Below are positions 1-64,000 of a stretch of 64,000 nucleotides of DNA, in pieces (positions within the stretch are counted from its first letter, which is position 1; each line of letters begins with the position of its first letter). A program made the position numbers and the translations under genes. The DNA is taken from positions 2,474 to 66,473 of the forward strand of contig CAZKMB010000005.1 of assembly GCA_964553965.1 (NCBI GenBank), written 5' to 3'. The DNA comes from an uncultured Bacteroides sp. GTDB lineage: Bacteria; Bacillota; Clostridia; Lachnospirales; Lachnospiraceae. A model generated the notes under the pieces. It saw nothing but the letters and a program-made list of their open reading frames with translations, ran no database searches and was not told the DNA's origin.

Positions 1-531
1 CTGCTTTGGACTGATTGCTTTTTGTATAAATGTATGCCAAAGGATAGGATAAAGCATGTTGCACAGGCAAAATACGTGGGGACTGATAATTTTTTTGTAG
101 ATTGGACATATGGGGCGGCACATCTGTGTAGATATAAAGATGTTGTTAAAATAGGTGGTTATCCGGCAGGATATTTTATGTATGGTGAAGATACGGAGTT
201 TTGTATGATGTTTCTTGATAAATTAGGAAAGAAGAATTATTATATGGGACAATGTGAGTTGATTCATCTTGGGGGATATAGTGAAAAACAAGTCTTAAAT
301 AGCAAAAAAGTAGAATATGGTACAAATGCTGCGATGTATTTTGTAAATAAGTATTATGGAAGATGGGCGTTATTTAGATATAGGATTTTACTATTAATGA
401 TATCTATAGTTAGGTATATTTATTTTTGGATTAAATGCAATTTTAATAGTAGTCAAAATAACATAAACAAAAAGATGAGATGGAAAACATCGGTGAAGGC
501 AACATTGAGCTATGATGGCAGGATAAACTGA
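1..531 (+). CDS. Glycosyltransferase family 2, C-terminal part (5'-truncated by the window edge)
   Basis: Frame is open from base 1; GT2 C-terminal motif 'GGYPAGYFMYGEDTEFC'; lies in a glycan cluster. Confidence 0.75.
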   Translation: MLWTDCFLYKCMPKDRIKHVAQAKYVGTDNFFVDWTYGAAHLCRYKDVVKIGGYPAGYFMYGEDTEFCMMFLDKLGKKNYYMGQCELIHLGGYSEKQVLNSKKVEYGTNAAMYFVNKYYGRWALFRYRILLLMISIVRYIYFWIKCNFNSSQNNINKKMRWKTSVKATLSYDGRIN

Positions 532-625
532 AATAGTTTGTTTGATATAGAATTGAGTTATATGACAAAAATATATTTTTTGCCACAGTTTAGAATATAA
601 AATTTAGAAGAGTGATGGTGACAAA

Positions 626-1684
626 ATGAGCGTTGCAATAAGTATTATTATGCCTGTATACAATGCAAAAGAGTATGTATCACATGCTATAAAGAGTGTA
701 TTAGATCAGACATTTGATGATTTTGAATTGATTATTATAGACGATGGCTCAACAGATGGTAGTTCAGGAATATGTGATGAGTTTTGTCAATCAGATAAAA
801 GAGTTAGAGTAATACATCAAGAAAATGCTGGTATATGTGCCGCTCGAAATAAAGGTTTAAAGATGGCACGCGGTGAATATATTGGGTTTATTGATAATGA
901 TGATCAATGGGACAAGCATACATTGGAAGATAATTATAAATTACTAATTAAAAATAATGCTGATTGGGTAAAGTATGGTAAAAATGAAATTTTAATTAAA
1001 GACAACAAGGTCTTAAAATGTACAGCTGCTGAATTTTCAGATGATATTTATTATGATAATGAGATTATAAATAATCTTTTGAATATGAGATGTAAAGATA
1101 TGATGACTTTTGTTTGGGATTCTTTATTTAAAAGGCAGAATATTGTAGAAAATGATATTACATTTGACGAAAAATTTGTATCTGGAAATGAAGATATTGA
1201 TTTTTGTGAAGAGTATGCCATGGTAAGCAAATGTTTAGTTATAAATTCAAAGTGCTATTATGATCATAATACAAGATTAGGAGAGAGTGCGTCTTCCAAG
1301 ACATCGATGAAGAAGATTTATTCATATTTATATTTATTGTCTAAATCTAATAGAAGATATAAGAATATTTTTTATAATAGGGTGTTTCCTGAAAAAGAAT
1401 ATTTATATATTATAACAAAGCAGATAATTGTAAATATTTGTCAGAAGGTAAATGATTTTGGTAAATTGAAAACACATAAAGAAAAAAAGAATATTATAAA
1501 GAGTATTGCTCGTGATAACGAATTCGAAAATTACATGAAAATGTCCGCGATAAATAAGAGTTGTGGTTCATTAAAACTGAATATATATATGAAATTGTTT
1601 TGTTGTGAGTGGTTCGGTTTGTTATTAGTTGTTGATAATTTTTCAAGAAAATTAATGTATTCTTTAAGGAAATTGAAAAGATAG
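626..1684 (+). CDS. Glycosyltransferase family 2 (GT-A)
   Basis: 'ISIIMPVYNAKEYV...SVLDQTFDDFELIIIDDGSTDGS', 'RNKGLKMARGEYIGFIDNDD'. Confidence 0.92.
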   Translation: MSVAISIIMPVYNAKEYVSHAIKSVLDQTFDDFELIIIDDGSTDGSSGICDEFCQSDKRVRVIHQENAGICAARNKGLKMARGEYIGFIDNDDQWDKHTLEDNYKLLIKNNADWVKYGKNEILIKDNKVLKCTAAEFSDDIYYDNEIINNLLNMRCKDMMTFVWDSLFKRQNIVENDITFDEKFVSGNEDIDFCEEYAMVSKCLVINSKCYYDHNTRLGESASSKTSMKKIYSYLYLLSKSNRRYKNIFYNRVFPEKEYLYIITKQIIVNICQKVNDFGKLKTHKEKKNIIKSIARDNEFENYMKMSAINKSCGSLKLNIYMKLFCCEWFGLLLVVDNFSRKLMYSLRKLKR

Positions 1685-1699
1685 GAGATCAGTTAGTTA

Positions 1700-2527
1700 A
1701 TGTCTTATTGTAAAAAAAAATTTGCTGTTGGAATTATATTATATAATCCAAATCAAAATGATATCAATTACCTAAATAAGTTATATGCATATTTTGATCA
1801 TATATATGTGTATGATAATTCAAAAAATAATAATAATCATTTAATAAATAAAACATATATATACAATTATGAAGGAAAAAATAGAGGATTAGCTAAGGGG
1901 TTTAATTGGTTTATAGATAAGAGTATTGAAAATGATACAGATTATCTATTGCTTCTTGATCAGGATTCTTGTTTTGATTTAAAAAAGTTGCAACAATTTA
2001 TGAATGAAATAGAAAAAGAGCAAACGAGTCATAACATTCTAATTAGGGCATGTAATACATATCCATTTGGAAAAGAGGAAAATAACGTAATAAATGATAT
2101 TCAAGTAATGAGTAAGGCCATATCTTCCGGTAGTTTTCTTAATATTCAATTACTAAAAAATGATGATATTAGATATGATGAGAATATGTTTATAGATTTT
2201 GTGGATGATGATTTTTGTATAAAAGCCATAAAGAAAGGGTATCAAATAGTGTGTTATAAAAGATATAGTTTTCCGCAACAATTAGGTTATATTTATAAGG
2301 GAAGAGTGTGTCATAATGCAATTAGACATTATTATATGATAAGAGATTTGGGTTATTTATATGAAAAATATAATAGCAGGTTTAAGTGTTTAATTATGTT
2401 AACGCGTTTTCTGTTACATGATTTAATAATTTGTTTTTTTGAAGATGAAAAAAAGAGAAAATTTTTAATGGCCATAAAAGGATATTTTCATTATTTAAAA
2501 AAAGTAACAGGTGAATATACGTCATAA
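1700..2527 (+). CDS. Glycosyltransferase family 2, rhamnosyltransferase-like
   Basis: 'IILYNP', 'NRGLAKGFN', 'LLLDQDS', 'ISSGSFL', 'DENMFIDFVDDDFC', 'RHYYMIRD'; adjacent to rmlC. Confidence 0.8.
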   Translation: MSYCKKKFAVGIILYNPNQNDINYLNKLYAYFDHIYVYDNSKNNNNHLINKTYIYNYEGKNRGLAKGFNWFIDKSIENDTDYLLLLDQDSCFDLKKLQQFMNEIEKEQTSHNILIRACNTYPFGKEENNVINDIQVMSKAISSGSFLNIQLLKNDDIRYDENMFIDFVDDDFCIKAIKKGYQIVCYKRYSFPQQLGYIYKGRVCHNAIRHYYMIRDLGYLYEKYNSRFKCLIMLTRFLLHDLIICFFEDEKKRKFLMAIKGYFHYLKKVTGEYTS

Positions 2528-2546
2528 TCAATATGAGGAGGTAAGC

Positions 2547-3149
2547 ATGGGACAGATAAAAGTAACTAAATGTTCTATAGATGGATTGTATATAATTGAA
2601 CCGGCAGTACATGGAGACAGCCGAGGTTATTTTATGGAGACATATAACAAAAAAGATATGGTGGAATCAGGTCTTAACCTGAACTTTGTTCAGGACAATC
2701 AGAGTATGTCGGTGAAAGGTGTCTTGAGAGGTCTACACTTCCAGAAAGAATATCCACAGGGAAAATTAGTGCGTGTCATAAAAGGTAGGGTGTTCGATGT
2801 GGCGGTAGACCTTAGGGCAGATAGCAAAACGTATGGTAAGTGGTTTGGCGTTGAACTGACAGAAGAAAATAAAAAACAGTTCTATATCTCTGAGGGATTT
2901 GCACACGGTTTTCTTGTTCTAAGTGACACAGCAGAGTTTTGCTACAAGGTTACTGACTTTTATCACCCATGTGATGAAGGTGGACTTGCATGGAACGATC
3001 CCGAGATTGGAATAGAATGGCCGGAGCTATTTGGCGAATACAGCGGAAATGCAAATGCGAAGGGTTATATGTTGAGCGATGGAACGCCGCTTAATCTTAG
3101 TGATAAAGATCAAAATTGGCTCGGTATAAAGGATACATTTAGATTTTGA
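2547..3149 (+). CDS. rmlC: dTDP-4-dehydrorhamnose 3,5-epimerase
   Basis: 'GDSRGYFMETY', 'QDNQSMSVKGVLRGLHFQ', 'GFAHGF'; GAGGAG RBS before ATG 2547. Confidence 0.95.
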   Translation: MGQIKVTKCSIDGLYIIEPAVHGDSRGYFMETYNKKDMVESGLNLNFVQDNQSMSVKGVLRGLHFQKEYPQGKLVRVIKGRVFDVAVDLRADSKTYGKWFGVELTEENKKQFYISEGFAHGFLVLSDTAEFCYKVTDFYHPCDEGGLAWNDPEIGIEWPELFGEYSGNANAKGYMLSDGTPLNLSDKDQNWLGIKDTFRF

Positions 3150-3315
3150 GTAATTGGCGGAGATACAAAACAGGAGAGGTTTTATATTTTTTGATGTTGC
3201 AATTAAGTCGATGCTGTATAGAATTTATTAATTAATGATAAATACATTAATTGCAAAAAATGCAGAATAAAAATTTGAAAGGTAATGTGGTTCAAACATT
3301 TAAATAATATAAGAT

Positions 3316-4227
3316 ATGGAAAAGTTAGTGAGTGTAATAATATTAACATATAATAATTTACAGTATTTACATGGTGCAATAGCTTCTGTTACATCTCAGA
3401 ATTATAGGAATATTGAAATCGTTATTTCAGATGATTGTTCGGTTGGTGTGAGTAGAGAAAACATAATTGAGACAATAGCAGAATATCAGAAAGAAAATAA
3501 TATTATAGTGAATGTTAACAAACAGAATTTAGGAACTGTAAAAAATTTCAATAATGCAATAAAAATTAGCAGTGGAGAGATTATCATACCATTATCGTGT
3601 GACGATAAGTTTGTTGATACTAATGTAGTTAGCGAAATCGTTATGCATTTTGAAAATACGGGTTGTTACGTTTGTACTTCTTTGAGAAAAGGCGAAAAAA
3701 CAAACATGATTATGCCTGAGAAAAGAGATGTTGATATATTAATACGAAAAGATTTTTCTTTGTTGTTAGATAGATTATCTGTCAGTAATTTTATAAGTGG
3801 TTCTACATTGTATTATAGTCGTGAAATATTTGATAAATGCGGTTTGTTTGATGAAAAGTATTTATTGTTGGAAGATTATCCGTATGTATTTAAACTTGTT
3901 AAATCTAAAGTTGAAATAAGTTTCTTAAATAGAGTCACAATAATATATGGACAAGATGGAGTGTCAAATTCGAATGGCAACAAAAAACCAAATTCAAAGC
4001 TTATGAATGATATTAACATGTTCTATTGTGATGAGATAAGTAAGTCTGTATATTTAATAAAAAATACAAAATGTCGCAGATATGTAAAATATGAGATAGA
4101 TAAGAGAAGAGCTGTTCATGGTAAAGTGTTTATTTATGTCAAATACTTGGATGTAACAATAGAAAAATTACTAAATAAGATAAGTAAAAGAAAAGAGTGT
4201 ATTTTTTGGAGATTATACAAACAATAG
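3316..4227 (+). CDS. Glycosyltransferase family 2
   Basis: 'LVSVIILTYNN', 'IEIVISDDCS', 'NLGTVKNFN', 'GLFDEKYLLLEDY'. Confidence 0.9.
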   Translation: MEKLVSVIILTYNNLQYLHGAIASVTSQNYRNIEIVISDDCSVGVSRENIIETIAEYQKENNIIVNVNKQNLGTVKNFNNAIKISSGEIIIPLSCDDKFVDTNVVSEIVMHFENTGCYVCTSLRKGEKTNMIMPEKRDVDILIRKDFSLLLDRLSVSNFISGSTLYYSREIFDKCGLFDEKYLLLEDYPYVFKLVKSKVEISFLNRVTIIYGQDGVSNSNGNKKPNSKLMNDINMFYCDEISKSVYLIKNTKCRRYVKYEIDKRRAVHGKVFIYVKYLDVTIEKLLNKISKRKECIFWRLYKQ

Positions 4228-4242
4228 GAAAGAGGGCTAAGT

Positions 4243-4656
4243 ATGCAGGTAATAAAATATGTTTTCCAACCTCATGGTGATGACAGAGGACAATTAGTGG
4301 CTTTAGAGGAATTTAAAGATATACCATTTGAAATTAAGAGAGTATATTACATATATGATACACTCTCTGATGTAAGACGTGGTTTTCATGCACATAAAAA
4401 TTTAGAGCAGATTTTGATATGTATTCACGGATCTTGTAAAATCTTATTGGACAATGGACACGAAAAAAAGATAGTACCTTTGGAAAAACCATATGAGGGT
4501 TTATATGTTGCGAACAATATGTGGAGGGAGATGTTTGATTTTTCTCCGGATGCTGTTTTGCTTGTTCTTGCATCAGAATTATATGATGAGTCTGACTATA
4601 TTAGAGATTATGAAGAGTTTATTATGGAGGTTTCCAAAGATGGAGAACATATCTAA
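4243..4656 (+). CDS. fdtA: FdtA/QdtA-like cupin, dTDP-4-keto-6-deoxyhexose 3,4-ketoisomerase
   Basis: 'DDRGQL', 'FEIKRVYYIY', 'RGFHAHKNLEQILICIHGS', 'YDESDYIRDY'. Confidence 0.85.
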   Translation: MQVIKYVFQPHGDDRGQLVALEEFKDIPFEIKRVYYIYDTLSDVRRGFHAHKNLEQILICIHGSCKILLDNGHEKKIVPLEKPYEGLYVANNMWREMFDFSPDAVLLVLASELYDESDYIRDYEEFIMEVSKDGEHI

Positions 4657-5740
4657 AATTTCTGCAGAAAGAAATTCGAGTATTGAATTGTTGAGAATAC
4701 TTGCGATTATGGGTGTCATTGTTTTGCATTATAATAATCAAGCCATGGGTGGTGGATTGATGTATGTTGAACAAAAAAGTTTGAACCATTTTGCATTACT
4801 TGCATTAGAGGCGATGTTTATATGTGCTGTTAATGTTTTTGTTTTGATTACGGGATACTTTATGGTGACTTCTCAAAAAAGAAACATAGTTAAGCCTTTT
4901 GGACTTTTACTACAGGTAGTGGTGTTTAGGATATTAACCCTAATGGCGAACTATGTAATGAATAATCAGTTATCCGTAAAAGGGTTGATAGGTTGTTTGC
5001 TTCCTGTCAATTATTTTGTTATTCTTTATTGTACATTGTATTTTGTTTCTCCGTATTTAAATATTATATTGAAAAAACTCAGTAGTGCTCAATTAAAATG
5101 TATGATGATATGTCTCATACTGTTGTTTTCTGTATGGCCAACTCTTGTCGATGTTTTACAGTTTACAACAAAAAACGAATATATGGGGTTAAGTACAATT
5201 GGAATGTATGGCAGTCAATATGGTTATACTATTATTCACTTTGTACTGATGTATCTTATAGGCGGAAGTATTAGAATTTGTGAAACAGATGGGAAAAAGA
5301 TAAGAGGACGCATATATAAGCTTATTGTAATATGGTTGTGTGTGGTTGCATTTATTGTCTTATGGTCGTTATATGATGCAAATTCGTCTTGGGAGTATTG
5401 TAATCCGTTAGTTATTATAGAAAGTGTAGTTGTATTTTTACTGTTTAAAAATCTAAATTTTAAAAGTAGAATTGTAAATTCATTGTCGAAAGCTACTTTT
5501 ACGGTTTTTTTAGTACATACAAACTTTTTCAGGTGGTTGTATATTGACAAGTATGTTAATATGAGTTTGATAACAATGTTGTTGCATATTATGATTTCAT
5601 GTATTTCTATATTTGTTATTTGTTATTTTATATGGTTGATATATGATTTGGTTACCAGACCTTTATTCAAATTATTGAATAAAATATTTAAACCATATTG
5701 TATTGATGTGGAGGATAATTATGAAAATACCTTTTGTTAG
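4640..5740 (+). CDS. Acyltransferase family 3 (multi-pass membrane O-acyltransferase)
   Basis: '[21 protein letters not shown]', '[11 protein letters not shown]', many hydrophobic segments; GGAGG RBS before ATG 4640. Confidence 0.85.
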
Positions 5741-6827
5741 TTTTAAACCCATGGAGAAAGAGCTGGATGCTGATTTAAGAGGAGCCTTTAACAGAGTATA
5801 TGAGAATAGCTGGTACATTGAGGGAAAAGAAGATACTGCTTTTGAAGATGCTTTTGCAAAGTTTTGTAATGTGAATTATTGCGTGGGAACAGGTAATGGT
5901 CTTGATGCGTTGGTGCTTCCGTTAAAGGCATTAGGTATAGGAGAAGGGGACGAAGTTATTGTACCTTCAAATACATACATAGCAACAGCTCTTGCTGTTA
6001 CTTATGTAGGGGCTACACCTGTATTTGTTGAACCAATTATTGATACATTTAATATTAATCCCGATAAGATAGAGGAAAAGATTACAGATAAGACTAAGGC
6101 TATTATGCCCGTTCATCTTTACGGACAGCCATGTGATATGGACCCTATTATGGAGATTGCTAAAAGACATAACCTTTATGTTATAGAGGATTGTGCTCAG
6201 GCTCACGGAGCAACCTATAAGGGACGGGTTGTTGGTAGTTTTGGCGATGCAGCAGGCTTCAGCTTTTATCCGGGTAAAAATCTTGGCGCTCTTGGTGATG
6301 CAGGAGCAACAGTAACAAATAACGAAGAAGTCGCAAAGAAGGTCCGTGCGTTGGGTAACTATGGCTCTGATTATAAGTATCATCATATTTATAAAGGTAT
6401 CAATACAAGATTGGACGAGCTTCAGGCTGCTTTTTTATCTGCAAAGCTTCCTCATCTGGACAAGATGAACGAGGAACGCAGACGTATTGCGAATAGATAT
6501 TTAAATGAAATTAAAAATTCAAATGTTGTCTTACCATTTGTGCGTGATAATGTAGTACCTGTATGGCATATCTTTGGTATTCGTTGTAATGACAGAGATA
6601 AGTTAGAAAAGTACCTTAATGATAATGGAATTGGAACTAATAAGCACTACCCTATTCCTATGCATATGCAGGAATGCTATAGAGATTTGAATATAGCGGA
6701 GGGTGAACTCCCTATAGCAGAGGAGATTAGCTCCACTGAGTTAAGTTTGCCTATGTACTATGGTATGACTGATGAAGAAATTGGGTATGTGGTTGAGAAA
6801 ATTAATTCATTTCAAAATGACAGATGA
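5721..6827 (+). CDS. DegT/DnrJ/EryC1/StrS sugar aminotransferase (FdtB-like)
   Basis: 'GNGLDAL', 'PVHLYGQP', 'EDCAQAHGA', PLP-lysine motif '[16 protein letters not shown]', '[10 protein letters not shown]'. Confidence 0.93.
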
Positions 6828-6847
6828 ATAACGAGAGGAACTATTAA

Positions 6848-8263
6848 ATGAATAAATTAAAGTTATTTGTTGTGAATATGTTTGTATATGGTTTGGGCGG
6901 GGTTATTAGCAAGATAATCCCGCTTATAATGGTTCCTATTGTTACCCGTTTGATGCCCAATACATCATATTTTGGAATTAGTGATATGTGTGATGTAATT
7001 ATCTCATTTGCATCGGCGATTGCCGTTATGGGTATGTATGATGCAATGTACAGGATGTTTTTTGAAAAAGAAGATGATGAATATAAAAAGACAATATGCT
7101 CAACTACGTTATTTTTTGTAGGTATAACATCAGTCGTTGTTTTTTTGCTACTGTTATGTTTCAGGCAAGCAATTGCAAGCTTTTTTCTTGAAGATAAAGA
7201 ATTAGCAAATATTATATATATAGTTGCCATAGCAACACTGGTTGGAGGAACTAATTCTATTGTTTCTGCGCCAACAAGGATGCAAAATAAGAAAAAAATC
7301 TTTTTGATTGCTAATATGGTCAGCCCAATTATTTCATATCTTGTGTCTGTTCCCATGCTTTTAAAAGGACATTATATTATTGCATTGCCTTTAGCATCAC
7401 TTATTTCAAGTTGTACAATGGAAATTACTTTCCTTATTTTAAATAAAGGGTGGTTTGGGAAAAAATATATAGATTTAAAACTTTTAAAACCATTATTATT
7501 AATTGGCCTTCCATTGTTGCCAAATTTTTTGATTTATTGGCTGTTTAATTCCTGTGACAAGATTATGATAACAAGAATGATTGGTATTGGAGCATCGGGA
7601 ATATATTCTGTGGGAGCAAAATTAGGACATGCAAGTCAAATTATTTATACTGCTTTTGCAGGTGGATGGCAGTTTTTTGCTTTTTCTACTATGAAAGAAA
7701 AAGAACAGGTAAAAAATAATTCAATGGTTTTTGAATATTTAGGTACTATATCTTTTGCTGTGAGTATGTTTGTATTTGCTTTAGCATATCCTATATACGA
7801 CATCATGTTTACAGATGAATATCTTAGTGGTTATATAGTAGCACCGTATTTATTTTTGGCACCGTTGGTGCAGATGCTTTTTCAGATTGCTGCAAACCAA
7901 TTCCTGGTTGTGAAAAAGACATGGCCAAATGCTTTGATATTAAGTAGTGGCGCTATTATAAATATTGTATTGAATTATTTTCTGATACCGATTATAGGTA
8001 TAGAGGGAGCTGCTGTTGCAACACTGTTGGGTTATGTAATATCTGACATTATATGCGTAATTGTTCTTTGTAAAATGAAACTTATGATTGTATCAAGAAG
8101 ATTTTTGATTATCACACTGATAATGATGATTTATATTGTTGTTTGGAGATTTATTACATTGGAGTATGTATTCTTGAATGTTATATTGGCAGTGCTGTGT
8201 TCGGTTGTATTTGTTATGTTTTATAAGAAGGATATTGACAAGGTCTTAAAATTTGCCAGATAG
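6848..8263 (+). CDS. wzx: Wzx-type oligosaccharide flippase
   Basis: 471 aa with about 12 hydrophobic segments; 'GIYSVGAKL', 'LIPIIGIEGAAVATLLGY'. Confidence 0.85.
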   Translation: MNKLKLFVVNMFVYGLGGVISKIIPLIMVPIVTRLMPNTSYFGISDMCDVIISFASAIAVMGMYDAMYRMFFEKEDDEYKKTICSTTLFFVGITSVVVFLLLLCFRQAIASFFLEDKELANIIYIVAIATLVGGTNSIVSAPTRMQNKKKIFLIANMVSPIISYLVSVPMLLKGHYIIALPLASLISSCTMEITFLILNKGWFGKKYIDLKLLKPLLLIGLPLLPNFLIYWLFNSCDKIMITRMIGIGASGIYSVGAKLGHASQIIYTAFAGGWQFFAFSTMKEKEQVKNNSMVFEYLGTISFAVSMFVFALAYPIYDIMFTDEYLSGYIVAPYLFLAPLVQMLFQIAANQFLVVKKTWPNALILSSGAIINIVLNYFLIPIIGIEGAAVATLLGYVISDIICVIVLCKMKLMIVSRRFLIITLIMMIYIVVWRFITLEYVFLNVILAVLCSVVFVMFYKKDIDKVLKFAR

Positions 8264-8277
8264 GAGAGTAGCGAATC

Positions 8278-8778
8278 ATGATTATAAGAAATTTAAAAAA
8301 ATCTGATGCCCTTCTCATGCTTGAATGGATGCATGATGAGTCGGTGGTTGAATATTTAGCGGCAGATTTTGCAAGCAAAACAATAGATGACTGCATCAGA
8401 TTTATTGATAACAGTTTGTCTGATAAAGAAAATTTTCATCTTGCAATTGCTGATTCAGATGATGTTTATATGGGCACTGTGAGCTTAAAACATATTGACA
8501 GGATTGCTAAAACAGCTGAATTTGCTATTACTATGCGTAAATCTGCCATGGGAACAGGTGCCGCTGCATTTGGTATGGCAGAGATAATTAAGTATGGTTT
8601 TGAACATATAGGTTTAAACGCCATATATTGGTGTGTATCTGAGCAAAATCAGCGTGCTATAAGGTTTTATAACAAAAGATATAAAACTACTGATTATGTT
8701 CCGGAGAGTATTTTGACTAATTATTCTAAGGAACAGGTAGAGAATCTTTTGTGGTATGAGGTTAGTTCGGAAGAATAA
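8278..8778 (+). CDS. GNAT family N-acetyltransferase (last gene of the glycan cluster)
   Basis: 'GTVSLKHIDRIAKTAEFAI', 'MGTG', 'NQRAIRFY' (RimJ/RimL-type GNAT). Confidence 0.8.
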   Translation: MIIRNLKKSDALLMLEWMHDESVVEYLAADFASKTIDDCIRFIDNSLSDKENFHLAIADSDDVYMGTVSLKHIDRIAKTAEFAITMRKSAMGTGAAAFGMAEIIKYGFEHIGLNAIYWCVSEQNQRAIRFYNKRYKTTDYVPESILTNYSKEQVENLLWYEVSSEE

Positions 8779-8820
8779 AAATTAGAAATTTTTGTATACA
8801 AATTGGAGCATCCAAAATCA

Positions 8821-8861
8821 TTGACTTATTACGCAAAAGTGTTTATACTTTTGCGTATAAT
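8821..8861 (+). promoter_or_regulatory. Sigma-A promoter overlapped by a perfect 11-bp inverted repeat (putative operator) upstream of the Lamassu-like operon
   Basis: TTGACT(8821)-N17-TATACT(8844); TACGCAAAAGT(8830-8840)-6 nt-ACTTTTGCGTA(8847-8857). Confidence 0.65.
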
Positions 8862-9006
8862 ATTTCTACTGTTCATATTTTATTAGGAGAATTACTTTTT
8901 CAAAATACCGGCTTTAATAAAATGGTTAGTAAAAATATGTTGATATTTAAGTGAATTTGTATTTGGCACATAGTACTATTACTTTAGTAAAATGTGAGGG
9001 AAAGTT

Positions 9007-9981
9007 ATGGATAAATTTGATTATGTTAAGTTAATTGTAAACACCCTGCGTGGCTCTACGGGGAATAATTTTCAACAGCAAATAGGCGTTGTCTTAAAAG
9101 AGTACTATAAAAATAAACATGTTACATATGAGATGCCGTCTTACCTTGGTGGGGATAAAAAAAATGATGGCTGGGTTGTTGAAGATGCACTATTTTATCA
9201 AATATATGCACCGTCAAGAAATTATGATTCCATGAAAAGAGATATGCAAAAAAAGTTTTCAGAGGACTTAAATGGTTTGCTAAAAAATATATATAATAAG
9301 GGATTATGGAACGGGAAATTAAACAAATTTATCTACATTGTCAATACAATAGATGGTGAATTGCCGGAAGATAGCGAGAGATACTATGATAAAGAAGTAG
9401 AGAGATTGAAATTAGAGTATTCAGTTGATTTTGAATACGAAGTCGTTAATTTGGATTATATTTTTGATGTTCTGTGTGAAATATACGATAAAACCATTCT
9501 TGAAAAGATATCAGCTAAACTTAGTGTTAATAATATGTTAGACTATAATGCTGTGGATGAAACAAATATGATTCAATTAATTTATAGAATATCTTCTAAC
9601 ATTAGTGAGAAATTTATAAAAGAAGAATGTGATGACAATAATCGCTATGAAAGAGTATCGTCGGTTGAAAAAATATCTATAAATGATTTAGATGATAAGA
9701 AAGATGTTATAGAGAAAATCATAAGTAATCTTGATGTTGTTGAGAATGCAATAAGAAATATTAATCAGGATGTTTTGTTTGAACATAAATTTGAACGAGT
9801 AAAAAATCATGTCATAGATAAATATGATAAATTGAAGGAAGAATTTCATGGTGTAGAACTGTATAATAATTTGCTTAATGATTTGGTTTCATATGCAGGT
9901 AGTGCTGATATAGATAAAACAGGAACAGAGTTTTTAGTTGTTTATATTTTTGACAAGTGTGATATTTTTGAGAAAGAATAG
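9007..9981 (+). CDS. lmuA: ABC-three-component/Lamassu effector (LmuA-like): restriction-endonuclease-like N-terminus plus ABC-3C C-terminal domain
   Basis: N-term 'GNNFQ...GGDKKNDG...FYQIYAP'; C-terminal signature 'FLVVYIFDKCDIFEK'; first of three coupled genes. Confidence 0.75.
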   Translation: MDKFDYVKLIVNTLRGSTGNNFQQQIGVVLKEYYKNKHVTYEMPSYLGGDKKNDGWVVEDALFYQIYAPSRNYDSMKRDMQKKFSEDLNGLLKNIYNKGLWNGKLNKFIYIVNTIDGELPEDSERYYDKEVERLKLEYSVDFEYEVVNLDYIFDVLCEIYDKTILEKISAKLSVNNMLDYNAVDETNMIQLIYRISSNISEKFIKEECDDNNRYERVSSVEKISINDLDDKKDVIEKIISNLDVVENAIRNINQDVLFEHKFERVKNHVIDKYDKLKEEFHGVELYNNLLNDLVSYAGSADIDKTGTEFLVVYIFDKCDIFEKE

Positions 9982-9989
9982 GTGATAAA

Positions 9990-10256
9990 ATGATATTACC
10001 GGATAAGTATGTTACATTATCTGAAAGTTTTATAGGGCTAAGTGGGATGCTGCTTGATACATTAGGAAAGACCAATATGACTGTAGATAAACTCTGGAAT
10101 AAGTTTAATGATAAATATGTATCAACCAAAAAAATTAGTAATATACCTACGTATCAGAAATATATATATGTGTTACAGTTTATGTACATAGCAGATATGA
10201 TTAATTATAACGGCAAGGGGGAAGTGTTTAATGAAAATATTAAAACTTGTAATTAA
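9990..10256 (+). CDS. lmuC: ABC-three-component middle component (LmuC-like small subunit)
   Basis: 88 aa starting 'MILPDKYVTLSESFIGLSGMLL', 'LQFMYIADMI'; between effector and SMC-like ATPase. Confidence 0.7.
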   Translation: MILPDKYVTLSESFIGLSGMLLDTLGKTNMTVDKLWNKFNDKYVSTKKISNIPTYQKYIYVLQFMYIADMINYNGKGEVFNENIKTCN

Positions 10257-11898
10257 AAACCCTCATAAAGAGATAATTAGAGATATTGATTTTTCTGAGA
10301 CTGGTATTTCTTTTATTTATGGAGATATTCAAGAGCCAACAAATAAAAAAGCAACAATCAATAGTTTGGGTAAAACATTATTACTTAAATATATTGATTA
10401 TATATATGGTGCAAATGAAGATAAAAAAGTCGTAGGTGAGGTTCTTGCTGGATATATCCTTGATGCAGTAGTATTATTTGAAAATAAAAAGTATGATGTA
10501 AGAAGAATTCTTGGTGAGTCTCAGAAGATATTAATTGAAGGTAAAGTATATAATTTAACCGAGTATAAGCATTTTTTTAAGATAAAGAGAAGTTTATATA
10601 GTAAACAACTCATAGTAAATAAAAAAAGTACTGAAATAAGTTATAATACGCGCCCGGATAAGCTTGATGTAACAACATGTTTAAGATTGCTGAATTTATT
10701 AAAATTAGTGGATGATATTGAGAGTATATATGATTCTCAGGATAGGATAAAGGCACTTAAAGAACAAAAAAAGGAGGTAGTGTCTTTTTATGGTAACTGG
10801 GATGTAAATAAGATAGATGAAGAGATTTTTTATGTAGACAAAGAAGTAGAGCGACTAAGAGAAGAATTAGAAAAAATCAGCGTAAAGATAAAGAAAATAG
10901 AAGTATCTGATTTACAACAAAATGTTATAGAAGAGTATGCTGATAAAGGCAAAAAGTTAAAAGAGTTAAAACGAGAATACGAGAAAAGAAGAACTGAATG
11001 TGAACGCTTAGAAGAATTTATTCAAAATTCAAAAAAGAATGATTTGACAAGCGAACACTTGTTGCTTATTTATGAAAAGGCAAAACAAGAAGTTCCGGAA
11101 ATGGTAAAAAAGGAGTTGAAGGAGGTAGAAGCATTTCATAATAAGGTTTATAAAGAACGAGAAGCTTTTCTTGGAGAAAAAAGAAATCAATTATTAGAGG
11201 AAATGGATGGGATAGACATTGAACTTAAAGAATTAGCTGAAAGGGTTGATACAATAGGACGTATAATTTCAACAAATGAAGTTTATCAAGAATCGATAGA
11301 ACTTTATAGTAAGTATAATTCGGATTTGCAGGAATTGGTTTACAAGCAAGGCAAGTTATCTCAAATTAAAAATGTTGATAATGCTATAGACGAAGAAAAA
11401 AATAGCTTGGCTGATAGTTTTAACAATGCATCTCAAATAAGAAAAACTTATGAAGAATTGGTGCTGAAATATAGAAATTTTGTTTTTTCTTTAATTAAGT
11501 CTATATATGATAAAGAGGTCAACTCCTTTTTTGATATTAAGGTACGACAATTTCATTCAACAACAAGACCGGTGAGTTTTGAATTTTCAATCAAAGGTGA
11601 TACAGGAGAAGGTGTGAGTGAAGTAAAGAAGAACCTTATGGATTATCTGATATGTAGATACAATACAGCTGTTAATGTCATGTTACAGGATTCAGCATGT
11701 TATAATGGTATTGACCCTAGACAGGTTGCAGGAATGCTTATAGAATTAGGTAAAATTGCAGAGGAAACTAACAAACAAGTGATAGTAGCAGTGAACAAAT
11801 ATCAGGTTACAGGGTATGATGAAGTTATAAAATACATTATTGATAATCATGCTGTTATTCTGTCTGAAAATGACAAATTGATGAAATTTGATTTTTAG
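10231..11898 (+). CDS. lmuB: SMC/Rad50-like ABC ATPase (DUF2326-like, LmuB-like)
   Basis: Walker A-like 'INSLGKTLL', long central coiled coil, signature-like 'GDTGEG', Walker B-like 'VMLQDSACYNGIDPRQ'. Confidence 0.78.
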   Translation: MKILKLVIKNPHKEIIRDIDFSETGISFIYGDIQEPTNKKATINSLGKTLLLKYIDYIYGANEDKKVVGEVLAGYILDAVVLFENKKYDVRRILGESQKILIEGKVYNLTEYKHFFKIKRSLYSKQLIVNKKSTEISYNTRPDKLDVTTCLRLLNLLKLVDDIESIYDSQDRIKALKEQKKEVVSFYGNWDVNKIDEEIFYVDKEVERLREELEKISVKIKKIEVSDLQQNVIEEYADKGKKLKELKREYEKRRTECERLEEFIQNSKKNDLTSEHLLLIYEKAKQEVPEMVKKELKEVEAFHNKVYKEREAFLGEKRNQLLEEMDGIDIELKELAERVDTIGRIISTNEVYQESIELYSKYNSDLQELVYKQGKLSQIKNVDNAIDEEKNSLADSFNNASQIRKTYEELVLKYRNFVFSLIKSIYDKEVNSFFDIKVRQFHSTTRPVSFEFSIKGDTGEGVSEVKKNLMDYLICRYNTAVNVMLQDSACYNGIDPRQVAGMLIELGKIAEETNKQVIVAVNKYQVTGYDEVIKYIIDNHAVILSENDKLMKFDF

Positions 11899-12173
11899 CT
11901 GAGTTATTAGGAGCTGATAGATGGGGTATCAGATTGCTCTGATAGCAATTGAAAAAATACATAGTTATTATTATTTACAAGAAGGTACAGAAAAGCATGA
12001 AGAAGATATTAAGGAAGCCGCAAAGTATGACCATGAGGGACTATTGCTTTGGGGTTTTTTTTACTGATACCGATTTCGTTTGTAGCGTATGCAGGAGCTA
12101 ATACTATAACGAAGGAATATGGAGGGATTTATTTAACGTGATACATCAATTGTTCAAGTACATTATGTAAAAG

Positions 12174-12686
12174 TTGTTACATATAATAGGGAAGTCCATA
12201 TTTAACAAGAACCTTTCACGTTGCAGTAAGCAATATAGACGGAACACAGCTGCTTCCTGCGTATTAGCAGTGGCTTTTGTTGCTGCGATTGTAGTGTATA
12301 ACTCTGACTGGGCAAAAGAAAAGAATGAGGGGTCGCTTTGGTCGAGTTCATCCGTTTTTGAATTAAATAGGGGAAACCCGGAATCGTTTTGTTATTTTGC
12401 GGTTGGTGAGGGCGATTTTATAGAACTGGAAGTTGATATTAAAGAGCTTAACGGTTCAATTTTGGTTTTTGTATACACTTTCGATAAAAGCGAAGAAAGT
12501 GTTCATGATATTAATGACATTGAGCTAAAAGATCAGATTATCTGTGACGAGATAGAAAAGACAGGACTATATAAGTACTCTTTAGATTCAGAAAAAGTAT
12601 CAAACTATTGTATAAATATTGAATTATCCGATGACAGCCGGGATGCGGTTGTACAGGATATAGTGTATACATGGTGTAACAATTAG
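12174..12686 (+). CDS. Hypothetical protein with one hydrophobic segment; start uncertain, possibly a remnant
   Basis: 170-codon ORF with TTG start; hydrophobic stretch 'CVLAVAFVAAIVVY'. Confidence 0.4.
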   Translation: MLHIIGKSIFNKNLSRCSKQYRRNTAASCVLAVAFVAAIVVYNSDWAKEKNEGSLWSSSSVFELNRGNPESFCYFAVGEGDFIELEVDIKELNGSILVFVYTFDKSEESVHDINDIELKDQIICDEIEKTGLYKYSLDSEKVSNYCINIELSDDSRDAVVQDIVYTWCNN

Positions 12687-12760
12687 ACTAATCTTATGTA
12701 TAAACTTGGGATAAAAAAAGGAAAACAGACAGATGTAAACAGTATAAGAACTATAACGGA

Positions 12761-13024
12761 ATGATTATGGGCGTTTTAAAGAGACATAAAAAGATATCGT
12801 TATGGACAATTTTTGGTTTCATAATAGTCTTTATATTGTTTGATTATATAATTCAGGCAACTGTTAAAGATAACGTTTGGAAGCTTATAAACAATAGAGG
12901 ATTAAGCATAGACGGTATTGTTTCCATGGAGACTCTTTGTTCTTCGTATGAGAAAGAAGCTATGGATAATGCCGGTGAAAACTACCTCTTTCCTTTGATT
13001 TTACTGATATCAGCATGGAGATAG
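12761..13024 (+). pseudogene. Membrane-protein fragment, probably a truncated transporter-associated gene
   Basis: 87 codons, one TM segment, overlaps the broken ABC ATPase. Confidence 0.35.
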
Positions 13025-13464
13025 AAAACGGTGAGTTTGTTGCCGTTATGGGAAAATCAGGTTCGGGCAAGACCACTTTGCTCAATGTGTTAGGCTGTAT
13101 TGATAAGCTTACGGAAGGAGAATACTATTTGGATGACGTTGATATCAGCAGTCTGGGAATGTTCAGGCTTGATAAGGTGCGAAAAGAAAAGATAAGTTTT
13201 ATATTTCAAAATTATGAGCTGATGGATAATTATACGGTGTACGAGAATATAGAATTACTGCTTTTGGCACATAAGGTAAGCAGCAGGGAAAGACGAAAAA
13301 AAGTAAATGCCATTATGGAGCAGTTGGGTATCCGGGAGTTGGGGAAAAAATATCCGGGACAGATTTCGGGTGGTGAGCAACAAAGAACCGCCATTGCAAG
13401 AGTGCTTGTTGCGGACAGGATAATTGAGATTGCGGACGGCAGGATAACAGATTCGCAAAATTGA
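13015..13464 (+). pseudogene. LolD/MacB-type ABC ATPase with internal deletion
   Basis: Walker A 'GKSGSGKTT', Q-loop 'FIFQNYEL', signature 'ISGGEQQR' present, then a direct jump to terminal 'ADRIIEIADG'; Walker B, D-loop and H-loop absent; N-terminus also short. Confidence 0.8.
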
Positions 13465-13535
13465 TGTAAAAAGCTACCCAATATTATATTCATAATTACC
13501 ATTATGTGTGAATATCTATAAAATATCAGGAATGT

Positions 13536-13564
13536 TTGCCAAAATACTCATTCTGTGATATCAT
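13536..13564 (+). promoter_or_regulatory. Sigma-A promoter of the glmS transcript
   Basis: TTGCCA-N17-TATCAT with extended -10 TG. Confidence 0.6.
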
Positions 13565-13610
13565 ATACCTGTCTGTGGGGAGGACACAGATTTTGAAAGG
13601 TTAAGAAACC

Positions 13611-13825
13611 TTAGCGCCATGCACCTTTTACGGTAATGAAAGCGATTTTTGATATAATGTAAAAACGGCTTTACATATACAAAACGAACTTTCATTTATT
13701 GTACAGGTTAACGAGGAAAAGAGTTTATCGAAGATTCGGCGGATGCTCTTTCGCAAAGCTGATTGCGTTACGATCGGGTCAAATATGAGAGGAATCTCAA
13801 AACAAAACCCCGTCGGTCAGCTAAT
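13611..13825 (+). ncRNA. glmS ribozyme (glucosamine-6-phosphate-activated self-cleaving riboswitch) with extended P1
   Basis: AGCGCC at 13613; core 'GTTAACGAGG...TTTATCGAAGATTCGGCGGATG'; AAAGAG/CTCTTT stem; AGCTGA...TCAGCT P4; directly upstream of glmS. Confidence 0.9.
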
Positions 13826-13904
13826 ATAACGTTATATAGGGAGATGCATTTTTTGCACCCCCTTTTTCGTGTTGTATGATTTTATTGAAATGAGGTAAAA
13901 AAAT

Positions 13905-15719
13905 ATGTGCGGAATAATAGGATTTACAGGAAAAAGGCCGGCTAAAGATATTATTATAAACGGTCTTGAGAGACTTGAGTATAGAGGATATGACAGTGCC
14001 GGTATTGCATTGCTTGAGGACGGTAAGATTACGGTTAAGAAGAGAACCGGTAAGGTTGAGGAATTAAAGAAACTGTGTGCCGGCGATGAAAACACATCAA
14101 ATTGTGGTATCGGACATACAAGATGGGCGACCCACGGAGGAGTAACTGATGTAAATGCTCACCCTCACAGATGCGGTCAGGTTGCGCTCATACATAACGG
14201 AATTATCGAGAATTACCGTCAGCTTGTGGTTGAGTACGGTCTTGCAGGGAAAATTATATCCGAGACGGACTCAGAGGTTGTTGCAGCTCTTCTTGATACA
14301 TTTTATGAGGGAGATCCTGTTGCGGCTATCAAGAAAACTGTTAAGGCACTTTCCGGTGCATTTGCCCTTTGCATTATGTTTCAGGATATTCCGGGGAAGA
14401 TATTTGCCATAAGAAATGTCAGCCCTATGGTGGCAACTTCATGTCAGGACGGCTCTATTATAGCATCTGACCTGACAGCCCTTGTGGAATTTTCAAAGGA
14501 CTATTTTGTTGTGCCGGAGTATCATATACTCACCTTGTCAGAAGACGGAATAGATATAAGAACCCTTAAGGGTGAGAAAGCAGAACCTCAGATGCTGACT
14601 GTGAACTGGGATATAAAGAGTGCACAAAAAGGCGGATATCCGTTCTTTATGCTTAAAGAGATATATGAGCAGCCTGATTCCATCAGGAATACCGTGGCTC
14701 CGAGAGTGTCAGAAGGGCTTCCTGATTTTACAGCTGATGGTATAGAAGATTCTGTATTTGAAAAATGCAAGCGTGTTGTTGTGGTTGCCTGCGGTACGGC
14801 TATGCATGCAGGAATGGTCGGAAAACACGTAATTGAGGATTTGCTCAGAATACCGGTACAGGTGGAGATAGCATCGGAGTTCAGATATAAGAACCCTATA
14901 ATCGATTCGGATGCCCTGACAATTGTACTCTCCCAGTCAGGCGAGACCATAGATACACTTGAGGCATTGAAACTGGCTAAGTCAAGAGGGTCAAAGGTTA
15001 TATCCATAGTGAATGTCAAGGGTTCAACCATTGCCCGTGAAAGTGACTATGTGCTTTATACCCATGCAGGACCGGAGATAGCGGTAGCCAGTACAAAGGC
15101 TTATACAGTACAGGTGTCAGCTATGTATCTCATTGCATGCCGTATGGGACTTGTAAAGGGATTGATAGATGAAGCATATGCAAAGAAGTTTATGACAAAG
15201 CTTCTTAATGCCCCTAACATAATTGAGGAAACTTTGAAAAATGCAAACAATATAAAAAGGATTGCAAACCACATTAAGCTGTCGCAGGATGCTTTTTACA
15301 TCGGAAGAGGTCTCGATTATACTATGAGTCTTGAAGCTGCCCTGAAGTTAAAAGAGATTTCTTATATTCATGCAGAAGCCTATGCGGCCGGTGAATTAAA
15401 ACACGGAACCATAGCTCTTATCTCAGAAAATGTTCCGGTTATAGCACTTGCCACTCAGGAGGATGTATATGAAAAGGTTATATCCAATATAAGAGAAGTT
15501 AAGGCGAGAGGTGCATATGTTGTACTTGTCAGCATGGATGATAAGGTGGATGATCCTGCAATTTGTGACAAACACATTAGAATACCAAAGCTTGATAAAG
15601 AGTTTACGGCTTTTGCCACAGCAGTTATATTACAGCTTATAGCTTACTATACATCAGAGGCTAAGGGACTGGATGTTGATAAACCTCGTAATCTGGCAAA
15701 ATCAGTAACTGTAGAATAA
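13905..15719 (+). CDS. glmS: Glutamine--fructose-6-phosphate transaminase
   Basis: 'MCGIIG', 'LEYRGYDSAG', 'GHTRWATHG', 'SQSGET', 'KPRNLAKSVTVE'. Confidence 0.98.
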   Translation: MCGIIGFTGKRPAKDIIINGLERLEYRGYDSAGIALLEDGKITVKKRTGKVEELKKLCAGDENTSNCGIGHTRWATHGGVTDVNAHPHRCGQVALIHNGIIENYRQLVVEYGLAGKIISETDSEVVAALLDTFYEGDPVAAIKKTVKALSGAFALCIMFQDIPGKIFAIRNVSPMVATSCQDGSIIASDLTALVEFSKDYFVVPEYHILTLSEDGIDIRTLKGEKAEPQMLTVNWDIKSAQKGGYPFFMLKEIYEQPDSIRNTVAPRVSEGLPDFTADGIEDSVFEKCKRVVVVACGTAMHAGMVGKHVIEDLLRIPVQVEIASEFRYKNPIIDSDALTIVLSQSGETIDTLEALKLAKSRGSKVISIVNVKGSTIARESDYVLYTHAGPEIAVASTKAYTVQVSAMYLIACRMGLVKGLIDEAYAKKFMTKLLNAPNIIEETLKNANNIKRIANHIKLSQDAFYIGRGLDYTMSLEAALKLKEISYIHAEAYAAGELKHGTIALISENVPVIALATQEDVYEKVISNIREVKARGAYVVLVSMDDKVDDPAICDKHIRIPKLDKEFTAFATAVILQLIAYYTSEAKGLDVDKPRNLAKSVTVE

Positions 15720-15720
15720 C

Positions 15721-15771
15721 AAAAAACAGGATGAAGATTGTTGATATATCAATAATTTTCATCCTGTTTTT
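15721..15771. terminator. Bidirectional intrinsic terminator between glmS and a convergent lipoprotein gene
   Basis: AAAAACAGGATGAA...TTCATCCTGTTTTT hairpin with T tracts on both strands. Confidence 0.8.
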
Positions 15772-15790
15772 CAGTTGCGAAAATGGCCGA

Positions 15791-16486
15791 CTATTCTGCA
15801 TCTGTCTGTGTTGCCGTATCAACCGGAGTGACGGATGATATCATAGCTGCATCCAGCGCGAGAAAATCTTCGTCGCTGATATAATATTCATTGTTATCTT
15901 CTATAATAGTTACGGTTATGACAACGGGGTCACTGTAAGTCATATTGAGGCAGCCTAAATTTAAAATGCTTAACAGACCATCGGAAAATGTGGTTTCGTA
16001 CTGTTCAAGGGTATAATCGTTGTAAGTGCCGTTTGCAACTTCCTGATTAAAATGCTCAACATAGGTTACAACCTGATCTTTTGTCTGTGAAAAAAGATTT
16101 ATAGGGTAGATGGTTACATCTACGGTATAAACGCCGTTGCTTTTCTTTGCTTTATCGACCTTGTAATTTATTTTGCTGTAGATATTTTTTGCCAAATCTA
16201 TATAGCCCTGTTTTGCACCGGAAACATCGGATATGGTAATACCGTAATATGAAATAATATTGTCAGCAAGATGTTCCATGTTCCTTTCATACAGTGCATC
16301 GGCATCGGACTGATTTGCACCTGTGGCGGCTATATAATCTTCCTTGGCACCAAGATAGTTAATGGCAATAAGACTGTTAACATAGTCCTGATATCTGCTT
16401 TCCTCTTTTCCGGAGCATCCGACAAGAGAAAAAAGTATGGTAAAACTTAAAAATAAGGGTAAGAGGCATTTTGTCTTAAACTTCAT
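15791..16486 (-). CDS. Putative lipoprotein, function unknown
   Basis: Signal peptide ending in lipobox 'SLVGC'. Confidence 0.75.
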   Translation of the reverse strand: MKFKTKCLLPLFLSFTILFSLVGCSGKEESRYQDYVNSLIAINYLGAKEDYIAATGANQSDADALYERNMEHLADNIISYYGITISDVSGAKQGYIDLAKNIYSKINYKVDKAKKSNGVYTVDVTIYPINLFSQTKDQVVTYVEHFNQEVANGTYNDYTLEQYETTFSDGLLSILNLGCLNMTYSDPVVITVTIIEDNNEYYISDEDFLALDAAMISSVTPVDTATQTDAE

Positions 16487-16661
16487 AATAACAATCCTTT
16501 CAATAAATGAATACAGGAATTAATATAACACATATGAAAAATAAATGCGATACAAAATTTGTCGATTTAACGGAAAAAAATAAGTGCAATATGTCAAAGG
16601 GTGTGATATACTATTTATGTTTACAGTTAATGAGTAATTTTTGAAAGGGGTTATATATATA

Positions 16662-17477
16662 ATGGATATTCAGTTGAAAACAGCATCATTTGGCGGATAC
16701 GATAAAAAAGCAGTAGAGGCGTATATTGAGGAGCTTAATCAGGCACATGAAAAGGAAGTGGAAACTTTAAAGGCAAATGTGTTAAAGCTGAGTGAGACAG
16801 TTAAGAACCTTCACACTATGAGAGAAGTCAATCTTAATGAATCATCCAGTACTATAGACAACCTTAAAAGGGTCAATGACGAGCTCCAGGTAGAGGTTAC
16901 TCAGCTTAAACAGCAGTTAGAGACATATAGATATAAAGAAGAAGAATCTGCAAACAGATATGAGTCTATTTCAAGAACACTTCTTGAAGCAAGAGAAAAT
17001 GCGGATACATTACAGAGACAGACTGCAAAAGAGTGTGAGGAGTTAAAGACAAGGACAGAGGAAGAGTGCCAGCAGCTTACAGATGAGACAGTAGCTGCCT
17101 GCGACCGACTCACAGCGGAGACAAGCAGTGCCTGCCAGGAGCAGAGAGAGACTACTTATGCAGATTGTGAAGAGCTTAAGAGACAGACTAAAGCTGAAAC
17201 TGATGCGCTTATTGCAGATACAGAGTACAATTGTAAGACTCAGACAGAAGAGACAAAGCTTGCATGTGAGCAGCAGTTAGAAACTACAGAGTCGGAGTGC
17301 GAGGAAATGCGCAATCAGGCGAGGATAGAGTCATACAACATCCGTATGGCAGTAAAGCGTGAGTGTGAGAGCGTAAGCGACTTTTTATCTCAGCTTATGG
17401 TCTGCGTGGACAATGTCGTTAAGGCATGTGACGAGACAAAAACAGTGGCAGATCAGGCATTTCCTGAATTAAAATAG
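16662..17477 (+). CDS. DivIVA-like coiled-coil protein with 11-residue repeats
   Basis: N-term 'FGGYDKKAVEAYIEEL' resembles the DivIVA membrane-binding domain; long coiled coil; hendecad repeats at 17022-17384. Confidence 0.7.
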   Translation: MDIQLKTASFGGYDKKAVEAYIEELNQAHEKEVETLKANVLKLSETVKNLHTMREVNLNESSSTIDNLKRVNDELQVEVTQLKQQLETYRYKEEESANRYESISRTLLEARENADTLQRQTAKECEELKTRTEEECQQLTDETVAACDRLTAETSSACQEQRETTYADCEELKRQTKAETDALIADTEYNCKTQTEETKLACEQQLETTESECEEMRNQARIESYNIRMAVKRECESVSDFLSQLMVCVDNVVKACDETKTVADQAFPELK

Positions 17478-17501
17478 ATAATACATTTGTTTTGTACAAG
17501 C

Positions 17502-17615
17502 ATATGCAAGTATGAGTATATGTATCATAAACCTGTTACGTCTGGTTCTCTGTCGCTTTTGGAGGCGGGGAAACTGACAGTGAGTTTATGAATATGTATA
17601 CTCATATTTGTATAT
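17502..17615 (+). other. Long intergenic hairpin (candidate structured RNA element)
   Basis: 31-bp outer stem with four G·U pairs and one bulge, plus inner stems CTGTTA/TGACAG and CTCTGTC/GGCGGGG. Confidence 0.6.
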
Positions 17616-17652
17616 TTCAAAATATCTTACCATGAGAAAAGGGGGAAATACT

Positions 17653-19443
17653 ATGATACTTGAAAATAAATACCTTAGAAAAGCTATATTAAAGGCAGGC
17701 TATGTGGTTATAGTAAAAAGCTGCCATGCAAAAGAACGAAAAAGTAAACTTGAATATATTTCTCCAAATGCGTCTATGTTAGGAATGAATGTTGAACTGT
17801 TGAATAAGGGTATGAAGCTTACGGAGGATTATATATATCCGGAAGACAGACAAAAGGTTATACAGACTGTAATCACTGCCAATGATAACAACGTAAAGGA
17901 TTATGTCCATGAGTACCGTATGGTGGGGGATGACGGTAAACTCTACTACGTTTCAAACGAGATATCCGTGTCGGAGCTAAAAGACGATTATTTTACTATC
18001 GAGTTTTATATAAAGGATATAGGAGAGCAAAAGAAATACGCGGATGCACCGGCAAACGTGTCATCCCTTGAAAGTAAATTTTCCGGTAAGCTGGAAAATA
18101 TGGGTGATGAGTTGGAGGATATGTCTCTGAAAGACAAAATGGAAACTATCATGAAGGTATTTTCGGGATTGTCCGATTTGTATTCCGTCTATGTGAACTT
18201 GGATTGCAAAATCCAGTTTCCGCCTGTGGGACCTGCTACAAATATGGGAGATTTTTATGATTTGTTTGAAAAACCGTCATATAAGGAATACTTTAAATAT
18301 ATCAGGCAGGTTGTTGTAAACAATGATGCACCTACGCTCCTGGACAGAGAAGAAGGCGGTATAGGCAAGATATCTGCCGCACCGATAAAACTTGGAGAAC
18401 ATTTGCTGGGCATATGGATTTTAGGTTCTTATACAGAGTCAGAGACAGAAAAACTGAAGAAGATATATGAGAATCACTGGATAATCGCATCACTCCTTTC
18501 CGACTATGCATACAAGAATACCATGGTTGACAAGGAGATTGCAAAGTCCAGGGGTGCCGGGGCGAAACTCAGGGAAGAGCTTGCAAGACAAAACATAATA
18601 AATGATGCACTCAGCAAGATTAACAGTCGTCTGGTGGACAATGTTGATGCAGTGGTGGAGGAAACCATAAAAGATGCAGGTGTTCATATGAATATAGATA
18701 AGGTTTTTGTGTACACTATGGCAAGAGGAAACTCTGAGGAGTATAAGCTGAGAAGTTACTGGGATGCCTCCGGTGAGGAACCGAGCGAGGATTTATACAG
18801 AACCCTTCCGGCAAGAATGTATCTCATAGAGGAAAATATCAAAAACGGCCAGGGCTTTTATATGGTGGACAGCTCCGTTATGACTGAGGATGACAAGCTG
18901 AATGTCATGAGATTCAACTTTAAGTCCGTACTGGCATATCCGTTGTATCTCAACAATAAACTGTACGGAACAATTTTCTTCGCTGTTACCAGGATGCAGC
19001 GGTTGTGGACAAGTGATGAACTGCGGTTTACCAAGAGTATTGCCCTTGTGGTGCAAAATATGCTTGAAAATGCAGAGGGTGATGAAAATATCCGTTCTGT
19101 AAATAAACATCTTATCGCAACATATAATAATTTCCGAGTAGGAGTTTTTGTCAGGGATACCTATTCAGGGGAAGTACTTTTTTCAAATTCAAAAATGAAT
19201 GAGATGCTTGGATATGATTTTACAGGTGGAGACAGCCGGGTTATTCTCACCGATCTTCACGACAGATTTGACAATATAACAGGTATGAGAAAACCGTTTA
19301 TCACAAAAGAAAAGATTGTTAACTGGCGAAGCTACATTAAGAGTCTGGATGATATAATGGATATCACTGAGATTCAGATAGAATGGCTCAAGGGTGAGGC
19401 AGCGTCACTTATAATTTTAAGAAAAGCTAAGGATTTAAAATAA
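17653..19443 (+). CDS. Cytoplasmic multi-sensor protein (PAS, PocR-like, GAF, PAS-like) with no recognisable output domain
   Basis: 'IYPEDRQKV...HEYRM' (PAS_3-like), 'ISAAPIKLGEHLLGIWILG' (PocR-like), 'SVLAYPLYLNNKLYGTIFF...WTSDELRF' (GAF); no HisKA, GGDEF or EAL motifs. Confidence 0.7.
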   Translation: MILENKYLRKAILKAGYVVIVKSCHAKERKSKLEYISPNASMLGMNVELLNKGMKLTEDYIYPEDRQKVIQTVITANDNNVKDYVHEYRMVGDDGKLYYVSNEISVSELKDDYFTIEFYIKDIGEQKKYADAPANVSSLESKFSGKLENMGDELEDMSLKDKMETIMKVFSGLSDLYSVYVNLDCKIQFPPVGPATNMGDFYDLFEKPSYKEYFKYIRQVVVNNDAPTLLDREEGGIGKISAAPIKLGEHLLGIWILGSYTESETEKLKKIYENHWIIASLLSDYAYKNTMVDKEIAKSRGAGAKLREELARQNIINDALSKINSRLVDNVDAVVEETIKDAGVHMNIDKVFVYTMARGNSEEYKLRSYWDASGEEPSEDLYRTLPARMYLIEENIKNGQGFYMVDSSVMTEDDKLNVMRFNFKSVLAYPLYLNNKLYGTIFFAVTRMQRLWTSDELRFTKSIALVVQNMLENAEGDENIRSVNKHLIATYNNFRVGVFVRDTYSGEVLFSNSKMNEMLGYDFTGGDSRVILTDLHDRFDNITGMRKPFITKEKIVNWRSYIKSLDDIMDITEIQIEWLKGEAASLIILRKAKDLK

Positions 19444-19480
19444 AATGACGATATATTTATTAGCGGGAAAGGAGTAGAAC

Positions 19481-20470
19481 ATGGCAAGTTCAGATATAGG
19501 AATTGATTTAGGAACAGCCAGTATACTAGTTTATGTTAAAGGTAAAGGCGTTGTGCTGAAGGAGCCTACCGTTGTTGCCTATGATAGAGACACCAACAAA
19601 ATAAGAGCCATAGGAGAGGAAGCGAGGCTCATGCTTGGCAGAACTCCCGGCAATATAGTAGCTGTAAGACCACTCAGGCAGGGCGTTATCTCAAGTTATG
19701 AAATAACCGAAAAAATGCTTAAATATTTCATTCAGAAAGCTGTCGGAAAAAGCTTTTTTGGAAGACGACCACGTATAAGTGTGTGTGTTCCCTCCGGTGT
19801 TACCGAGGTTGAGAAAAAAGCGGTGGAGGACTCCACATATCAGGCAGGAGCGAGAGAAGTGTTTATTATCGAGGAACCGGTGGCGGCAGCTATAGGCGCA
19901 GGCATTGATATATCAAGACCTTGCGGAAATATGATAGTTGACATAGGCGGAGGAACCTCTGATATCGCAGTTATATCTCTGGGTGGAACAGTGGTAAGCA
20001 CATCAATTAAGGTGGCAGGGGATGATTTTGATGATGCCATCGTAAAGTTCATGAGAAAAAGACATAACATTCTCATAGGAGAGCGCACAGCGGAAGAGAT
20101 AAAAATTAACATAGGTACCTGTTATAAGAGACCTGAAAATATAGCTATGGATATACGCGGACGTAATCTTGTTACGGGGCTTCCGAAAACGGTAACCGTA
20201 ACATCCGATGAGACAGAGGAGGCTTTGCGGGAGGTCACTGCCCAGATAGTGGATGCAGTACATTCTGTTCTTGAAAAAACACCTCCTGAACTTGCGGCTG
20301 ATATAGCTGACAGAGGTATTGTTCTCACAGGTGGCGGTGCATTGTTGCATGGTCTGGAAGATCTTATAGAGGAAAACACAGGTATCACTACCATGACCGC
20401 AGAGGAACCGCTGACAGCGGTTGCTATCGGAACAGGCAAATATATAGAGTATTTAAGTGAAAAGAAGTAA
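19481..20470 (+). CDS. mreB: Actin-like rod-shape protein (Mbl/MreB paralog, same synteny as Bacillus mbl-flhO-flhP)
   Basis: 'IGIDLGTAS', 'IEEPVAAAIGAG', 'VDIGGGTSD', 'LTGGGALL'. Confidence 0.93.
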   Translation: MASSDIGIDLGTASILVYVKGKGVVLKEPTVVAYDRDTNKIRAIGEEARLMLGRTPGNIVAVRPLRQGVISSYEITEKMLKYFIQKAVGKSFFGRRPRISVCVPSGVTEVEKKAVEDSTYQAGAREVFIIEEPVAAAIGAGIDISRPCGNMIVDIGGGTSDIAVISLGGTVVSTSIKVAGDDFDDAIVKFMRKRHNILIGERTAEEIKINIGTCYKRPENIAMDIRGRNLVTGLPKTVTVTSDETEEALREVTAQIVDAVHSVLEKTPPELAADIADRGIVLTGGGALLHGLEDLIEENTGITTMTAEEPLTAVAIGTGKYIEYLSEKK

Positions 20471-20488
20471 TTCAAGGAGTTGAAAAAG

Positions 20489-21271
20489 ATGGTAAGAGGG
20501 TTATACACAGCCTGGACAGGACTTCGCAACGAGGAAAAGCGAATGGATGTTGTAACTAACAATATGGCTAATGCAGATACCACGGGATTTAAGAAAGTGG
20601 ACGTAACTTCACAATCTTTTGCGTCCCAGCTTGCAGTTAAGATCAATGATGAAACAGTTGGACCAAACGTGGTAAGAGGTATCGGAAATGTAACATTAGG
20701 TGTAAAGATTGGCGAGACATATTATGACATGAGCCAGGGGAACTTTAAGGAGACCGGAGATCTGTATAATTTTGCATTATCAGGCAGGGGATTCTTTACC
20801 ATCAGCATGACAGACAAGGCTGGAGTTGAACACATCAGATATACTCGTGATGGAGATTTTACAGTTACCAAGGATGGTTATCTTGTTACCAAGGATGGGG
20901 ATTCTGTGCTGGGTGAAGACGGAAATCCTATACAAATTCCGGGAGCAGCTACAAATGACATCAATGTGAATGAATTAGGAGAGATATATGTTGGAGACGA
21001 CTATATAACCTCGTTTGGATTGGTTGATTTTGAAAGCTATGATGCGCTTTCGAGCTACGGCGAAAATATGTATGAAGCTGTTGAAGGTGCGGTTATGACA
21101 GATGCGGATGTGACTGTGACACAGGGGTATCTTGAAATGTCAAACATTAATATGGTAACCGAAATGGTAGATATGATTGCCGTAACCAGAGCATATGAAA
21201 CAAATCAGAAAATGATTCAGGCAATTGACAATACTCTGGGTAAAGCGGTTAATGACATAGGAAAGCTGTAA
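20489..21271 (+). CDS. flgF: Flagellar basal-body rod protein (FlgF/FlhO-like)
   Basis: 'NNMANADTTGFK', 'YTRDGDF', 'GYLEMSNINMVTEMVDMI'. Confidence 0.8.
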   Translation: MVRGLYTAWTGLRNEEKRMDVVTNNMANADTTGFKKVDVTSQSFASQLAVKINDETVGPNVVRGIGNVTLGVKIGETYYDMSQGNFKETGDLYNFALSGRGFFTISMTDKAGVEHIRYTRDGDFTVTKDGYLVTKDGDSVLGEDGNPIQIPGAATNDINVNELGEIYVGDDYITSFGLVDFESYDALSSYGENMYEAVEGAVMTDADVTVTQGYLEMSNINMVTEMVDMIAVTRAYETNQKMIQAIDNTLGKAVNDIGKL

Positions 21272-21285
21272 GGAGGTAGACTAAT

Positions 21286-22113
21286 ATGATGCGTTCACTT
21301 TGGACTGCGGCCTCAGGAATGAGAGCGCAACAGACAAATGTAGATACAATAGCAAACAATCTGGCAAATGTAAACACAACAGGATATAAAACACAGGAAG
21401 CAAGTTTTAAATCCCTTTTATATCAGAATTTGCAATCCACTTCCACAAATAACGTAGGGGAGGAAAAACCGGTGCCTGCAGAAGTGGGCCTCGGAAGCAG
21501 GGTTTCTGCCATTACAAGTTCCTTTGTTCAGGGAAGTCTTTTATCGGCAGAAAGTCCGTTCTCAATAGCGATAGAGGGCGATGGATTTTATCAGGTAAGA
21601 ACAACAAGCGGTGAGATACAGTATACAAGAGACGGTAATTTTACAGTGTCACCGATTGCCGGCGGTAATCTTCTGTGTACAACAGACGGATATCCGGTTC
21701 TTGATCAAAGAGGAAATAATATCATCCTGCCAAACAATTATTCTGCACAGGAAATGTCGGTGGGACAAGACGGAGTCATAGGGTTTCCGGGAGCAGATGG
21801 AAATGTGAGACCTCTTATATCAAACGGATATGAGGTAAAGTTCGGATTGGTACAGTTCAATAATCCTACAGGACTGCACAAAGCAGGAAACAATAACTTT
21901 GCAGTCACTGTGGCATCAGGAGACCCTATAGCGGAGGATGGCAACCCTAATCTTGTACAAAGTAAAACACACCAGTACTATACAGAAGGCTCAAATGTAG
22001 ATGTTGCAAATGAAATGGTAAACCTCATAGTGGCACAAAGAGCCTACGAAATGAACTCAAAAGCCATACAGGCCACAGACGAAATGATGCAGCAGGCTAA
22101 TAACTTACGATAG
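21286..22113 (+). CDS. flgG: Flagellar basal-body distal rod protein
   Basis: 'MMRSLWTAASGM', 'ANNLANVNTTGYK', 'EGSNVDVANEMVNLIVAQRAYEMNSK'. Confidence 0.88.
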   Translation: MMRSLWTAASGMRAQQTNVDTIANNLANVNTTGYKTQEASFKSLLYQNLQSTSTNNVGEEKPVPAEVGLGSRVSAITSSFVQGSLLSAESPFSIAIEGDGFYQVRTTSGEIQYTRDGNFTVSPIAGGNLLCTTDGYPVLDQRGNNIILPNNYSAQEMSVGQDGVIGFPGADGNVRPLISNGYEVKFGLVQFNNPTGLHKAGNNNFAVTVASGDPIAEDGNPNLVQSKTHQYYTEGSNVDVANEMVNLIVAQRAYEMNSKAIQATDEMMQQANNLR

Positions 22114-22124
22114 CTGAGCCGTGC

Positions 22125-22308
22125 GCCGCTGCCATCATATAGCGAGTTGAGCTTGCTCAAAACGAGCTATATGATGGTGGCGGCATAGGGCGAAGCCCGA
22201 TACCGACTCGAAGAGGAGGTAGGGCTCAGCGAGCGAAAGAAGAAGAAACTGAGAAGCGAAGCCCGATACCGACTCGAAGAGGAGGTAGGGCTCAGCGAGC
22301 GAAAGAAG
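22125..22308. repeat. REP-like composite: 60-bp hairpin centred on GAGCTTGCTC plus two identical 53-bp direct repeats (22190-22242, 22256-22308)
   Basis: Read directly: GCGAAGCCCGATACCGACTCGAAGAGGAGGTAGGGCTCAGCGAGCGAAAGAAG x2 with 66-bp period; GC-rich in an AT-rich context. Confidence 0.9.
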
Positions 22309-22335
22309 TGGAGAACACAGAAAGGAAGCACGAAA

Positions 22336-22704
22336 ATGTCAATTTCTATGAATGGGATATCCGGCACTGATTATTCCTCAATAATAAATCAGACCCAGAC
22401 CGGAAAACTTGAAGAAACAATAAATAAAACAGATAAAGAAAATACGTCAACAGACGAAATGATGGAAGCCTGTAAAGAATTTGAGGCGTATATGATAGAA
22501 CAGATATACAAATCTATGGAGAAAACCATTATAAAAGCTGATGACGAGGAAAATGAGTATCAGGAATATTTTGGAGATATGCAGATACAGGAGTACGCTA
22601 AGACAGCGGTAGAACAGGGCGGTTTTGGCCTGGCTAACCAGTTGTATGAAGCAATGCTTAACAATCAGGGGCCTAAGACTATTGCTGATGCAGACGGAGA
22701 ATAA
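22336..22704 (+). CDS. FlgJ-like rod-binding protein (no muramidase domain)
   Basis: 'EACKEFEAYMIEQIYKSMEKT', 'GGFGLANQLYEAM'. Confidence 0.75.
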   Translation: MSISMNGISGTDYSSIINQTQTGKLEETINKTDKENTSTDEMMEACKEFEAYMIEQIYKSMEKTIIKADDEENEYQEYFGDMQIQEYAKTAVEQGGFGLANQLYEAMLNNQGPKTIADADGE

Positions 22705-22725
22705 AAACGGAAAGGCCTTAAGAAG

Positions 22726-25020
22726 ATGACAAGGGAAGGCTATATAGAAAAAATAATATACAAAAATGAGGAAAACGGATATTCTGTATTTGTTGTCTCC
22801 GGCGACGACGGAGAAGAATTATTTGTGGGCAACTTATTTGGCATCGGTGAGGGCTTATACATAATCGCAGAAGGAGAATACGTTAATCATCCTCAGTATG
22901 ATATACAGTTCAAATTTTCATCCTGTGAGATAACTATGCCGGAGGATATCATAGGTATAGAAAGATATCTTGCATCAGGTATAATCAAGGGAATCGGCGA
23001 AGTTCTTGCCAAAAAAATTGTAAAAAAATTCAAATCAGAAACCCTAAGAATAATTGAAGATGAGCCGGAACGTCTGGCAGAGATAAGCGGTATTTCGGAG
23101 AGAAAAGCAAGAGCTATAGCTGTATCCTATTCCGAAAAAAGGGAATTTCAGGAAGTCGTTATATTTTTAAGCCAGTACGGTATATCCGTAAATATGGCAA
23201 TAAAAATATACAATGAATACGGAGACCGTGTCTATGAGATACTGAAAGGCAATCCTTATAAGATAGCTGAGGATATATCCGGAATAGGCTTTAAAGTGGC
23301 TGACGATATAGCCAGAAAAATGGGAATAAGCGAAAATTCGGTGTACAGGCTTCGTTCCGCTTTAATATATGTGCTTAATATGTCGGCTGGAGAGGGACAT
23401 ATGTACCTGCCAAAAGACATGCTGATAAAAAAAGCAATAGAACTGACAGGAGACGGGAACCCTGACTTTAACTATGGATATGCGGAATACCGGGATGCGG
23501 AAAGTGCACAGTCTGTATATGATATAGCATATGAAAATATGAGCAACCAGCTTGATGAACTGGCTATAGAAAGTAAAATTATTATAAAGGAAATATGTGG
23601 CTCGGTGGTGGTATACAGCAATACCAATTATTACGTTGAGCTTAACACTGCGAGAATGTTACTGGATTTACAGCTCAGGTATGACATGCCGGAGAACGAG
23701 CTTGAGGCAGATATATCCGGGATAGAAAAAGACAACAAGATAGTACTTGATGAGACACAGCGGCAGGCGGTAAAGGAAGCTATATCTGCCGGGGTGGCTG
23801 TAATTACAGGCGGACCGGGAACGGGGAAAACAACCATAATAGATGCAATCATAAAATATTTTTCAAAACAGGGTATGGAAATCATGCTCTGCGCACCAAC
23901 CGGAAGAGCTGCAAAAAGAATGACGGAGCAGACCGGATGGCCTGCACAGACCATACACAGAATGTTGGAATTTAACGGTGCCATAGATGAAGACAGGACA
24001 AGCGGTCCTAAATTTGCCAGAAACAGCTCCAATCCGTTAGAATGTGATGCTATTATAGTGGATGAGATGTCCATGGTAGACAACTTTATATTTTATTCTC
24101 TTCTTCAGGCGGTGACGTACGGAACAAGACTCATCCTTGTAGGAGATGTAAATCAGCTTCCGTCGGTAGGAGCAGGAAATGTATTAAAGGATATTATTAA
24201 TTCTGATTGTTTTCCGGTTACGGTGTTAAATAAGATATACAGGCAGGAAGAGGGCAGTGATATAGTTTATAATGCACATATTATAAACAAGGGAGAGCAT
24301 CTTGAGATAAGCAATAAAAGTAAGGACTTTTTCTTTATACCAAGGAATGGCGGAACAAATATTATACAGGAAGTCAAGGAACTTATATCGGATAATTTGC
24401 CGAGGTATCTTGGGATTAATCCGCTGGATATACAAGTGCTCACGCCTATGCGAAAGTATGAAACAGGTGTGGAGAACATGAATCAAAAACTGCAGGCATT
24501 GCTCAACCCTCCTTCAAAAGAAAAACCGGAGAAAGAAAAAAATGGTGTAGTATTTCGCTGCGGTGACAAGGTAATGCAGATAAAAAATAACTATAAAAAG
24601 GAATGGAAGATATACTCTCCGGGAAAATATCTTCTTGAGGAAGGCGTAGGCGTGTTTAACGGTGATGTGGGCGTTGTCGAAAAGATAAGCGATTTTGACG
24701 AGGAAATCACCGTGTATTTCGATGACGGAAGAGAGGCTGTTTACGGCTATAATGAGCTGGATGAATTGGAACATGCATTTGCCGTAACCATACATAAATC
24801 ACAGGGAAGCGAGTATCCTGCGGTCATTATTCCTCTGCTGACGGGAACAAAAAAGCTTCTCAACAGAAATTTGCTGTACACAGCCATAACAAGGGCAAAA
24901 AGAATGGTGGTCATAGTGGGCAATATCGGGCTTATAAACCAGATGATAGACAACACCGAAGAACAACAGAGATACACGTCTTTATCCCTTAGAATACAGG
25001 AGATGATGGATAACGTTTAA
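22726..25020 (+). CDS. recD2: ATP-dependent RecD-like DNA helicase
   Basis: 'IKGIGE', 'ITGGPGTGKTT', 'APTGRAAKR', 'IVDEMSMVD', 'TIHKSQGSEY', 'NLLYTAITRA'. Confidence 0.95.
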   Translation: MTREGYIEKIIYKNEENGYSVFVVSGDDGEELFVGNLFGIGEGLYIIAEGEYVNHPQYDIQFKFSSCEITMPEDIIGIERYLASGIIKGIGEVLAKKIVKKFKSETLRIIEDEPERLAEISGISERKARAIAVSYSEKREFQEVVIFLSQYGISVNMAIKIYNEYGDRVYEILKGNPYKIAEDISGIGFKVADDIARKMGISENSVYRLRSALIYVLNMSAGEGHMYLPKDMLIKKAIELTGDGNPDFNYGYAEYRDAESAQSVYDIAYENMSNQLDELAIESKIIIKEICGSVVVYSNTNYYVELNTARMLLDLQLRYDMPENELEADISGIEKDNKIVLDETQRQAVKEAISAGVAVITGGPGTGKTTIIDAIIKYFSKQGMEIMLCAPTGRAAKRMTEQTGWPAQTIHRMLEFNGAIDEDRTSGPKFARNSSNPLECDAIIVDEMSMVDNFIFYSLLQAVTYGTRLILVGDVNQLPSVGAGNVLKDIINSDCFPVTVLNKIYRQEEGSDIVYNAHIINKGEHLEISNKSKDFFFIPRNGGTNIIQEVKELISDNLPRYLGINPLDIQVLTPMRKYETGVENMNQKLQALLNPPSKEKPEKEKNGVVFRCGDKVMQIKNNYKKEWKIYSPGKYLLEEGVGVFNGDVGVVEKISDFDEEITVYFDDGREAVYGYNELDELEHAFAVTIHKSQGSEYPAVIIPLLTGTKKLLNRNLLYTAITRAKRMVVIVGNIGLINQMIDNTEEQQRYTSLSLRIQEMMDNV

Positions 25021-25036
25021 CATAATAAATAACACG

Positions 25037-25729
25037 TTGGATATAGTGTTTCCCCCGGCATGTATCTGTTGCGGTGAAATACTGAAAAGAGACAGGAGAT
25101 ACATATGCAGAGCCTGTGAAAATAAAATATCATATCTCAGGGAACCGTGTTGCCTCAAATGCGGAAAGGAGATAAGTGACGAGGACAAAGAATATTGTTC
25201 TGATTGTGAAAACCATCAAAGAAGTTATGACAGGGGATTTCCGGTTATGAACTATGAAGAACCCATAATCAGCAGTATGACAAAATTCAAATATGGCGGC
25301 AGGAAAAAATATGCTGTCTATTACGCAAAAGAGATTGTAAAAAAGTATGGAAGCAGATTTTACGAGCTTGGAATTGAAGCATTGATTCCGGTGCCCATAC
25401 ACAAAGACAGATTGCGTAAGAGGGGATATAACCAGGCTGAAATACTTGCGGAAGAAATGGGAAAGATGCTGGGGATACCGGTGGATTCCGGCATTATAAA
25501 AAGAGCTGAAAAAACCCTTCCCCAAAAGGAGCTTGACAATATCCGGCGGGAAGAAAATCTAAAAAATGCTTTTGGATATACCGGAAAAAAAATAAAATAT
25601 AAAAGTGTGCTGATAGTAGATGACATATATACTACAGGCGCAACGGTCGAGGCATGTACGAGAGTGCTTCGGGCACAAGATATAAAAAACATATATTACA
25701 CCAGTTTATGCATAGGAAAGGGGAATTAA
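25037..25729 (+). CDS. comF: ComF family protein (zinc finger plus PRTase domain)
   Basis: 'FPPACICCG', 'RGYNQAEILA', 'VLIVDDIYTTGATV'. Confidence 0.9.
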   Translation: MDIVFPPACICCGEILKRDRRYICRACENKISYLREPCCLKCGKEISDEDKEYCSDCENHQRSYDRGFPVMNYEEPIISSMTKFKYGGRKKYAVYYAKEIVKKYGSRFYELGIEALIPVPIHKDRLRKRGYNQAEILAEEMGKMLGIPVDSGIIKRAEKTLPQKELDNIRREENLKNAFGYTGKKIKYKSVLIVDDIYTTGATVEACTRVLRAQDIKNIYYTSLCIGKGN

Positions 25730-25731
25730 AT

Positions 25732-26127
25732 ATGGAACTTAAAAATTGCAGAAATTGTAAAAGGTTATTTAATTATATAACAGGAGAACCTTTATGCGGA
25801 GGATGTAGGGCACTTCTTGAGGAAAAATTTCAGGAAGTAAAACAGTTTATTAAGGATAATCCGGGATACAGTATCAATCAGGTTGCAGAGGACTGTGAGG
25901 TATCCATAAGACAGATAAAACAGTGGGTCAGAGAAGAAAGACTGGCATTCTCTGATGATTCCCTTGTGGGACTTGACTGTGAAAGATGCGGAAAAATGAT
26001 TCACAGCGGAAGATTTTGCAATGAATGTGCAGGTGGTCTTAAAGATGCATTTAATCAAATGTATAAAACTGAAAGACAGAGTGTAAAGAGAAATACAGCG
26101 GCAGGTAAAATGCGTTTCCTTGAATAA
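25732..26127 (+). CDS. YvyF-like flagellar operon protein
   Basis: Two Cys clusters 'CRNCKRLF...LCGGC' and 'CERCG...FCNEC'; comF-yvyF-flgM synteny as in Bacillus. Confidence 0.75.
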   Translation: MELKNCRNCKRLFNYITGEPLCGGCRALLEEKFQEVKQFIKDNPGYSINQVAEDCEVSIRQIKQWVREERLAFSDDSLVGLDCERCGKMIHSGRFCNECAGGLKDAFNQMYKTERQSVKRNTAAGKMRFLE

Positions 26128-26142
26128 AAAGTAAAAAAAGGG

Positions 26143-26169
26143 TTATGTAATTAAAAAACTATCCGATAA
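26143..26169 (+). promoter_or_regulatory. Putative sigma28 promoter of flgM
   Basis: TTAT-N15-TCCGATAA; good -10, weak -35. Confidence 0.5.
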
Positions 26170-26204
26170 AATAATTAGATAAAATTATTCAAGGAGGGAT
26201 TATT

Positions 26205-26486
26205 ATGCGAATTGGTACTTACAATATGATTAATCAGGTATACGGAACCAAGAACACCAAAAAAACCGGAAACCTTAATAGTACCAGCTATGCTAACTTC
26301 AAGGATGAAGTTTCATTTTCAAGCCTGGGTAAGGATATGCAGATAGCCAAGACTGCTCTTGCCGATGCACCGGATGTAAGGGAAAATCTTGTGAATGACA
26401 TAAAGACAAGAATTGCCGGCGGAACATATGAAGTATCTAACGAAGATTTTGCAAGCAAGCTGCTTGAGGCCTACGGGGCGAGATAA
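26205..26486 (+). CDS. flgM: Anti-sigma28 factor
   Basis: 'DEVSFSS', 'VRENLVNDIKTRIAGGTYEV'. Confidence 0.88.
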   Translation: MRIGTYNMINQVYGTKNTKKTGNLNSTSYANFKDEVSFSSLGKDMQIAKTALADAPDVRENLVNDIKTRIAGGTYEVSNEDFASKLLEAYGAR

Positions 26487-26510
26487 TATTATTAAAAGGA
26501 GATATGGTAT

Positions 26511-26990
26511 ATGGCAAGCTTAATTGAGAATTTAATAACAGAACTTAATGAGGAATATGCTATATATGAACAGCTCCTTCAGGTGTCTATGGAAAAGACA
26601 TCGGCTATCGTATCAAATAATCTGGATAGATTGAAGGCTACAACAGATAAGGAACAGCTTTTGGCTGATACGGTTGCCGGAATTGAAAGCCGTCGCCGTC
26701 AGACTATGGATGGTATTGCCGGCGTGCTGAATAAAAAGAGTTCAGAGCTTACAATTATGAATATCGTTGATTTCCTTGCAGAACAGCCGGAGTTTCACAA
26801 TCCTTTGTTGGAGATAAATGAAAAATTAGCTAAACTTGCAAGAAAACTTAAGGATGTCAACGAACATAATAAAACATTAATTACAGAAACCTTATCGATG
26901 ATTGAATATAATATTAATTTGTTACAGAATTTGAACCGTGCTCCTGAAACAGCGGAGTACAGCAGGGATATGTTTAAGAAAAAAGGGTAG
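26511..26990 (+). CDS. flgN: Flagellar export chaperone
   Basis: Helical 159 aa between flgM and flgK; 'LKDVNEHNKTLI'. Confidence 0.8.
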   Translation: MASLIENLITELNEEYAIYEQLLQVSMEKTSAIVSNNLDRLKATTDKEQLLADTVAGIESRRRQTMDGIAGVLNKKSSELTIMNIVDFLAEQPEFHNPLLEINEKLAKLARKLKDVNEHNKTLITETLSMIEYNINLLQNLNRAPETAEYSRDMFKKKG

Positions 26991-26999
26991 GTGAGTATA

Positions 27000-28817
27000 A
27001 TGGGTGGAACAATGGGCCGACTGTCCATAGGCGTTACCGGTCTGCAGACCAATCAGTATGCGCTTAATGCGACATCACACAACTTAATGAATACACAGAC
27101 AACGGGTTATACCAGACAACAGGTTATGCTTACCGACAGATCATACAATACTCTGTGTAAGGACGGAATAGTAATTAACAAATCCGGTTTAGGCGTTATG
27201 ATAGCAGAGGTACAGCAGAACAGAGACACCTTTGCGGATGTTGCATACAGAACAGAAAACGGAAGAATGGATTATTACAAGGCACAGTATGAAACTGTGG
27301 AAGAGATAGAGGGATATTTCGGAGAGCTTGAGGGACAGGATTTTAATACTGATTTGAATGACCTGTGGCTGGCATTACAGGAGTTGCAGAAGGAAACAAA
27401 CAGTATTGTAACTCGAAGCTCCTTTATTTCTACTGCCCAGACATTTTTGGACAGGGTACAGGAAATCAGAAGCAGCCTCATAACATACCAGCGAAACCAA
27501 AATATAGAGATAAAAAGTCATATATCCCGTATAAATGAGCTGGGTAACACTATATTAGAATTGAATGATAAAATTCTCAGAGCAGAGGCCGCAAAAATTG
27601 AGAATGCCAATGATTACAGAGATGCAAGAAATGCTGCTATTGATGAACTTAGCGGTTTGGTAAATACAGAAGTAATAGGAAATGCAGACGGAACGGTAGA
27701 GATATACATAGAAGGAAGATGTTTTGTCACTAAGGGAAAGGTGTATGAACTTGACACCATGCGTGTCTGCGATAATGAAAGCTATATAAACAGCTATGAT
27801 TTTACAGAGGATGCTACAGATTTTATTATGCCTGTGTGGAAGCATGATAAAACCCCTTTGTTCAATATAGAAAAAATTCCGAAAACAGAGGCAGGAACCG
27901 ATGTTGGAGCATTAAAAGGCGTGCTTATGGCAAGAGGATATTTTGTCAGCAATTATACTGACGTGCCTGTATCACCGGTAAAACCTGTTGCGGATGACTA
28001 TAGTACAGATGCGGAATACAATGCAGCCATGCAACAGTATGAAGCGGATATGAATGTATATGTAAAGGATTTGGAATATTTCAACAAATACGTGGAACCA
28101 TATACAGTTACAAATCTGATGGCACAGTTTGATGTTCTTATCCACGGTATGATGACGGGAATTAACGACGTTCTCTGCCCGAACAAGGAAGTTGAACTTG
28201 CCAACGGAACTACCATAACCATACTTGACGAAGAAGCGGCAGGTATAGGTATGGGAAATGGAAATGAATATGCCGGAACGGAACTTTTTGTAAGGAACGA
28301 TATGCCGCGATATACAGAACAGACAGTTACATTTGCCGATGGTACGGTACATACGGTTAAGGTTTATAACGAGGAGAATCCGGATATTTTTTCTTCGCTA
28401 TATACAACCGGAAATGTTCAGGTTAATGTAGAACTGTTGCAGAACCCATCACTGTTGCCGCTTTCAAGAGTATCAGGAGAGGAAGCACAGGAGATAGCAG
28501 ATAAGCTGCTTGACCTTTGGAACAAAGAGTTCTCGACAGTCAGCCCTAACTCCATGCTCAACTGCAACTTTGTGGATTATTACGCAGGTATGATGGAGGA
28601 TTTATCCGACAGGGGATACACATATGATTCCCTCGCGAAAACTCAGGAACAGACAGTGAATGATCTGGATAACCTGAGACAGGAGGTTGTAGGTGTTTCC
28701 TCGGATGAAGAACTGTCAAATCTGATAAAATTCCAGCATGCGTACAACGCATCCTCAAGATATATAAGCACAGTAGCGGAAATGATAGAACATTTGATTA
28801 ACGCATTAGGCGCATAG
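27000..28817 (+). CDS. flgK: Flagellar hook-associated protein FlgK (copy 1)
   Basis: 'GLQTNQYALNATSHNLMN..TTGYTRQ', C-term 'VVGVSSDEELSNLIKFQHAYNASSR'; alternative GTG start at 26991. Confidence 0.9.
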   Translation: MGGTMGRLSIGVTGLQTNQYALNATSHNLMNTQTTGYTRQQVMLTDRSYNTLCKDGIVINKSGLGVMIAEVQQNRDTFADVAYRTENGRMDYYKAQYETVEEIEGYFGELEGQDFNTDLNDLWLALQELQKETNSIVTRSSFISTAQTFLDRVQEIRSSLITYQRNQNIEIKSHISRINELGNTILELNDKILRAEAAKIENANDYRDARNAAIDELSGLVNTEVIGNADGTVEIYIEGRCFVTKGKVYELDTMRVCDNESYINSYDFTEDATDFIMPVWKHDKTPLFNIEKIPKTEAGTDVGALKGVLMARGYFVSNYTDVPVSPVKPVADDYSTDAEYNAAMQQYEADMNVYVKDLEYFNKYVEPYTVTNLMAQFDVLIHGMMTGINDVLCPNKEVELANGTTITILDEEAAGIGMGNGNEYAGTELFVRNDMPRYTEQTVTFADGTVHTVKVYNEENPDIFSSLYTTGNVQVNVELLQNPSLLPLSRVSGEEAQEIADKLLDLWNKEFSTVSPNSMLNCNFVDYYAGMMEDLSDRGYTYDSLAKTQEQTVNDLDNLRQEVVGVSSDEELSNLIKFQHAYNASSRYISTVAEMIEHLINALGA

Positions 28818-28830
28818 GAGGTGAGCAAAG

Positions 28831-30699
28831 ATGCCATCACAATTTTTAGGACTTAATACAGGGCTTTCGGGTCTTTCGTATTTTCAGTCAGCATTAAATA
28901 CAACTTCACACAACATATCCAATGCAAACACAAAGGGATATTCCCGTCAGGAGATTCTGGCATCGGCCGCAAACCCGGTGAGCTACAAACAGACCTACGG
29001 AATGATGGGAACAGGTGTAAAGGGTGAGAGCATAGACAGACTGAGAAATGAATTTTATGACAATAAGTACTGGAAGGCAAATTGCAAGTATTATCAGTAT
29101 ACAGCTCAGTATGACAACCTTTCACAGCTTCAGACCTACATGAATGAAATGTCAGGAGAATCCGGGTATACAGCGTGGCTTTCGCGATTATCACAATCAT
29201 TGCAGGATTTGGCAGACAATCCGGCAGATGACACAACCAGAATATCATACACACTTACGGCAGATTCATTTACGGATGTGATAAATGAACTTGGCACCAA
29301 TTTTCAGATAACCCAGAAATCTATAAATGATGAGATTGAGCTTGCCATAAGTGAGATAAATTCCCAGGCGAAACAGATATATGAGCTTACACAGCAGATA
29401 ATAAATGTTGAGTTAAAGGGTGGAAATGCCAACGATTTAAGAGACAAAAGAGGGGTATGTATCGATACTCTGTCAAAATATGTTGATGTTGAAGTGGAAG
29501 AGAGATCCATTATGTACGGAAACGGAGTTGAGGCGGTACCGTCTAATGGTGAAACCTTGTGTATAAGAATAAACGGTATGGTTCTTGTGGATGAGCTTGA
29601 GGTAAATGAGCTTATGATTGTTCCGAGAACCCAGAAAGTAAATCAGACAGATGTAGAAGGCCTTGTGGACATTGCGTGGAAGTGTGCAGACGGAACCGCA
29701 GGAGAACGATTTGATGTCCTTGATACAGAGGGCAAGCTCCACGGCCTTGTGGATATCAGAGACGGTAATAATGCAGAAAATTTTAAAGGTACCATAACAG
29801 CACTTACAGATAATCCGCCGACAGCAACGGTGAAATTAAGCAAGTCAATAAATATAGATACGTTGAATATCCCTAATCAGGGAACCATAACTCTCGCAGG
29901 TAAGGAATATCTTTACGACGGATGGGAAGCTGAGTATGATGCAGATGGTTTTCTTAACAATTTTACATTTAAGAATATGACCATGATAAATGAAAAAGGT
30001 GTTGAGATTGCTGCTGTATTTCCGGTTCAGACTCTTAATAATACCGCTCAGTTTGGTGAGACCAATATAGTTAAGGGTATTCCTTATTACATGGCAAGAC
30101 TGAACGAGCTGGTCAGAACATTTTCAAAATACATGAATGATTTGACAACATCGGGAGTTGATGCCAACGGGGATGCGGGTTTGGATATGTTTACGGCATC
30201 TGACCCGGACGGAAAAGATTACTCCTTTGTGGGAGCTATGCAGGGAACAGGCAGTATAACTTCCTCAGACAGCACATATTACCAGCTCACAGGACTTAAC
30301 TGGGAACTTAATTCAGATTGGAAGAATGACCCGGACAAGGTGGTAGTGTCATATGCGGATGATATTTCCCAGGGAAATATAGAATCAAGACCTATAGTTG
30401 ACAGGATAATTTTTGGTATGACAGATCCGTCCATGTTTACACAGGGTACGGTTTCTCAATTTATGCAGTCTGTCACAACCACAATGGCGGTGGATATAGC
30501 TAAAACAAAGGTATTTGCATCTAACCATGATGACATAAGATATACCATAGACGGACAGAGACAATCGGTATCCGGCGTGGACACAAACGAGGAAACGGCG
30601 AATCTTACCAAATTCCAGCATTTGTATGATTTGGCATCACAGGTTATATCGGTGTTGAATGAGGTGTACGATAAACTCATAAATGATACCGGAAGATAG
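28831..30699 (+). CDS. flgK: Flagellar hook-associated protein FlgK (copy 2, divergent)
   Basis: 'GLSYFQSALNTTSHNISNANTKGYSRQ', C-term 'SVSGVDTNEETANLTKFQHLY'. Confidence 0.9.
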   Translation: MPSQFLGLNTGLSGLSYFQSALNTTSHNISNANTKGYSRQEILASAANPVSYKQTYGMMGTGVKGESIDRLRNEFYDNKYWKANCKYYQYTAQYDNLSQLQTYMNEMSGESGYTAWLSRLSQSLQDLADNPADDTTRISYTLTADSFTDVINELGTNFQITQKSINDEIELAISEINSQAKQIYELTQQIINVELKGGNANDLRDKRGVCIDTLSKYVDVEVEERSIMYGNGVEAVPSNGETLCIRINGMVLVDELEVNELMIVPRTQKVNQTDVEGLVDIAWKCADGTAGERFDVLDTEGKLHGLVDIRDGNNAENFKGTITALTDNPPTATVKLSKSINIDTLNIPNQGTITLAGKEYLYDGWEAEYDADGFLNNFTFKNMTMINEKGVEIAAVFPVQTLNNTAQFGETNIVKGIPYYMARLNELVRTFSKYMNDLTTSGVDANGDAGLDMFTASDPDGKDYSFVGAMQGTGSITSSDSTYYQLTGLNWELNSDWKNDPDKVVVSYADDISQGNIESRPIVDRIIFGMTDPSMFTQGTVSQFMQSVTTTMAVDIAKTKVFASNHDDIRYTIDGQRQSVSGVDTNEETANLTKFQHLYDLASQVISVLNEVYDKLINDTGR

Positions 30700-30716
30700 A
30701 TACAGTCAGGAGGTAA

Positions 30717-32252
30717 ATGCTCATGAGAATTACAAACCAGATGATTACAAATAATTCTCTCCGTAATATGCAAAAAAGTATGACTAAGGTCAACAAGCAT
30801 ACAGAACAGATGACAACCGGAAAAAAGATATCTCAGGCATCGGAAGATCCTGTTATTGCAATCAGGGCATTAAAGCTCAGAACAACTGTTAATCAGCTTG
30901 AACAGTACAAAAATAAAAATATACTTGATGCCCAGTCATGGCTGGATATATCCACAACATCTTTGAAAAATATAACTGACAGAATTGAGGATATAGAAGA
31001 TTACTGTGTTCAGGGTTCTACGGATTCCTTCAACTCAACAGACAGAAGTGCCATTATAGATGCATTAAAAGAACTTAAAGATATGATAAACAGTGAAGGA
31101 AATTCTACTTATGCCGGAAGATACATTTTCTCCGGATATAAAACTGACAGACCACTTTCCTTTACGGAGACAGAGGACACAACAAAGTACTCATACGATA
31201 TTACCCAGCATTTTACACCGGATGTTCTTGAAACAAAAAATGTTGTTTTAGACGGCGTTGATTATACAAAACTGGATGATTATATAAACGGAACAGATAC
31301 ATATACTCTTCCTAATCCTGAGATGGTGTACAGACTTAATCTGGCTTATGAAAATATAAATCAGACAAATAACAAAGGTGACAACGTTTTAACTCTTACA
31401 GCCAAGGATGCAGCGGGCAACGATATAGATTTAACCGGATTTAACACTACAGTTATCCCTGCAAACCGGTCGCATGATTATTATGCGGTGGGAGCGGATG
31501 ATGTTCATATCATAGAAGAAACCGGAGAAATCATATTTGGAGAAAATGTATATAACACACTAAAAAATGCTGAGGATATACAGGTGACATATGCTAAAAC
31601 CCAGGTGAATAAGGGTGAGCTAAGGCCGGAACATTACTTTGAGTGTACCCAATACACTGTTCAGCCTGACGGAAGCGTAAAAGAGGTGGATTACACTCAG
31701 CCGGAAAGCGGCCAGAAGATATATTATGAGGTGAATTTTAACCAGAGCCTTCAGGTTAATACTGAGGGAAGTAAACTTATATCTCCGGAGATGAGCAACA
31801 ATATAAATGACCTTGTATATGCGCTGACGGACCTTCAGGCAGCGGAAAAAACACAGGATAAGCTTAAATCCATGCTGGAAGACACACAGTATGCATCAAA
31901 TGATGCGGCGGTTGCCCAGATTGAGAAGATGTTAAAAGATATCGATACGGAAATTGCCGTAAAAAAGGAAAATATGCAGAAAATATTTTCACACAACATA
32001 TCAAATTTCCAGAATTATATGTATCAGATATCTGCTGTAGAGTCTGACGTGGGAAGTAGGATGTCAAAGCTCAATATGATAAGCACCAGAGTCAGCGAAC
32101 AGTATGCATCATTTAAAGAACTCAAATCTTCAAATGAGGACGTAAAGACTGATGAGGCAATTATAGATTTTAATCAGGCAGAGCTTGTGTATGAATCAGC
32201 TCTTGCGGCAACAAGTAATATAATAACTAAAACATTACTGGATTACCTGTAA
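30717..32252 (+). CDS. flgL: Flagellar hook-associated protein 3
   Basis: 'MRITNQM', 'TTGKKISQASEDP', 'AGRYIFSGYKTD', 'YESALAATSNIITKTLLDYL'. Confidence 0.9.
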   Translation: MLMRITNQMITNNSLRNMQKSMTKVNKHTEQMTTGKKISQASEDPVIAIRALKLRTTVNQLEQYKNKNILDAQSWLDISTTSLKNITDRIEDIEDYCVQGSTDSFNSTDRSAIIDALKELKDMINSEGNSTYAGRYIFSGYKTDRPLSFTETEDTTKYSYDITQHFTPDVLETKNVVLDGVDYTKLDDYINGTDTYTLPNPEMVYRLNLAYENINQTNNKGDNVLTLTAKDAAGNDIDLTGFNTTVIPANRSHDYYAVGADDVHIIEETGEIIFGENVYNTLKNAEDIQVTYAKTQVNKGELRPEHYFECTQYTVQPDGSVKEVDYTQPESGQKIYYEVNFNQSLQVNTEGSKLISPEMSNNINDLVYALTDLQAAEKTQDKLKSMLEDTQYASNDAAVAQIEKMLKDIDTEIAVKKENMQKIFSHNISNFQNYMYQISAVESDVGSRMSKLNMISTRVSEQYASFKELKSSNEDVKTDEAIIDFNQAELVYESALAATSNIITKTLLDYL

Positions 32253-32272
32253 GAAAAATGGGAGGGCTTTAG

Positions 32273-32737
32273 ATGATAGCAGAAACTAAATTTTTTGGAA
32301 CAATCGACATTGAGGAAGAGAAGATCATTTATTTTCCTATGGGGATTATTGGATTTGAAAACCTTAAAAATTTTGCCCTGATTTATGATTCAGAGAGGGA
32401 AGAACGATCAAAGATAAGCTGGCTTCAGTCTATGGATGACCCGATGATGGTTTTTCCTGTGATAAATCCGATAGATATTATTGAAAATTATGCACCGACA
32501 ATTGAAGATGAGCTTGTCAAGAACATAGGTGACCCGGCAGATGCTGATATACTTATCTTTGTTACTATGTCGATACCATCGGATATCACAAAGATGACAG
32601 CAAATCTCAAGGCACCTCTAATCATAAACACAGTGGACAGAAAAGCTATGCAGGTTATAGTTGAAAATGATGAATATGAGGTTAAGTATAATGTATACGA
32701 TGCCGTAGAGAGACTTAAAAGCAAGGAGGGTGAGTAA
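32273..32737 (+). CDS. fliW: Flagellar assembly factor / CsrA antagonist
   Basis: 'IIYFPMGIIGFE', 'WLQSMDDP', 'MTANLKAPLIIN'. Confidence 0.92.
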   Translation: MIAETKFFGTIDIEEEKIIYFPMGIIGFENLKNFALIYDSEREERSKISWLQSMDDPMMVFPVINPIDIIENYAPTIEDELVKNIGDPADADILIFVTMSIPSDITKMTANLKAPLIINTVDRKAMQVIVENDEYEVKYNVYDAVERLKSKEGE

Positions 32738-32738
32738 T

Positions 32739-32954
32739 ATGTTGGCACTATCAAGAAAACAGGGTGAAACAATTGTGATAGGAAGCGATATAGAAATCAC
32801 AGTTCTTGAAATTAAGGGAGAACAGATTAAACTTGGCATATCTGCGCCAAAGAGTGTTCCTGTATACCGTAAGGAATTGTATGCGCAGATTAAGGATGCT
32901 AACAGGGAAACTGTGAGCACATTGGATCTGGACAGTTTAAAAAAAATACTTTAA
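32739..32954 (+). CDS. csrA: Carbon storage regulator
   Basis: 'MLALSRKQGETIVIG...IKLGISAPKSVPVYRKEL'. Confidence 0.96.
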   Translation: MLALSRKQGETIVIGSDIEITVLEIKGEQIKLGISAPKSVPVYRKELYAQIKDANRETVSTLDLDSLKKIL

Positions 32955-32968
32955 TAATAAAACAGGTA

Positions 32969-32996
32969 TAAACTTTTTATTGACCTTTGACGATAA
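32969..32996 (+). promoter_or_regulatory. Sigma28 promoter of flaG-fliD-fliS
   Basis: TAAA-N16-GACGATAA. Confidence 0.7.
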
Positions 32997-33062
32997 AAAG
33001 AATAGATATATTGTAAATAGGTGCATTTTGCACTGTTTTTTCTCACATGGAGGTGTATGAAA

Positions 33063-33515
33063 ATGGCAATCGATAAAATCGGAGGAATTGGCGCTTTAAA
33101 CGTAAGCAGCCAGACAAAGATAAGACAACCGGAAAAGGATATTCAGGTGTCTGAGGTAAATTATACAGATGCGCAGGTTAAGACGGAGTACTCTGCCCCT
33201 GTTGTACCAAAATCAAACAGCAGCAATACCGGAACTGATCCGAGAAATCAGGGCAGAGGCAGCGTTCAGTCTGAAAGAGAGATATCACCGGATAAGGTTA
33301 AGTCTGCGGTGGATGATTTGAATAAGCAGGTGAAGAGTAATCTCAGACATACACAGTGCAGTTTTAAGTATCACGAGGAAACAAATCGTATATCCATAAC
33401 TGTAACAGATAGCGATACAGATGAAGTTATAAGAGAGATACCACCTGAGAAAGCTCTCGACATGCTTGCAAAGGCATGGGAACTTGCAGGTCTTATGGTG
33501 GATGAGAGAAGATAG
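33063..33515 (+). CDS. flaG: FlaG family protein
   Basis: 'FKYHEETNRISITVTDSDTDEVIREIPPEK', 'AGLMVDERR'. Confidence 0.9.
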   Translation: MAIDKIGGIGALNVSSQTKIRQPEKDIQVSEVNYTDAQVKTEYSAPVVPKSNSSNTGTDPRNQGRGSVQSEREISPDKVKSAVDDLNKQVKSNLRHTQCSFKYHEETNRISITVTDSDTDEVIREIPPEKALDMLAKAWELAGLMVDERR

Positions 33516-33533
33516 TCGGAAAGGGGTTTTAGT

Positions 33534-35480
33534 ATGTCCGGTATTAGAATGACAGGTCTTGTATCAGGTATGGACACAGAGAGCATGGTTCAGGAATTGG
33601 TAAAAGCCAGCTCGACAAAGGTTGACAATGTAAAAAAAGAAAAACAGCTCCTTGAATGGAAGAAGGAGACATGGCAGAGTCTTAATACCAAGATATATGA
33701 CTTTTATAAAAATGAATTAACAGCTCTGAAGACTAACAGTACTTTTAAGGGTAAGAAAGCTGAGGTAAACGATACAACCAAAGTATCCGTTGATGCGAAA
33801 TCGGGAGCGACTGACGGAACTCATACAGTATCCGTAAAGCAGCTTGCATCCTCAGCATATCTCACAGGAACCAATATAAAAACCACAGGTAAGGTATTTA
33901 CATCCTACAATTCTGCTGATACAGCAATGGATTTTTCCAAGATGACAGATGTATCAGGGAACAGCCTTAACCTTACCGGTAAGACAATATCCATATCGGA
34001 CGGAACAAAAACTCTTTCTTATGTATTGGGAGGAGAAGGTGAAAATGGTGTTGCAAACCTTGATGAACTTAACTCCAAGCTTGAGGCAGAGACAGGATTT
34101 AAACTCAGAGCTGTGGTAAAAGATGGTGCGATAGCATTTGAAAATGGTTCTGCAGATGTGGATGAAAACGGAGAAACTGTTGGAACAACATACCAAATCG
34201 ATGCTGATGCCCTTGGTGTATCAGGAACCTTAGATTATAAGAATGACGAGGAGACAGGCCGCTCGGCAAGGCTTACAGGCAGTCTTAATGTATATTCTCC
34301 AAGTCAGTTATCAAGCAGCGATATCGGTTCATCAACCCGCCTTAAGGATCTTGGAATTGCCGTGGGAACATCCTTTAGCGTAAAGGGTAAAGAGTTTGTT
34401 GTCGATGACAACACCACATTGGCAAGCTTTGCGGAAGGTTTATCAAAACTCGGAGTATCTGCTAACTTTGATGCAAAACAGGGCAGATTCTATATAAATG
34501 CAACCGGAACCGGAGCTGAAAATGATTTCAATATCACTTCTACATCTGCTGATGCTCTTGATATATTGGGACTGGGCGCAGGCTCAACAAAGATTGATGC
34601 AAGGGATGCAATAATTGATTATAATGGTGTGGAATATACCGGCAGTAAAAATACATTTGAGATTAACGGTCTTAGCATAACTGCCAAGGCTGTTACAGGG
34701 ACTTATGATGCAACAACAGGAGCCTTCACAAATGATGCTCCTATAAATATAAATGTTAGTACTGACACAGATGGTGCCTACAATGCAATTAAGAATTTTG
34801 TCAAGAAGTATAATGAACTTATTGACGAGATGAATACTTTGTATGACGAGAAAAAGACTTCATATGAGCCACTTACTGATGAGGAAAAAAGTCAGCTTTC
34901 AGATACTCAGATAGAAAAGTGGGAGGAGAATGCCAAGAAAGGCATATTGAGAAGAGATTCAACCATTAACAGTCTTCTGTCCAATATGAGAAGCATACTC
35001 AACAGTTCTATAGAAGTTACAAATGCTGACGGAACAACATCTAAGTATACTTTGTCCTCTTTAGGTATAGTTACAGGTGACTATTCTGAAAAGGGAAAAC
35101 TTCATATACTGGGTGATGAGGACGATGCAGCTTATGCTTCAGAGACAAACAAGTTAAAAGAAGCTCTTTCGTCAAAACCTGAGATTTTCTCACAGGTGTT
35201 TGCCGGAACCAAGGATAAAGCAGGATTTGGTTTTAAGATGTACACATCACTTTCCGATGCTATGTCATATAAGGAAAACAGAAGAAGTTCCTTTACTGTT
35301 TATGATAATCTTACCATGGACAATGAGATTGATGACTATGATGATGAGATAGAAAAATGGCAGGAAAAACTGCAAAATCTGGAAGATAAGTACTATGACC
35401 AGTTTGCGGCTATGGAAAGTGCCATGGCAAAGTTACAGTCGCAGCAGTCATATATTTCATCCCTTATGGGCGGTATGTAA
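33534..35480 (+). CDS. fliD: Flagellar filament cap protein
   Basis: 'GLVSGMDTESMV', 'IKNFVKKYNELI', 'YYDQFAAMESAMAKLQSQ'. Confidence 0.93.
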   Translation: MSGIRMTGLVSGMDTESMVQELVKASSTKVDNVKKEKQLLEWKKETWQSLNTKIYDFYKNELTALKTNSTFKGKKAEVNDTTKVSVDAKSGATDGTHTVSVKQLASSAYLTGTNIKTTGKVFTSYNSADTAMDFSKMTDVSGNSLNLTGKTISISDGTKTLSYVLGGEGENGVANLDELNSKLEAETGFKLRAVVKDGAIAFENGSADVDENGETVGTTYQIDADALGVSGTLDYKNDEETGRSARLTGSLNVYSPSQLSSSDIGSSTRLKDLGIAVGTSFSVKGKEFVVDDNTTLASFAEGLSKLGVSANFDAKQGRFYINATGTGAENDFNITSTSADALDILGLGAGSTKIDARDAIIDYNGVEYTGSKNTFEINGLSITAKAVTGTYDATTGAFTNDAPININVSTDTDGAYNAIKNFVKKYNELIDEMNTLYDEKKTSYEPLTDEEKSQLSDTQIEKWEENAKKGILRRDSTINSLLSNMRSILNSSIEVTNADGTTSKYTLSSLGIVTGDYSEKGKLHILGDEDDAAYASETNKLKEALSSKPEIFSQVFAGTKDKAGFGFKMYTSLSDAMSYKENRRSSFTVYDNLTMDNEIDDYDDEIEKWQEKLQNLEDKYYDQFAAMESAMAKLQSQQSYISSLMGGM

Positions 35481-35502
35481 ATAATATGGAGGACTAATAG
35501 AT

Positions 35503-35898
35503 ATGGCATATAATGCAGCCAAAGCATATGGAAATAACAAAATAACTACGGCATCACAGGCTGAACTTACGCTTATGCTGTATGACGGGGCTGTTAAATT
35601 CTGTAATATTGCAGTTGTAGCTCTGGAAAAACGTGATTATGAGACAGTCAACATCAATATACAAAAATGCAGGAATATAATAGTGGAATTAAAAACCACG
35701 CTAAATCACAAGTATCCTGTAGCAGATGATTTTGAGAGATTGTATGATTACATATTTACTCTTTTGGTAGATGCAAATATGAAAAAGGATATGGAACTGC
35801 TACAGAGAGCCCAGGCTGAAATAAGGGATATCAGAGATATATGGAAGCAGATTATGGGTTGTACCAAAGGGCCACAGTTGATACTTGATACAAAATAA
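35503..35898 (+). CDS. fliS: Flagellin export chaperone
   Basis: 'ELTLMLYDGAVKF', 'LYDYIFTLLVDAN'. Confidence 0.93.
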   Translation: MAYNAAKAYGNNKITTASQAELTLMLYDGAVKFCNIAVVALEKRDYETVNINIQKCRNIIVELKTTLNHKYPVADDFERLYDYIFTLLVDANMKKDMELLQRAQAEIRDIRDIWKQIMGCTKGPQLILDTK

Positions 35899-35915
35899 GG
35901 ATTGTGAGGTGTGGT

Positions 35916-36398
35916 ATGAATCAAACGATGACCTATGTTAACATAATGCAGGAATCCCTTGAAAGGAAAGAGCGATATCTCAAAGAGATATTGGATCTTA
36001 CAAAGGAGCAGGAATGTATTGCTAAGGAGAAGAAATTCGATGAGGAAGCATTTAACAAAATCATCGATAGAAAAGATATCCTTATAAATAACGTTAATGA
36101 GATAGATAAGGGTTTCACTGCCGTATATGACAGAGTTAGATCGGAAGTCATGGAAAATAAGCACTTATATGCCGAACAGCTTGTGAGTATGCAGGAACTG
36201 ATAAGAAAGTGTGTGGATCTCGGTATGGAGATAGAGGCACAGGAAAACAGAAACCGTGCTACTCTTGAACAGGTTTTTTCCGTGGGTTTTAAGGGTATAA
36301 AACAGGTTAAACAGTCAAAAAAGGCTGCTAATAAATATTATAAAGCCATGTCCAACGGTAATGTAAATGACTCTGTTTTGTATGACAGAAAAAAATAA
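35916..36398 (+). CDS. FlgN/FliT-like helical flagellar chaperone
   Basis: Helical 160 aa after fliS (fliT position); 'LERKERYLKEILDLTKEQ'. Confidence 0.6.
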   Translation: MNQTMTYVNIMQESLERKERYLKEILDLTKEQECIAKEKKFDEEAFNKIIDRKDILINNVNEIDKGFTAVYDRVRSEVMENKHLYAEQLVSMQELIRKCVDLGMEIEAQENRNRATLEQVFSVGFKGIKQVKQSKKAANKYYKAMSNGNVNDSVLYDRKK

Positions 36399-36418
36399 AA
36401 AAAAATCAACAAAAGGGG

Positions 36419-36445
36419 TTAAGTATATAAAAATAGCTCCGATAT
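36419..36445 (+). promoter_or_regulatory. Sigma28 promoter of flagellin, preceded by an A-tract (UP-like)
   Basis: TTAA-N15-TCCGATAT. Confidence 0.75.
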
Positions 36446-36542
36446 ATATAGTGTAAGGAACAAACAAATCTGTTCCGGACAAAACGGTAGTTACTCTTCG
36501 GAGAATTACATATATTATAACGGTGGCGTTGACCACTAGTAC

Positions 36543-36579
36543 ATCTCGCAAGGAAGCGAGATTATATTCAAGGAGGAAT
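36543..36579 (+). promoter_or_regulatory. Two CsrA-binding sites in the flagellin leader
   Basis: ATCTCGC-AAGGAA-GCGAGAT hairpin with GGA in the loop; ATTC-AAGGAG-GAAT overlapping the RBS; same arrangement as B. subtilis hag BS1/BS2; csrA and fliW nearby. Confidence 0.8.
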
Positions 36580-36583
36580 TATT

Positions 36584-37402
36584 ATGGTAGTACAACACAA
36601 CATGCAGGCAATCAACACTAACAGAATGTTAGGACAGAATGTTAAGGCAGTAGCTAAATCAACAGAGAAGTTATCATCAGGTTATTCAGTTAACAGAGCA
36701 GCAGATGATGCAGCTGGTCTTTCAATTTCTGAGAAGATGAGAAACCAGATTCGTGGTATCAATCAGGCTGTTAAGAACGCAGAGGATGGTGTATCACTTA
36801 TCCAGACTGCAGAAGGTAACATGAACGAGATTCACAGTATCCTTCAGAGAATGGGTGAGCTTGCTACTAAGGCAGCCAACGACGTTAATGCAACTGAGGA
36901 TCGTGTAGCTATTAAGGATGAGATTGATCAGCTCCTTGATGAGATTGATGCTATTTCTCAGAAGGCTGAGTTCAACGGAACTAAGCTTCTTACCGGATCA
37001 TTCACAGGCAAGTATCTTCAGGTTGGTGCAGGTACAGGCGCAAGAGAGCATATGAAGATTGATATCAGCTCAATGAGTGCTTCTAAGCTTGGAATTGGGG
37101 GCTTAACAGTATCTTCTCATAGTGTAGCACAGTCATCTATGACTAAGATTACAAAGGCTATCAAGACTGTATCAGCAGCAAGATCAAAACTTGGAGCTAT
37201 CCAGAACAGACTTGACTACACAATCAACAACCTTGAGAACTACTCAGAGAACTTAACATCAGCTGAGTCACAGATTCGTGATACTGATATGGCAGCTGAG
37301 ATGACTACTTATACTAAGACTAGCATTCTCCAGCAGGCTGCTCAGTCAATGCTTGCACAGGCAAATCAGTCTACTCAGGGTGTACTTTCATTACTTCAGT
37401 AA
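36584..37402 (+). CDS. fliC: Flagellin (short, 272 aa, D0-D1 only)
   Basis: 'MVVQHNM', 'EKLSSGYSVNRAADDAAGLSISEKMR', 'SQIRDTDMAAEM', 'AQANQSTQGVLSLLQ'. Confidence 0.97.
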   Translation: MVVQHNMQAINTNRMLGQNVKAVAKSTEKLSSGYSVNRAADDAAGLSISEKMRNQIRGINQAVKNAEDGVSLIQTAEGNMNEIHSILQRMGELATKAANDVNATEDRVAIKDEIDQLLDEIDAISQKAEFNGTKLLTGSFTGKYLQVGAGTGAREHMKIDISSMSASKLGIGGLTVSSHSVAQSSMTKITKAIKTVSAARSKLGAIQNRLDYTINNLENYSENLTSAESQIRDTDMAAEMTTYTKTSILQQAAQSMLAQANQSTQGVLSLLQ

Positions 37403-37413
37403 TCTAATTATTG

Positions 37414-37454
37414 ACAAGATACAGGCTGGCTCGAAAGGGTCAGCCGTATTTTGT
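37414..37454 (+). terminator. Intrinsic terminator after flagellin
   Basis: GGCTGGCT-CGAA-AGGGTCAGCC stem followed by TATTTTGT. Confidence 0.7.
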
Positions 37455-37472
37455 ATAAGCGATGAGCCAAGT

Positions 37473-37640
37473 ACATATAAATGAAAAGGCATAGATTTGT
37501 GCTTGCACAAAAATCTATGCCTTTTCATTTATATGTGTTTGGCGAACGCCAAACACCGAGCCGTTAGGCGAGGTGCGGCACATGATCGAGCCGCCAGGCG
37601 AGGTGCGGCACATGACCGAGCCGCCAGGCGAGGTGCGGCA
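37473..37640. repeat. REP-like composite: perfect 26-bp-arm hairpin centred on GCTTGC, a 22-bp hairpin (10-bp arms), and three 30-bp tandem repeats
   Basis: ACATATAAATGAAAAGGCATAGATTT and its exact reverse complement (37473-37536); GTGTTTGGCG-AA-CGCCAAACAC (37535-37556); (C/T)CGAGCCG(TT/CC)AGGCGAGGTGCGGCA-CATGA x3 (37556-37640, third copy truncated). Confidence 0.9.
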
Positions 37641-37669
37641 GCGCGACAGGTGAGGTAAGGAGGACTAAA

Positions 37670-40009
37670 ATGGAGATACCATATACATATTTTGAAGATG
37701 AAGTCCGAGAGGGCTTTTATATACCGGGAATTGTAAAACGTGCCTGGGCAGCACAGATAGAAGTTCTGAATATAATAGATGGGATATGTAAAAAACATAA
37801 TATAAGATGGTTTGCAGATTGCGGAACATTGCTTGGTGCCGTAAGACACAAGGGATATATACCTTGGGATGACGACTTGGATATATGTATGCTCAGACCG
37901 GATTATATAAGATTTAACAACATTATAAGGGATGAAATGCCGGAGGAATACGTTGTTCTCAATCTTAACAATGAAGGCGAAGATATGTATTTTGAACATC
38001 TTACCAGAATTACAAACGCTCATAGAATAAATTTTGGCAAGGAATTTCTTGAGACATACCATGATTTTCCATATGCATCAGGTGTAGATATATTTCCTAT
38101 TGATTATATCGCTGAAGATGAGGAAGAGGAAGAACAGAGAAAAGAATTGATTGCATATGTTATGTCGATTGCGGAAAACATGGATGATGATGATTCTAAC
38201 ATTGATGAGTTTCGTGACGGTATAGCGAATATAGAGGAATTATGTGTAACTAAGATTGATTATAAACAAAATGTTAAGCGCCAGTTATATCAGATTGCGG
38301 AAAGATTATTTGCACTATACAGCGATATAGGCGGTGAATATGTTGCACTTATGCCGTATTGGGTACACAAAAATAATCACAAGTATCCGGCTAAACTTTT
38401 TGACAAAACCATAATGCTTCCATTTGAGTATATTCAGGTGCCTGCACCGGCTGCTTTTGATGCAGTTCTGCGCATCGAGTATGGAAATTATATGGATATT
38501 TACAAAAACGGTGGCGTTCACGGATATCCTTTCTTTGTAAATCAGGAGGAATTTTTGATGAAACAGTTAGAAGAATATCCGTTTAAGTATAAATTTTCAA
38601 ATGAGCATTTGAGCAATGAGCTAAGAAAAAACTATAAAAGTCCGAGGGAACAGGCAGAGGAATTTTTGAATCTTATTGTGTGTGCTCATGGTTCTTTGAT
38701 AAATCTTATAGATGAGAAGAAATATGATGAAGCGAGAGAGCTCCTTACATCGTGTCAGAACGGAGCCATACAGATAGGAACATTGCTGGAGGACAGATAT
38801 GGTGAAGGTTTTGCCACAACTGTAGTGTTGGAACAGTATTGTGAGGTTGTCTATGAAGTATATAAAATGATACATCAGGTTGAGGAAAATGAAGAAAACT
38901 TTATAGATACAGATGATTTAAGACAGTTCCTGAGTGAGGTTTCCGAGATTTATGCCAACAGCATAGCACAGGATATTCCACATCGGAAAGAGATACTTTT
39001 TATAGGAGCAAAGGCTGATGCATGGAAGGGCTTTGACAGTGTATATCGGGCAGTGAAGGAAGATGCTGATTGTGACGTTTATGTAATGCCTGTACCATAT
39101 TATCACAGGGATGCCCTGGGAGCAAAAACTGATATGTACTATGAGGCGGACAGGTATCCGGAGGATTTAAATATAGTAGATTATCGTGAGTATAATCTGA
39201 AGAAAAGACATCCGGATATAATTTTTATTCAAAATCCATATGATCAGTGTAATTACACTACCTGCCTTGAAAGCGATTATTTTTCATCTAACCTTAAAGG
39301 TTATACGGATAAACTGGTATATATACCGTGGTTTAAATTAGATGAAATAGAACCGGATAATCATAAAGCCAGAAAAATAATGGAGTTTTATTGTCAGATG
39401 CCGGGGCTTGCTCATTCTGATGTGGTTATAGTCCAGTCAGAGGGTATGAAAAAAGAGTACATAGAATGTCTTACAAAGTTTGCAGGTGAAGATACAAGAT
39501 ATGTATGGGAAGATAAGATTATCGGAATAGGTTCTCCGGTGGAAGATGCAGAAAATGCAGCAAAAGATACATTCGATAAAAAGAAACTTCTCGGAGAACT
39601 TCCTGAGAAATGGTCTGAGGTAATTCTTAGAGAAGATGGCAGTTTTAGAAAAATTGTATTATACAACACCACTGTTTCCGCTGTTATGGAGCATGGCGAG
39701 CGTATTCTGAATAAGATAAAATCATCTCTTGAGATATTTAAAAATAACAGTGACGATGTAGCGCTTATATGGAGACCGCATCCTCTTATGAAGTCTGCCA
39801 TAATGGCTGTAAACCCGAAAATGGCAGGTGAGTATGCAGATATGGTGAAAGGTTATTGTGAAGACGGTTGGGGAATATATGATGATACAACAGATGCTGA
39901 AAATGCAATGAATATGTGTGACGCGTATTACGGCGATGCTGATAATCTTGCAAGAAGCTGTGAATACATGGGAAAACCGGTTATGTTCCAAAATGTAAAT
40001 ATAATATAG
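37670..40009 (+). CDS. LicD-family phosphotransferase fused to a CDP-glycerol:glycerophosphotransferase/GT-B-like domain
   Basis: LicD motif 'WFADCGTLLGAVRHKGYIPWDDDLDI', 'VDIFPID'; C-term 'PDIIFIQNPYD', 'LIWRPHPL', 'DAYYGD', 'GKPVMFQ'. Confidence 0.82.
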   Translation: MEIPYTYFEDEVREGFYIPGIVKRAWAAQIEVLNIIDGICKKHNIRWFADCGTLLGAVRHKGYIPWDDDLDICMLRPDYIRFNNIIRDEMPEEYVVLNLNNEGEDMYFEHLTRITNAHRINFGKEFLETYHDFPYASGVDIFPIDYIAEDEEEEEQRKELIAYVMSIAENMDDDDSNIDEFRDGIANIEELCVTKIDYKQNVKRQLYQIAERLFALYSDIGGEYVALMPYWVHKNNHKYPAKLFDKTIMLPFEYIQVPAPAAFDAVLRIEYGNYMDIYKNGGVHGYPFFVNQEEFLMKQLEEYPFKYKFSNEHLSNELRKNYKSPREQAEEFLNLIVCAHGSLINLIDEKKYDEARELLTSCQNGAIQIGTLLEDRYGEGFATTVVLEQYCEVVYEVYKMIHQVEENEENFIDTDDLRQFLSEVSEIYANSIAQDIPHRKEILFIGAKADAWKGFDSVYRAVKEDADCDVYVMPVPYYHRDALGAKTDMYYEADRYPEDLNIVDYREYNLKKRHPDIIFIQNPYDQCNYTTCLESDYFSSNLKGYTDKLVYIPWFKLDEIEPDNHKARKIMEFYCQMPGLAHSDVVIVQSEGMKKEYIECLTKFAGEDTRYVWEDKIIGIGSPVEDAENAAKDTFDKKKLLGELPEKWSEVILREDGSFRKIVLYNTTVSAVMEHGERILNKIKSSLEIFKNNSDDVALIWRPHPLMKSAIMAVNPKMAGEYADMVKGYCEDGWGIYDDTTDAENAMNMCDAYYGDADNLARSCEYMGKPVMFQNVNII

Positions 40010-40046
40010 ATTGTGTTTTGTAATTATCTTTGTTTCAGTTTCTCTT

Positions 40047-41228
40047 TTATTTGCGAAATATTTGAGTTAAACGGTTGTCGTAGGTGTGGTATTTTTTGAC
40101 TTTTTCATGCCCGTTTTTGGCGATTTCGGCTCTTTCTTCGTTGTGATTGAGATAGTAATCAATTTTTTCGAGTAAATCAGGAATATTGTCATATAAAACG
40201 ATATCTTCTTCCGGAATGAAATATTCTGGAATTTCGGACTGATAGTTTGATATGACAAAACCACCGGCAGCCATAATATCAAATACCCGTGAAGGGATTC
40301 CGGTGTAATTTGTCTTAGTTGTTATATTGAGGTTGATTTTACTACAGTTAAAAACCTTTGGCATCTCACTTTTATAACCTACAATTCCGCAATTTTTAAT
40401 AAGCGGAAGAGAAACAGGGTTGTTTAAAACGGAAAAATCACTGTTGGTATATATGGAAATAGGATGTATTTTTCCTATTGCACGGATAGTATTAATCCGT
40501 TCGAGGGATGTGCATTTGTAACCTAAATAGAAATCAGCAACTATATCTTTTACGTTAATCTCGTATTCGGGCGGTAATACTAAGCCTGTGTGGGAAAAGT
40601 ATTCATTTGCCAGAGAGTCATCGAGGGAATCTTTAAAGAGATTATAACCATATACATTTAATTGTGCCTGAATCAGGGCAGCCATATAACCGTTTATGTA
40701 TGGCGGGAGATTTTTTGCTACAGCATCATATCTGAAATTGCATTTTTCAGTGTAGAGTGAACCGACAAAGGAAATATCACAATCAAATCTTTCGTGATCT
40801 TTGTCGGTTATGTTTAATTCAGTGCAATCTTCAGCGGCTGCACACATAGGAAGATGAAAGATATGCTCCGGATTCCTTTGACTCATGGTATCTGAAAGAG
40901 CCCTGTCGATAATAAACGCATAATTTGTGTTGTAAGACAGAGCTTTAGAGTATAGTGAGAGCGATGGGGAATCATAAGTCCATGAAAAATATGGTATTTT
41001 ATGAATCTTACACACGCTGGCGATTATTGGAAAAAAGTTTATTGATATACAACATTCGATTGATGGATTATTTAAAATAAAATCAGACAGTGAACTTATG
41101 TATTCAGTGTCATAATCAATGCTTGTGCAGTCCTTTTTGAATATAAAAACATTGTCAAAAAAACGTCGGAGAGCATTGCACAGACCGATTTCAGAGACAC
41201 TGTTCCACTTGCATAATAATATATCCAT
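40047..41228 (-). CDS. CgeB-like glycosyltransferase (GT-B, DUF3880-type N-terminus)
   Basis: 'DISFVGSLY', 'FNCSKINLNI', 'PSRVFDIMAAGGFVISNYQ', 'IAKNGHEKVKKYHTYDNR'. Confidence 0.85.
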   Translation of the reverse strand: MDILLCKWNSVSEIGLCNALRRFFDNVFIFKKDCTSIDYDTEYISSLSDFILNNPSIECCISINFFPIIASVCKIHKIPYFSWTYDSPSLSLYSKALSYNTNYAFIIDRALSDTMSQRNPEHIFHLPMCAAAEDCTELNITDKDHERFDCDISFVGSLYTEKCNFRYDAVAKNLPPYINGYMAALIQAQLNVYGYNLFKDSLDDSLANEYFSHTGLVLPPEYEINVKDIVADFYLGYKCTSLERINTIRAIGKIHPISIYTNSDFSVLNNPVSLPLIKNCGIVGYKSEMPKVFNCSKINLNITTKTNYTGIPSRVFDIMAAGGFVISNYQSEIPEYFIPEEDIVLYDNIPDLLEKIDYYLNHNEERAEIAKNGHEKVKKYHTYDNRLTQIFRK

Positions 41229-41243
41229 TGTATATCTTCCTTT

Positions 41244-42296
41244 TTATATAGCTTCAAGAATAGTGTTTACTAACAGGTCATTTTGCTCCGGTTTCATAAA
41301 ACAAAAGCGGATGTATCTGTTGGAAAGACCATGAATGTTTTCACAGTTTCTTATGATGATTCCCTTTAAACGGCAGATGTCAGCTACATCCTGGGCAGTG
41401 ATATCTTCTCTTAAAAGACGCACAAGCATGAAATTGGCATATGGCTTGAAGAGTTTTATGTCTTTTCTGGTGGACATGGCAGAGTAGATAAGATTCCGCT
41501 CGGTGTATATCTGGGAACGTGATTCTTTGATATATTTTGTGTCTTTGAACATTTCCGTACAGGCAACGGCTGTAAGGGATGATATGTTGTCCGGGGATGC
41601 AACGGTGCTGATAAGCGACAGGCAGTTGCCATTACCTGTTATGGTATAAGAAAGACGAAGCCCCGGTACGGCAAAAAATTTAGACACGCTTCTGAGTACC
41701 GCTATGTTATCGTAGTCGGAAACAAGAGGAACAGAAGTCAGTTCGGTATATTTTTCTGTAAATTCTATGTACATCTCATCTATAACAAGGAAAATTTCCA
41801 GCTCCTTGCAGACTGCAGCAAGGGTTTCCATATCTTCTCTGCATATAACCTGTGATGTAGGATTGTTAGGGTTGCCGATTATAATCATATCAATGGATGA
41901 ATCAAGGTGGGAGACAAAGTCGGCAAGATTAAACTGAAAATCGGTATCTTCGTTGAGTTCGTAGTATGTAATCTCACAGCCGTAATTGCTCAAAACTCTT
42001 TCATATTCCGAAAAAGACGGAACGAGGAGCATGGCTTTTTGGGGAGCAATCAGCGAAGTAATCAGCCTGAGAGAATCGGAAGAACCGTTTGACAGGAGAA
42101 TGTGGTCAGGCTCGCATCCGGCATATGCTCCGATGGATTTTTTCAGGCTGTCATAGTAATCACCCGGATAGCGGACAACGGCATCTAAATTAGATGAAAG
42201 TGCTTTTGTTACGGATTCGGGTATACCCATAGGATTTAAGTTTGCGTTGTACAAAACAGTGTCAAATTGTTCCAGACGTAATGGTGAATTGCTCAT
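41244..42296 (-). CDS. PLP-dependent class I/II aminotransferase-fold enzyme (CobD/HisC-like)
   Basis: 'NLNPMG', 'GNPNNPT', 'LVIDEMYIEF', 'LRSVSKFFAVPGLRLSY'. Confidence 0.85.
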   Translation of the reverse strand: MSNSPLRLEQFDTVLYNANLNPMGIPESVTKALSSNLDAVVRYPGDYYDSLKKSIGAYAGCEPDHILLSNGSSDSLRLITSLIAPQKAMLLVPSFSEYERVLSNYGCEITYYELNEDTDFQFNLADFVSHLDSSIDMIIIGNPNNPTSQVICREDMETLAAVCKELEIFLVIDEMYIEFTEKYTELTSVPLVSDYDNIAVLRSVSKFFAVPGLRLSYTITGNGNCLSLISTVASPDNISSLTAVACTEMFKDTKYIKESRSQIYTERNLIYSAMSTRKDIKLFKPYANFMLVRLLREDITAQDVADICRLKGIIIRNCENIHGLSNRYIRFCFMKPEQNDLLVNTILEAI

Positions 42297-42341
42297 ATAA
42301 AGTCCCCCTAAATAATATTTATAAAAAAAACCCTAATTACT

Positions 42342-42370
42342 TTCAAAATTATAATACTTTGTGTTATAAT
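42342..42370 (+). promoter_or_regulatory. Putative sigma-A promoter of the four-gene unknown operon
   Basis: TTCAAA-N17-TATAAT with extended -10 TG. Confidence 0.5.
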
Positions 42371-42449
42371 GTACTTTGTGGTAAAATACATATATTTATT
42401 ATAACATTCAAACGAATAATATCAAGTTTAAATTGCGGTGAGGAAACAG

Positions 42450-45400
42450 ATGAAGGGTATCGTTGAACATTATGCCAAAGGTGAATTTCAAATTGACAGA
42501 CCAAAGGTTATAATATCAGAAAAGTTTTTAAAACTTAATATTGAATCCGGAACAGAGTACAAGGGCAGTTTCAGTGTAAGCAGTACCAATGATCATGTAA
42601 TAAAGGCTATGGTTTATGATAGCAGATATATGCTTCGTTTTGAAAACCACACCTTTATCAGCAGAAAGTTTGATGTGAATTACACTTTTGATGCAACCTG
42701 TCTGGAAGCCGGTAAAAACTATAAAGGACACATAAGTATCATAACAGATGGCGGCGAGTTTAAGATTATGTATGATATCGATATAACCACGCCGTATGTT
42801 AATTACAATGATAACAAGATAGATGACTTATTCAAATTTGCTACTCTGGCTGAGAGTAACTGGTCTGAGGCTGCAAAAATATTCGTAAGGGATGACTTTA
42901 AAAGAACATTTATCGACAGAGATACCATGACAAAACAGATTTACGGCAGTCTTCTGGAAAGCCATTCCGTTAATCAGGCTTTGGAGGAGTATCTGGTGTA
43001 TGTCCATAAAAAGCGTGCCCTTACGCTTTCCGTCGCCAAAGCTAAGATAAATGTGGAGATGCCTACGGAATTATCTAAGATATCCGTAAACATAAGCAAG
43101 AATACATGGGGATATACCAACTCTACTGTAAAGTCCATGGCAGACTTTATTATTCCCGCACGAAAAAATATAACAAGCTCTGATTTTGTGGGCAACAGCT
43201 TTTTGCTCGATGTACTTATTTCCCCGGAGAATGTTCCGGAGGGAGTTACCTCGGGCAAGATAATTATTGAAAATATATATCAGGTTATTGAGGTTGAAAT
43301 CAATCTGTCAAAACCTAACGCAAAGAGTATTGTTTCTCCAAAAACAGGAAATATGAATCATATGATTAAGCTTAATACGACTAAACTGGTTAAAGCTTAT
43401 CTTGATTATCGCATGGACAGACTTCCGCTTAAGGAGTATGTGTCGAGAACACTTTTTGCATTCAATAATCTGTGCCGCTATGTGCCTGAGGAAGACCTTT
43501 ACAGGCTGGGAACCATGCATATGAATATTATGCAGGGGGAAGTGGAAAAGGTTGAGCAGGAGTTTATGCGTATAGAAGCGGATGTGGACAACTCACTTAT
43601 GGGTCCGAAACAGATGTGTTATCACGCCTATCTGAAGGCTATGATGGACAAAGATGCGGAAACTATTGAAAAAGCCAAGAATATGATAAAACGTTACTTC
43701 AGAACTGAGGAAGATAAAATATTTTATTTCTGGCTGCTGCTCTTTATTGATGAGATGTATCAGGAAGACAACAACTGTCTTTACAGAGAGATAAAAAATC
43801 TCTATGAGCAGGGATTTAACAGCCCTATTATGTATCTTGAGCTGTGCGAAATCCTCAATAACAACCCGCTCTTGCTGAAACGTATAACAGACGTGGAGAT
43901 TATAGCCATAAGATGGGGTCTCAGACATAAGTATGTTTCCGATGAGGTGATTGACGAATTTATAAGACTGGCAGGTTCTTTTAAGGAATTTGACACAAAG
44001 ATATTCGGTATCATGGAGGCTATTTATGACAAAAATAAGAGTGTGGAAGTGTTAAAGAGTATCTGTTCCATGCTCATTGGTGCAAATAAACTGGAATACA
44101 GGTATCACAGATTTTATCGCGATGCTGTGGATGCATCCCTGAAATTTATTGGTCTCAATGAATGTTTTGTAAAGAGTATGAATTTTTCAAGGTATGACCT
44201 TATTCCGCAGTCCGTACTCATGTACCTGAACTATAAGAATACTCTTACAGAGAAAGAACTGGCGTATCTCTATGCCAATGTTATATATAACAAGTCCCAG
44301 CATATGAAGGTTTATCATGAATATGTAACAACTATGCAGGACTTTATGGAAAATATGATTATAAAGGGAAAGGTAAGTGATGACCTTACCGTTCTGTATG
44401 ATGAATTTCTTGATCCTGACACGGTTAATCCTTTGTATGCATCAAAGCTTATTAATATAATTTTCAGACGTAAGCTTGTGTGCTTTAACAAGGGTGTACG
44501 GGCAGTTATTGTCACACATCAGGAGCTGCAGGAAGTCCAGAGAGTACCTATTGTAAATGGCGAGGCGTATGTGGAGATTCTTTCTAATTCAGCGTCCATT
44601 ATATTTGAGGATGGCGCCGGAAACAGGTATGCTGGTTCAATTCCTTACAGACTTGAGAGGATTGTGGATGAAAAAGCGTACATGAAAATCTGCTGCCAGT
44701 ACAGTCCGAGAGATTACAGAGTGCTTCTTCACAATTATGAAAAACTGGGTGATTTTACATATAAACGCGCAATTGAGGTAAATGCCGCCAGAGACATAGT
44801 TAATTGTGAAGAAATATCATATGATTACAAGCAGCAGGCATATTTGAATATCATTGAATATTACCATGAAAACCTTGATGCAGATGTACTTACCAAGTAT
44901 TTGGGGAAACTGGATATAGAGTATCTCAATCATGCCAACGCCAGAACCATAATTGCATACATGGTTGATATGAATATGTTTGACAAGGCATTTCAGTCGG
45001 TTAAGCTCTATGGCTTTGATGAGATTGATTCGGAAGAACTTTACAGACTGGCAAATTATGGTGTGGAGGATTCCAATGGTTTCCTGAATGAGGACCTTAT
45101 GGCAATTTGTATTCATCTGTATAAGATGGGTAAGGTTAATGAGCGTATTTTAGTCTATATAATGAATAACTTTAAGGGAGATTTAGATGAGCTTGCGGGA
45201 CTCTTTAAGACTGTCCGCAACCGAATAAAAGATATATCTCTCCTGGCGGAAAATACATTGGCACAGATGATGTTCTCCATGGGAAATGTTGAGTATATAT
45301 ATGACATATTCTCTGCTTACTACAGCGGAAGAAGTCGTGGATTGGTTGTGAAAGCATTTCTCAGATTTGCAGCAAGAAATTATCTTATTATGGATGTACA

Positions 45401-46016
45401 GACACCGGGAAGCCTGTTTGACTGTCTCTACCTCGAAACCATGAAAGGTAATATTGATGATGAGATATCGCGTATGGCATTGCTTTTACATTTCAGTAAG
45501 ATGGACAGATATACAGAGGATCAGAAAGAGTGGATTTGTCTCAACGTAGGAAGATTTATGGATGCCGGAAAAATCCTGCCGTTTTATAAGAGCTTCAAGT
45601 CATTTATAAAGCTCCCACAGGATGTATTTCTTAAGACATATCTTATCTACAAGGGTGAGCCGTCAAAACAGATAATGGTAAGATACGCCTTTGATACCGG
45701 CTCAAGACAGAGTCTCACTTATAAGACAGCCCGTATAGATGAGATGATACCGGGGATGTACGTCAAGGAATTTGTTATTTTCCACGGTGAGAGAATTGTA
45801 TATACTGTGGAAGAGGACAACGATGGTATATCCTATGTTGTTGAAAGTGAGTCACTTAAGACAAAGGCATTTAACAAGAAGGATAAGAACAGATTTGAGA
45901 TTATAAACAGCATGCTTGTTAATCAGGAAATGCGGGAGGATAATGAGCTGTTAGAAACACTGGATGTTTATTTAAATACAGTTCACTTATTTGAAGAGAA
46001 TCTTTCGATTCTATAG
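42450..46016 (+). CDS. Large conserved hypothetical protein (recalled as DUF5717-type): beta-rich N-terminal domains, long helical-repeat body, beta-rich C-terminus
   Basis: 1188-aa uninterrupted ORF; no catalytic motif recognised; DUF name from memory only. Confidence 0.75.
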   Translation: MKGIVEHYAKGEFQIDRPKVIISEKFLKLNIESGTEYKGSFSVSSTNDHVIKAMVYDSRYMLRFENHTFISRKFDVNYTFDATCLEAGKNYKGHISIITDGGEFKIMYDIDITTPYVNYNDNKIDDLFKFATLAESNWSEAAKIFVRDDFKRTFIDRDTMTKQIYGSLLESHSVNQALEEYLVYVHKKRALTLSVAKAKINVEMPTELSKISVNISKNTWGYTNSTVKSMADFIIPARKNITSSDFVGNSFLLDVLISPENVPEGVTSGKIIIENIYQVIEVEINLSKPNAKSIVSPKTGNMNHMIKLNTTKLVKAYLDYRMDRLPLKEYVSRTLFAFNNLCRYVPEEDLYRLGTMHMNIMQGEVEKVEQEFMRIEADVDNSLMGPKQMCYHAYLKAMMDKDAETIEKAKNMIKRYFRTEEDKIFYFWLLLFIDEMYQEDNNCLYREIKNLYEQGFNSPIMYLELCEILNNNPLLLKRITDVEIIAIRWGLRHKYVSDEVIDEFIRLAGSFKEFDTKIFGIMEAIYDKNKSVEVLKSICSMLIGANKLEYRYHRFYRDAVDASLKFIGLNECFVKSMNFSRYDLIPQSVLMYLNYKNTLTEKELAYLYANVIYNKSQHMKVYHEYVTTMQDFMENMIIKGKVSDDLTVLYDEFLDPDTVNPLYASKLINIIFRRKLVCFNKGVRAVIVTHQELQEVQRVPIVNGEAYVEILSNSASIIFEDGAGNRYAGSIPYRLERIVDEKAYMKICCQYSPRDYRVLLHNYEKLGDFTYKRAIEVNAARDIVNCEEISYDYKQQAYLNIIEYYHENLDADVLTKYLGKLDIEYLNHANARTIIAYMVDMNMFDKAFQSVKLYGFDEIDSEELYRLANYGVEDSNGFLNEDLMAICIHLYKMGKVNERILVYIMNNFKGDLDELAGLFKTVRNRIKDISLLAENTLAQMMFSMGNVEYIYDIFSAYYSGRSRGLVVKAFLRFAARNYLIMDVQTPGSLFDCLYLETMKGNIDDEISRMALLLHFSKMDRYTEDQKEWICLNVGRFMDAGKILPFYKSFKSFIKLPQDVFLKTYLIYKGEPSKQIMVRYAFDTGSRQSLTYKTARIDEMIPGMYVKEFVIFHGERIVYTVEEDNDGISYVVESESLKTKAFNKKDKNRFEIINSMLVNQEMREDNELLETLDVYLNTVHLFEENLSIL

Positions 46017-46031
46017 TGTTAGGAGGAAGTT

Positions 46032-47285
46032 ATGGCAGAAGCATATTACATAGGCATGGACCTGTGTTCCGACTCCACACAGATAAGTTTTTATAACGAT
46101 ATCAAAAGAGAGCCGGAAACTGTAAACCAACTCAATAATAAAGAAACATATATGATGCCTAACATTTTATTTTACAGTATGGCTACCGGAGACTGGTATG
46201 TGGGTTCGGAGGCATCGGAGGCAAGATTTAAGGAAGAAGGAGTAATTCTTGACGAGCTCTACAAAAATGCCAGAAATGAAGATTTGGTTGATGTTGACGG
46301 TGTGAAGTACAGCTATAAGCAGTTGTTTTTGCTCATGCTTAAGATGCACATAAATTCATTTTTGTACAGGTATGAGGGGGCTACCGTAAAGCGACTGGTT
46401 ATAACCATACCTGAATACAACAAGGATTTATTCAAGGTGTTGTCCGAGCTTTACAGGGAGCTTGACGTACCTGAGGAATGTATAAGGATAACCAGCCATC
46501 TGGACAGCGGTTTGTATTATATATTTAATCAGAGCAGTGATTTATGGGTGAACAGCGTGGCTTTGTTCGATTATAATATCGAGGGTCTTCACTATTACCG
46601 CATTGATATAAGCAGAGGTAAGACACCGGAGGTTATCAGCGTGACCCATGAGGATTATTCTACCCAGTTTAACATGGCTCTTTTTGCGGGGGATAACATC
46701 TTGATGGATGTCACTTTCGCCAAGATTGTTGAGTATGAGATGAAAAAAACTTATATTTCTTCCGTGTTCCTTACAGGGTTAGGCTTTTCCGAAAAATGGA
46801 TGAACAAATCACGAAATATGTTGTGTCAGGGAAGAAGGGTTTTTGCCGGACAAAATATATATACAAAAGGAGCCTGCTACAAGGCAGTAGGCGGTGAGTA
46901 TGAAGAGTTTTACAGAAGATTTTTTGTGGAGACTAAGGAAAATGTTGTGTTTGATGTAGGCATATCAAGCGGTGACGAGGAGGATAAATTTATTCCTATT
47001 GCCCTTGGCGGAAAGCAGTGGTACAACATTAAGGGTAAGATACATGTAATTCTTGATGACACAGACAAAATCACGATTGTTTACCGGAGCAGGATCTCAG
47101 ATAACGAAATTAGAGAAGTTGTGAAACTGCATGGTATTCCGAAACGTCCGAATAAAACCTCTAAATTTTCAGTGGAGGTGGAATTCGAGGACCCTCACAG
47201 AGGAGCAGTTATCATAAGGGATGTTGGGTTTGGAAAACTTTTTCCTACCACCAACAAGATATATCGCAAGGAGTTTGAGGTATAA
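46032..47285 (+). CDS. Degenerate Hsp70/DnaK-like protein (recalled as DUF5716-type)
   Basis: Ordered Hsp70-like motifs 'IGMDL', 'PNILFY..WYVGSEA', 'LVITIPEY', 'LFDY', 'VFLTG', 'LHGIPKRP...VEVEF...IIRDVGFG'; glycine phosphate loops lost. Confidence 0.65.
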   Translation: MAEAYYIGMDLCSDSTQISFYNDIKREPETVNQLNNKETYMMPNILFYSMATGDWYVGSEASEARFKEEGVILDELYKNARNEDLVDVDGVKYSYKQLFLLMLKMHINSFLYRYEGATVKRLVITIPEYNKDLFKVLSELYRELDVPEECIRITSHLDSGLYYIFNQSSDLWVNSVALFDYNIEGLHYYRIDISRGKTPEVISVTHEDYSTQFNMALFAGDNILMDVTFAKIVEYEMKKTYISSVFLTGLGFSEKWMNKSRNMLCQGRRVFAGQNIYTKGACYKAVGGEYEEFYRRFFVETKENVVFDVGISSGDEEDKFIPIALGGKQWYNIKGKIHVILDDTDKITIVYRSRISDNEIREVVKLHGIPKRPNKTSKFSVEVEFEDPHRGAVIIRDVGFGKLFPTTNKIYRKEFEV

Positions 47286-48118
47286 TGTCAAAGATAATTT
47301 TATGTACAAGTAAAGAAGCATCCCATCCGTTTATTTTCTTAAATACCAAGGTGGAGATAAATAACTATGAGGAACTTTGTTTTTATATATACAATAATAC
47401 AGTTCTTATAAGTAAGTCTGCACTTTCGGAGAAACTGTTTGACTGGATAAGGGACGAGCTTGATATGCCGGAGCTTGCGGCTAAGCTTGTAACCATGTCT
47501 AACAAAACATCCTTTGCCCAGGATTTGTTGGTGGAAATTCTCAATGCCGGTGATTATTATGAACCGGAGGAGATAAAGACTTATGTGGAGGCATGGCAGA
47601 AGTACAGGAGACTTACTGCAAGCCAGAGAAAGAAACTTAAAGCTGATGGGTATCTCGGTTACAGAAGATATATCAAGGCTGCATCCATATATGATGATAT
47701 AATAGCAAATCAGGAGGACATAACCGATAAGGCGTTTCTTGGAAATGTATATCACAACAGAGCTGTTGCCGCGGCAAATAATCTTGATACAGAGGATGCA
47801 AAGGCGTATTTTCTTAAGGCATTTGAGCTGAACAACAACGAGGAATCACTTAGAGGGTATCTCATTGTGTTTGCTGCAGGAAATGATTCCGCAACCATTA
47901 GGCAGGAAATGCGAAAATACGATTTGGACGATGACAATTTTGAGAATCTTATGCTGGAGATTGGAGATTCAAACGAAGATGTCAGGGAAATGACTATATT
48001 TTCCATGCTGCAGAGAGCGGTATACAATCGAATGAATAAGGATATGATTGATTACGATAAGAGGATGGATATTATCCTGGGACAACTAAAGGACGAATTT
48101 AGGGAGCAGGCGATTTAA
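47285..48118 (+). CDS. TPR-containing hypothetical protein
   Basis: 'ADGYLGYRRYIKAASIY', 'GNVYHNRAVAAANNLDTEDAKAYFLKAFELN'; TAATG coupling on both sides. Confidence 0.7.
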   Translation: MSKIILCTSKEASHPFIFLNTKVEINNYEELCFYIYNNTVLISKSALSEKLFDWIRDELDMPELAAKLVTMSNKTSFAQDLLVEILNAGDYYEPEEIKTYVEAWQKYRRLTASQRKKLKADGYLGYRRYIKAASIYDDIIANQEDITDKAFLGNVYHNRAVAAANNLDTEDAKAYFLKAFELNNNEESLRGYLIVFAAGNDSATIRQEMRKYDLDDDNFENLMLEIGDSNEDVREMTIFSMLQRAVYNRMNKDMIDYDKRMDIILGQLKDEFREQAI

Positions 48119-49344
48119 TGGGTTTTATCAGCAAAATCAAAGATTACCTTAATGAGGAAGAAGAGGTAACCACAGTTAAGAGGGAAAGCCTGTTTAAAAG
48201 ACGCAGAAGAAAAACTGCGGATGAAGATAATACAGACAGAGGGGACTCTCAGGTTAAGGTAAAAAAACGTATGGAAATCGAGAGAAAGACTGTTCAGGAT
48301 TTTTGTGAGCAGTTGGTTGATGTGTCTTTCCATACTGAAGAAATAAAAAATGAATACAGATTGGTTACGGGGTATCTCACTGACATTCAGCGTATAGAGG
48401 AGCTGCCGGTGGATATGGCAAATCACATCATAAGGATATCTGAAAGAATCGAAATGCTTGACAAAGACAGGGAAACATATTTACAATCAGAGAATCTCCT
48501 GTCTATGGAACAGTATAACACACTGAGTAACTATGAGGATGATGTGGTGGAAACCATAAAAAATCTCAACGAAATGGAGAGCAGAGATACTGCACTGAGA
48601 AGTGATATGAGTTATCTTGAGGGCGAAAAAGAAGACTTGAGATATATGCGTGATGAGTACAACGGTATGATTTCCAGGATAAGGGTGGTTATGATTACCT
48701 TTATGTCCGTTGCTCTTGTGACCTGTGCAGGATTGATGATTTATGCCACCATAACCAAAAACAATATTACCGTTTTTGCATTAGGTGTAGCGGCTGCTGC
48801 ATTGCTTGGTTTCGCCGTGGCATATGCAAAGTACATGAACCTGAAAAGAGATATAAGGGATTATGATGCCAAGCTGAAAAGAGCAGTATCCCTTTTGAAC
48901 AAAGTTAAGGTAAAGTACATTAACAATACCAATACATTGGATTATATATACGAAAAATATGGCGTTAATTCCAGTCAGGAGCTTTCCTATCAGTGGGAGC
49001 AGTACAATACAATGGTCAAGGATGCTAAAAAGTATACCAAAACCAATGCCGAGTTTAAGGACAGGTGCGATGAACTTGTAAATATTATGAAAAAAATCGG
49101 TGTTGAGGATCCTTTTGTATGGCCAAAACAGACCAATGCCATTATAGACAGACGGGAAATGGTTGAGATAAAGCACAGCCTTAACGTAAGAAGACAGAAA
49201 CTGCGGGAGAGGCTGGCAACCTGTGAAAAAATCAGGGAAAACGCGCAGGTTGCGCTGAGGGCTGCCGTCTCGGATAATCCCGGTATGGAGGGCTATATAA
49301 CAGATATGTTATCCCCTTACAATATTACCATCGACTTAAAATAA
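48118..49344 (+). CDS. Coiled-coil protein with a central two-helix transmembrane hairpin
   Basis: Heptad-rich halves flanking 'VVMITFMSVALVTCAGLMIYA' and 'ITVFALGVAAAALLGFAVAY'. Confidence 0.75.
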   Translation: MGFISKIKDYLNEEEEVTTVKRESLFKRRRRKTADEDNTDRGDSQVKVKKRMEIERKTVQDFCEQLVDVSFHTEEIKNEYRLVTGYLTDIQRIEELPVDMANHIIRISERIEMLDKDRETYLQSENLLSMEQYNTLSNYEDDVVETIKNLNEMESRDTALRSDMSYLEGEKEDLRYMRDEYNGMISRIRVVMITFMSVALVTCAGLMIYATITKNNITVFALGVAAAALLGFAVAYAKYMNLKRDIRDYDAKLKRAVSLLNKVKVKYINNTNTLDYIYEKYGVNSSQELSYQWEQYNTMVKDAKKYTKTNAEFKDRCDELVNIMKKIGVEDPFVWPKQTNAIIDRREMVEIKHSLNVRRQKLRERLATCEKIRENAQVALRAAVSDNPGMEGYITDMLSPYNITIDLK

Positions 49345-49373
49345 TTTTCATTATACATTGGAGGATTTAAAAT

Positions 49374-52016
49374 ATGTCTAAGGAATTAGAAAAAAACTAC
49401 AACCCTTCCGAAATAGAAGGAAGACTTTATGATAAGTGGGTTGCCAACAGGTATTTTCATGCTGAGGTGGACAGGAGTAAAAAACCTTTTACTATAGTTA
49501 TGCCGCCTCCAAATATTACAGGACAGCTTCACATGGGACACGCTCTCGACAATACGATGCAGGATATTCTTATCAGATTTAAGAGAATGCAGGGCTACAA
49601 TGCTCTTTGGCAGCCCGGCACAGACCATGCGGCAATAGCAACAGAGGTAAAGATTATAGAACATTTGAGAAGTCAGGGAATTGAAAAGAACGACCTTGGA
49701 AGAGAGGGATTCCTGAAGAGAGCCTGGGAGTGGAAGGACGAGTACGGCGGACGGATTGTAAATCAGCTAAAGAAACTCGGCTCATCAGCAGACTGGGACA
49801 GAGAGCGTTTTACAATGGATGAGGGAAATAACGCTGCTGTCACTGAGGTATTCACAAAGTTATATGATAAAGGATACATTTACAAAGGCTCACGTATAGG
49901 TAACTGGTGTCCTGTATGTAAGACATCCATATCTGATGCAGAGGTTATCCATGAGGAGCAGGACGGATTTTTCTGGCACATTAATTATCCTGTTGCCGGA
50001 GAGGAAGGCAGATTTGTTGAGATAGCTACAACAAGACCGGAAACACTTTTAGGTGACAGTGCGGTAGCCGTTAATCCCGACGATGAAAGATATAAAGATA
50101 TTGTGGGCAAAAAGGTTATCCTTCCTCTGGTAAATAAGGAAATTCCGGTTATAGCGGATCACTACGTTGACATGGAATTCGGTACAGGTGTGGTTAAGAT
50201 TACACCTGCTCATGACCCTAACGATTTTGAGGTTGGCAAGAGACATAACCTTGAAGAAATAAATATTATGAATGACGATGCAACCATAAATTCTCTTGGC
50301 GGAAAATATGCAGGTATGGACAGATATGAAGCAAGAAAAGCCATGGTAGAAGATTTGGATGCTCTTGGTCTCCTTGTCAAGATTGTACCTCATAAGCATA
50401 TGGTTGGTACACATGACAGATGTAAGACCACTGTAGAACCTTTGGTAAAACCACAGTGGTATGTTAAAATGTCAGAGATGGCAAAGCCTGCCAAGGAGGC
50501 TGTTGAAAAGGGAGAACTTAAACTCATACCTGAGCGTATGAACAAAACATACTATAACTGGCTTGATAATATAAGAGACTGGTGTATTTCAAGACAGCTC
50601 TGGTGGGGACACAGAATACCGGCATGGTATTGTCAGGATTGTGGTGAGATTATTGTTGCAAAGGAAACACCTTGTACCTGTCCTAAGTGTCAATCATCTA
50701 ATCTTAAACAGGATGAGGATACTCTTGATACGTGGTTTTCTTCGGCACTCTGGCCATTTTCAACTCTGGGTTGGCCTGAAAAGAGTGAGGATTATGATTA
50801 TTTCTTCCCTACTGATGTGCTTGTTACAGGATACGACATTATTTTCTTCTGGGTTATCAGAATGGTATTTTCATCCATCGAGCAGACCGGAAAGCTTCCG
50901 TTCCACACAGTTCTTTTCCATGGACTTGTAAGGGATGACCAGGGAAGAAAGATGAGTAAATCTCTTGGAAACGGTATAGACCCTCTTGAGGTAATTGAAA
51001 AATATGGTGCAGATGCGCTCAGATTTACCCTTATCACAGGAAATGCTCCGGGTAATGATATGCGTTTTTACTGGGAGAGAGTTGAGGCGAGCCGAAATTT
51101 TGCAAACAAGATATGGAACGCTTCAAGATTCATACTTATGAACATTGAGAAAGCTGACTCATCAAATGTAGATTTGAGTAAGCTCACAATAGCTGACAGA
51201 TGGATTCTTTCTAAAATGAATGACCTTATAGCAGAGGTTACTGACAATATGGAAAAATACGAGCTGGGTATAGCTGTATCTAAGCTTTATGATTTCCTCT
51301 GGGAAGAATTCTGCGACTGGTACATTGAGATGGTTAAGCCAAGACTTTGGAATGATGAAGATGAGACAAAGGGAGCAGCGCTCTGGACACTGAAAACCGT
51401 TTTAATCAACGGACTTAAACTTCTTCATCCATATATGCCGTTTGTCACAGAAGAGATATTCTGCTCACTCTCAGATGAGGAATCAATAATGATATCAAGC
51501 TGGCCGGTATATGAAAAGAAATACGATTTCAAAGCCGATGAGGCAGCGGTTGATAAGATTAAGGAAGCAGTCCGTAATATAAGAAATATCCGAAGTGAGA
51601 TGAATGTTGCACCAAGCAAAAAAGCTACAGTATATGTTGTTTCACCTAAGCAGGAAATAAGAGACATATTTGAAGCATCAGCAAGCTTTTTCGGAACACT
51701 GGCTTATGCAGGAGAAGTATTTGTTCAGGAAGATAAGACCGGAATTGCCGATGATGCCGTTTCCGTTGTTATACACGATGCAACAGTTTATATGCCGTTT
51801 GCAGAGCTTGTGGATATTGAGAAGGAAATAGAGAGACTTACCAAGGAAAAAGTGAGACTTGAGGGTGAAATAAAACGTGCATCAGGTATGCTCGCAAACC
51901 CTAAGTTTGTGGATAAGGCTCCGGCTGCCAAGGTTGAGGAAGAAAAAGCAAAGCTCCGGAAATATACAGAGACTTTGGAACAGGTAACAGAGAGATTGTC
52001 ACAGCTTCAGGCGTAA
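49374..52016 (+). CDS. valS: Valine--tRNA ligase
   Basis: HIGH-like '[15 protein letters not shown]', 'KMSKS', '[14 protein letters not shown]'. Confidence 0.98.
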
Positions 52017-52074
52017 TTACCGGAAACCGGGGCTGTAGTAGTATAATATTTGGGATATCGGGTTGGTGATTTCT

Positions 52075-54123
52075 ATGAATAAGGAAAAGATAATAAAAAG
52101 AAAAATTGAAAATTACTTGCTGATGCCTATATTGGTCTCTTTTTTGCTGATATTTATGTGTATAGGGCTTTTCTTTGTGGATAAAAAGTCGGCTTGTCTT
52201 GCAAGTTTTGTAGTTGCCGTAGTTTTAGTGGTAGAGCTTATAGTGTATTTTATTACCAAGTCAGGCATTACACCGTCCCTTTTCAGATTTGCGCAGGAGC
52301 AGAGTCAGATACAGAGAGAGCTTTTAAAGGATTTGCTTATCCCCTACGCCCTTCTCGATACCGACGGAAAAATATTGTGGGGCAACAATGAATTTGTAAA
52401 TCAGATAGGCGAGGGTTCCAAAAAGAGAATCAGAAAGAACATATCTGTTTTCTTCCCGGAGATAGGCTCAGACGTACTTAACGCTGACGGACAGGTCAAC
52501 ATGGAGCTTGAGTATAATGAAGTGTGCTATAACGCTCTTGTTAAGAAAATTACCCTTGATGAGGTTTTTGCAGATGAGGAAGATATTGTGGAGCCTAAGG
52601 GTGAGAAACTTATCGCTATGTATCTTTTTGATATTACAGAGTTAAAAAAATATAAGAGAGAGAATGAAGAACAAAAATTAGTTGCAGGACTTCTCTATAT
52701 TGATAATTATGATGAGGTTATGGAAAATACAGAGGAAGTACGTCATTCTCTGGTTGAAGCCTTAGTTGACCGTCGAATAAACATGTATCTGGCTACCATA
52801 GATGCTATATGTAAAAAGCTTGAAAAGGATAAGTATCTTTTCGTTTGTCAGCAGAAGTTTTTATCCCAGATGAAGGATACAAAATTTGCCATACTTGATG
52901 AGGTTAAGAGCATAAATGTAGGAAACGAGATACCTATTACCCTGAGTATAGGTGTGGGTGCGGATACCAACAGTTTTGCCGAAGCCTACGAGTATTCAAG
53001 AATAGCAATAGGACTTGCTCTTGGACGAGGTGGTGATCAGGCCGTCGTAAAATACGGAGAAAATATTTCCTATTTTGGAGGTAAGAGCAGCGGTACAGAA
53101 AAGTCTACAAGAGTAAAAGCAAGAGTAAAAGCTCAGGCGTTTAATGAACTTCTCAACAATAAAGATACAGTTCTCATTATGGGACACAAAAGGCCTGATG
53201 CGGATTCTTTCGGAGCTGCAGTGGGTGTTTACAGACTTGTTAAAACTCTTGGAAAAAATGCACATATAGTTATAAATGAGGTTACATCAGCCATAAAACC
53301 TGTTGTTAACGGATTTAAGGGCAACAGTGTGTACGGCGATGATATGATATTTACCAGTGAGGAAGCTATAAACAGTGTAAACCCTAATACTCTTGTGGTA
53401 GTTGTAGATGTAAACAGACCGAGTATGACAGAATGTGAGGAGCTTCTTGCTCTTGCAAAGTCTGTGGTTGTGTTCGACCACCACAGACAGACAAACGAGA
53501 TTATTGACAATGCCACATTGTCCTATATAGAGCCATACGCATCATCCGCATGTGAAATGATTGCTGAAATACTCCAGTATATCGACGAAAAAGTTAAACT
53601 TCGTCCTTTGGAGGCGGATGCCATGTATGCCGGTATAGTTATAGATACGGATAATTTTGTCACAAAAACCGGTGTCAGAACCTTTGATGCAGCTTCATAT
53701 TTGAGAAGAAGCGGTGCGGACGTTGTCAGAGTCAGAAAGATGTTCAGAAGCGATATGGGTTCCTATAAACAGTTGGCAGAGGGTGTAATTAATTCAGAGA
53801 CATTTCTCAATTCCTTTGCCATATCCAGTGTACCTGCTGAAAAATCATCGGAAGCTCCGACTGTTGTGGCGGCTAAGGTTGCAAATGATTTATTAAATGT
53901 GGAAGGAATAAGGGCATCTTTTGTTGTAACGGAAAAAGATGGTACAGTGTATATAAGTGCCCGTTCCGTAGATGACTTAAATGTGCAGGTTATTATGGAG
54001 AAGCTCGGCGGTGGCGGACATGCCAACATAGCAGGGGCACAGCTCAAAAATTCCACAAGTAAGGCTGCAATTTCAGAGATAAAGACTATTCTTCGTACAA
54101 TGTATGAAGAAGGAGATATATAA
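52075..54123 (+). CDS. gdpP: c-di-AMP phosphodiesterase (TM-PAS-degenerate GGDEF-DHH/DHHA1)
   Basis: 'MGHKRPDADSFG', 'VFDHHRQ', 'GGGGHANIAGAQ'; gdpP-rplI-dnaB synteny. Confidence 0.92.
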   Translation: MNKEKIIKRKIENYLLMPILVSFLLIFMCIGLFFVDKKSACLASFVVAVVLVVELIVYFITKSGITPSLFRFAQEQSQIQRELLKDLLIPYALLDTDGKILWGNNEFVNQIGEGSKKRIRKNISVFFPEIGSDVLNADGQVNMELEYNEVCYNALVKKITLDEVFADEEDIVEPKGEKLIAMYLFDITELKKYKRENEEQKLVAGLLYIDNYDEVMENTEEVRHSLVEALVDRRINMYLATIDAICKKLEKDKYLFVCQQKFLSQMKDTKFAILDEVKSINVGNEIPITLSIGVGADTNSFAEAYEYSRIAIGLALGRGGDQAVVKYGENISYFGGKSSGTEKSTRVKARVKAQAFNELLNNKDTVLIMGHKRPDADSFGAAVGVYRLVKTLGKNAHIVINEVTSAIKPVVNGFKGNSVYGDDMIFTSEEAINSVNPNTLVVVVDVNRPSMTECEELLALAKSVVVFDHHRQTNEIIDNATLSYIEPYASSACEMIAEILQYIDEKVKLRPLEADAMYAGIVIDTDNFVTKTGVRTFDAASYLRRSGADVVRVRKMFRSDMGSYKQLAEGVINSETFLNSFAISSVPAEKSSEAPTVVAAKVANDLLNVEGIRASFVVTEKDGTVYISARSVDDLNVQVIMEKLGGGGHANIAGAQLKNSTSKAAISEIKTILRTMYEEGDI

Positions 54124-54144
54124 TCTATTTATGGAGGTAAGATT

Positions 54145-54594
54145 ATGAAGGTTATATTATTACAGGATGTAAAGAGCCTTGGAAAAAAGGATGATATAGT
54201 AGAGGTATCTGACGGATACGCAAGAAATTTTGTGTTGCCAAAGAAACTTGGAGTTGAGGCGACATCAAAGAACTTAAATGATTTAAAACTTAAGAAAGCC
54301 AATGAGGATAAGATTGCCGCACAAAAACTTGCAGATGCACAGGAACTTGCAGAAAAACTTAAAGACGAGAGCGTAACTCTCAGTATGAAGGTTGGCGAAG
54401 GAGGAAGAACTTTTGGTTCTATTTCATCAAAAGAAATTGCCGAAGCCATGAAAAAACAGCTTGGATACGATATTGACAAGAAAAAGATAGTTATCAAGGA
54501 TCCGATAAAAACTATAGGAACCACAATAATAGATATAAAGTTACATACCAAGGTTACCGCTAAATTTAATGTAAAAGTAGTGGAAGCCAAATAA
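54145..54594 (+). CDS. rplI: 50S ribosomal protein L9
   Basis: '[29 protein letters not shown]', 'FGSIS'. Confidence 0.98.
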
Positions 54595-54618
54595 AGATAC
54601 ATTAATCTGGAGGATACA

Positions 54619-55971
54619 ATGGACGAAAATAGCATCAAGAGAATACAACCAAACAATAAGGAAGCCGAAAAATCAGTTATTGGTGCTATGTTTATGGACC
54701 GTGACGTAATATCCGATGTAGCCTATATGCTTACAAAAGAAGATTTTTACAATCCTCAGTATGCGGCGCTGTTTGAGAGTATGGTTGAGCTGTATAACGA
54801 GGGGCATCAGGTGGACGTAATTACCGTGAGTGACAGATTGCGGATGAAAAATCTGCCGGAGGAGATTTGTAAACCGGCTTTTTTAGCAGATATAATAAGT
54901 TCCGTACCCACATCAGTTATGGCACCACAGCACGCAAAAATGGTTAAGGACAAATCTTTGCTTAGACAGCTCATTAAACTCAGTGAGGATACCGCCAAAG
55001 ACTGTTATCTTGCTCAGGATAAAACCGAGAACATACTTGAGGATGCAGAGCAAAAGATATTTAAACTGGTACAGACAAGTACAGGTTCACAGGATATAAC
55101 AACAATTGACAGAATAGTCATAAATGTAATCAATGAGATAGAAGAAGCAGCACGTAATAAAGGAAAAGTTACAGGTCTTTCTACAGGATTTATAGACCTT
55201 GACAACATGCTTACAGGTATGCATGGGGGTGAACTTTTGCTTGTTGCTGCAAGACCTGCCATGGGAAAAACCGCATTTGTGCTTAATATAGCCCATGATA
55301 TAGCTGTTATGCATCATATACCATGTGCAATTTTTTCTTTGGAAATGAGTAAGGAACAGTTGGTTTCCCGTATGATAGCCATAGATGCCATGGTAGATTC
55401 CAAGAAGATGAAGCTTGGCGATTTGTCCAATGATGATTGGGATAAGGTAACAGAGAGTATCGAGGCGATTGCCGGTTCACCGATATACATAGATGATAAT
55501 TCATCCATAACAATATCCGAGCTCAGATCAAAGTGCCGTAAGCTCAAACAAAATCATAACATTCAGCTTATAATATTAGATTATCTTCAGTTGATGAGTT
55601 CCTCAAGAAATGTGGAATCCAGACAACAGTTTATAGCCGAGGTCTCCAGAGCCTTAAAGAATATTGCCAGAGAATTAAATGTTCCTGTTATTGCCTTATC
55701 TCAGCTTTCCCGTGCCGTAGACAGCAGACCTGACCACAAGCCGGTTCTTTCTGACTTGCGAGAGTCCGGTTCCATAGAGCAGGATGCGGATGTGGTTATG
55801 TTTATTTATCGTGATGAATATTACAATCCGGAGACCACAACAAAGCCGCAGACAGCAGAGATTATTATAGCAAAGCAGCGTAGTGGTGAAACCGGAAGCG
55901 TTGACCTTCGCTGGATAGGAAAATATACTAAGTTCGCTGATCCGGAAAAATATTACCAGCAGCCGGAATAA
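54619..55971 (+). CDS. dnaB: Replicative DNA helicase
   Basis: 'AARPAMGKT', 'FSLEMS', 'IILDYLQLM', 'LSQLSR', 'DLRESGSIEQDAD'. Confidence 0.97.
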   Translation: MDENSIKRIQPNNKEAEKSVIGAMFMDRDVISDVAYMLTKEDFYNPQYAALFESMVELYNEGHQVDVITVSDRLRMKNLPEEICKPAFLADIISSVPTSVMAPQHAKMVKDKSLLRQLIKLSEDTAKDCYLAQDKTENILEDAEQKIFKLVQTSTGSQDITTIDRIVINVINEIEEAARNKGKVTGLSTGFIDLDNMLTGMHGGELLLVAARPAMGKTAFVLNIAHDIAVMHHIPCAIFSLEMSKEQLVSRMIAIDAMVDSKKMKLGDLSNDDWDKVTESIEAIAGSPIYIDDNSSITISELRSKCRKLKQNHNIQLIILDYLQLMSSSRNVESRQQFIAEVSRALKNIARELNVPVIALSQLSRAVDSRPDHKPVLSDLRESGSIEQDADVVMFIYRDEYYNPETTTKPQTAEIIIAKQRSGETGSVDLRWIGKYTKFADPEKYYQQPE

Positions 55972-55995
55972 TCTGACTAAAAGGTGCTAAACGAA

Positions 55996-56050
55996 AATAA
56001 AAAATCAGCAGGAAAGATTTGAAAATGATCCTTCCTGCTGATTTTTTATT
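55996..56050. terminator. Bidirectional intrinsic terminator
   Basis: AATAAAAAATCAGCAGGAA...TTCCTGCTGATTTTTTATT. Confidence 0.8.
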
Positions 56051-56900
56051 GCGTGGATGCAAAGAGTGCTGCAATTTCCTCAGGTGAAAGAGGCTTATTC
56101 GGGTCAGCTTCCGGTGCGGGTTCTTCCGGTTCCGGATCAGGCTCCGGATAAGGAGAATCTGCTGCTGCAGATGCAAACAAGGCAGCTATCTCTTCCGGAG
56201 ACATAGGACGATTAGGGTCATCGTCTTCAATCCGATCAGATTGAGAATCATTTACAGGGAAGGGAATAACATCCGCATTCTCCGTATCATCAAATATATC
56301 AAGAGAATCAGCCGGACCCGGTATGCTTTCATTGTCAAAAGGAACAGTTGACATAGTTGTGTTCCGATCGACGATTAATTCTGTGTTGAGCCTGTTTAAG
56401 GCATCAAGTAAATTTTTACAGGTGTCAGTCAGCTCATTTGAAAGGTCAGTGCCGGCTTCTAAAAGTTTATTATTGTTTAACTGGTTATATTTTATGGAGA
56501 GTTTTGCCGCTTTATCAATGGAATCGGAGATAACATCACGGGTACCCTCAACAGTAGTTTTGTAATCCTCTGCCATTTGGGCAAGTAAAGTGTTGGATTT
56601 GCGAAGCTGAACATATAAAGCCTTGGAAAGTCGGGTAAGATCTTCGTTTTCGGTACTGCCGGAATTTGAGAGAAGGTTAGTCACGGTAGTAGTTATATAT
56701 TGTTCAAGCTGTGTGTCCTTTGCAACCTTAATCTTATAGGCGGAAGAAAAAAGAGCATAGAATGATACGATAAGGACAAGGGAAATAATTGCAATATAAA
56801 GAACCTTATCCCTGTATTCAAAAACACAATATATCCATGCCAGAAACGCGGAAATACTTATCATACACATTGTGACAAAACGTTTATATAAGCTATTCAT
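56046..56900 (-). CDS. Membrane-anchored hypothetical protein with two C-terminal DPNxP(M/L)SPEEIAALFAS motifs
   Basis: Two N-terminal TM helices, helical core, acidic Pro-rich tail with duplicated motif. Confidence 0.75.
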   Translation of the reverse strand: MNSLYKRFVTMCMISISAFLAWIYCVFEYRDKVLYIAIISLVLIVSFYALFSSAYKIKVAKDTQLEQYITTTVTNLLSNSGSTENEDLTRLSKALYVQLRKSNTLLAQMAEDYKTTVEGTRDVISDSIDKAAKLSIKYNQLNNNKLLEAGTDLSNELTDTCKNLLDALNRLNTELIVDRNTTMSTVPFDNESIPGPADSLDIFDDTENADVIPFPVNDSQSDRIEDDDPNRPMSPEEIAALFASAAADSPYPEPDPEPEEPAPEADPNKPLSPEEIAALFASTQ

Positions 56901-56970
56901 AGGTTACCCCCAAAATATAAAATATCAATATAATTTTAGCATACTATTAATTATAATACCAGTAAAAATA

Positions 56971-56999
56971 TTGCCAACAGACGGATAAAAACGTATAAT
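56971..56999 (+). promoter_or_regulatory. Sigma-A promoter of the CARF-nuclease gene
   Basis: TTGCCA-N17-TATAAT. Confidence 0.7.
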
Positions 57000-57077
57000 A
57001 TAGTAAAAATAAAATGCAATATGTCAGAATGTTTCCTGTGACTTACTGATATGCATGAAAACGAAAGCTGGGGTTAT

Positions 57078-58265
57078 ATGGCACGAGCAAAGGTATTGGT
57101 CGAATTTTATTCAGAAGAGCCGCTGGAAAATATAATGGCTATGATAAAATACAGACCGGAAAAGATTATATTTTTAGGGCACAAATATAATATGATAACA
57201 AAAAGAATAAATGACATTAAACAGTTCAGAGACCACAGGTGCCCTGATGTGGAACTGGAATTTATAGAAGTTCCCAAGGATGACCTTGACGGAGCGATAG
57301 AGCTCTTGTCCGGTATTATCAGAGAGAATCCGGAGGTCAGGTTTGAACTTACCGGAGGGAGCGAGCTCATACTTATTGCCCTTGGATGTATAGCGGCACG
57401 TATGAATATAAGCAAACTCAGAATAGACCCGTTTACAGGTAAGGAGATTGATATAAGAGGAGATAAGGTCGTAACATCAGACTATCATTTCAGTATATCA
57501 ATCGAGGAGGACATAATCCTTCACGGCGGTGTGCTGACACCTCATACCGGAAGCTTTTGTGAATGGAAATTTACACCTGAGTTCAGAGAAGATATAAGAA
57601 TTATGTGGGATATATGTAAAAGGTACAGAGGAAACTGGAACAAATATTGTGCAACTATAGACGAGCTCAGAAAAAATACACAGAATCAGCGTGAGGGCTG
57701 GGTTGAAATATATAAGAATCCTTTAGGTGAGGCGATAAACCTTATAAAAGATTTACACCGTGAGGGTCTTATAAAAGATTATAATGAATCGGGAAAAAGA
57801 ATAAGCTTCCGTTTCAAGAATAATATGGTCAGAAAAGTCATCGGTAAGGCGGGAAATATCCTGGAGCTGCATGTGTATGAGGTGGCAACAAGGGACGGAT
57901 ATATATTTTCCGATGCCATTATCGGAGCGCACATAGACTGGGATGGCGAGATACACGATGCAACAAATCCGGGATATGACACCTTAAATGAGATAGATGT
58001 TATACTTATGAAGGACGTATGCCCTATATTTATATCATGCAAGAGCGGAAAGGCGGGAGGTCACGCCCTGCATGAACTTGAAACCGTGTCGAGAAAGTTT
58101 GGGGGTAAGTATGCCAGAAAGGCTCTGATTCTTGCAAAAGCCTGTGATGATACAACAGGAACCCAGTTTTTCAAACAGCGGGCAAAAGATATGCACATAT
58201 GGATAATCGATGATGTATTTCGATTGAGCGACGAACAGCTGCTTAACAAATTAAAAAGGATCTAA
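57078..58265 (+). CDS. Card1/Can2-like (DUF1887) CARF-domain PD-(D/E)xK nuclease
   Basis: N-term 'LVEFYSEEPLENI...RPEKIIFLG', CARF-like 'ELTGGS', nuclease 'GNILELHVY...NEIDVIL...FISCKSG'. Confidence 0.72.
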   Translation: MARAKVLVEFYSEEPLENIMAMIKYRPEKIIFLGHKYNMITKRINDIKQFRDHRCPDVELEFIEVPKDDLDGAIELLSGIIRENPEVRFELTGGSELILIALGCIAARMNISKLRIDPFTGKEIDIRGDKVVTSDYHFSISIEEDIILHGGVLTPHTGSFCEWKFTPEFREDIRIMWDICKRYRGNWNKYCATIDELRKNTQNQREGWVEIYKNPLGEAINLIKDLHREGLIKDYNESGKRISFRFKNNMVRKVIGKAGNILELHVYEVATRDGYIFSDAIIGAHIDWDGEIHDATNPGYDTLNEIDVILMKDVCPIFISCKSGKAGGHALHELETVSRKFGGKYARKALILAKACDDTTGTQFFKQRAKDMHIWIIDDVFRLSDEQLLNKLKRI

Positions 58266-58293
58266 AGAATGATAAAATAAGGAGAAAATTTTT

Positions 58294-59232
58294 ATGGATA
58301 TGCTTATACAATGTTTATTACTTGTACTTGGATTTGCTATGTTGGTGAAGGGAGCAGACTGGTTTGTTGACGGTGCGGCAGGCGTGGCTGACAAGCTGGG
58401 CGTTTCACAGCTCGTTATCGGTCTTACCATTGTGGCCATGGGAACAAGCGCGCCGGAGGCAGCGGTAAGTATTACGGCAGCACTCAAGGGAAATGCGGAT
58501 ATTACAATTGGCAATGTAGTTGGAAGTAACATACTAAATGTCTTGATTATTCTTGGAATTGTGTCAGTCATTATAGCTACACCTGTAGCGAAGTCTATAA
58601 TAAAAATAGACCTTCCTTTTATGGTTGGTATCACATTGCTGTTGCTTGTACTTGGATATTTTGGAGAAGATATCACCAGAATTGAGGGATTAATATTACT
58701 TTTATTCTTTGCAGGATATTTGTTTTATCTGTTTAAAAATGCAAAAAATACCGACAGCCCTGAGGAGGATACAAATGAGGAAGAAAAGCCTGTGTGGAAG
58801 TTAATCCTTATTGCGCTGATTGGTCTTGTGCTTATCGTTTTAGGAAGTGATTTTACTGTTGACGCGGCTACTAAGATAGCTACAGAGCTGGGAATGGGAA
58901 CAAGATTTATAGGCCTTACCATAGTTGCGCTCGGTACATCTCTCCCGGAACTTTTCACATCCGTTGCGGCCGCATTGAAGGGAAAATCTGATATTGCAAT
59001 TGGTAATATTGTAGGAAGTAATATATTTAACATATTGCTCATTGTCGGTTTATCATCGGTTATTACACCTATATACTTTGCACCGAATTTTCTGATTGAT
59101 ACCGCTGTTGCCATTAGTGCCGGCGTTATATTGTGGATTGCTACATTTAAGAAAAAAATGCTTACACGTCCGGCGGGTATTATCATGTTGATAGGATATG
59201 CAGGATATTTTGCATACCTTCTGATGAGTTAA
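58294..59232 (+). CDS. Calcium/sodium antiporter (CaCA, YrbG-like)
   Basis: Two alpha repeats 'GTSAPE...GNVVGSNI' and 'GTSLPE...GNIVGSNIFN'. Confidence 0.93.
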   Translation: MDMLIQCLLLVLGFAMLVKGADWFVDGAAGVADKLGVSQLVIGLTIVAMGTSAPEAAVSITAALKGNADITIGNVVGSNILNVLIILGIVSVIIATPVAKSIIKIDLPFMVGITLLLLVLGYFGEDITRIEGLILLLFFAGYLFYLFKNAKNTDSPEEDTNEEEKPVWKLILIALIGLVLIVLGSDFTVDAATKIATELGMGTRFIGLTIVALGTSLPELFTSVAAALKGKSDIAIGNIVGSNIFNILLIVGLSSVITPIYFAPNFLIDTAVAISAGVILWIATFKKKMLTRPAGIIMLIGYAGYFAYLLMS

Positions 59233-59288
59233 TAAAATAATAACAAATCTCCCTGTTATGAATATAATAGTGGCAGGGGGGTGAAAAT

Positions 59289-61016
59289 ATGCCTGACGCA
59301 GGTTGCAGTGAAATTATATATTCGGAAAACTACAGAAGTTACCTCATAAAATATGATAATGATTTGGATGGAGTATATGACATAGTCAGACCGGATTGTG
59401 TCACCATAATAAATAACCAGTTTTTAGTGGCGTACAAACAGATAGAAGAGGAAAGAAATATATATGAATACGGCTATCAGTCTCTTCCGAAATGTTTTGG
59501 ACTTATGGACACTACTGCAGTTGAATCCATGGGAGTTGAGCGAGTCAGAAACCTGCCGGGACTTGCCCTTACGGGACGGGATGTGCTTATAGGTTTTGTG
59601 GACACGGGAATAGATTATACGAATCCTATTTTTCGCCGTGAGGACGGAAGTACAAGAATAGAGTATATCTGGGATCAGAATCAGTCGGATTTTGACGGAC
59701 AAAGTACGGTGTTTAACTATGGCAGGGAATATACAAGGACAGATATTGAAAGAGCCTTGGCAACGGATAATCCTTATTCTGTGGTACCCTGTACTGATGA
59801 AAATGGACACGGGACATTTCTTGCGTCGCTGGCAAGCGGAGGTGTGGATGAGTCTGATTCATTTACGGGTGTGGCACCGGAGTCGGGATTAGTTGTTGTA
59901 AAACTAAAACAGGCGAAAGCGAATTTGAGAGATTATATGCTCATAAACGGGGATGCCGTGTGTTATAGCGAGGATGATATAATATTAGGTATTAAATACC
60001 TGATAAATAAAGCTATAGAGCTTGGAAGACCTTTGGTGGTATGTCTTGGACTGGGCAGCAGTCAGGGAGACCATGAAGGCAATACAAATATTGAATTATA
60101 CATAAATTCACTGTCCAACTTACGAGGTGTATGCGTTGTTGCACCCGTCGGAAATGAACTCGGTTTCAACGGGCATTTTGCGGGGAACAACAGGATAAAC
60201 CGGATTACATCTGCTGAAAACATGGAAATTTCAATAGGAGAAAACAACAAGGGCTTTGTTATGGAAATTTGGGGAAACGCACCGGGGCTGTTAAAGGTAG
60301 ATGTGTTGTCACCGACAGGAGAGAGACTTGGAGACATATCGCCTGTAAGAAATGGCAGAAGTGAGATTACATTTACATATGAAGGAAGCAGAGTATATGT
60401 AGATAATTTTGTTGTGGATACCTATTCCGGTGATCAGCTATATGTATTGAGATTTCTGAATCCCACCAGAGGGATATGGACTATAAATGTCAGTGAACAG
60501 AATCTGCTTCCGGGAATGGGATTCGATGCATGGCTGCCCATAAGCGAATTTTTAAACGGGGATATAAAGTTCGTAAGACCGGACCCCGATGTGACCATAT
60601 GCTCTCCCGGTAATGCCGTAGGGATTATTACTGCGGCAGGATACAATCACACAAATAACTCTCTTTACATAAATTCAGGAAGAGGATTTACCCGTAAGGG
60701 TAGAATTAAACCGGATATTACTGCACCGGCTGTCAATCTGTACGGTGCATTTGCCGGAAATGTCCTGACAGGTCAAAGCCTGTTTATAAGGCGAAGCGGA
60801 AGCAGCGGAGGAGCGGCTCTTCTGGCAGGTGTGGCAGGGCTGATAATGGAATGGGCACTGGTAAAGGGAAATAACTACGGTATTACAACAGAGGTAATAC
60901 GGCAGATGCTTATCCGGGGCAGTCGGCAGGTGGCGGATGTAGAATATCCAAGCAGTTCCTGGGGATGGGGAGTGATTGATATATATGAGACATTTAATGT
61001 TATAAGAAATATGTAA
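59289..61016 (+). CDS. Subtilisin-like S8 serine protease, Csp germination-protease type
   Basis: Triad 'GFVDTGID', 'DENGHGT', 'RSGSSGGAA'; 'KPDITAP', 'WGWGVIDI'. Confidence 0.82.
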   Translation: MPDAGCSEIIYSENYRSYLIKYDNDLDGVYDIVRPDCVTIINNQFLVAYKQIEEERNIYEYGYQSLPKCFGLMDTTAVESMGVERVRNLPGLALTGRDVLIGFVDTGIDYTNPIFRREDGSTRIEYIWDQNQSDFDGQSTVFNYGREYTRTDIERALATDNPYSVVPCTDENGHGTFLASLASGGVDESDSFTGVAPESGLVVVKLKQAKANLRDYMLINGDAVCYSEDDIILGIKYLINKAIELGRPLVVCLGLGSSQGDHEGNTNIELYINSLSNLRGVCVVAPVGNELGFNGHFAGNNRINRITSAENMEISIGENNKGFVMEIWGNAPGLLKVDVLSPTGERLGDISPVRNGRSEITFTYEGSRVYVDNFVVDTYSGDQLYVLRFLNPTRGIWTINVSEQNLLPGMGFDAWLPISEFLNGDIKFVRPDPDVTICSPGNAVGIITAAGYNHTNNSLYINSGRGFTRKGRIKPDITAPAVNLYGAFAGNVLTGQSLFIRRSGSSGGAALLAGVAGLIMEWALVKGNNYGITTEVIRQMLIRGSRQVADVEYPSSSWGWGVIDIYETFNVIRNM

Positions 61017-61055
61017 TCTAAGCTCACTTATGTGAGTTTTTTCTAAGTTTTTCAC

Positions 61056-61083
61056 TTGACATAAATTAAAATTCAAGTATAGT
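61056..61083 (+). promoter_or_regulatory. Putative sigma-A promoter
   Basis: TTGACA-N16-TATAGT. Confidence 0.5.
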
Positions 61084-61121
61084 AATAAATAGTATTATAA
61101 ATACATTAATATGGAGGTATT

Positions 61122-62102
61122 GTGATGATTTGCAAAGAATGTAAATTTGAAAACAAAGAAGGTGCTGCGTTTTGTGCTAACTGCGGAAAGCCAATTGTTG
61201 CAGATAGCGAAAATGATGTAAAGCCTGCATCTTCAGATGAAGAAAAAACTACAATTATTGAAACAGAAGAAAAGCAGGGAGATGACAGTGAGGGTGATAC
61301 AACAGTTCTCACAAGCAATGCTCCGATGGGTGGTATGCCTCCGATGGGTACTGTGCCTCCGATGGGCAATGTACCTCCAATGGGCGGTGTGTCTCCGATG
61401 GGTGGTTCAGCACCTGTTAATAATGGTATGCCTGCAAAACCTGCAAAGCCGGGAAAACCTGCAAAGGCTGCAAAACCTGCAAAGGCTGCAAAACCTAAAA
61501 AGTCAAAGGGAACAGTTGCTTACATAGTTATATCAATAATTCTTATACTTGGTTTAGCAGGTGTAGGTGTTTGGGGATATTTCTATTTTACAGGCGAGAT
61601 AGATGACCTGAAAGAGGAAAAAGCTAATGCAACAGCAGAACTTACAGTACAGTATGAAAAGGAAATTGAGGATCTTCAGGCTTCTAATGATGAACTTGAG
61701 CTCAGCGTTGCGGATTATGAGTCCCAGATAGCTCTTAACGAAGAAAAAATATCACAACTTCAGGCTGATGTTGATGGATATACAGCATATGAGGAAATTC
61801 TTAATGCTATATCAACAAGCGTTCCACAGGGTTCAACATCATTCTTTGCAAGCAACAACATAGTTCGTGTTTCAGAGGGAGATACTGCTGAGATTAAGAT
61901 ATACTATGCTGATTTAGACGGTACTATTCAGTATTATCTTGAGAACTCATCTGTTGCAACCTGTGAGTTTGGTGAGGGCTGGGAAAATGATGAAACAACA
62001 GCAACTCTCTATGTAGAAGGTTTAAATGCAGGTGTTACAAGAATAGAGATTTCAAATACAACAGATGATCAGATTATAGAGATTATTGTGTATGTAGATT
62101 AA
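61122..62102 (+). CDS. Zinc-ribbon membrane protein with low-complexity linker, one TM helix, coiled coil and C-terminal beta domain
   Basis: 'CKECKFEN...FCANCG'; TM 'VAYIVISIILILGLAGVGVWGYFYF'. Confidence 0.78.
   Translation: MMICKECKFENKEGAAFCANCGKPIVADSENDVKPASSDEEKTTIIETEEKQGDDSEGDTTVLTSNAPMGGMPPMGTVPPMGNVPPMGGVSPMGGSAPVNNGMPAKPAKPGKPAKAAKPAKAAKPKKSKGTVAYIVISIILILGLAGVGVWGYFYFTGEIDDLKEEKANATAELTVQYEKEIEDLQASNDELELSVADYESQIALNEEKISQLQADVDGYTAYEEILNAISTSVPQGSTSFFASNNIVRVSEGDTAEIKIYYADLDGTIQYYLENSSVATCEFGEGWENDETTATLYVEGLNAGVTRIEISNTTDDQIIEIIVYVD
61321..61500 (+). repeat. Intragenic tandem repeats: 18-bp x5 (PPMG) and 9-bp units (KPA/KAA)
   Basis: CTCC(G/A)ATGGG every 18 bp from 61321; (C/G)CTGCAAA units from about 61431. 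Confidence 0.85.
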
Positions 62103-62112
62103 TTTTATATGT

Positions 62113-62149
62113 AAAAAAGGGATTGTTCATAGTAGCAATCCCTTTTTTT
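62113..62149 (+). terminator. Intrinsic terminator
   Basis: AAAAAAGGGATTG...CAATCCCTTTTTTT. Confidence 0.8.
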
Positions 62150-62222
62150 GTTTAAATATTTAGTGTATAATAAAGGTATATGTTACTGTAAACCTTTCTT
62201 GTGATGAAGGGGGGGATGTGCC

Positions 62223-63617
62223 ATGGAAAAGGATTGGGTAGTACTCAAAATAGATGATAACCGCATGTGGGCAAGCTTATCCATAAAAATTCCGGAAGGT
62301 GAAGAAAATTTTTATTTTTCACCGGATTTTATTGAGGGATATTTAAAGGAAAATGGTATAACTGCGGGCATAATGAGAGATAATATAGTAGCCTTATCGA
62401 ATTGTGTAGCCTATGGACAGGAAATGATAGTTGCCAGAGGAAAAGAACCTGTCAAGGGCAGAGATGGTGTGTACTCCTTTATGGTTGCTTTAGAGGATGC
62501 AAAAAACAAGCCGACTATAAATCAGGATGGATCGGTTGATTATTATAACTCTCTTAAACTTGCCATGGTGGAAGAGGGGGATATTTTTGCACGCTACGAA
62601 CCGGCAACCTCAGGCGAATACGGATATACCATATTTTCAGAGATGCTGCCACCTGTAAAAGGAAGAGAGCAAAGACCTCTTCGGGGAAGGGGATTTAAGA
62701 TAAGCGAGGATAAAAGGACATACACAGCCGGGTACTCAGGAAGAATTTTCAGAGAGGCTGAACGTATAATTATAGAGAAGATATATGTAGTTAAAGGTGA
62801 CCTTGATGTTGAGCAGGGAAATATAAAATTTAACGGTGACGTGGAGATAAAGGGAGACGTGAGAAGTGGTCTTACCATAGAAACCGAAGGGGATATATTT
62901 GTCCATGGACATGTGGGCGGATGTACTCTTGTCGCCGGAGGAAATATTACCATTCAAAGGGGTATACAGGGACGGGATAAATGTTTCATAAAAGCAGGGG
63001 GGAATGTTGCCTGCAGCTTTATAGAAAGGTGCAACATACAGGCTGAAGGAAGCATATATGCCGACTCCATCATGGATTCCGATGTGTTTGCAAGGCAGAT
63101 GGTTGTGGTAAGCTCCAAAAAAGGTCTTATAGTCGGTGCCGATGTTACGGGGCTTCAGGGGGTTATTGCAAAGACTGCCGGAAATGAATCCTGCATACTC
63201 ACATCAATTACAGCAGGTGTTTTTGCTGAGGATGTAGTCCGGTTGTCTGAATTATCAGAGAAAATTACCAAGATTAAATCGGATATGGGTCTATTGGAAC
63301 GCCATTTGAAGAATATCGATTCTCTGGATGGTTCAAAACTGACTAAGGAAATAGAAAATATGAGAATGAAGATAATCAGGGCTAAGGTGGTTCTTGCAAC
63401 GGAATTAAAGGAGATACAGGAACAGTATAACACGTTGGATGAGGATATAAAGAAGGCGAAGAGTGAAGCTAAAATACATATCACAGGTATATCCTACAAC
63501 GAGGTGAGAATAACCATCGGAAGAGCTGTATATCTTACAAAGGATTCCCTGAAAGATATAGTTTATAAAAATGTAAATGATAAAATTGTGGCATTGCCGG
63601 GAAGCGAGGCATCATAA
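62223..63617 (+). CDS. FapA/DUF342 family protein
   Basis: 'VARGKEPVKGRDG', 'VDYYNS', beta-helix repeats 'VKGDLDVEQGNIKFNGDVEIKGDV'. Confidence 0.85.
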   Translation: MEKDWVVLKIDDNRMWASLSIKIPEGEENFYFSPDFIEGYLKENGITAGIMRDNIVALSNCVAYGQEMIVARGKEPVKGRDGVYSFMVALEDAKNKPTINQDGSVDYYNSLKLAMVEEGDIFARYEPATSGEYGYTIFSEMLPPVKGREQRPLRGRGFKISEDKRTYTAGYSGRIFREAERIIIEKIYVVKGDLDVEQGNIKFNGDVEIKGDVRSGLTIETEGDIFVHGHVGGCTLVAGGNITIQRGIQGRDKCFIKAGGNVACSFIERCNIQAEGSIYADSIMDSDVFARQMVVVSSKKGLIVGADVTGLQGVIAKTAGNESCILTSITAGVFAEDVVRLSELSEKITKIKSDMGLLERHLKNIDSLDGSKLTKEIENMRMKIIRAKVVLATELKEIQEQYNTLDEDIKKAKSEAKIHITGISYNEVRITIGRAVYLTKDSLKDIVYKNVNDKIVALPGSEAS

Positions 63618-63618
63618 C

Positions 63619-64000
63619 ATGTATGATATTATTATAATTGGAGCCGGCACAGCGGGACTTTCTGCGGCTATATACGGGCTTAGGGCAGGAAAGACTGTGC
63701 TTATACTGGAGGAAAAAAGTTACGGTGGTCAGATAGTAAATACACCGGAGGTTTGCAATTATCCGGGAATAAAAAATATATCGGGGTATGAGTTTGCTAC
63801 AAATCTCTATGAACAGGCAGTGAATCTTGGCGCAAAGATTGTATACGAGAGAGCAGAAGGTATTGTTAATTCAAAAAATTTAAAGAAAGTTCTGACTCCG
63901 ACCGGGGAGTACGAAGGTGGAAGTGTTATTATTGCAACAGGTGCTAAAAATCGCCCTCTGGGTCTTCCGCGAGAAAAAGAACTTATCGGTGCCGGAGTTT
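63619..64000 (+). CDS. trxB: Thioredoxin reductase-like FAD oxidoreductase (3'-truncated by the window edge; not in the ORF track)
   Basis: 'MYDIIIIGAGTAGLSAAIYGLRAG', 'GGQIVNTPEVCNYPG', 'IIATGAKNRPLG'. Confidence 0.85.
   Translation, partial: MYDIIIIGAGTAGLSAAIYGLRAGKTVLILEEKSYGGQIVNTPEVCNYPGIKNISGYEFATNLYEQAVNLGAKIVYERAEGIVNSKNLKKVLTPTGEYEGGSVIIATGAKNRPLGLPREKELIGAGV

What the first reader, a model, noticed from the sequence alone, without database searches (positions are those of the whole stretch)
9007..11898. Short Lamassu-type (ABC-three-component) anti-phage module at the end of the glycan cluster, with an atypical nuclease-like effector
Seen: effector, small middle component and a 555-aa SMC-like ATPase with Walker A/B-like motifs and no CXXC zinc hook; AT-rich; overlapping reading frames. 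Established: this architecture defines Lamassu defence systems. Unusual: the effector N-terminus reads 'GD-K-NDG...FYQIYAP', a restriction-endonuclease-like layout with QxY where PD-(D/E)xK nucleases usually carry (E/Q)xK, so it may be a variant effector. Its position between a phage-receptor-type glycan locus and decayed genes suggests an accessory hotspot.
Basis: partly seen in the sequence, partly recalled or inferred. Interest (0 to 1): 0.66.

Follow-up and report, generated by a model that had tools for sequence, protein, structure and literature searches.

The report
Short Lamassu defence operon, lysine-less Mrr head
This is an intact, horizontally acquired three-gene bacterial immune operon of the known Lamassu (ABC-three-component) family, of a catalogued but never tested subtype, whose predicted DNA-cutting head is a distant relative of the Mrr restriction nuclease that has lost the usual catalytic lysine.

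Summary
Three + strand ORFs (324, 88 and 555 aa) lie at 9007-11898 at 28% G+C, against about 40% in the rest of the window.

- The middle gene passes Pfam's cut-off for ABC-3C Middle Component 6.
- The ATPase is a DUF2326/YydD-type coiled-coil ABC ATPase. Its fold is closest to B. subtilis YydD, then Rad50, SMC and solved LmuB chains. Its 555 aa, hhhhD-S Walker B and lack of CxxC fit published short Lamassu.
- The effector tail is ABC-3C CTD10.
- The effector head matches no library profile. It folds like a restriction endonuclease and is a remote Mrr_cat homologue (hhalign P 3e-5; controls P at least 0.16).
- Its conserved residues are G49-D50, D54, K83 and D87.
- The same head is fused to NACHT NTPases in defence islands.

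The three genes stay together in 30 of 30 informative genomes, move as a 2.97-kb unit, are under purifying selection and are absent from 40 related genomes.

Verdict: a new member of a known kind with a variant nuclease head. Defence activity is untested. Interest is moderate to low.

The parts
8830..8857 (+). Terminator-like hairpin that closes the upstream glycan operon. It separates that operon from the cassette.
   Evidence: 12-bp stem followed by a T-rich tail, 52 nt after the GNAT gene stop at 8778.
8929..11898 (+). The horizontally transferable unit: 78 nt of leader followed by the three genes. It ends exactly at the ATPase stop codon.
   Evidence: 85% nucleotide identity to L027 and L028, from a different organism context with an integrase and DUF2971 upstream. 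The identity spans exactly window 8929-11898.
9007..9540 (+). Effector head (aa 1-178): a restriction-endonuclease-fold, Mrr-like domain that lacks the strand-3 lysine. Candidate catalytic residues are D50 (9154-9156), D54 (9166-9168), K83 (9253-9255) and D87 (9265-9267).
   Evidence: - AF2 model: pLDDT 88.7, order alpha-alpha-beta-beta-beta-alpha-beta-alpha-beta.
- Foldseek: EcoT38I E 3.7e-3, prob 1.0; also SfsA, XPF, Hef, Mus81 and phage 'restriction endonuclease' models.
- hhalign to Mrr_cat: P 3.2e-5 against controls of at least 0.16.
- Conservation across 57 sequences.
- No hit in Pfam, NCBIfam, PADLOC or PHROGs.
9541..9981 (+). Effector linker and C-terminal domain (aa 179-324): ABC-3C CTD10, the predicted docking and oligomerisation domain. 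Its K-I-x-x-N motif and C-D-I-F tail are invariant.
   Evidence: - PADLOC PDC-M68A: E 1e-7 over aa 187-323.
- 16 of 47 family members hit Pfam CTD10.
- Remote members score 58-71 bits against a 28.1-bit cut-off.
- hhalign to those members: prob 95.8%, E 7e-9.
9990..10256 (+). Middle component (88 aa), in the position of LmuC.
   Evidence: Pfam PF20293 MC6 scores 33.7 bits against a 27.2-bit cut-off, and MC7 matches more weakly. It lies directly between the effector and ATPase genes in 30 of 30 loci.
10231..11898 (+). Short LmuB-like (YydD/DUF2326) coiled-coil ABC ATPase, 555 aa. Features:
- P-loop aa 42-49 (10354-10377).
- Coiled coil aa 157-425 (10699-11505).
- Signature-like loop G-D-T-G-E-G, aa 456-461.
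- Walker B V-M-L-Q-D-S, aa 483-488 (11677-11694).
- No zinc hook.
   Evidence: - Pfam DUF2326: 85 bits.
- PADLOC PDC-M68B E 1.3e-29, and LmuB E 6.7e-7 over aa 1-115.
- AF2 model pLDDT 83.4.
- Foldseek: YydD E 1.5e-23, Rad50 1e-10, LmuB 9ux7_A 9e-10, 9hqu_A 3e-9.
- Motif conservation.

Best explanation
Window 8929-11898 is a self-contained short, type II Lamassu (ABC-three-component) conflict system of the CTD10 / MC6 / DUF2326 (YydD-like) subtype.

Shown here:
- Composition, homology and fold of all three parts.
- Strict gene linkage, purifying selection, horizontal mobility and patchy distribution.
- Re-use of the effector head in NACHT proteins of defence islands.

Inferred by analogy with solved Lamassu complexes:
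1. A dimer of the 555-aa SMC/Rad50-like ATPase, together with the 88-aa middle component, holds one effector molecule inactive by its CTD10 tail.
2. The complex senses aberrant DNA, such as free ends, hairpins or replication intermediates of a phage or plasmid.
3. Nucleotide-dependent head engagement releases the effector. The Walker B reads D-S, so hydrolysis is probably slow.
4. Released effectors oligomerise through CTD10. This brings the Mrr-like heads together to cut DNA non-specifically, aborting the infection or removing the plasmid.

The head probably keeps a two-aspartate metal site (D50, D54). I infer that its catalytic lysine is supplied from the following helix (K83, with D87) and not from strand 3.
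For: Parts:
- MC6 passes Pfam's cut-off and DUF2326 scores 85 bits.
- PADLOC gives PDC-M68B 1.3e-29, an LmuB N-terminal match at 6.7e-7, and PDC-M68A on the effector tail.
- The tail is CTD10.
- The ATPase model matches YydD at E 1.5e-23 and TM 0.62, then Rad50, SMC heads and LmuB chains 9ux7_A, 9hqu_A and 9hqx_B.
- The effector model also matches YydB of the YydD-YydB model (prob 0.89) and LmuA 9nxx.

Fit to published short Lamassu (10.1101/2025.04.02.646746):
- LmuB of about 600 aa, Walker B hhhhD[Q/S/T/E], and zero to two CxxC.
- Mrr is among the listed effectors.

Head:
- Restriction-endonuclease fold.
- Mrr_cat profile-profile match with controls.
- D54 and K83 are 100% conserved, G49 and D50 98%, D87 96%.

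The head as a portable effector:
- It forms the N-terminus of NACHT proteins P0272/P0346 and P0262.
- Those genes sit beside type I R-M, SIR2, McrB-like, reverse-transcriptase and AAA_15/21 genes.

Linkage and mobility:
- Effector, middle component and ATPase lie in order in 30 of 30 informative loci, with unrelated flanks.
- Flanks include the edge of a Tn916-like ICE in Listeria innocua, an hsdS shufflon, and integrase or resolvase genes.
- The cassette is absent from 24 congeneric and 16 same-order genomes.
- dN/dS is 0.08-0.12.

Mechanism source: 10.1101/2025.03.14.643221 and 10.1101/2025.06.23.660979.
Against: - No member of this subtype has been tested. PADLOC lists the nearest match only as an untested 'phage defence candidate'.
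- No PADLOC LmuA profile and no Pfam nuclease profile hits the effector.
- The LmuB profile match covers only aa 1-115.
- Fold matches for the head are weak (best E 3.7e-3).
- The hhalign register around strand 3 is of low confidence.
- The canonical (D/E/Q)xK lysine is absent.
- The ATPase lacks both the Walker B glutamate and an H-loop histidine (N522), so it may not hydrolyse ATP at all.
- In this genome the cassette sits next to glycan genes and gene remnants, not next to other recognisable defence genes.
- No homologue was found in phage records.
Confidence: 0.72

Rival explanations
1. Same Lamassu-type sensor complex, but the lysine-less head is not a DNA endonuclease. It could be catalytically inactive and act as a DNA-binding or scaffold module. 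It could also act on another substrate, such as RNA or a nucleotide.
For: - The canonical strand-3 lysine is missing. Q65 and Y67 vary across the family.
- No nuclease profile in Pfam, NCBIfam or PADLOC hits the head.
- Fold matches are weak.
Against: - Two aspartates align with the Mrr catalytic aspartates.
- An invariant Lys-x3-Asp is kept across 57 sequences down to about 21% identity. That is the pattern of an active site, not of a decayed one.
- dN/dS for the effector is 0.12.
- The head occupies the effector position in NACHT proteins as well.
Confidence: 0.15
2. The cassette mainly serves mobile elements. It would act as an anti-plasmid, anti-competitor or stabilisation (addiction) module of ICEs and islands, with little role in phage defence.
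For: - It sits at the edge of a Tn916-like ICE in Listeria innocua.
- It lies beside integrase or resolvase genes in other loci.
- Remote homologues occur on Phaeobacter and Yoonia plasmids.
- The related DdmABC system eliminates plasmids (papers read).
Against: - This would use the same molecular mechanism and is not exclusive of phage defence.
- In this genome and in Paenibacillus the cassette is chromosomal, with no mobility genes nearby.
Confidence: 0.07
3. An SbcCD/Rad50-Mre11-like DNA-repair module (ATPase plus nuclease) with a housekeeping role.
For: The ATPase model matches Rad50 and SMC heads. Lamassu is proposed to descend from SbcCD.
Against: - It is absent from 40 related genomes.
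- Its G+C is 12 points below the genome's.
- It transfers as a 3-kb unit.
- It carries ABC-3C-specific MC6 and CTD10 parts and no Mre11/SbcD phosphoesterase.
Confidence: 0.03

Closest known systems
Short type II Lamassu (LmuA-LmuC-LmuB; Vibrio cholerae DdmABC, Salmonella enterica LmuACB)
   Same: - Gene order is effector, small middle protein, then a roughly 600-aa SMC/Rad50-like ATPase.
- The effector has an N-terminal enzymatic head and a C-terminal docking domain.
- The Walker B is deviant and there is no zinc hook, as in V. cholerae LmuB.
- The ATPase fold matches 9hqu, 9hqx and 9ux7.
   Different: - The ATPase is of the DUF2326/YydD sequence family. Only aa 1-115 match a PADLOC LmuB profile.
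- The middle component is MC6, whereas V. cholerae LmuC is MC3.
- The tail is CTD10, whereas V. cholerae has CTD7 and type I has CTD12.
- The head is a lysine-less Mrr-like domain, not Cap4.
- Walker B reads D-S, not D-Q.
ABC-3C systems of the CTD10 / MC6 / DUF2326 subtype (defined computationally; Pfam PF20275, PF20293, PF10088)
   Same: All three family assignments are met, directly or through relatives. NCBI names remote homologues 'ABC-three component system protein'.
   Different: The window's own effector falls below Pfam's CTD10 threshold, and no profile exists for its head. The defining paper (PMC7544218) is not held, so I could not check whether it names this head.
Bacillus subtilis YydB-YydC-YydD
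   Same: YydD is the best structural match of the ATPase (9a6c_A, E 1.5e-23, TM 0.62). The YydB chain matches the effector (prob 0.89). It has the same three-gene layout and belongs to the same Pfam DUF2326 family.
   Different: By my own knowledge and earlier scan note e1-2679497, not tested here, the YydB head is a metallophosphoesterase and not a restriction-endonuclease fold. ATPase sequence identity is 17%.
Lamassu-Mrr (E. coli SE15; shown to defend by abortive infection, 10.1101/2022.05.11.491447)
   Same: It is a Lamassu whose LmuA head is an Mrr-family endonuclease. Defence needed the ATPase site, the effector site and lmuC.
   Different: The head here is not recognised by Pfam Mrr_cat and lacks the QxK lysine. 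I could not retrieve the SE15 proteins for a direct comparison.
Mrr / type IV restriction endonuclease catalytic domain (Pfam Mrr_cat, PD-(D/E)xK superfamily)
   Same: - The fold order is the same.
- Helix-1 F-Q23 aligns with Mrr F-E.
- G-D50-x-x-x-D54-G aligns with Mrr G-D-x-G-x-D-G.
   Different: - There is no conserved lysine on or near strand 3.
- The beta2-beta3 hairpin is about 5 residues shorter.
- K83-x3-D87 on the next helix is family-specific and has no Mrr counterpart.
PADLOC candidate system PDC-M68
   Same: The B component matches the ATPase at E 1.3e-29. The C-terminal half of the A component matches the effector tail.
   Different: Positions 1-114 of the PDC-M68A profile do not match the head. 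PDC systems are untested predictions made by 'guilt by embedding'.
Bacterial NACHT / antiviral STAND proteins with N-terminal effector domains
   Same: The same head (47-53% identity) forms the N-terminus of NACHT proteins in defence islands.
   Different: The sensor there is a STAND NTPase, with no ABC ATPase, middle component or CTD10.

Membership tests
ABC-three-component (ABC-3C) system | Three co-directional, tightly packed genes in the order effector, middle component, coiled-coil ABC ATPase | tested here: met
   (8-nt gap and 26-nt overlap). The same order holds in 30 of 30 informative loci.
ABC-three-component (ABC-3C) system | Middle component belonging to one of the MC families | tested here: met
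   PF20293 MC6 scores 33.7 bits against a 27.2-bit cut-off.
ABC-three-component (ABC-3C) system | Effector carrying one of the ABC-3C C-terminal domains (CTD) | tested here: met
   The window protein has no direct Pfam hit. However, 16 of 47 relatives hit CTD10, and remote relatives score 58-71 bits. hhalign of the window's subfamily tail against those gives prob 95.8%, E 7e-9.
ABC-three-component (ABC-3C) system | ABC ATPase with a coiled-coil insert between the two head halves | tested here: met
   DUF2326 at 85 bits. The AF2 model has helices spanning aa 157-425 between N- and C-terminal head halves. Fold matches are YydD, Rad50 and SMC.
Short type II Lamassu (LmuACB) | LmuB: an SMC/Rad50-like ATPase of about 600 aa with Walker A, Walker B hhhhD[Q/S/T/E], and 0-2 CxxC | tested here: met
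   555 aa; the P-loop is N-S-L-G-K-T; Walker B is V-M-L-Q-D-S with S488 invariant; there is no CxxC. Criteria come from 10.1101/2025.04.02.646746. The first P-loop Gly is T or S in this family.
Short type II Lamassu (LmuACB) | Sequence-profile match to LmuB | tested here: inconclusive
   One PADLOC LmuB model matches at E 6.7e-7, but over aa 1-115 only. A profile of the family finds no LmuB chain in PDB sequences. Fold search does find LmuB, at E 1e-9 to 4e-8.
Short type II Lamassu (LmuACB) | Sequence-profile match to a known LmuA | tested here: not met
   No PADLOC LmuA profile hits at E up to 1. Foldseek matches to LmuA 9nxx are weak (prob 0.21-0.25). DefenseFinder models were not available.
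Short type II Lamassu (LmuACB) | Protection against phage or plasmid by abortive infection that needs all three genes; a 2:1:1 complex; effector release and tetramerisation | not testable with these tools
Mrr_cat / PD-(D/E)xK nuclease | alpha-beta-beta-beta-alpha-beta restriction-endonuclease core fold | tested here: met
   AF2 secondary-structure order. Foldseek: EcoT38I prob 1.0 with E 3.7e-3, also SfsA, XPF, Hef, Mus81 and the R2 endonuclease. Several phage 'restriction endonuclease' and PD-(D/E)XK models match with prob up to 0.98. E-values are weak.
Mrr_cat / PD-(D/E)xK nuclease | Match to the Pfam Mrr_cat model | tested here: not met
   The window protein has no hit at E up to 1. None of the 47 relatives hits at E up to 0.01.
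Mrr_cat / PD-(D/E)xK nuclease | Profile-profile homology to Mrr_cat domains | tested here: met
   hhalign of 57 heads against 29 Mrr_cat domains: score 35.2, P 3.2e-5, prob 72.6%, 129 columns. The reversed control and 20 column-shuffled controls give scores of at most 13.6 and P of at least 0.16.
Mrr_cat / PD-(D/E)xK nuclease | Catalytic D ... (D/E/Q)-x-K, with the lysine on strand 3 | tested here: not met
   The aspartates are kept (D50 98%, D54 100%). The strand-3 position reads Q65 (74%)-x-Y/F67 (84%), with no conserved lysine nearby. The only invariant lysine is K83, on the next helix.
PADLOC PDC-M68 | Both components A and B matched over most of their profiles | tested here: inconclusive
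   B matches at 1.3e-29 over profile positions 192-548 of 581. A matches at 1e-7 over positions 115-252 of 253 only.

The most novel reading that the evidence does not exclude
The head (G-D-x-K-x-D-G ... [FY]-[YF]-Q-x-[YF]-x-P ... K-x3-D) may be an undescribed, catalytically rearranged branch of the Mrr/restriction-endonuclease fold. In this branch the catalytic lysine, and perhaps an acidic residue, would have moved from strand 3 to the following helix. The domain would serve as a portable 'execution' module shared by short Lamassu and NACHT-type immune sensors. It might also have an altered substrate or cleavage chemistry.
Probability: 0.4. Interest if true: 0.5.

Novelty: new member of a known kind. 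Interest (0 to 1): 0.36.

Why it matters
Lamassu is one of the most widespread bacterial immune families, but only Cap4-type systems have solved mechanisms. This cassette represents a compact branch (CTD10, MC6, DUF2326/YydD) for which I found no published test. It is spread by horizontal transfer through Firmicutes, Fusobacteria, Mollicutes and others, including gut Lachnospiraceae. Testing it would do three things:
- Show whether the release-and-oligomerise model extends to this branch.
- Give a function to B. subtilis YydD-type ATPases.
- Show whether a restriction-fold nuclease can work with its lysine relocated.

The find is not surprising to a specialist, because modular effectors and deviant Walker B motifs are already described for short Lamassu.

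Tried and rejected
- Sequence searches of the effector, and of family profiles, against PDB chains gave only designed proteins and noise. The ATPase profile gave no SMC or LmuB chain.
- PHROGs gave one unnamed family for the ATPase and nothing for the head.
- The paper that defines ABC-3C (PMC7544218, doi 10.1093/nar/gkaa726) is not held. I therefore could not check whether this head already has a name.
- Literature searches for DUF2326, YydD/YydB and EcoT38I gave nothing useful.
The closer A1 worked, so the genome count of 32 loci is a pattern-limited lower bound.
- The promoter scan was not above shuffled expectation: 26 sites against 22.7 +/- 4.8. I claim no promoter.
- No flanking direct repeats or att-like sites were found.
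- Model coordinates cannot be read, so the K83 to D50/D54 distance could not be measured.
- I rejected the idea that the cassette belongs to the glycan operon. A terminator-like hairpin separates them, and a strain with different glycan genes keeps the cassette.
- I considered and rejected an EF-hand-like reading of D-K-K-N-D-G, because position 3 is Lys or Gly.
Full report
**1. Observation**

- The window holds three + strand ORFs at 9007-9981 (324 aa), 9990-10256 (88 aa) and 10231-11898 (555 aa).
- The first two are 8 nt apart. The last two overlap by 26 nt.
- G+C is 0.28-0.31 across 9-12 kb, against about 0.40 for most of the window.
- A GAGG motif lies 8 nt before the first ATG.
- All three start codons agree with homologues.
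- The ATPase has four cysteines and no CxxC.

**2. The three parts**

*Middle gene.* It passes Pfam's curated cut-off for ABC-3C Middle Component 6 (33.7 against 27.2 bits).

*ATPase.*
- Its C-terminal 134 residues match DUF2326 at 85 bits.
- PADLOC gives PDC-M68B at E 1.3e-29. It also gives a weaker LmuB match, E 6.7e-7, confined to aa 1-115.
- An AlphaFold2 model (pLDDT 83.4) shows a split ABC head with roughly 270 residues of antiparallel helices between the halves.
- Foldseek ranks B. subtilis YydD first (9a6c_A, E 1.5e-23, TM 0.62). Next come Rad50, an SMC head, type I LmuB (9ux7_A, 9e-10) and Salmonella LmuB (9hqu, 9hqx; 3e-9 to 4e-8).
- In an alignment that includes 24-27% identical members, the invariant residues are N44, G47 and K48 of the P-loop, D457 and G461, D487-S488 and D495-P-x-Q.
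- The Walker B therefore reads hhhhD-S.
- From the alignment and the model's strand order, an Asn (N522) stands where ABC ATPases usually carry the H-loop His. No structural superposition backs this.
- A 2025 survey describes short Lamassu LmuB as about 600 aa, with Walker B hhhhD[Q/S/T/E] and zero to two CxxC (10.1101/2025.04.02.646746). This protein fits that description.

*Effector.* The window's own effector hits no Pfam, NCBIfam or PHROGs family. Only its C-terminal half (aa 187-323) matches PADLOC PDC-M68A.

**3. The effector family**

- An exhaustive HMMER scan of 1.84 billion cluster representatives found only 106 relatives at E up to 1e-3. Almost all are 300-340 aa long.
- Of 47 aligned members, 16 hit Pfam CTD10. 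More remote members score 58-71 bits against a 28.1-bit cut-off.
- hhalign of the window's subfamily tail against those members gives 95.8% probability and E 7e-9. The shared motifs include K-I-x-x-N and the terminal C-D-I-F-E.
- The tail is therefore ABC-3C CTD10, the domain class that in solved Lamassu docks LmuA to LmuB and LmuC and later tetramerises.

**4. The effector head (aa 1-178)**

*Fold.*
- The AlphaFold2 model is confident (pLDDT 88.7) and has the order alpha-alpha-beta-beta-beta-alpha-beta-alpha-beta.
- Foldseek's best PDB match is the restriction enzyme EcoT38I (E 3.7e-3, prob 1.0, 177 columns).
- SfsA, XPF, Hef, Mus81 and the R2 endonuclease appear lower in the list.
- In the viral library the recurring named matches are 'restriction endonuclease', 'PD-(D/E)XK nuclease' and 'endodeoxyribonuclease I'.
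- These scores are weak but all point the same way.

*Test of the Mrr lead.*
- I collected 29 Mrr_cat domains from genomes of the same order and compared profiles.
- The result was score 35.2, P 3.2e-5 over 129 columns. The reversed control and 20 column-shuffled controls gave scores of at most 13.6 and P of at least 0.16.
- The alignment pairs F22-Q23 with the Mrr helix-1 F-E. It pairs G49-D50 and D54-G55 with the Mrr G-D-x-G-x-D-G.
- Around strand 3 the register is of low confidence.

*Conservation across 57 heads.*
- D54 and K83 are 100% conserved, G49 and D50 98%, and D87 96%.
- Q65 is only 74% conserved. Position 67 is Y or F in 84% of sequences.
- No lysine is conserved on or near strand 3.
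- K83-x3-D87 lies on the helix after strand 3 and has no counterpart in Mrr.

*Inference.* The active site has been rearranged, with the lysine supplied from that helix. Migration of catalytic residues to that helix is known in Cfr10I/NgoMIV-type enzymes; this is from memory, not tested here. I could not measure distances in the model.

**5. The head as a portable effector**

- Three proteins in two groups carry the head (47-53% identical to the window's) in front of a NACHT NTPase: P0272 and its 88%-identical relative P0346 (917 and 924 aa), and P0262 (490 aa).
- P0346 lies between type I R-M genes, a SIR2 gene, an integrase and a McrB-like gene.
- P0272 lies near a reverse transcriptase and an AAA_15/21 ATPase.
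- N-terminal effector domains on STAND sensors are a hallmark of immune proteins.

**6. Linkage, mobility and selection**

- A scan of one genome per species returned 32 loci. All 30 with enough downstream DNA carry effector, middle component and ATPase in that order, with the same overlap.
- Hosts include Lachnospiraceae, Clostridium tetani, Erysipelothrix, Helcococcus, Paenibacillus, Lysinibacillus, Vagococcus, Acholeplasmatales, Spirochaetaceae and Cetobacterium.
- One further copy uses TGA=W.
- Flanks are unrelated to one another:
  - ordinary chromosome in Paenibacillus;
  - the edge of a Tn916-like ICE in Listeria innocua;
  - an hsdS shufflon with an integrase;
  - a resolvase and a SocA_Panacea-domain gene;
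  - an integrase and DUF2971.
- Remote homologues on Phaeobacter and Yoonia plasmids are annotated 'ABC-three component system protein'. None is found in phage records.
- The nearest distinct homologue shares 85% nucleotide identity over exactly 8929-11898. That span defines the transferred unit.
- dN/dS across this pair is 0.12, 0.11 and 0.08 for the three genes.
- The effector is absent from 24 congeneric and 16 same-order genomes.

**7. Local context**

- The cassette follows a glycan cluster: GT2, Acyl_transf_3, DegT-type aminotransferase, flippase and GNAT. A terminator-like hairpin lies at 8830-8857.
- Metagenomic contigs of the same species keep the cassette and everything downstream at 99.9-100% identity. 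One of them diverges upstream of 8672 and carries other sugar genes there.
- In five congeners, homology to the window starts only at glmS, about 13,890.
- So the 14 kb before glmS is a variable region, and the cassette is an independent insert within it.
- Downstream lie small unknown ORFs and a 149-aa ABC_tran remnant. Reading its sequence, the remnant lacks a Walker B.

**8. Mechanism**

By analogy with solved Lamassu, I propose the following steps:
1. An ATPase dimer with MC6 sequesters one effector by its CTD10.
2. The complex senses DNA ends or hairpins of invading replicons.
3. Nucleotide-dependent head engagement releases the effector.
4. CTD10 oligomerises and juxtaposes the heads.
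5. DNA is cleaved and the infection aborts.

Only composition, homology, linkage, selection and mobility are shown here. Every mechanistic step is inferred.

**9. Comparison and novelty**

- The system meets every ABC-3C criterion that could be tested, and the published description of short Lamassu LmuB.
- It fails the profile tests for a known LmuA and for Pfam Mrr_cat, and it lacks the strand-3 lysine.
- PADLOC would at best call it the untested candidate PDC-M68.
- Earlier notes of this scan describe the same head in a Dehalococcoidia and an E. coli cassette. These notes are unchecked leads. My own alignments reproduce the signature independently.
- Modular effectors (Mrr among them), deviant Walker B motifs and the lack of a zinc hook are already published for short Lamassu.
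- I therefore rate this a new member of a known kind. Its one noteworthy feature is the unannotated, lysine-less Mrr-like head.

Noticed in passing
window 13015-13464: A 149-aa ABC_tran ORF keeps its Walker A, Q-loop and signature (ISGGEQQR). It then runs straight into a C-terminal tail with no Walker B, so it looks like an internally deleted remnant of an ABC transporter ATPase. The small ORFs at 12174-12686 and 12761-13024 have no family match.
   Followed up: partly
window 1-8672, against locus L030: Another strain of the same species is 99.9% identical from 8672 onward. Upstream it carries different sugar genes (DegT, a TPP enzyme and an epimerase). The glycan cluster has been swapped, with a breakpoint inside the 3' end of the GNAT gene, while the defence cassette stays.
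   Followed up: partly
window about 13890 (start of glmS), against L022-L026: In five congeneric genomes, homology to the window begins only at glmS. The 15 kb upstream of glmS in those genomes shares none of the window's genes from 1-13.9 kb.
   Followed up: partly
L095:7001-9775 and L013:6001-8754: NACHT NTPases of 917-924 aa carry the same lysine-less Mrr-like head at their N-terminus. They sit in defence islands: type I R-M, SIR2_2, a McrB-like AAA_5 and an integrase in one; RVT_1 and AAA_15/21 in the other.
   Followed up: partly
L003-L005:8001-10886: In Listeria innocua the cassette lies between a TRAM/tRNA-U5-methyltransferase-family gene and the first genes of a Tn916-like ICE (DUF961, FtsK, Rep_trans, ArdA, TcpE). 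It looks like cargo at the element's edge. The index lists this exact effector protein in 112 blocks of the collection.
   Followed up: no
L011:3649-6308: A copy of the cassette reads correctly only with TGA=W, so it lies in a Mollicutes-type genome.
   Followed up: no
window 10354-10377 and 11677-11799 (ATPase aa 42-49 and 483-523): Family-wide, the first P-loop glycine is Thr or Ser ([TS]-x-N-x-x-G-K-[TS]). Walker B is followed by an invariant Ser. An invariant Asn (N522) stands where ABC ATPases usually have the H-loop His. The ATPase may bind ATP but hydrolyse it poorly.
   Followed up: partly
window 9958-9978 (effector aa 318-324): The extreme C-terminus, C-D-I-F-E-K-E, is the most conserved stretch of the whole effector family. 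C318 and F321 are invariant in 47 sequences down to 21% identity. It is probably a docking or oligomerisation motif of CTD10.
   Followed up: no

Follow-up and report, generated by a model that had tools for sequence, protein, structure and literature searches.

A family-wide Lachnospiraceae operon encoding a degenerate Hsp70 homologue and its putative scaffold partners

The canonical Hsp70 system is formed by DnaK together with GrpE and DnaJ, in which DnaK is constructed from an actin-like nucleotide-binding domain (NBD), a β-sandwich substrate-binding domain (SBD-beta) and a helical lid. Atypical, lid-poor relatives that do not cycle are represented by Ssz1, as well as by Hsp110/Sse1, which serve as structural subunits beside active Hsp70s; Ssz1 retains ATP binding and is partnered by the J-protein zuotin on ribosomes. 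Hsp70-like proteins, some of them degenerate, are also joined with helical or Ig repeats, GrpE and vWA domains in two further systems. The GAP1-N2 DO-GTPase systems harbor an Ig-repeat protein fused to TPR, Hsp70, GrpE and vWA (Kaur et al. 2020, PMC7159879), while CnuD of CoCoNuT combines helical repeats with an Hsp70 NBD/SBD that is degenerate (Bell et al. 2024, PMC11090510). The operon described here has similar domain themes, but it is family-wide, whereas the distribution of GAP1-N2 and CoCoNuT is patchy. DO-GTPase and GAP1 genes were found neither in this operon, nor in the extended form of it carried by sister families, nor in the flanks, and no Pfam matches to the McrB-like NxD GTPase or the McrC N-terminal domain (DUF2357) of CoCoNuT were obtained in either operon form.

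The operon is located in a window of 64,000 nucleotides, which is the whole stretch of DNA that was analysed, and its features are collected in Table 1. Four densely packed open reading frames of 1188, 417, 277 and 408 aa, termed g1 to g4, span 42450-49344 in the ORF list; this arrangement and its junctions, noticed in an earlier sequence-only reading, were confirmed by direct reading. The g1/g2 junction is a 15-nt gap containing AGGAGG, while the g2/g3 and g3/g4 junctions are TAATG stop/start overlaps, a packing which suggests that the genes are co-transcribed. The start of g1 is assigned to the ATG at 42450, preceded by a GAGGA ribosome-binding site, while the ORF lister begins at the GTG at 42438. 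The single promoter candidate proposed earlier does correspond to one good promoter-like site, but the region holds no more such sites than shuffled sequence, so that it counts as weak evidence. No terminator-like site was detected in the g4-valS interval, and no T-box or other RNA element was found ahead of valS or g1; valS is possibly co-transcribed with g1-g4. The flanks consist of housekeeping genes, including an aminotransferase, folate genes, an amino-acid ABC transporter, purC and valS. Close downstream placement of valS recurs at several further loci, outgroups included, and the neighbourhoods vary from genus to genus among the family loci compared.

Table 1. Coordinates of the operon features in the window
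Feature	Position	Strand	Basis
Promoter-like site TTCAAA-17-TGTTATAAT (TATAAT with TG extension), 5' of g1	42342..42370	+	Consensus match only
g1, DUF5717 scaffold protein, 1188 aa	42450..46016	+	PF18984 5e-282, PF18983 3e-64; AF2 pLDDT 86.9
g1 N-terminal module, residues 1-288: Ig-like beta-sandwich, helical bundle, second beta-sandwich	42450..43313	+	AF2 secondary structure
g1 alpha-solenoid, residues 299-671 and 741-1061, split by small beta domain, residues 673-737	43344..45632	+	AF2
g1 C-terminal beta domain, residues 1063-1137, and two terminal helices	45636..46010	+	AF2; inside PF18983
g2, DUF5716 pseudo-Hsp70, 417 aa	46032..47285	+	PF18980 2e-94; AF2; Foldseek
g2 degenerate nucleotide-binding domain, residues 1-294, without subdomain IIB	46032..46913	+	Motif map
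g2 SBD-beta-like sandwich, residues 301-417, without helical lid	46932..47282	+	HMM alignment and model
g3, short TPR protein, 277 aa	47285..48118	+	Family profile matches TPR structures
g4, membrane hairpin protein, 408 aa	48118..49344	+	Sequence and family alignment
g4 two-TM hairpin, residues ~189-238, basic residues flanking both sides	48682..48831	+	Sequence and alignment
valS, neighbour outside the system	49374..52016	+	Translation; 29-nt gap after g4

The g2 product is a true Hsp70 homologue, in which the NBD and SBD-beta folds are kept. It is matched by PF18980 (DUF5716_C) at 316 bits against a curated cut-off of 34.7, and the DUF5716 family profile retrieved DnaK from the PDB at E=1e-7. 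The AF2 model (pLDDT 94.6, pTM 0.91) was assigned by Foldseek to the lid-truncated DnaK 7kru_A as the best match (2e-20), and the top 50 matches were exclusively Hsp70, Hsp110 or Ssz1, among which the Ssz1 structure 6sr6_C was placed at 6e-18. By both the profile and the fold values, the likeness to DnaK is far above chance. Moreover, the pairing of the 417-aa protein with DnaK motif by motif, first drawn by eye, was recovered by HMMER and MAFFT alignments, which is in keeping with a common ancestry and with motifs aligned by position. The actin/Hsp70 fold expected from that pairing was modelled confidently as an NBD followed by an SBD-beta, whose arrangement is nearer to docked DnaK (7kru, TM 0.58, rmsd 8) than to undocked DnaK (2kho, TM 0.43).

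The catalytic apparatus, on the other hand, is degenerate. The degeneracy and the missing lid that had been claimed for this protein were verified column by column in the motif map, where the phosphate-1 Asp (D10) is the sole retained ATP-site motif residue, while other or variable residues stand across the family at K70, at E171, in the DxGGGT loop and in the GG adenosine motif. In comparison with DnaK, the ATP-binding loops, subdomain IIB (a deletion of about 90 residues) and the helical lid are all missing; nucleotide binding through other residues may be compatible with this motif loss. The segment LPxRPxKTTRL...DxGFGE, all-beta in the model, is aligned by the HMM to GIPPAPRG...KDKGTGK of DnaK, and the C-terminus of the AF2 model coincides with the end of SBD-beta, with the alpha-helical SBD-alpha absent. 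PF00012 (HSP70) gave no match on g2 at E<=0.1, whereas the A paralogue of outgroup operons still scores 53 bits.

The families DUF5717 and DUF5716, which had been named in the earlier reading, proved to be the right ones: g1 carries PF18984 (938 bits) and PF18983 (217 bits) in order, each against a cut-off of 25, and g2 carries PF18980. A full-text literature search for DUF5716/DUF5717 found no paper on the operon, the only match being an unrelated paper, and no characterised function for either family. Structurally, the N-terminal module of g1 resembles ASH/PapD-like Ig domains in Foldseek (9ijj_L, 1.7e-6; 2qsv, 1e-5), and in outgroup operons its counterpart is encoded by a gene of its own; the linker after it (residues 290-300) is the sole segment below pLDDT 50. 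The solenoid was matched by Foldseek to the TPR superhelix scaffolds Ski3, Ctr9, Naa15, IFT-A and UNC-45, while the g1 profile gave no match when compared with the PDB by sequence.

The small protein g3 is composed of a family-specific N-domain (~1-100), a short TPR region (~112-200) and a C-terminal helix. Its proposed identity as a TPR partner holds at the level of the family profile, which strongly matches TPR structures and whose alignment includes the canonical 387-aa TPR proteins of outgroups, to which g3 is homologous; as a single sequence it stays below the Pfam cut-off (residues 155-185, 16 bits against 27). The repeats are probably two to three degenerate TPRs. In three cases (L025, L026 and P0152) g2 and g3 are fused into one protein, which suggests that the two form a stable pair; a further candidate fusion, P0128 (691 aa), was rejected, being g2 with an acidic tail. 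For g4, the suspected membrane anchor was found as a two-TM hairpin. The N- and C-terminal domains of the protein are helical and share one side, and both contain motifs conserved in the family alignment. The g4 profile had no match in the PDB, and weak RexB-like matches fall on the hairpin, where they are probably compositional.

The operon is real, unstudied and retained in nearly all Lachnospiraceae, a family that belongs to the most abundant bacteria of human and animal guts. Genes g1-g3 were found together in 196 of 201 genomes of the family, including 164 of the 167 of high quality, nearly always in single copy, and are present in 97% of genera; g1-g2-g3 synteny is maintained at 52 of 53 family loci, and g1 adjoins g2 at the same proportion (52/53). 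The presumed four-gene system is thus narrowed to a conserved three-gene core, as g4 was found in just 52 out of 121 genomes of the family (43% of genera), where it adjoins g1-g3 at the loci compared; since g4 is dispensable in most genera, tethering to the membrane does not belong to the core. Outside the Lachnospirales, the operon genes were not found in the orders of Clostridia sampled. Few gene sets are, like this operon, near-universal in the family and absent from those orders, which makes it a clean marker for taxonomy and a candidate for cell biology that defines the lineage. Its presence in almost all genomes, in single copy and with vertical inheritance, speaks for a housekeeping role in cell biology rather than defence. 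The genes are under purifying selection, with dN of 0.11-0.21 and synonymous sites saturated even within a genus, so that dN/dS can be given as a bound only. The encoded proteins diverge at about three times the rate of ValS (22-30% identity against 67-76% when the same pairs of genomes are compared), a pace that is also seen in conflict systems.

Other Lachnospirales, for example Defluviitalea phaphyphila (NZ_JWID01000004.1), carry an 8-9-gene version of the operon, which encodes three motif-intact, lidless Hsp70s (with a MIDAS vWA domain fused to one of them), a giant coiled-coil GrpE, a DUF5717 scaffold, the degenerate A pseudo-Hsp70, a TPR protein and a g4-like membrane protein. The scaffold, pseudo-Hsp70, TPR protein and g4-like protein are orthologous between the two forms and follow the same gene order, and valS lies downstream in the same position in two extended-operon loci (L028 and L033), as in the window. 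The window operon differs from the extended form in that it has neither GrpE, nor the vWA domain, nor any of the three Hsp70s with intact motifs; a single fused protein is its scaffold, the TPR protein is shorter by about 110 aa, and subdomain IIB is a further loss in g2. A J-domain or HPD motif is absent from all proteins of both forms. Among the matches listed in a class-wide protein search for Hsp70-vWA fusions outside the order, only DnaK-type ones occurred, covering residues 3 to ~490.

In the tree, canonical Hsp70s are split from A plus g2 at 100/100, and g2 is monophyletic (100/98) and nested among the A paralogues. By this phylogeny, g2 is orthologous to the A paralogue, itself already degenerate. 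The Lachnospiraceae operon is accordingly best read as a reduced derivative of the 8-9-gene operon, a direction that rests on one tree and on family sampling; it appears to have retained only the g1 scaffold, pseudo-Hsp70 g2 and TPR protein g3, with the g4 anchor kept in 43% of genera. An ancestor-like machine, with three Hsp70s (one vWA-fused), a giant GrpE and no J-protein, is available for comparison in culturable Defluviitalea.

We consider the operon to encode a scaffold complex that derives from Hsp70 and is non-catalytic, with a probability of roughly 0.55, and two Pfam DUFs thereby become a testable proposition, that of a dead Hsp70 as a scaffold. That the g1-g4 products form a complex is inferred from synteny and fusions. 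In the proposed arrangement, the g2-g3 pair would sit on the Ig/TPR solenoid of g1, and g4, where kept, would anchor this assembly to the membrane on its cytoplasmic side. Rather than working as a chaperone driven by ATP, the g2 protein would serve as a permanent clamp for a peptide or a partner, much as Ssz1 does in the yeast ribosome-associated complex; the ATP-driven step of the ancestor may have been dropped, or supplied in trans by housekeeping DnaK/GrpE. The comparison has its differences, because the operon of g2 has no J-domain and its partners are the TPR protein and the Ig/TPR solenoid; relative to the DnaK system, it is without both J-protein and GrpE. More tentatively, and with the balance leaning somewhat against it, the Lachnospiraceae might universally keep an ATPase-free, Ssz1-like pseudo-Hsp70 complex left from a J-protein-independent, scaffold-organised multi-Hsp70 machine, which would be a further kind beside DnaK, HscA and HscC. 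If true, the known repertoire of Hsp70 systems would be widened, a tractable case of an ATP-driven machine decaying to a structural complex would be at hand, and the two operon forms would amount to a natural experiment separating the structural from the motor parts of an Hsp70 machine.

An unlikely but still serious alternative is that the operon is a working chaperone module, in which g2, having no ATPase of its own, recruits housekeeping DnaK/GrpE as stand-ins for the three lost Hsp70s and the private GrpE, so that the complex would be an adaptor bringing a specific client to DnaK. In the ancestral operon, the pseudo-Hsp70, the scaffold and the TPR protein do stand beside motif-intact Hsp70s and a GrpE, dnaK is present in every relative examined, and the Hsp70-binding TPR proteins Hop, CHIP and SGTA are among the g3 profile matches. 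However, the J-domain is absent from both operon forms, g3 has no classical carboxylate-clamp Asn, its near-invariant residue being D121, and g2 is without lobe IIB, the surface by which Hsp110-type partners contact Hsp70; moreover, to our knowledge, bacterial DnaK has no EEVD tail.

Within the scaffold reading, assignment to sporulation, division or envelope morphogenesis is improbable. Such processes typically involve cytoplasmic and membrane scaffolds that evolve fast and are nevertheless retained, the source genome has SpoIVA, and valS lies near spoVID in B. subtilis; but the sporulation role suggested earlier finds no support in an association of either g1-g3 or g4 with SpoIVA (for g4, 36/16/42/27, odds ratio 1.45), at least 13 genomes without a SpoIVA match have PF18980, and the neighbourhoods change from one genus to another. 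A conflict or anti-phage system, thematically near the GAP1-N2 variants or CnuD, is very improbable: the shared domain themes, the fast evolution and the weak RexB-like match on g4 are outweighed by the absence of GTPase, GAP1, McrB/McrC or nuclease from both operon forms and the flanks, by the lack of any effector domain found in the operon proteins, by PADLOC models that gave no significant match beyond the weak TM-region RexB, and by single-copy presence in 97% of genera amid housekeeping genes, the opposite of patchy, mobile defence islands.

Two observations on other Hsp70 genes were set apart from the operon. A second Hsp70 of congeners, found as a pair of 1032-aa and 564-aa proteins, is an insertion absent from the source genome and unrelated to the operon. 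The notion that the source genome has no DnaK, as PF00012 and tblastn found none, was rejected in favour of an assembly gap rather than a loss, because hrcA and grpE lie at the very end of contig C27, where 41 nt separate the end of grpE from the edge, and dnaK is present in all 30 relatives.

The operon at 42450-49344 is best described as an uncharacterised yet catalogued Hsp70-type system with a clear evolutionary history. It encodes a DUF5717 protein (g1), a DUF5716 protein (g2), a short TPR-like protein (g3) and a membrane hairpin protein (g4). The sequence-only reading had described a coupled four-gene operon, and both the ORF sizes and the junctions were confirmed by reading the sequence: a gap of 15 nt containing AGGAGG separates g1 from g2, and a stop/start overlap TAATG occurs at each of g2/g3 and g3/g4. 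The RBS GAGGA precedes the g1 ATG, and the upstream genes, an aminotransferase and a glycosyltransferase-like gene, are divergent and point away. Pfam assigned DUF5717_N and DUF5717 to g1 and DUF5716_C to g2, all matches of g3 and g4 being sub-threshold, and NCBIfam and PADLOC scans of the operon proteins yielded nothing beyond these assignments.

Features of the operon in the window and gene order of the extended operon found in sister families
Feature	Position	Length	Remarks
Promoter-like site	42342-42370		TTCAAA-17-TGTTATAAT, 5' of g1
g1	ATG at 42450	1188 aa	first of four co-directional ORFs within 42450-49344
g2		417 aa	second of the four
g3		277 aa	third of the four
g4		408 aa	fourth of the four
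Extended operon, gene 1			DUF5717, in many loci divided precisely where g1 has its linker
Extended operon, gene 2		~559 aa	Hsp70 
Extended operon, gene 3		630 aa	coiled-coil protein, GrpE at its end
Extended operon, gene 4		523 aa	DUF5716-like Hsp70 'A'
Extended operon, gene 5		~546 aa	Hsp70 'B'
Extended operon, gene 6			Hsp70 fused to MIDAS vWA domain
Extended operon, gene 7		387 aa	TPR protein homologous to g3
Extended operon, position 8			g4 homologue, in loci L028 and L033
Extended operon, position 9			valS, in loci L028 and L033

Downstream, valS starts 29 nt after g4 (49345-49373 lying between) with its own RBS, and it may be co-transcribed with the operon because neither a terminator-like site nor a T-box was found in this interval. 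Aminoacyl-tRNA synthetase genes of Firmicutes do not usually lack a T-box leader as this valS does, and its expression may depend on the operon's promoter.

As a single sequence, g2 matched DnaK alone in the PDB, and weakly (E=0.077), while a profile of 69 diverse homologues reached DnaK at E=1e-7 across NBD lobe I and paired the C-terminal block LPxRPxKTTRL...DxGFGE with the SBD-beta segment GIPPAPRG...KDKGTGK. The very confident AlphaFold model (pLDDT 94.6, pTM 0.91) found lid-truncated DnaK (7kru_A, E=2e-20) as its best PDB match, with Hsp70, Hsp110 and Ssz1 chains making up the rest of the top 50, and its domain arrangement is predicted to be nearer the docked than the undocked DnaK states. 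In a motif map aligning g2 with canonical DnaK and the Hsp70 paralogues of the extended operon, the phosphate-1 Asp (D10) is the sole surviving catalytic motif residue of the DUF5716 family; variable residues replace the phosphate-1 GTT, K70, E171, the DxGGGT loop and the GG adenosine motif, a deletion removes some 90 residues from subdomain IIB, and the helical lid is missing. Thus the earlier view of a DnaK-like, catalytically degenerate and lidless 417-aa protein is borne out. Because the conserved residues of g2 (W55, Q167, GxGFxxxW, CxGRRVFxGxN, W330, R372 and DxGFG) are family-specific, they point to partner contacts rather than a nucleotide site.

The g1 model (pLDDT 86.9) places a small helical bundle between two Ig-like beta-sandwiches (residues 1-288), followed by its only low-confidence linker, which is disordered (residues 290-300), and a long alpha-solenoid, into which one beta domain is inserted and after which a second, C-terminal one follows. 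Foldseek related the sandwiches to ASH/PapD-like Ig domains and the solenoid to the TPR superhelix scaffolds Ski3, Ctr9, Naa15, IFT-A and UNC-45; a search of g1 for a catalytic domain found none. In two outgroup loci (L029:17930-18991 and L028:16742-17929), the N-terminal Ig-like module is a gene of its own, the split falling at the position of this linker. The anticipated TPR partner is probably g3: its first ~100 aa form a family-specific N-domain, two or three TPR-like repeats come next, and the helix at its C-terminus is conserved. In g4, a central two-TM hairpin is flanked by basic residues and by conserved helical domains on either side, so that both ends should be cytoplasmic; no relatives were detectable in the PDB. 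Of the membrane coiled-coil anchor suggested previously, the membrane hairpin stands, and tethering would be limited to lineages keeping g4. The weak RexB matches of the hairpin (48682-48831; Pfam E=0.003, PADLOC E=3.5e-4) probably reflect hydrophobic composition, not homology.

With family-level groupings resting on kinship labels, and the family recognised as Lachnospiraceae by the names that homologues bear, PF18980 was present, nearly always in single copy, in 196/201 Lachnospiraceae genomes (195/200 by genus, 164/167 by high-quality genome), and neither PF18980 nor PF18983 was found in ~290 genomes of other orders of Clostridia. The expected co-occurrence of the genes across genomes was observed, g1-g2-g3 being adjacent in 52 of 53 family loci, with g4 next in about 21, amid housekeeping genes that differ from genus to genus. 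A g4 profile detected the gene in single copy in 52/121 genomes, adjoining the cluster wherever coordinates allowed comparison. Fusions of g2 and g3 occur in loci L025 and L026 and in protein P0152. In some other g2 orthologues, considerable extra length is not due to fusion with g3: one has 636 aa beside a separate g3 (L027:8456-10366), and another, of 691 aa (P0128), ends in a long tail that is acidic and of low complexity.

Genomes that share 67-76% identity in ValS share only 22-30% in the operon proteins; despite this divergence the latter are under purifying selection, with dN of 0.11-0.21 and saturated synonymous sites. Between 42450-49344 and the locus of the same-genus genome G153 (L007), the proportion of synonymous differences is 0.91-0.98, exceeding the saturation expectation of 0.75; this implies that codon usage or GC content has shifted systematically between the two genomes, which bear the same genus label.

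In other families of Lachnospirales, 84/183 genomes gave PF18980 matches, usually two, adjacent and weaker, and the fetched loci revealed an extended operon of 8-9 genes, hosted by Defluviitalea phaphyphila Alg1, MAGs labelled 'Candidatus Epulonipiscium' and termite-gut Defluviitaleaceae. By alignment, catalytic motifs are complete in its three other Hsp70s and already degenerate in A; neither the operon nor its flanks were found to encode a J-domain, a GTPase or a nuclease. A maximum-likelihood tree separated DnaK and the canonical paralogues (H1, B and H-vWA) from A plus g2 (100/100), with g2 monophyletic (100/98), nested among the A paralogues and sister to A of L028. Given this nesting and the composition of the extended operon, the simplest reading of the Lachnospiraceae operon is that of a reduced derivative, in which motors, exchange factor and vWA domain would have been lost and the structural parts kept. 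In the sister-family genome of L028 (G499:C25), two genes are each broken into a pair of ORFs, Hsp70-vWA into 198+494 aa and TPR into 123+195 aa, and an in-frame stop interrupts one Hsp70, reflecting either motor-gene decay in progress or MAG sequencing errors.

From these sequences, we infer the architecture of a cytoplasmic assembly of solenoid scaffold, pseudo-Hsp70 and TPR adaptor, which g4 would tether to the membrane in lineages possessing it, the window's included. The pseudo-chaperone/scaffold reading proposed earlier is supported, with a degenerate Hsp70 beside predicted scaffold and TPR-like partners. Within such a complex, g2 may act as a fixed subunit for clamping or docking, a non-motor role like that of Ssz1 in the yeast ribosome-associated complex, the ancestral ATP-dependent step having presumably been lost or being supplied in trans by DnaK/GrpE. 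Two of the cellular roles envisaged from sequence fared less well. Fast sequence evolution would suit a defence system, but none of distribution, gene context and PADLOC scan points there, and defence is not supported. Nor is sporulation: at least 13 genomes without a SpoIVA match carry PF18980, and g4 presence is independent of SpoIVA (36/16/42/27, odds ratio 1.45).

A full-text literature search for DUF5716 and DUF5717 found nothing relevant. Two computational surveys have described pieces similar in theme in GAP1-N2 DO-GTPase systems, with Hsp70/GrpE/TPR/Ig-repeat variants (PMC7159879), and in CoCoNuTs, whose CnuD is a degenerate Hsp70-plus-HEAT protein (PMC11090510); however, the defining GTPase of the former and McrBC components of the latter are absent from the operon.

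The host assembly contains neither dnaK nor a full-length dnaJ, while dnaK is present in 30/30 relatives. A DnaK-less organism was rejected: hrcA and grpE occupy the terminal stretch of a contig outside the window (C27:42-1731), where an assembly break cuts the hrcA-grpE-dnaK-dnaJ operon. In congeners, as in the same-genus genome G698, a two-gene insertion encoding a 1032-aa protein and a 564-aa Hsp70-family protein (L038:2580-7369), which may be an accessory Hsp70 module, separates the orthologues of two genes adjacent in the window's genome (C9:24999-26609).
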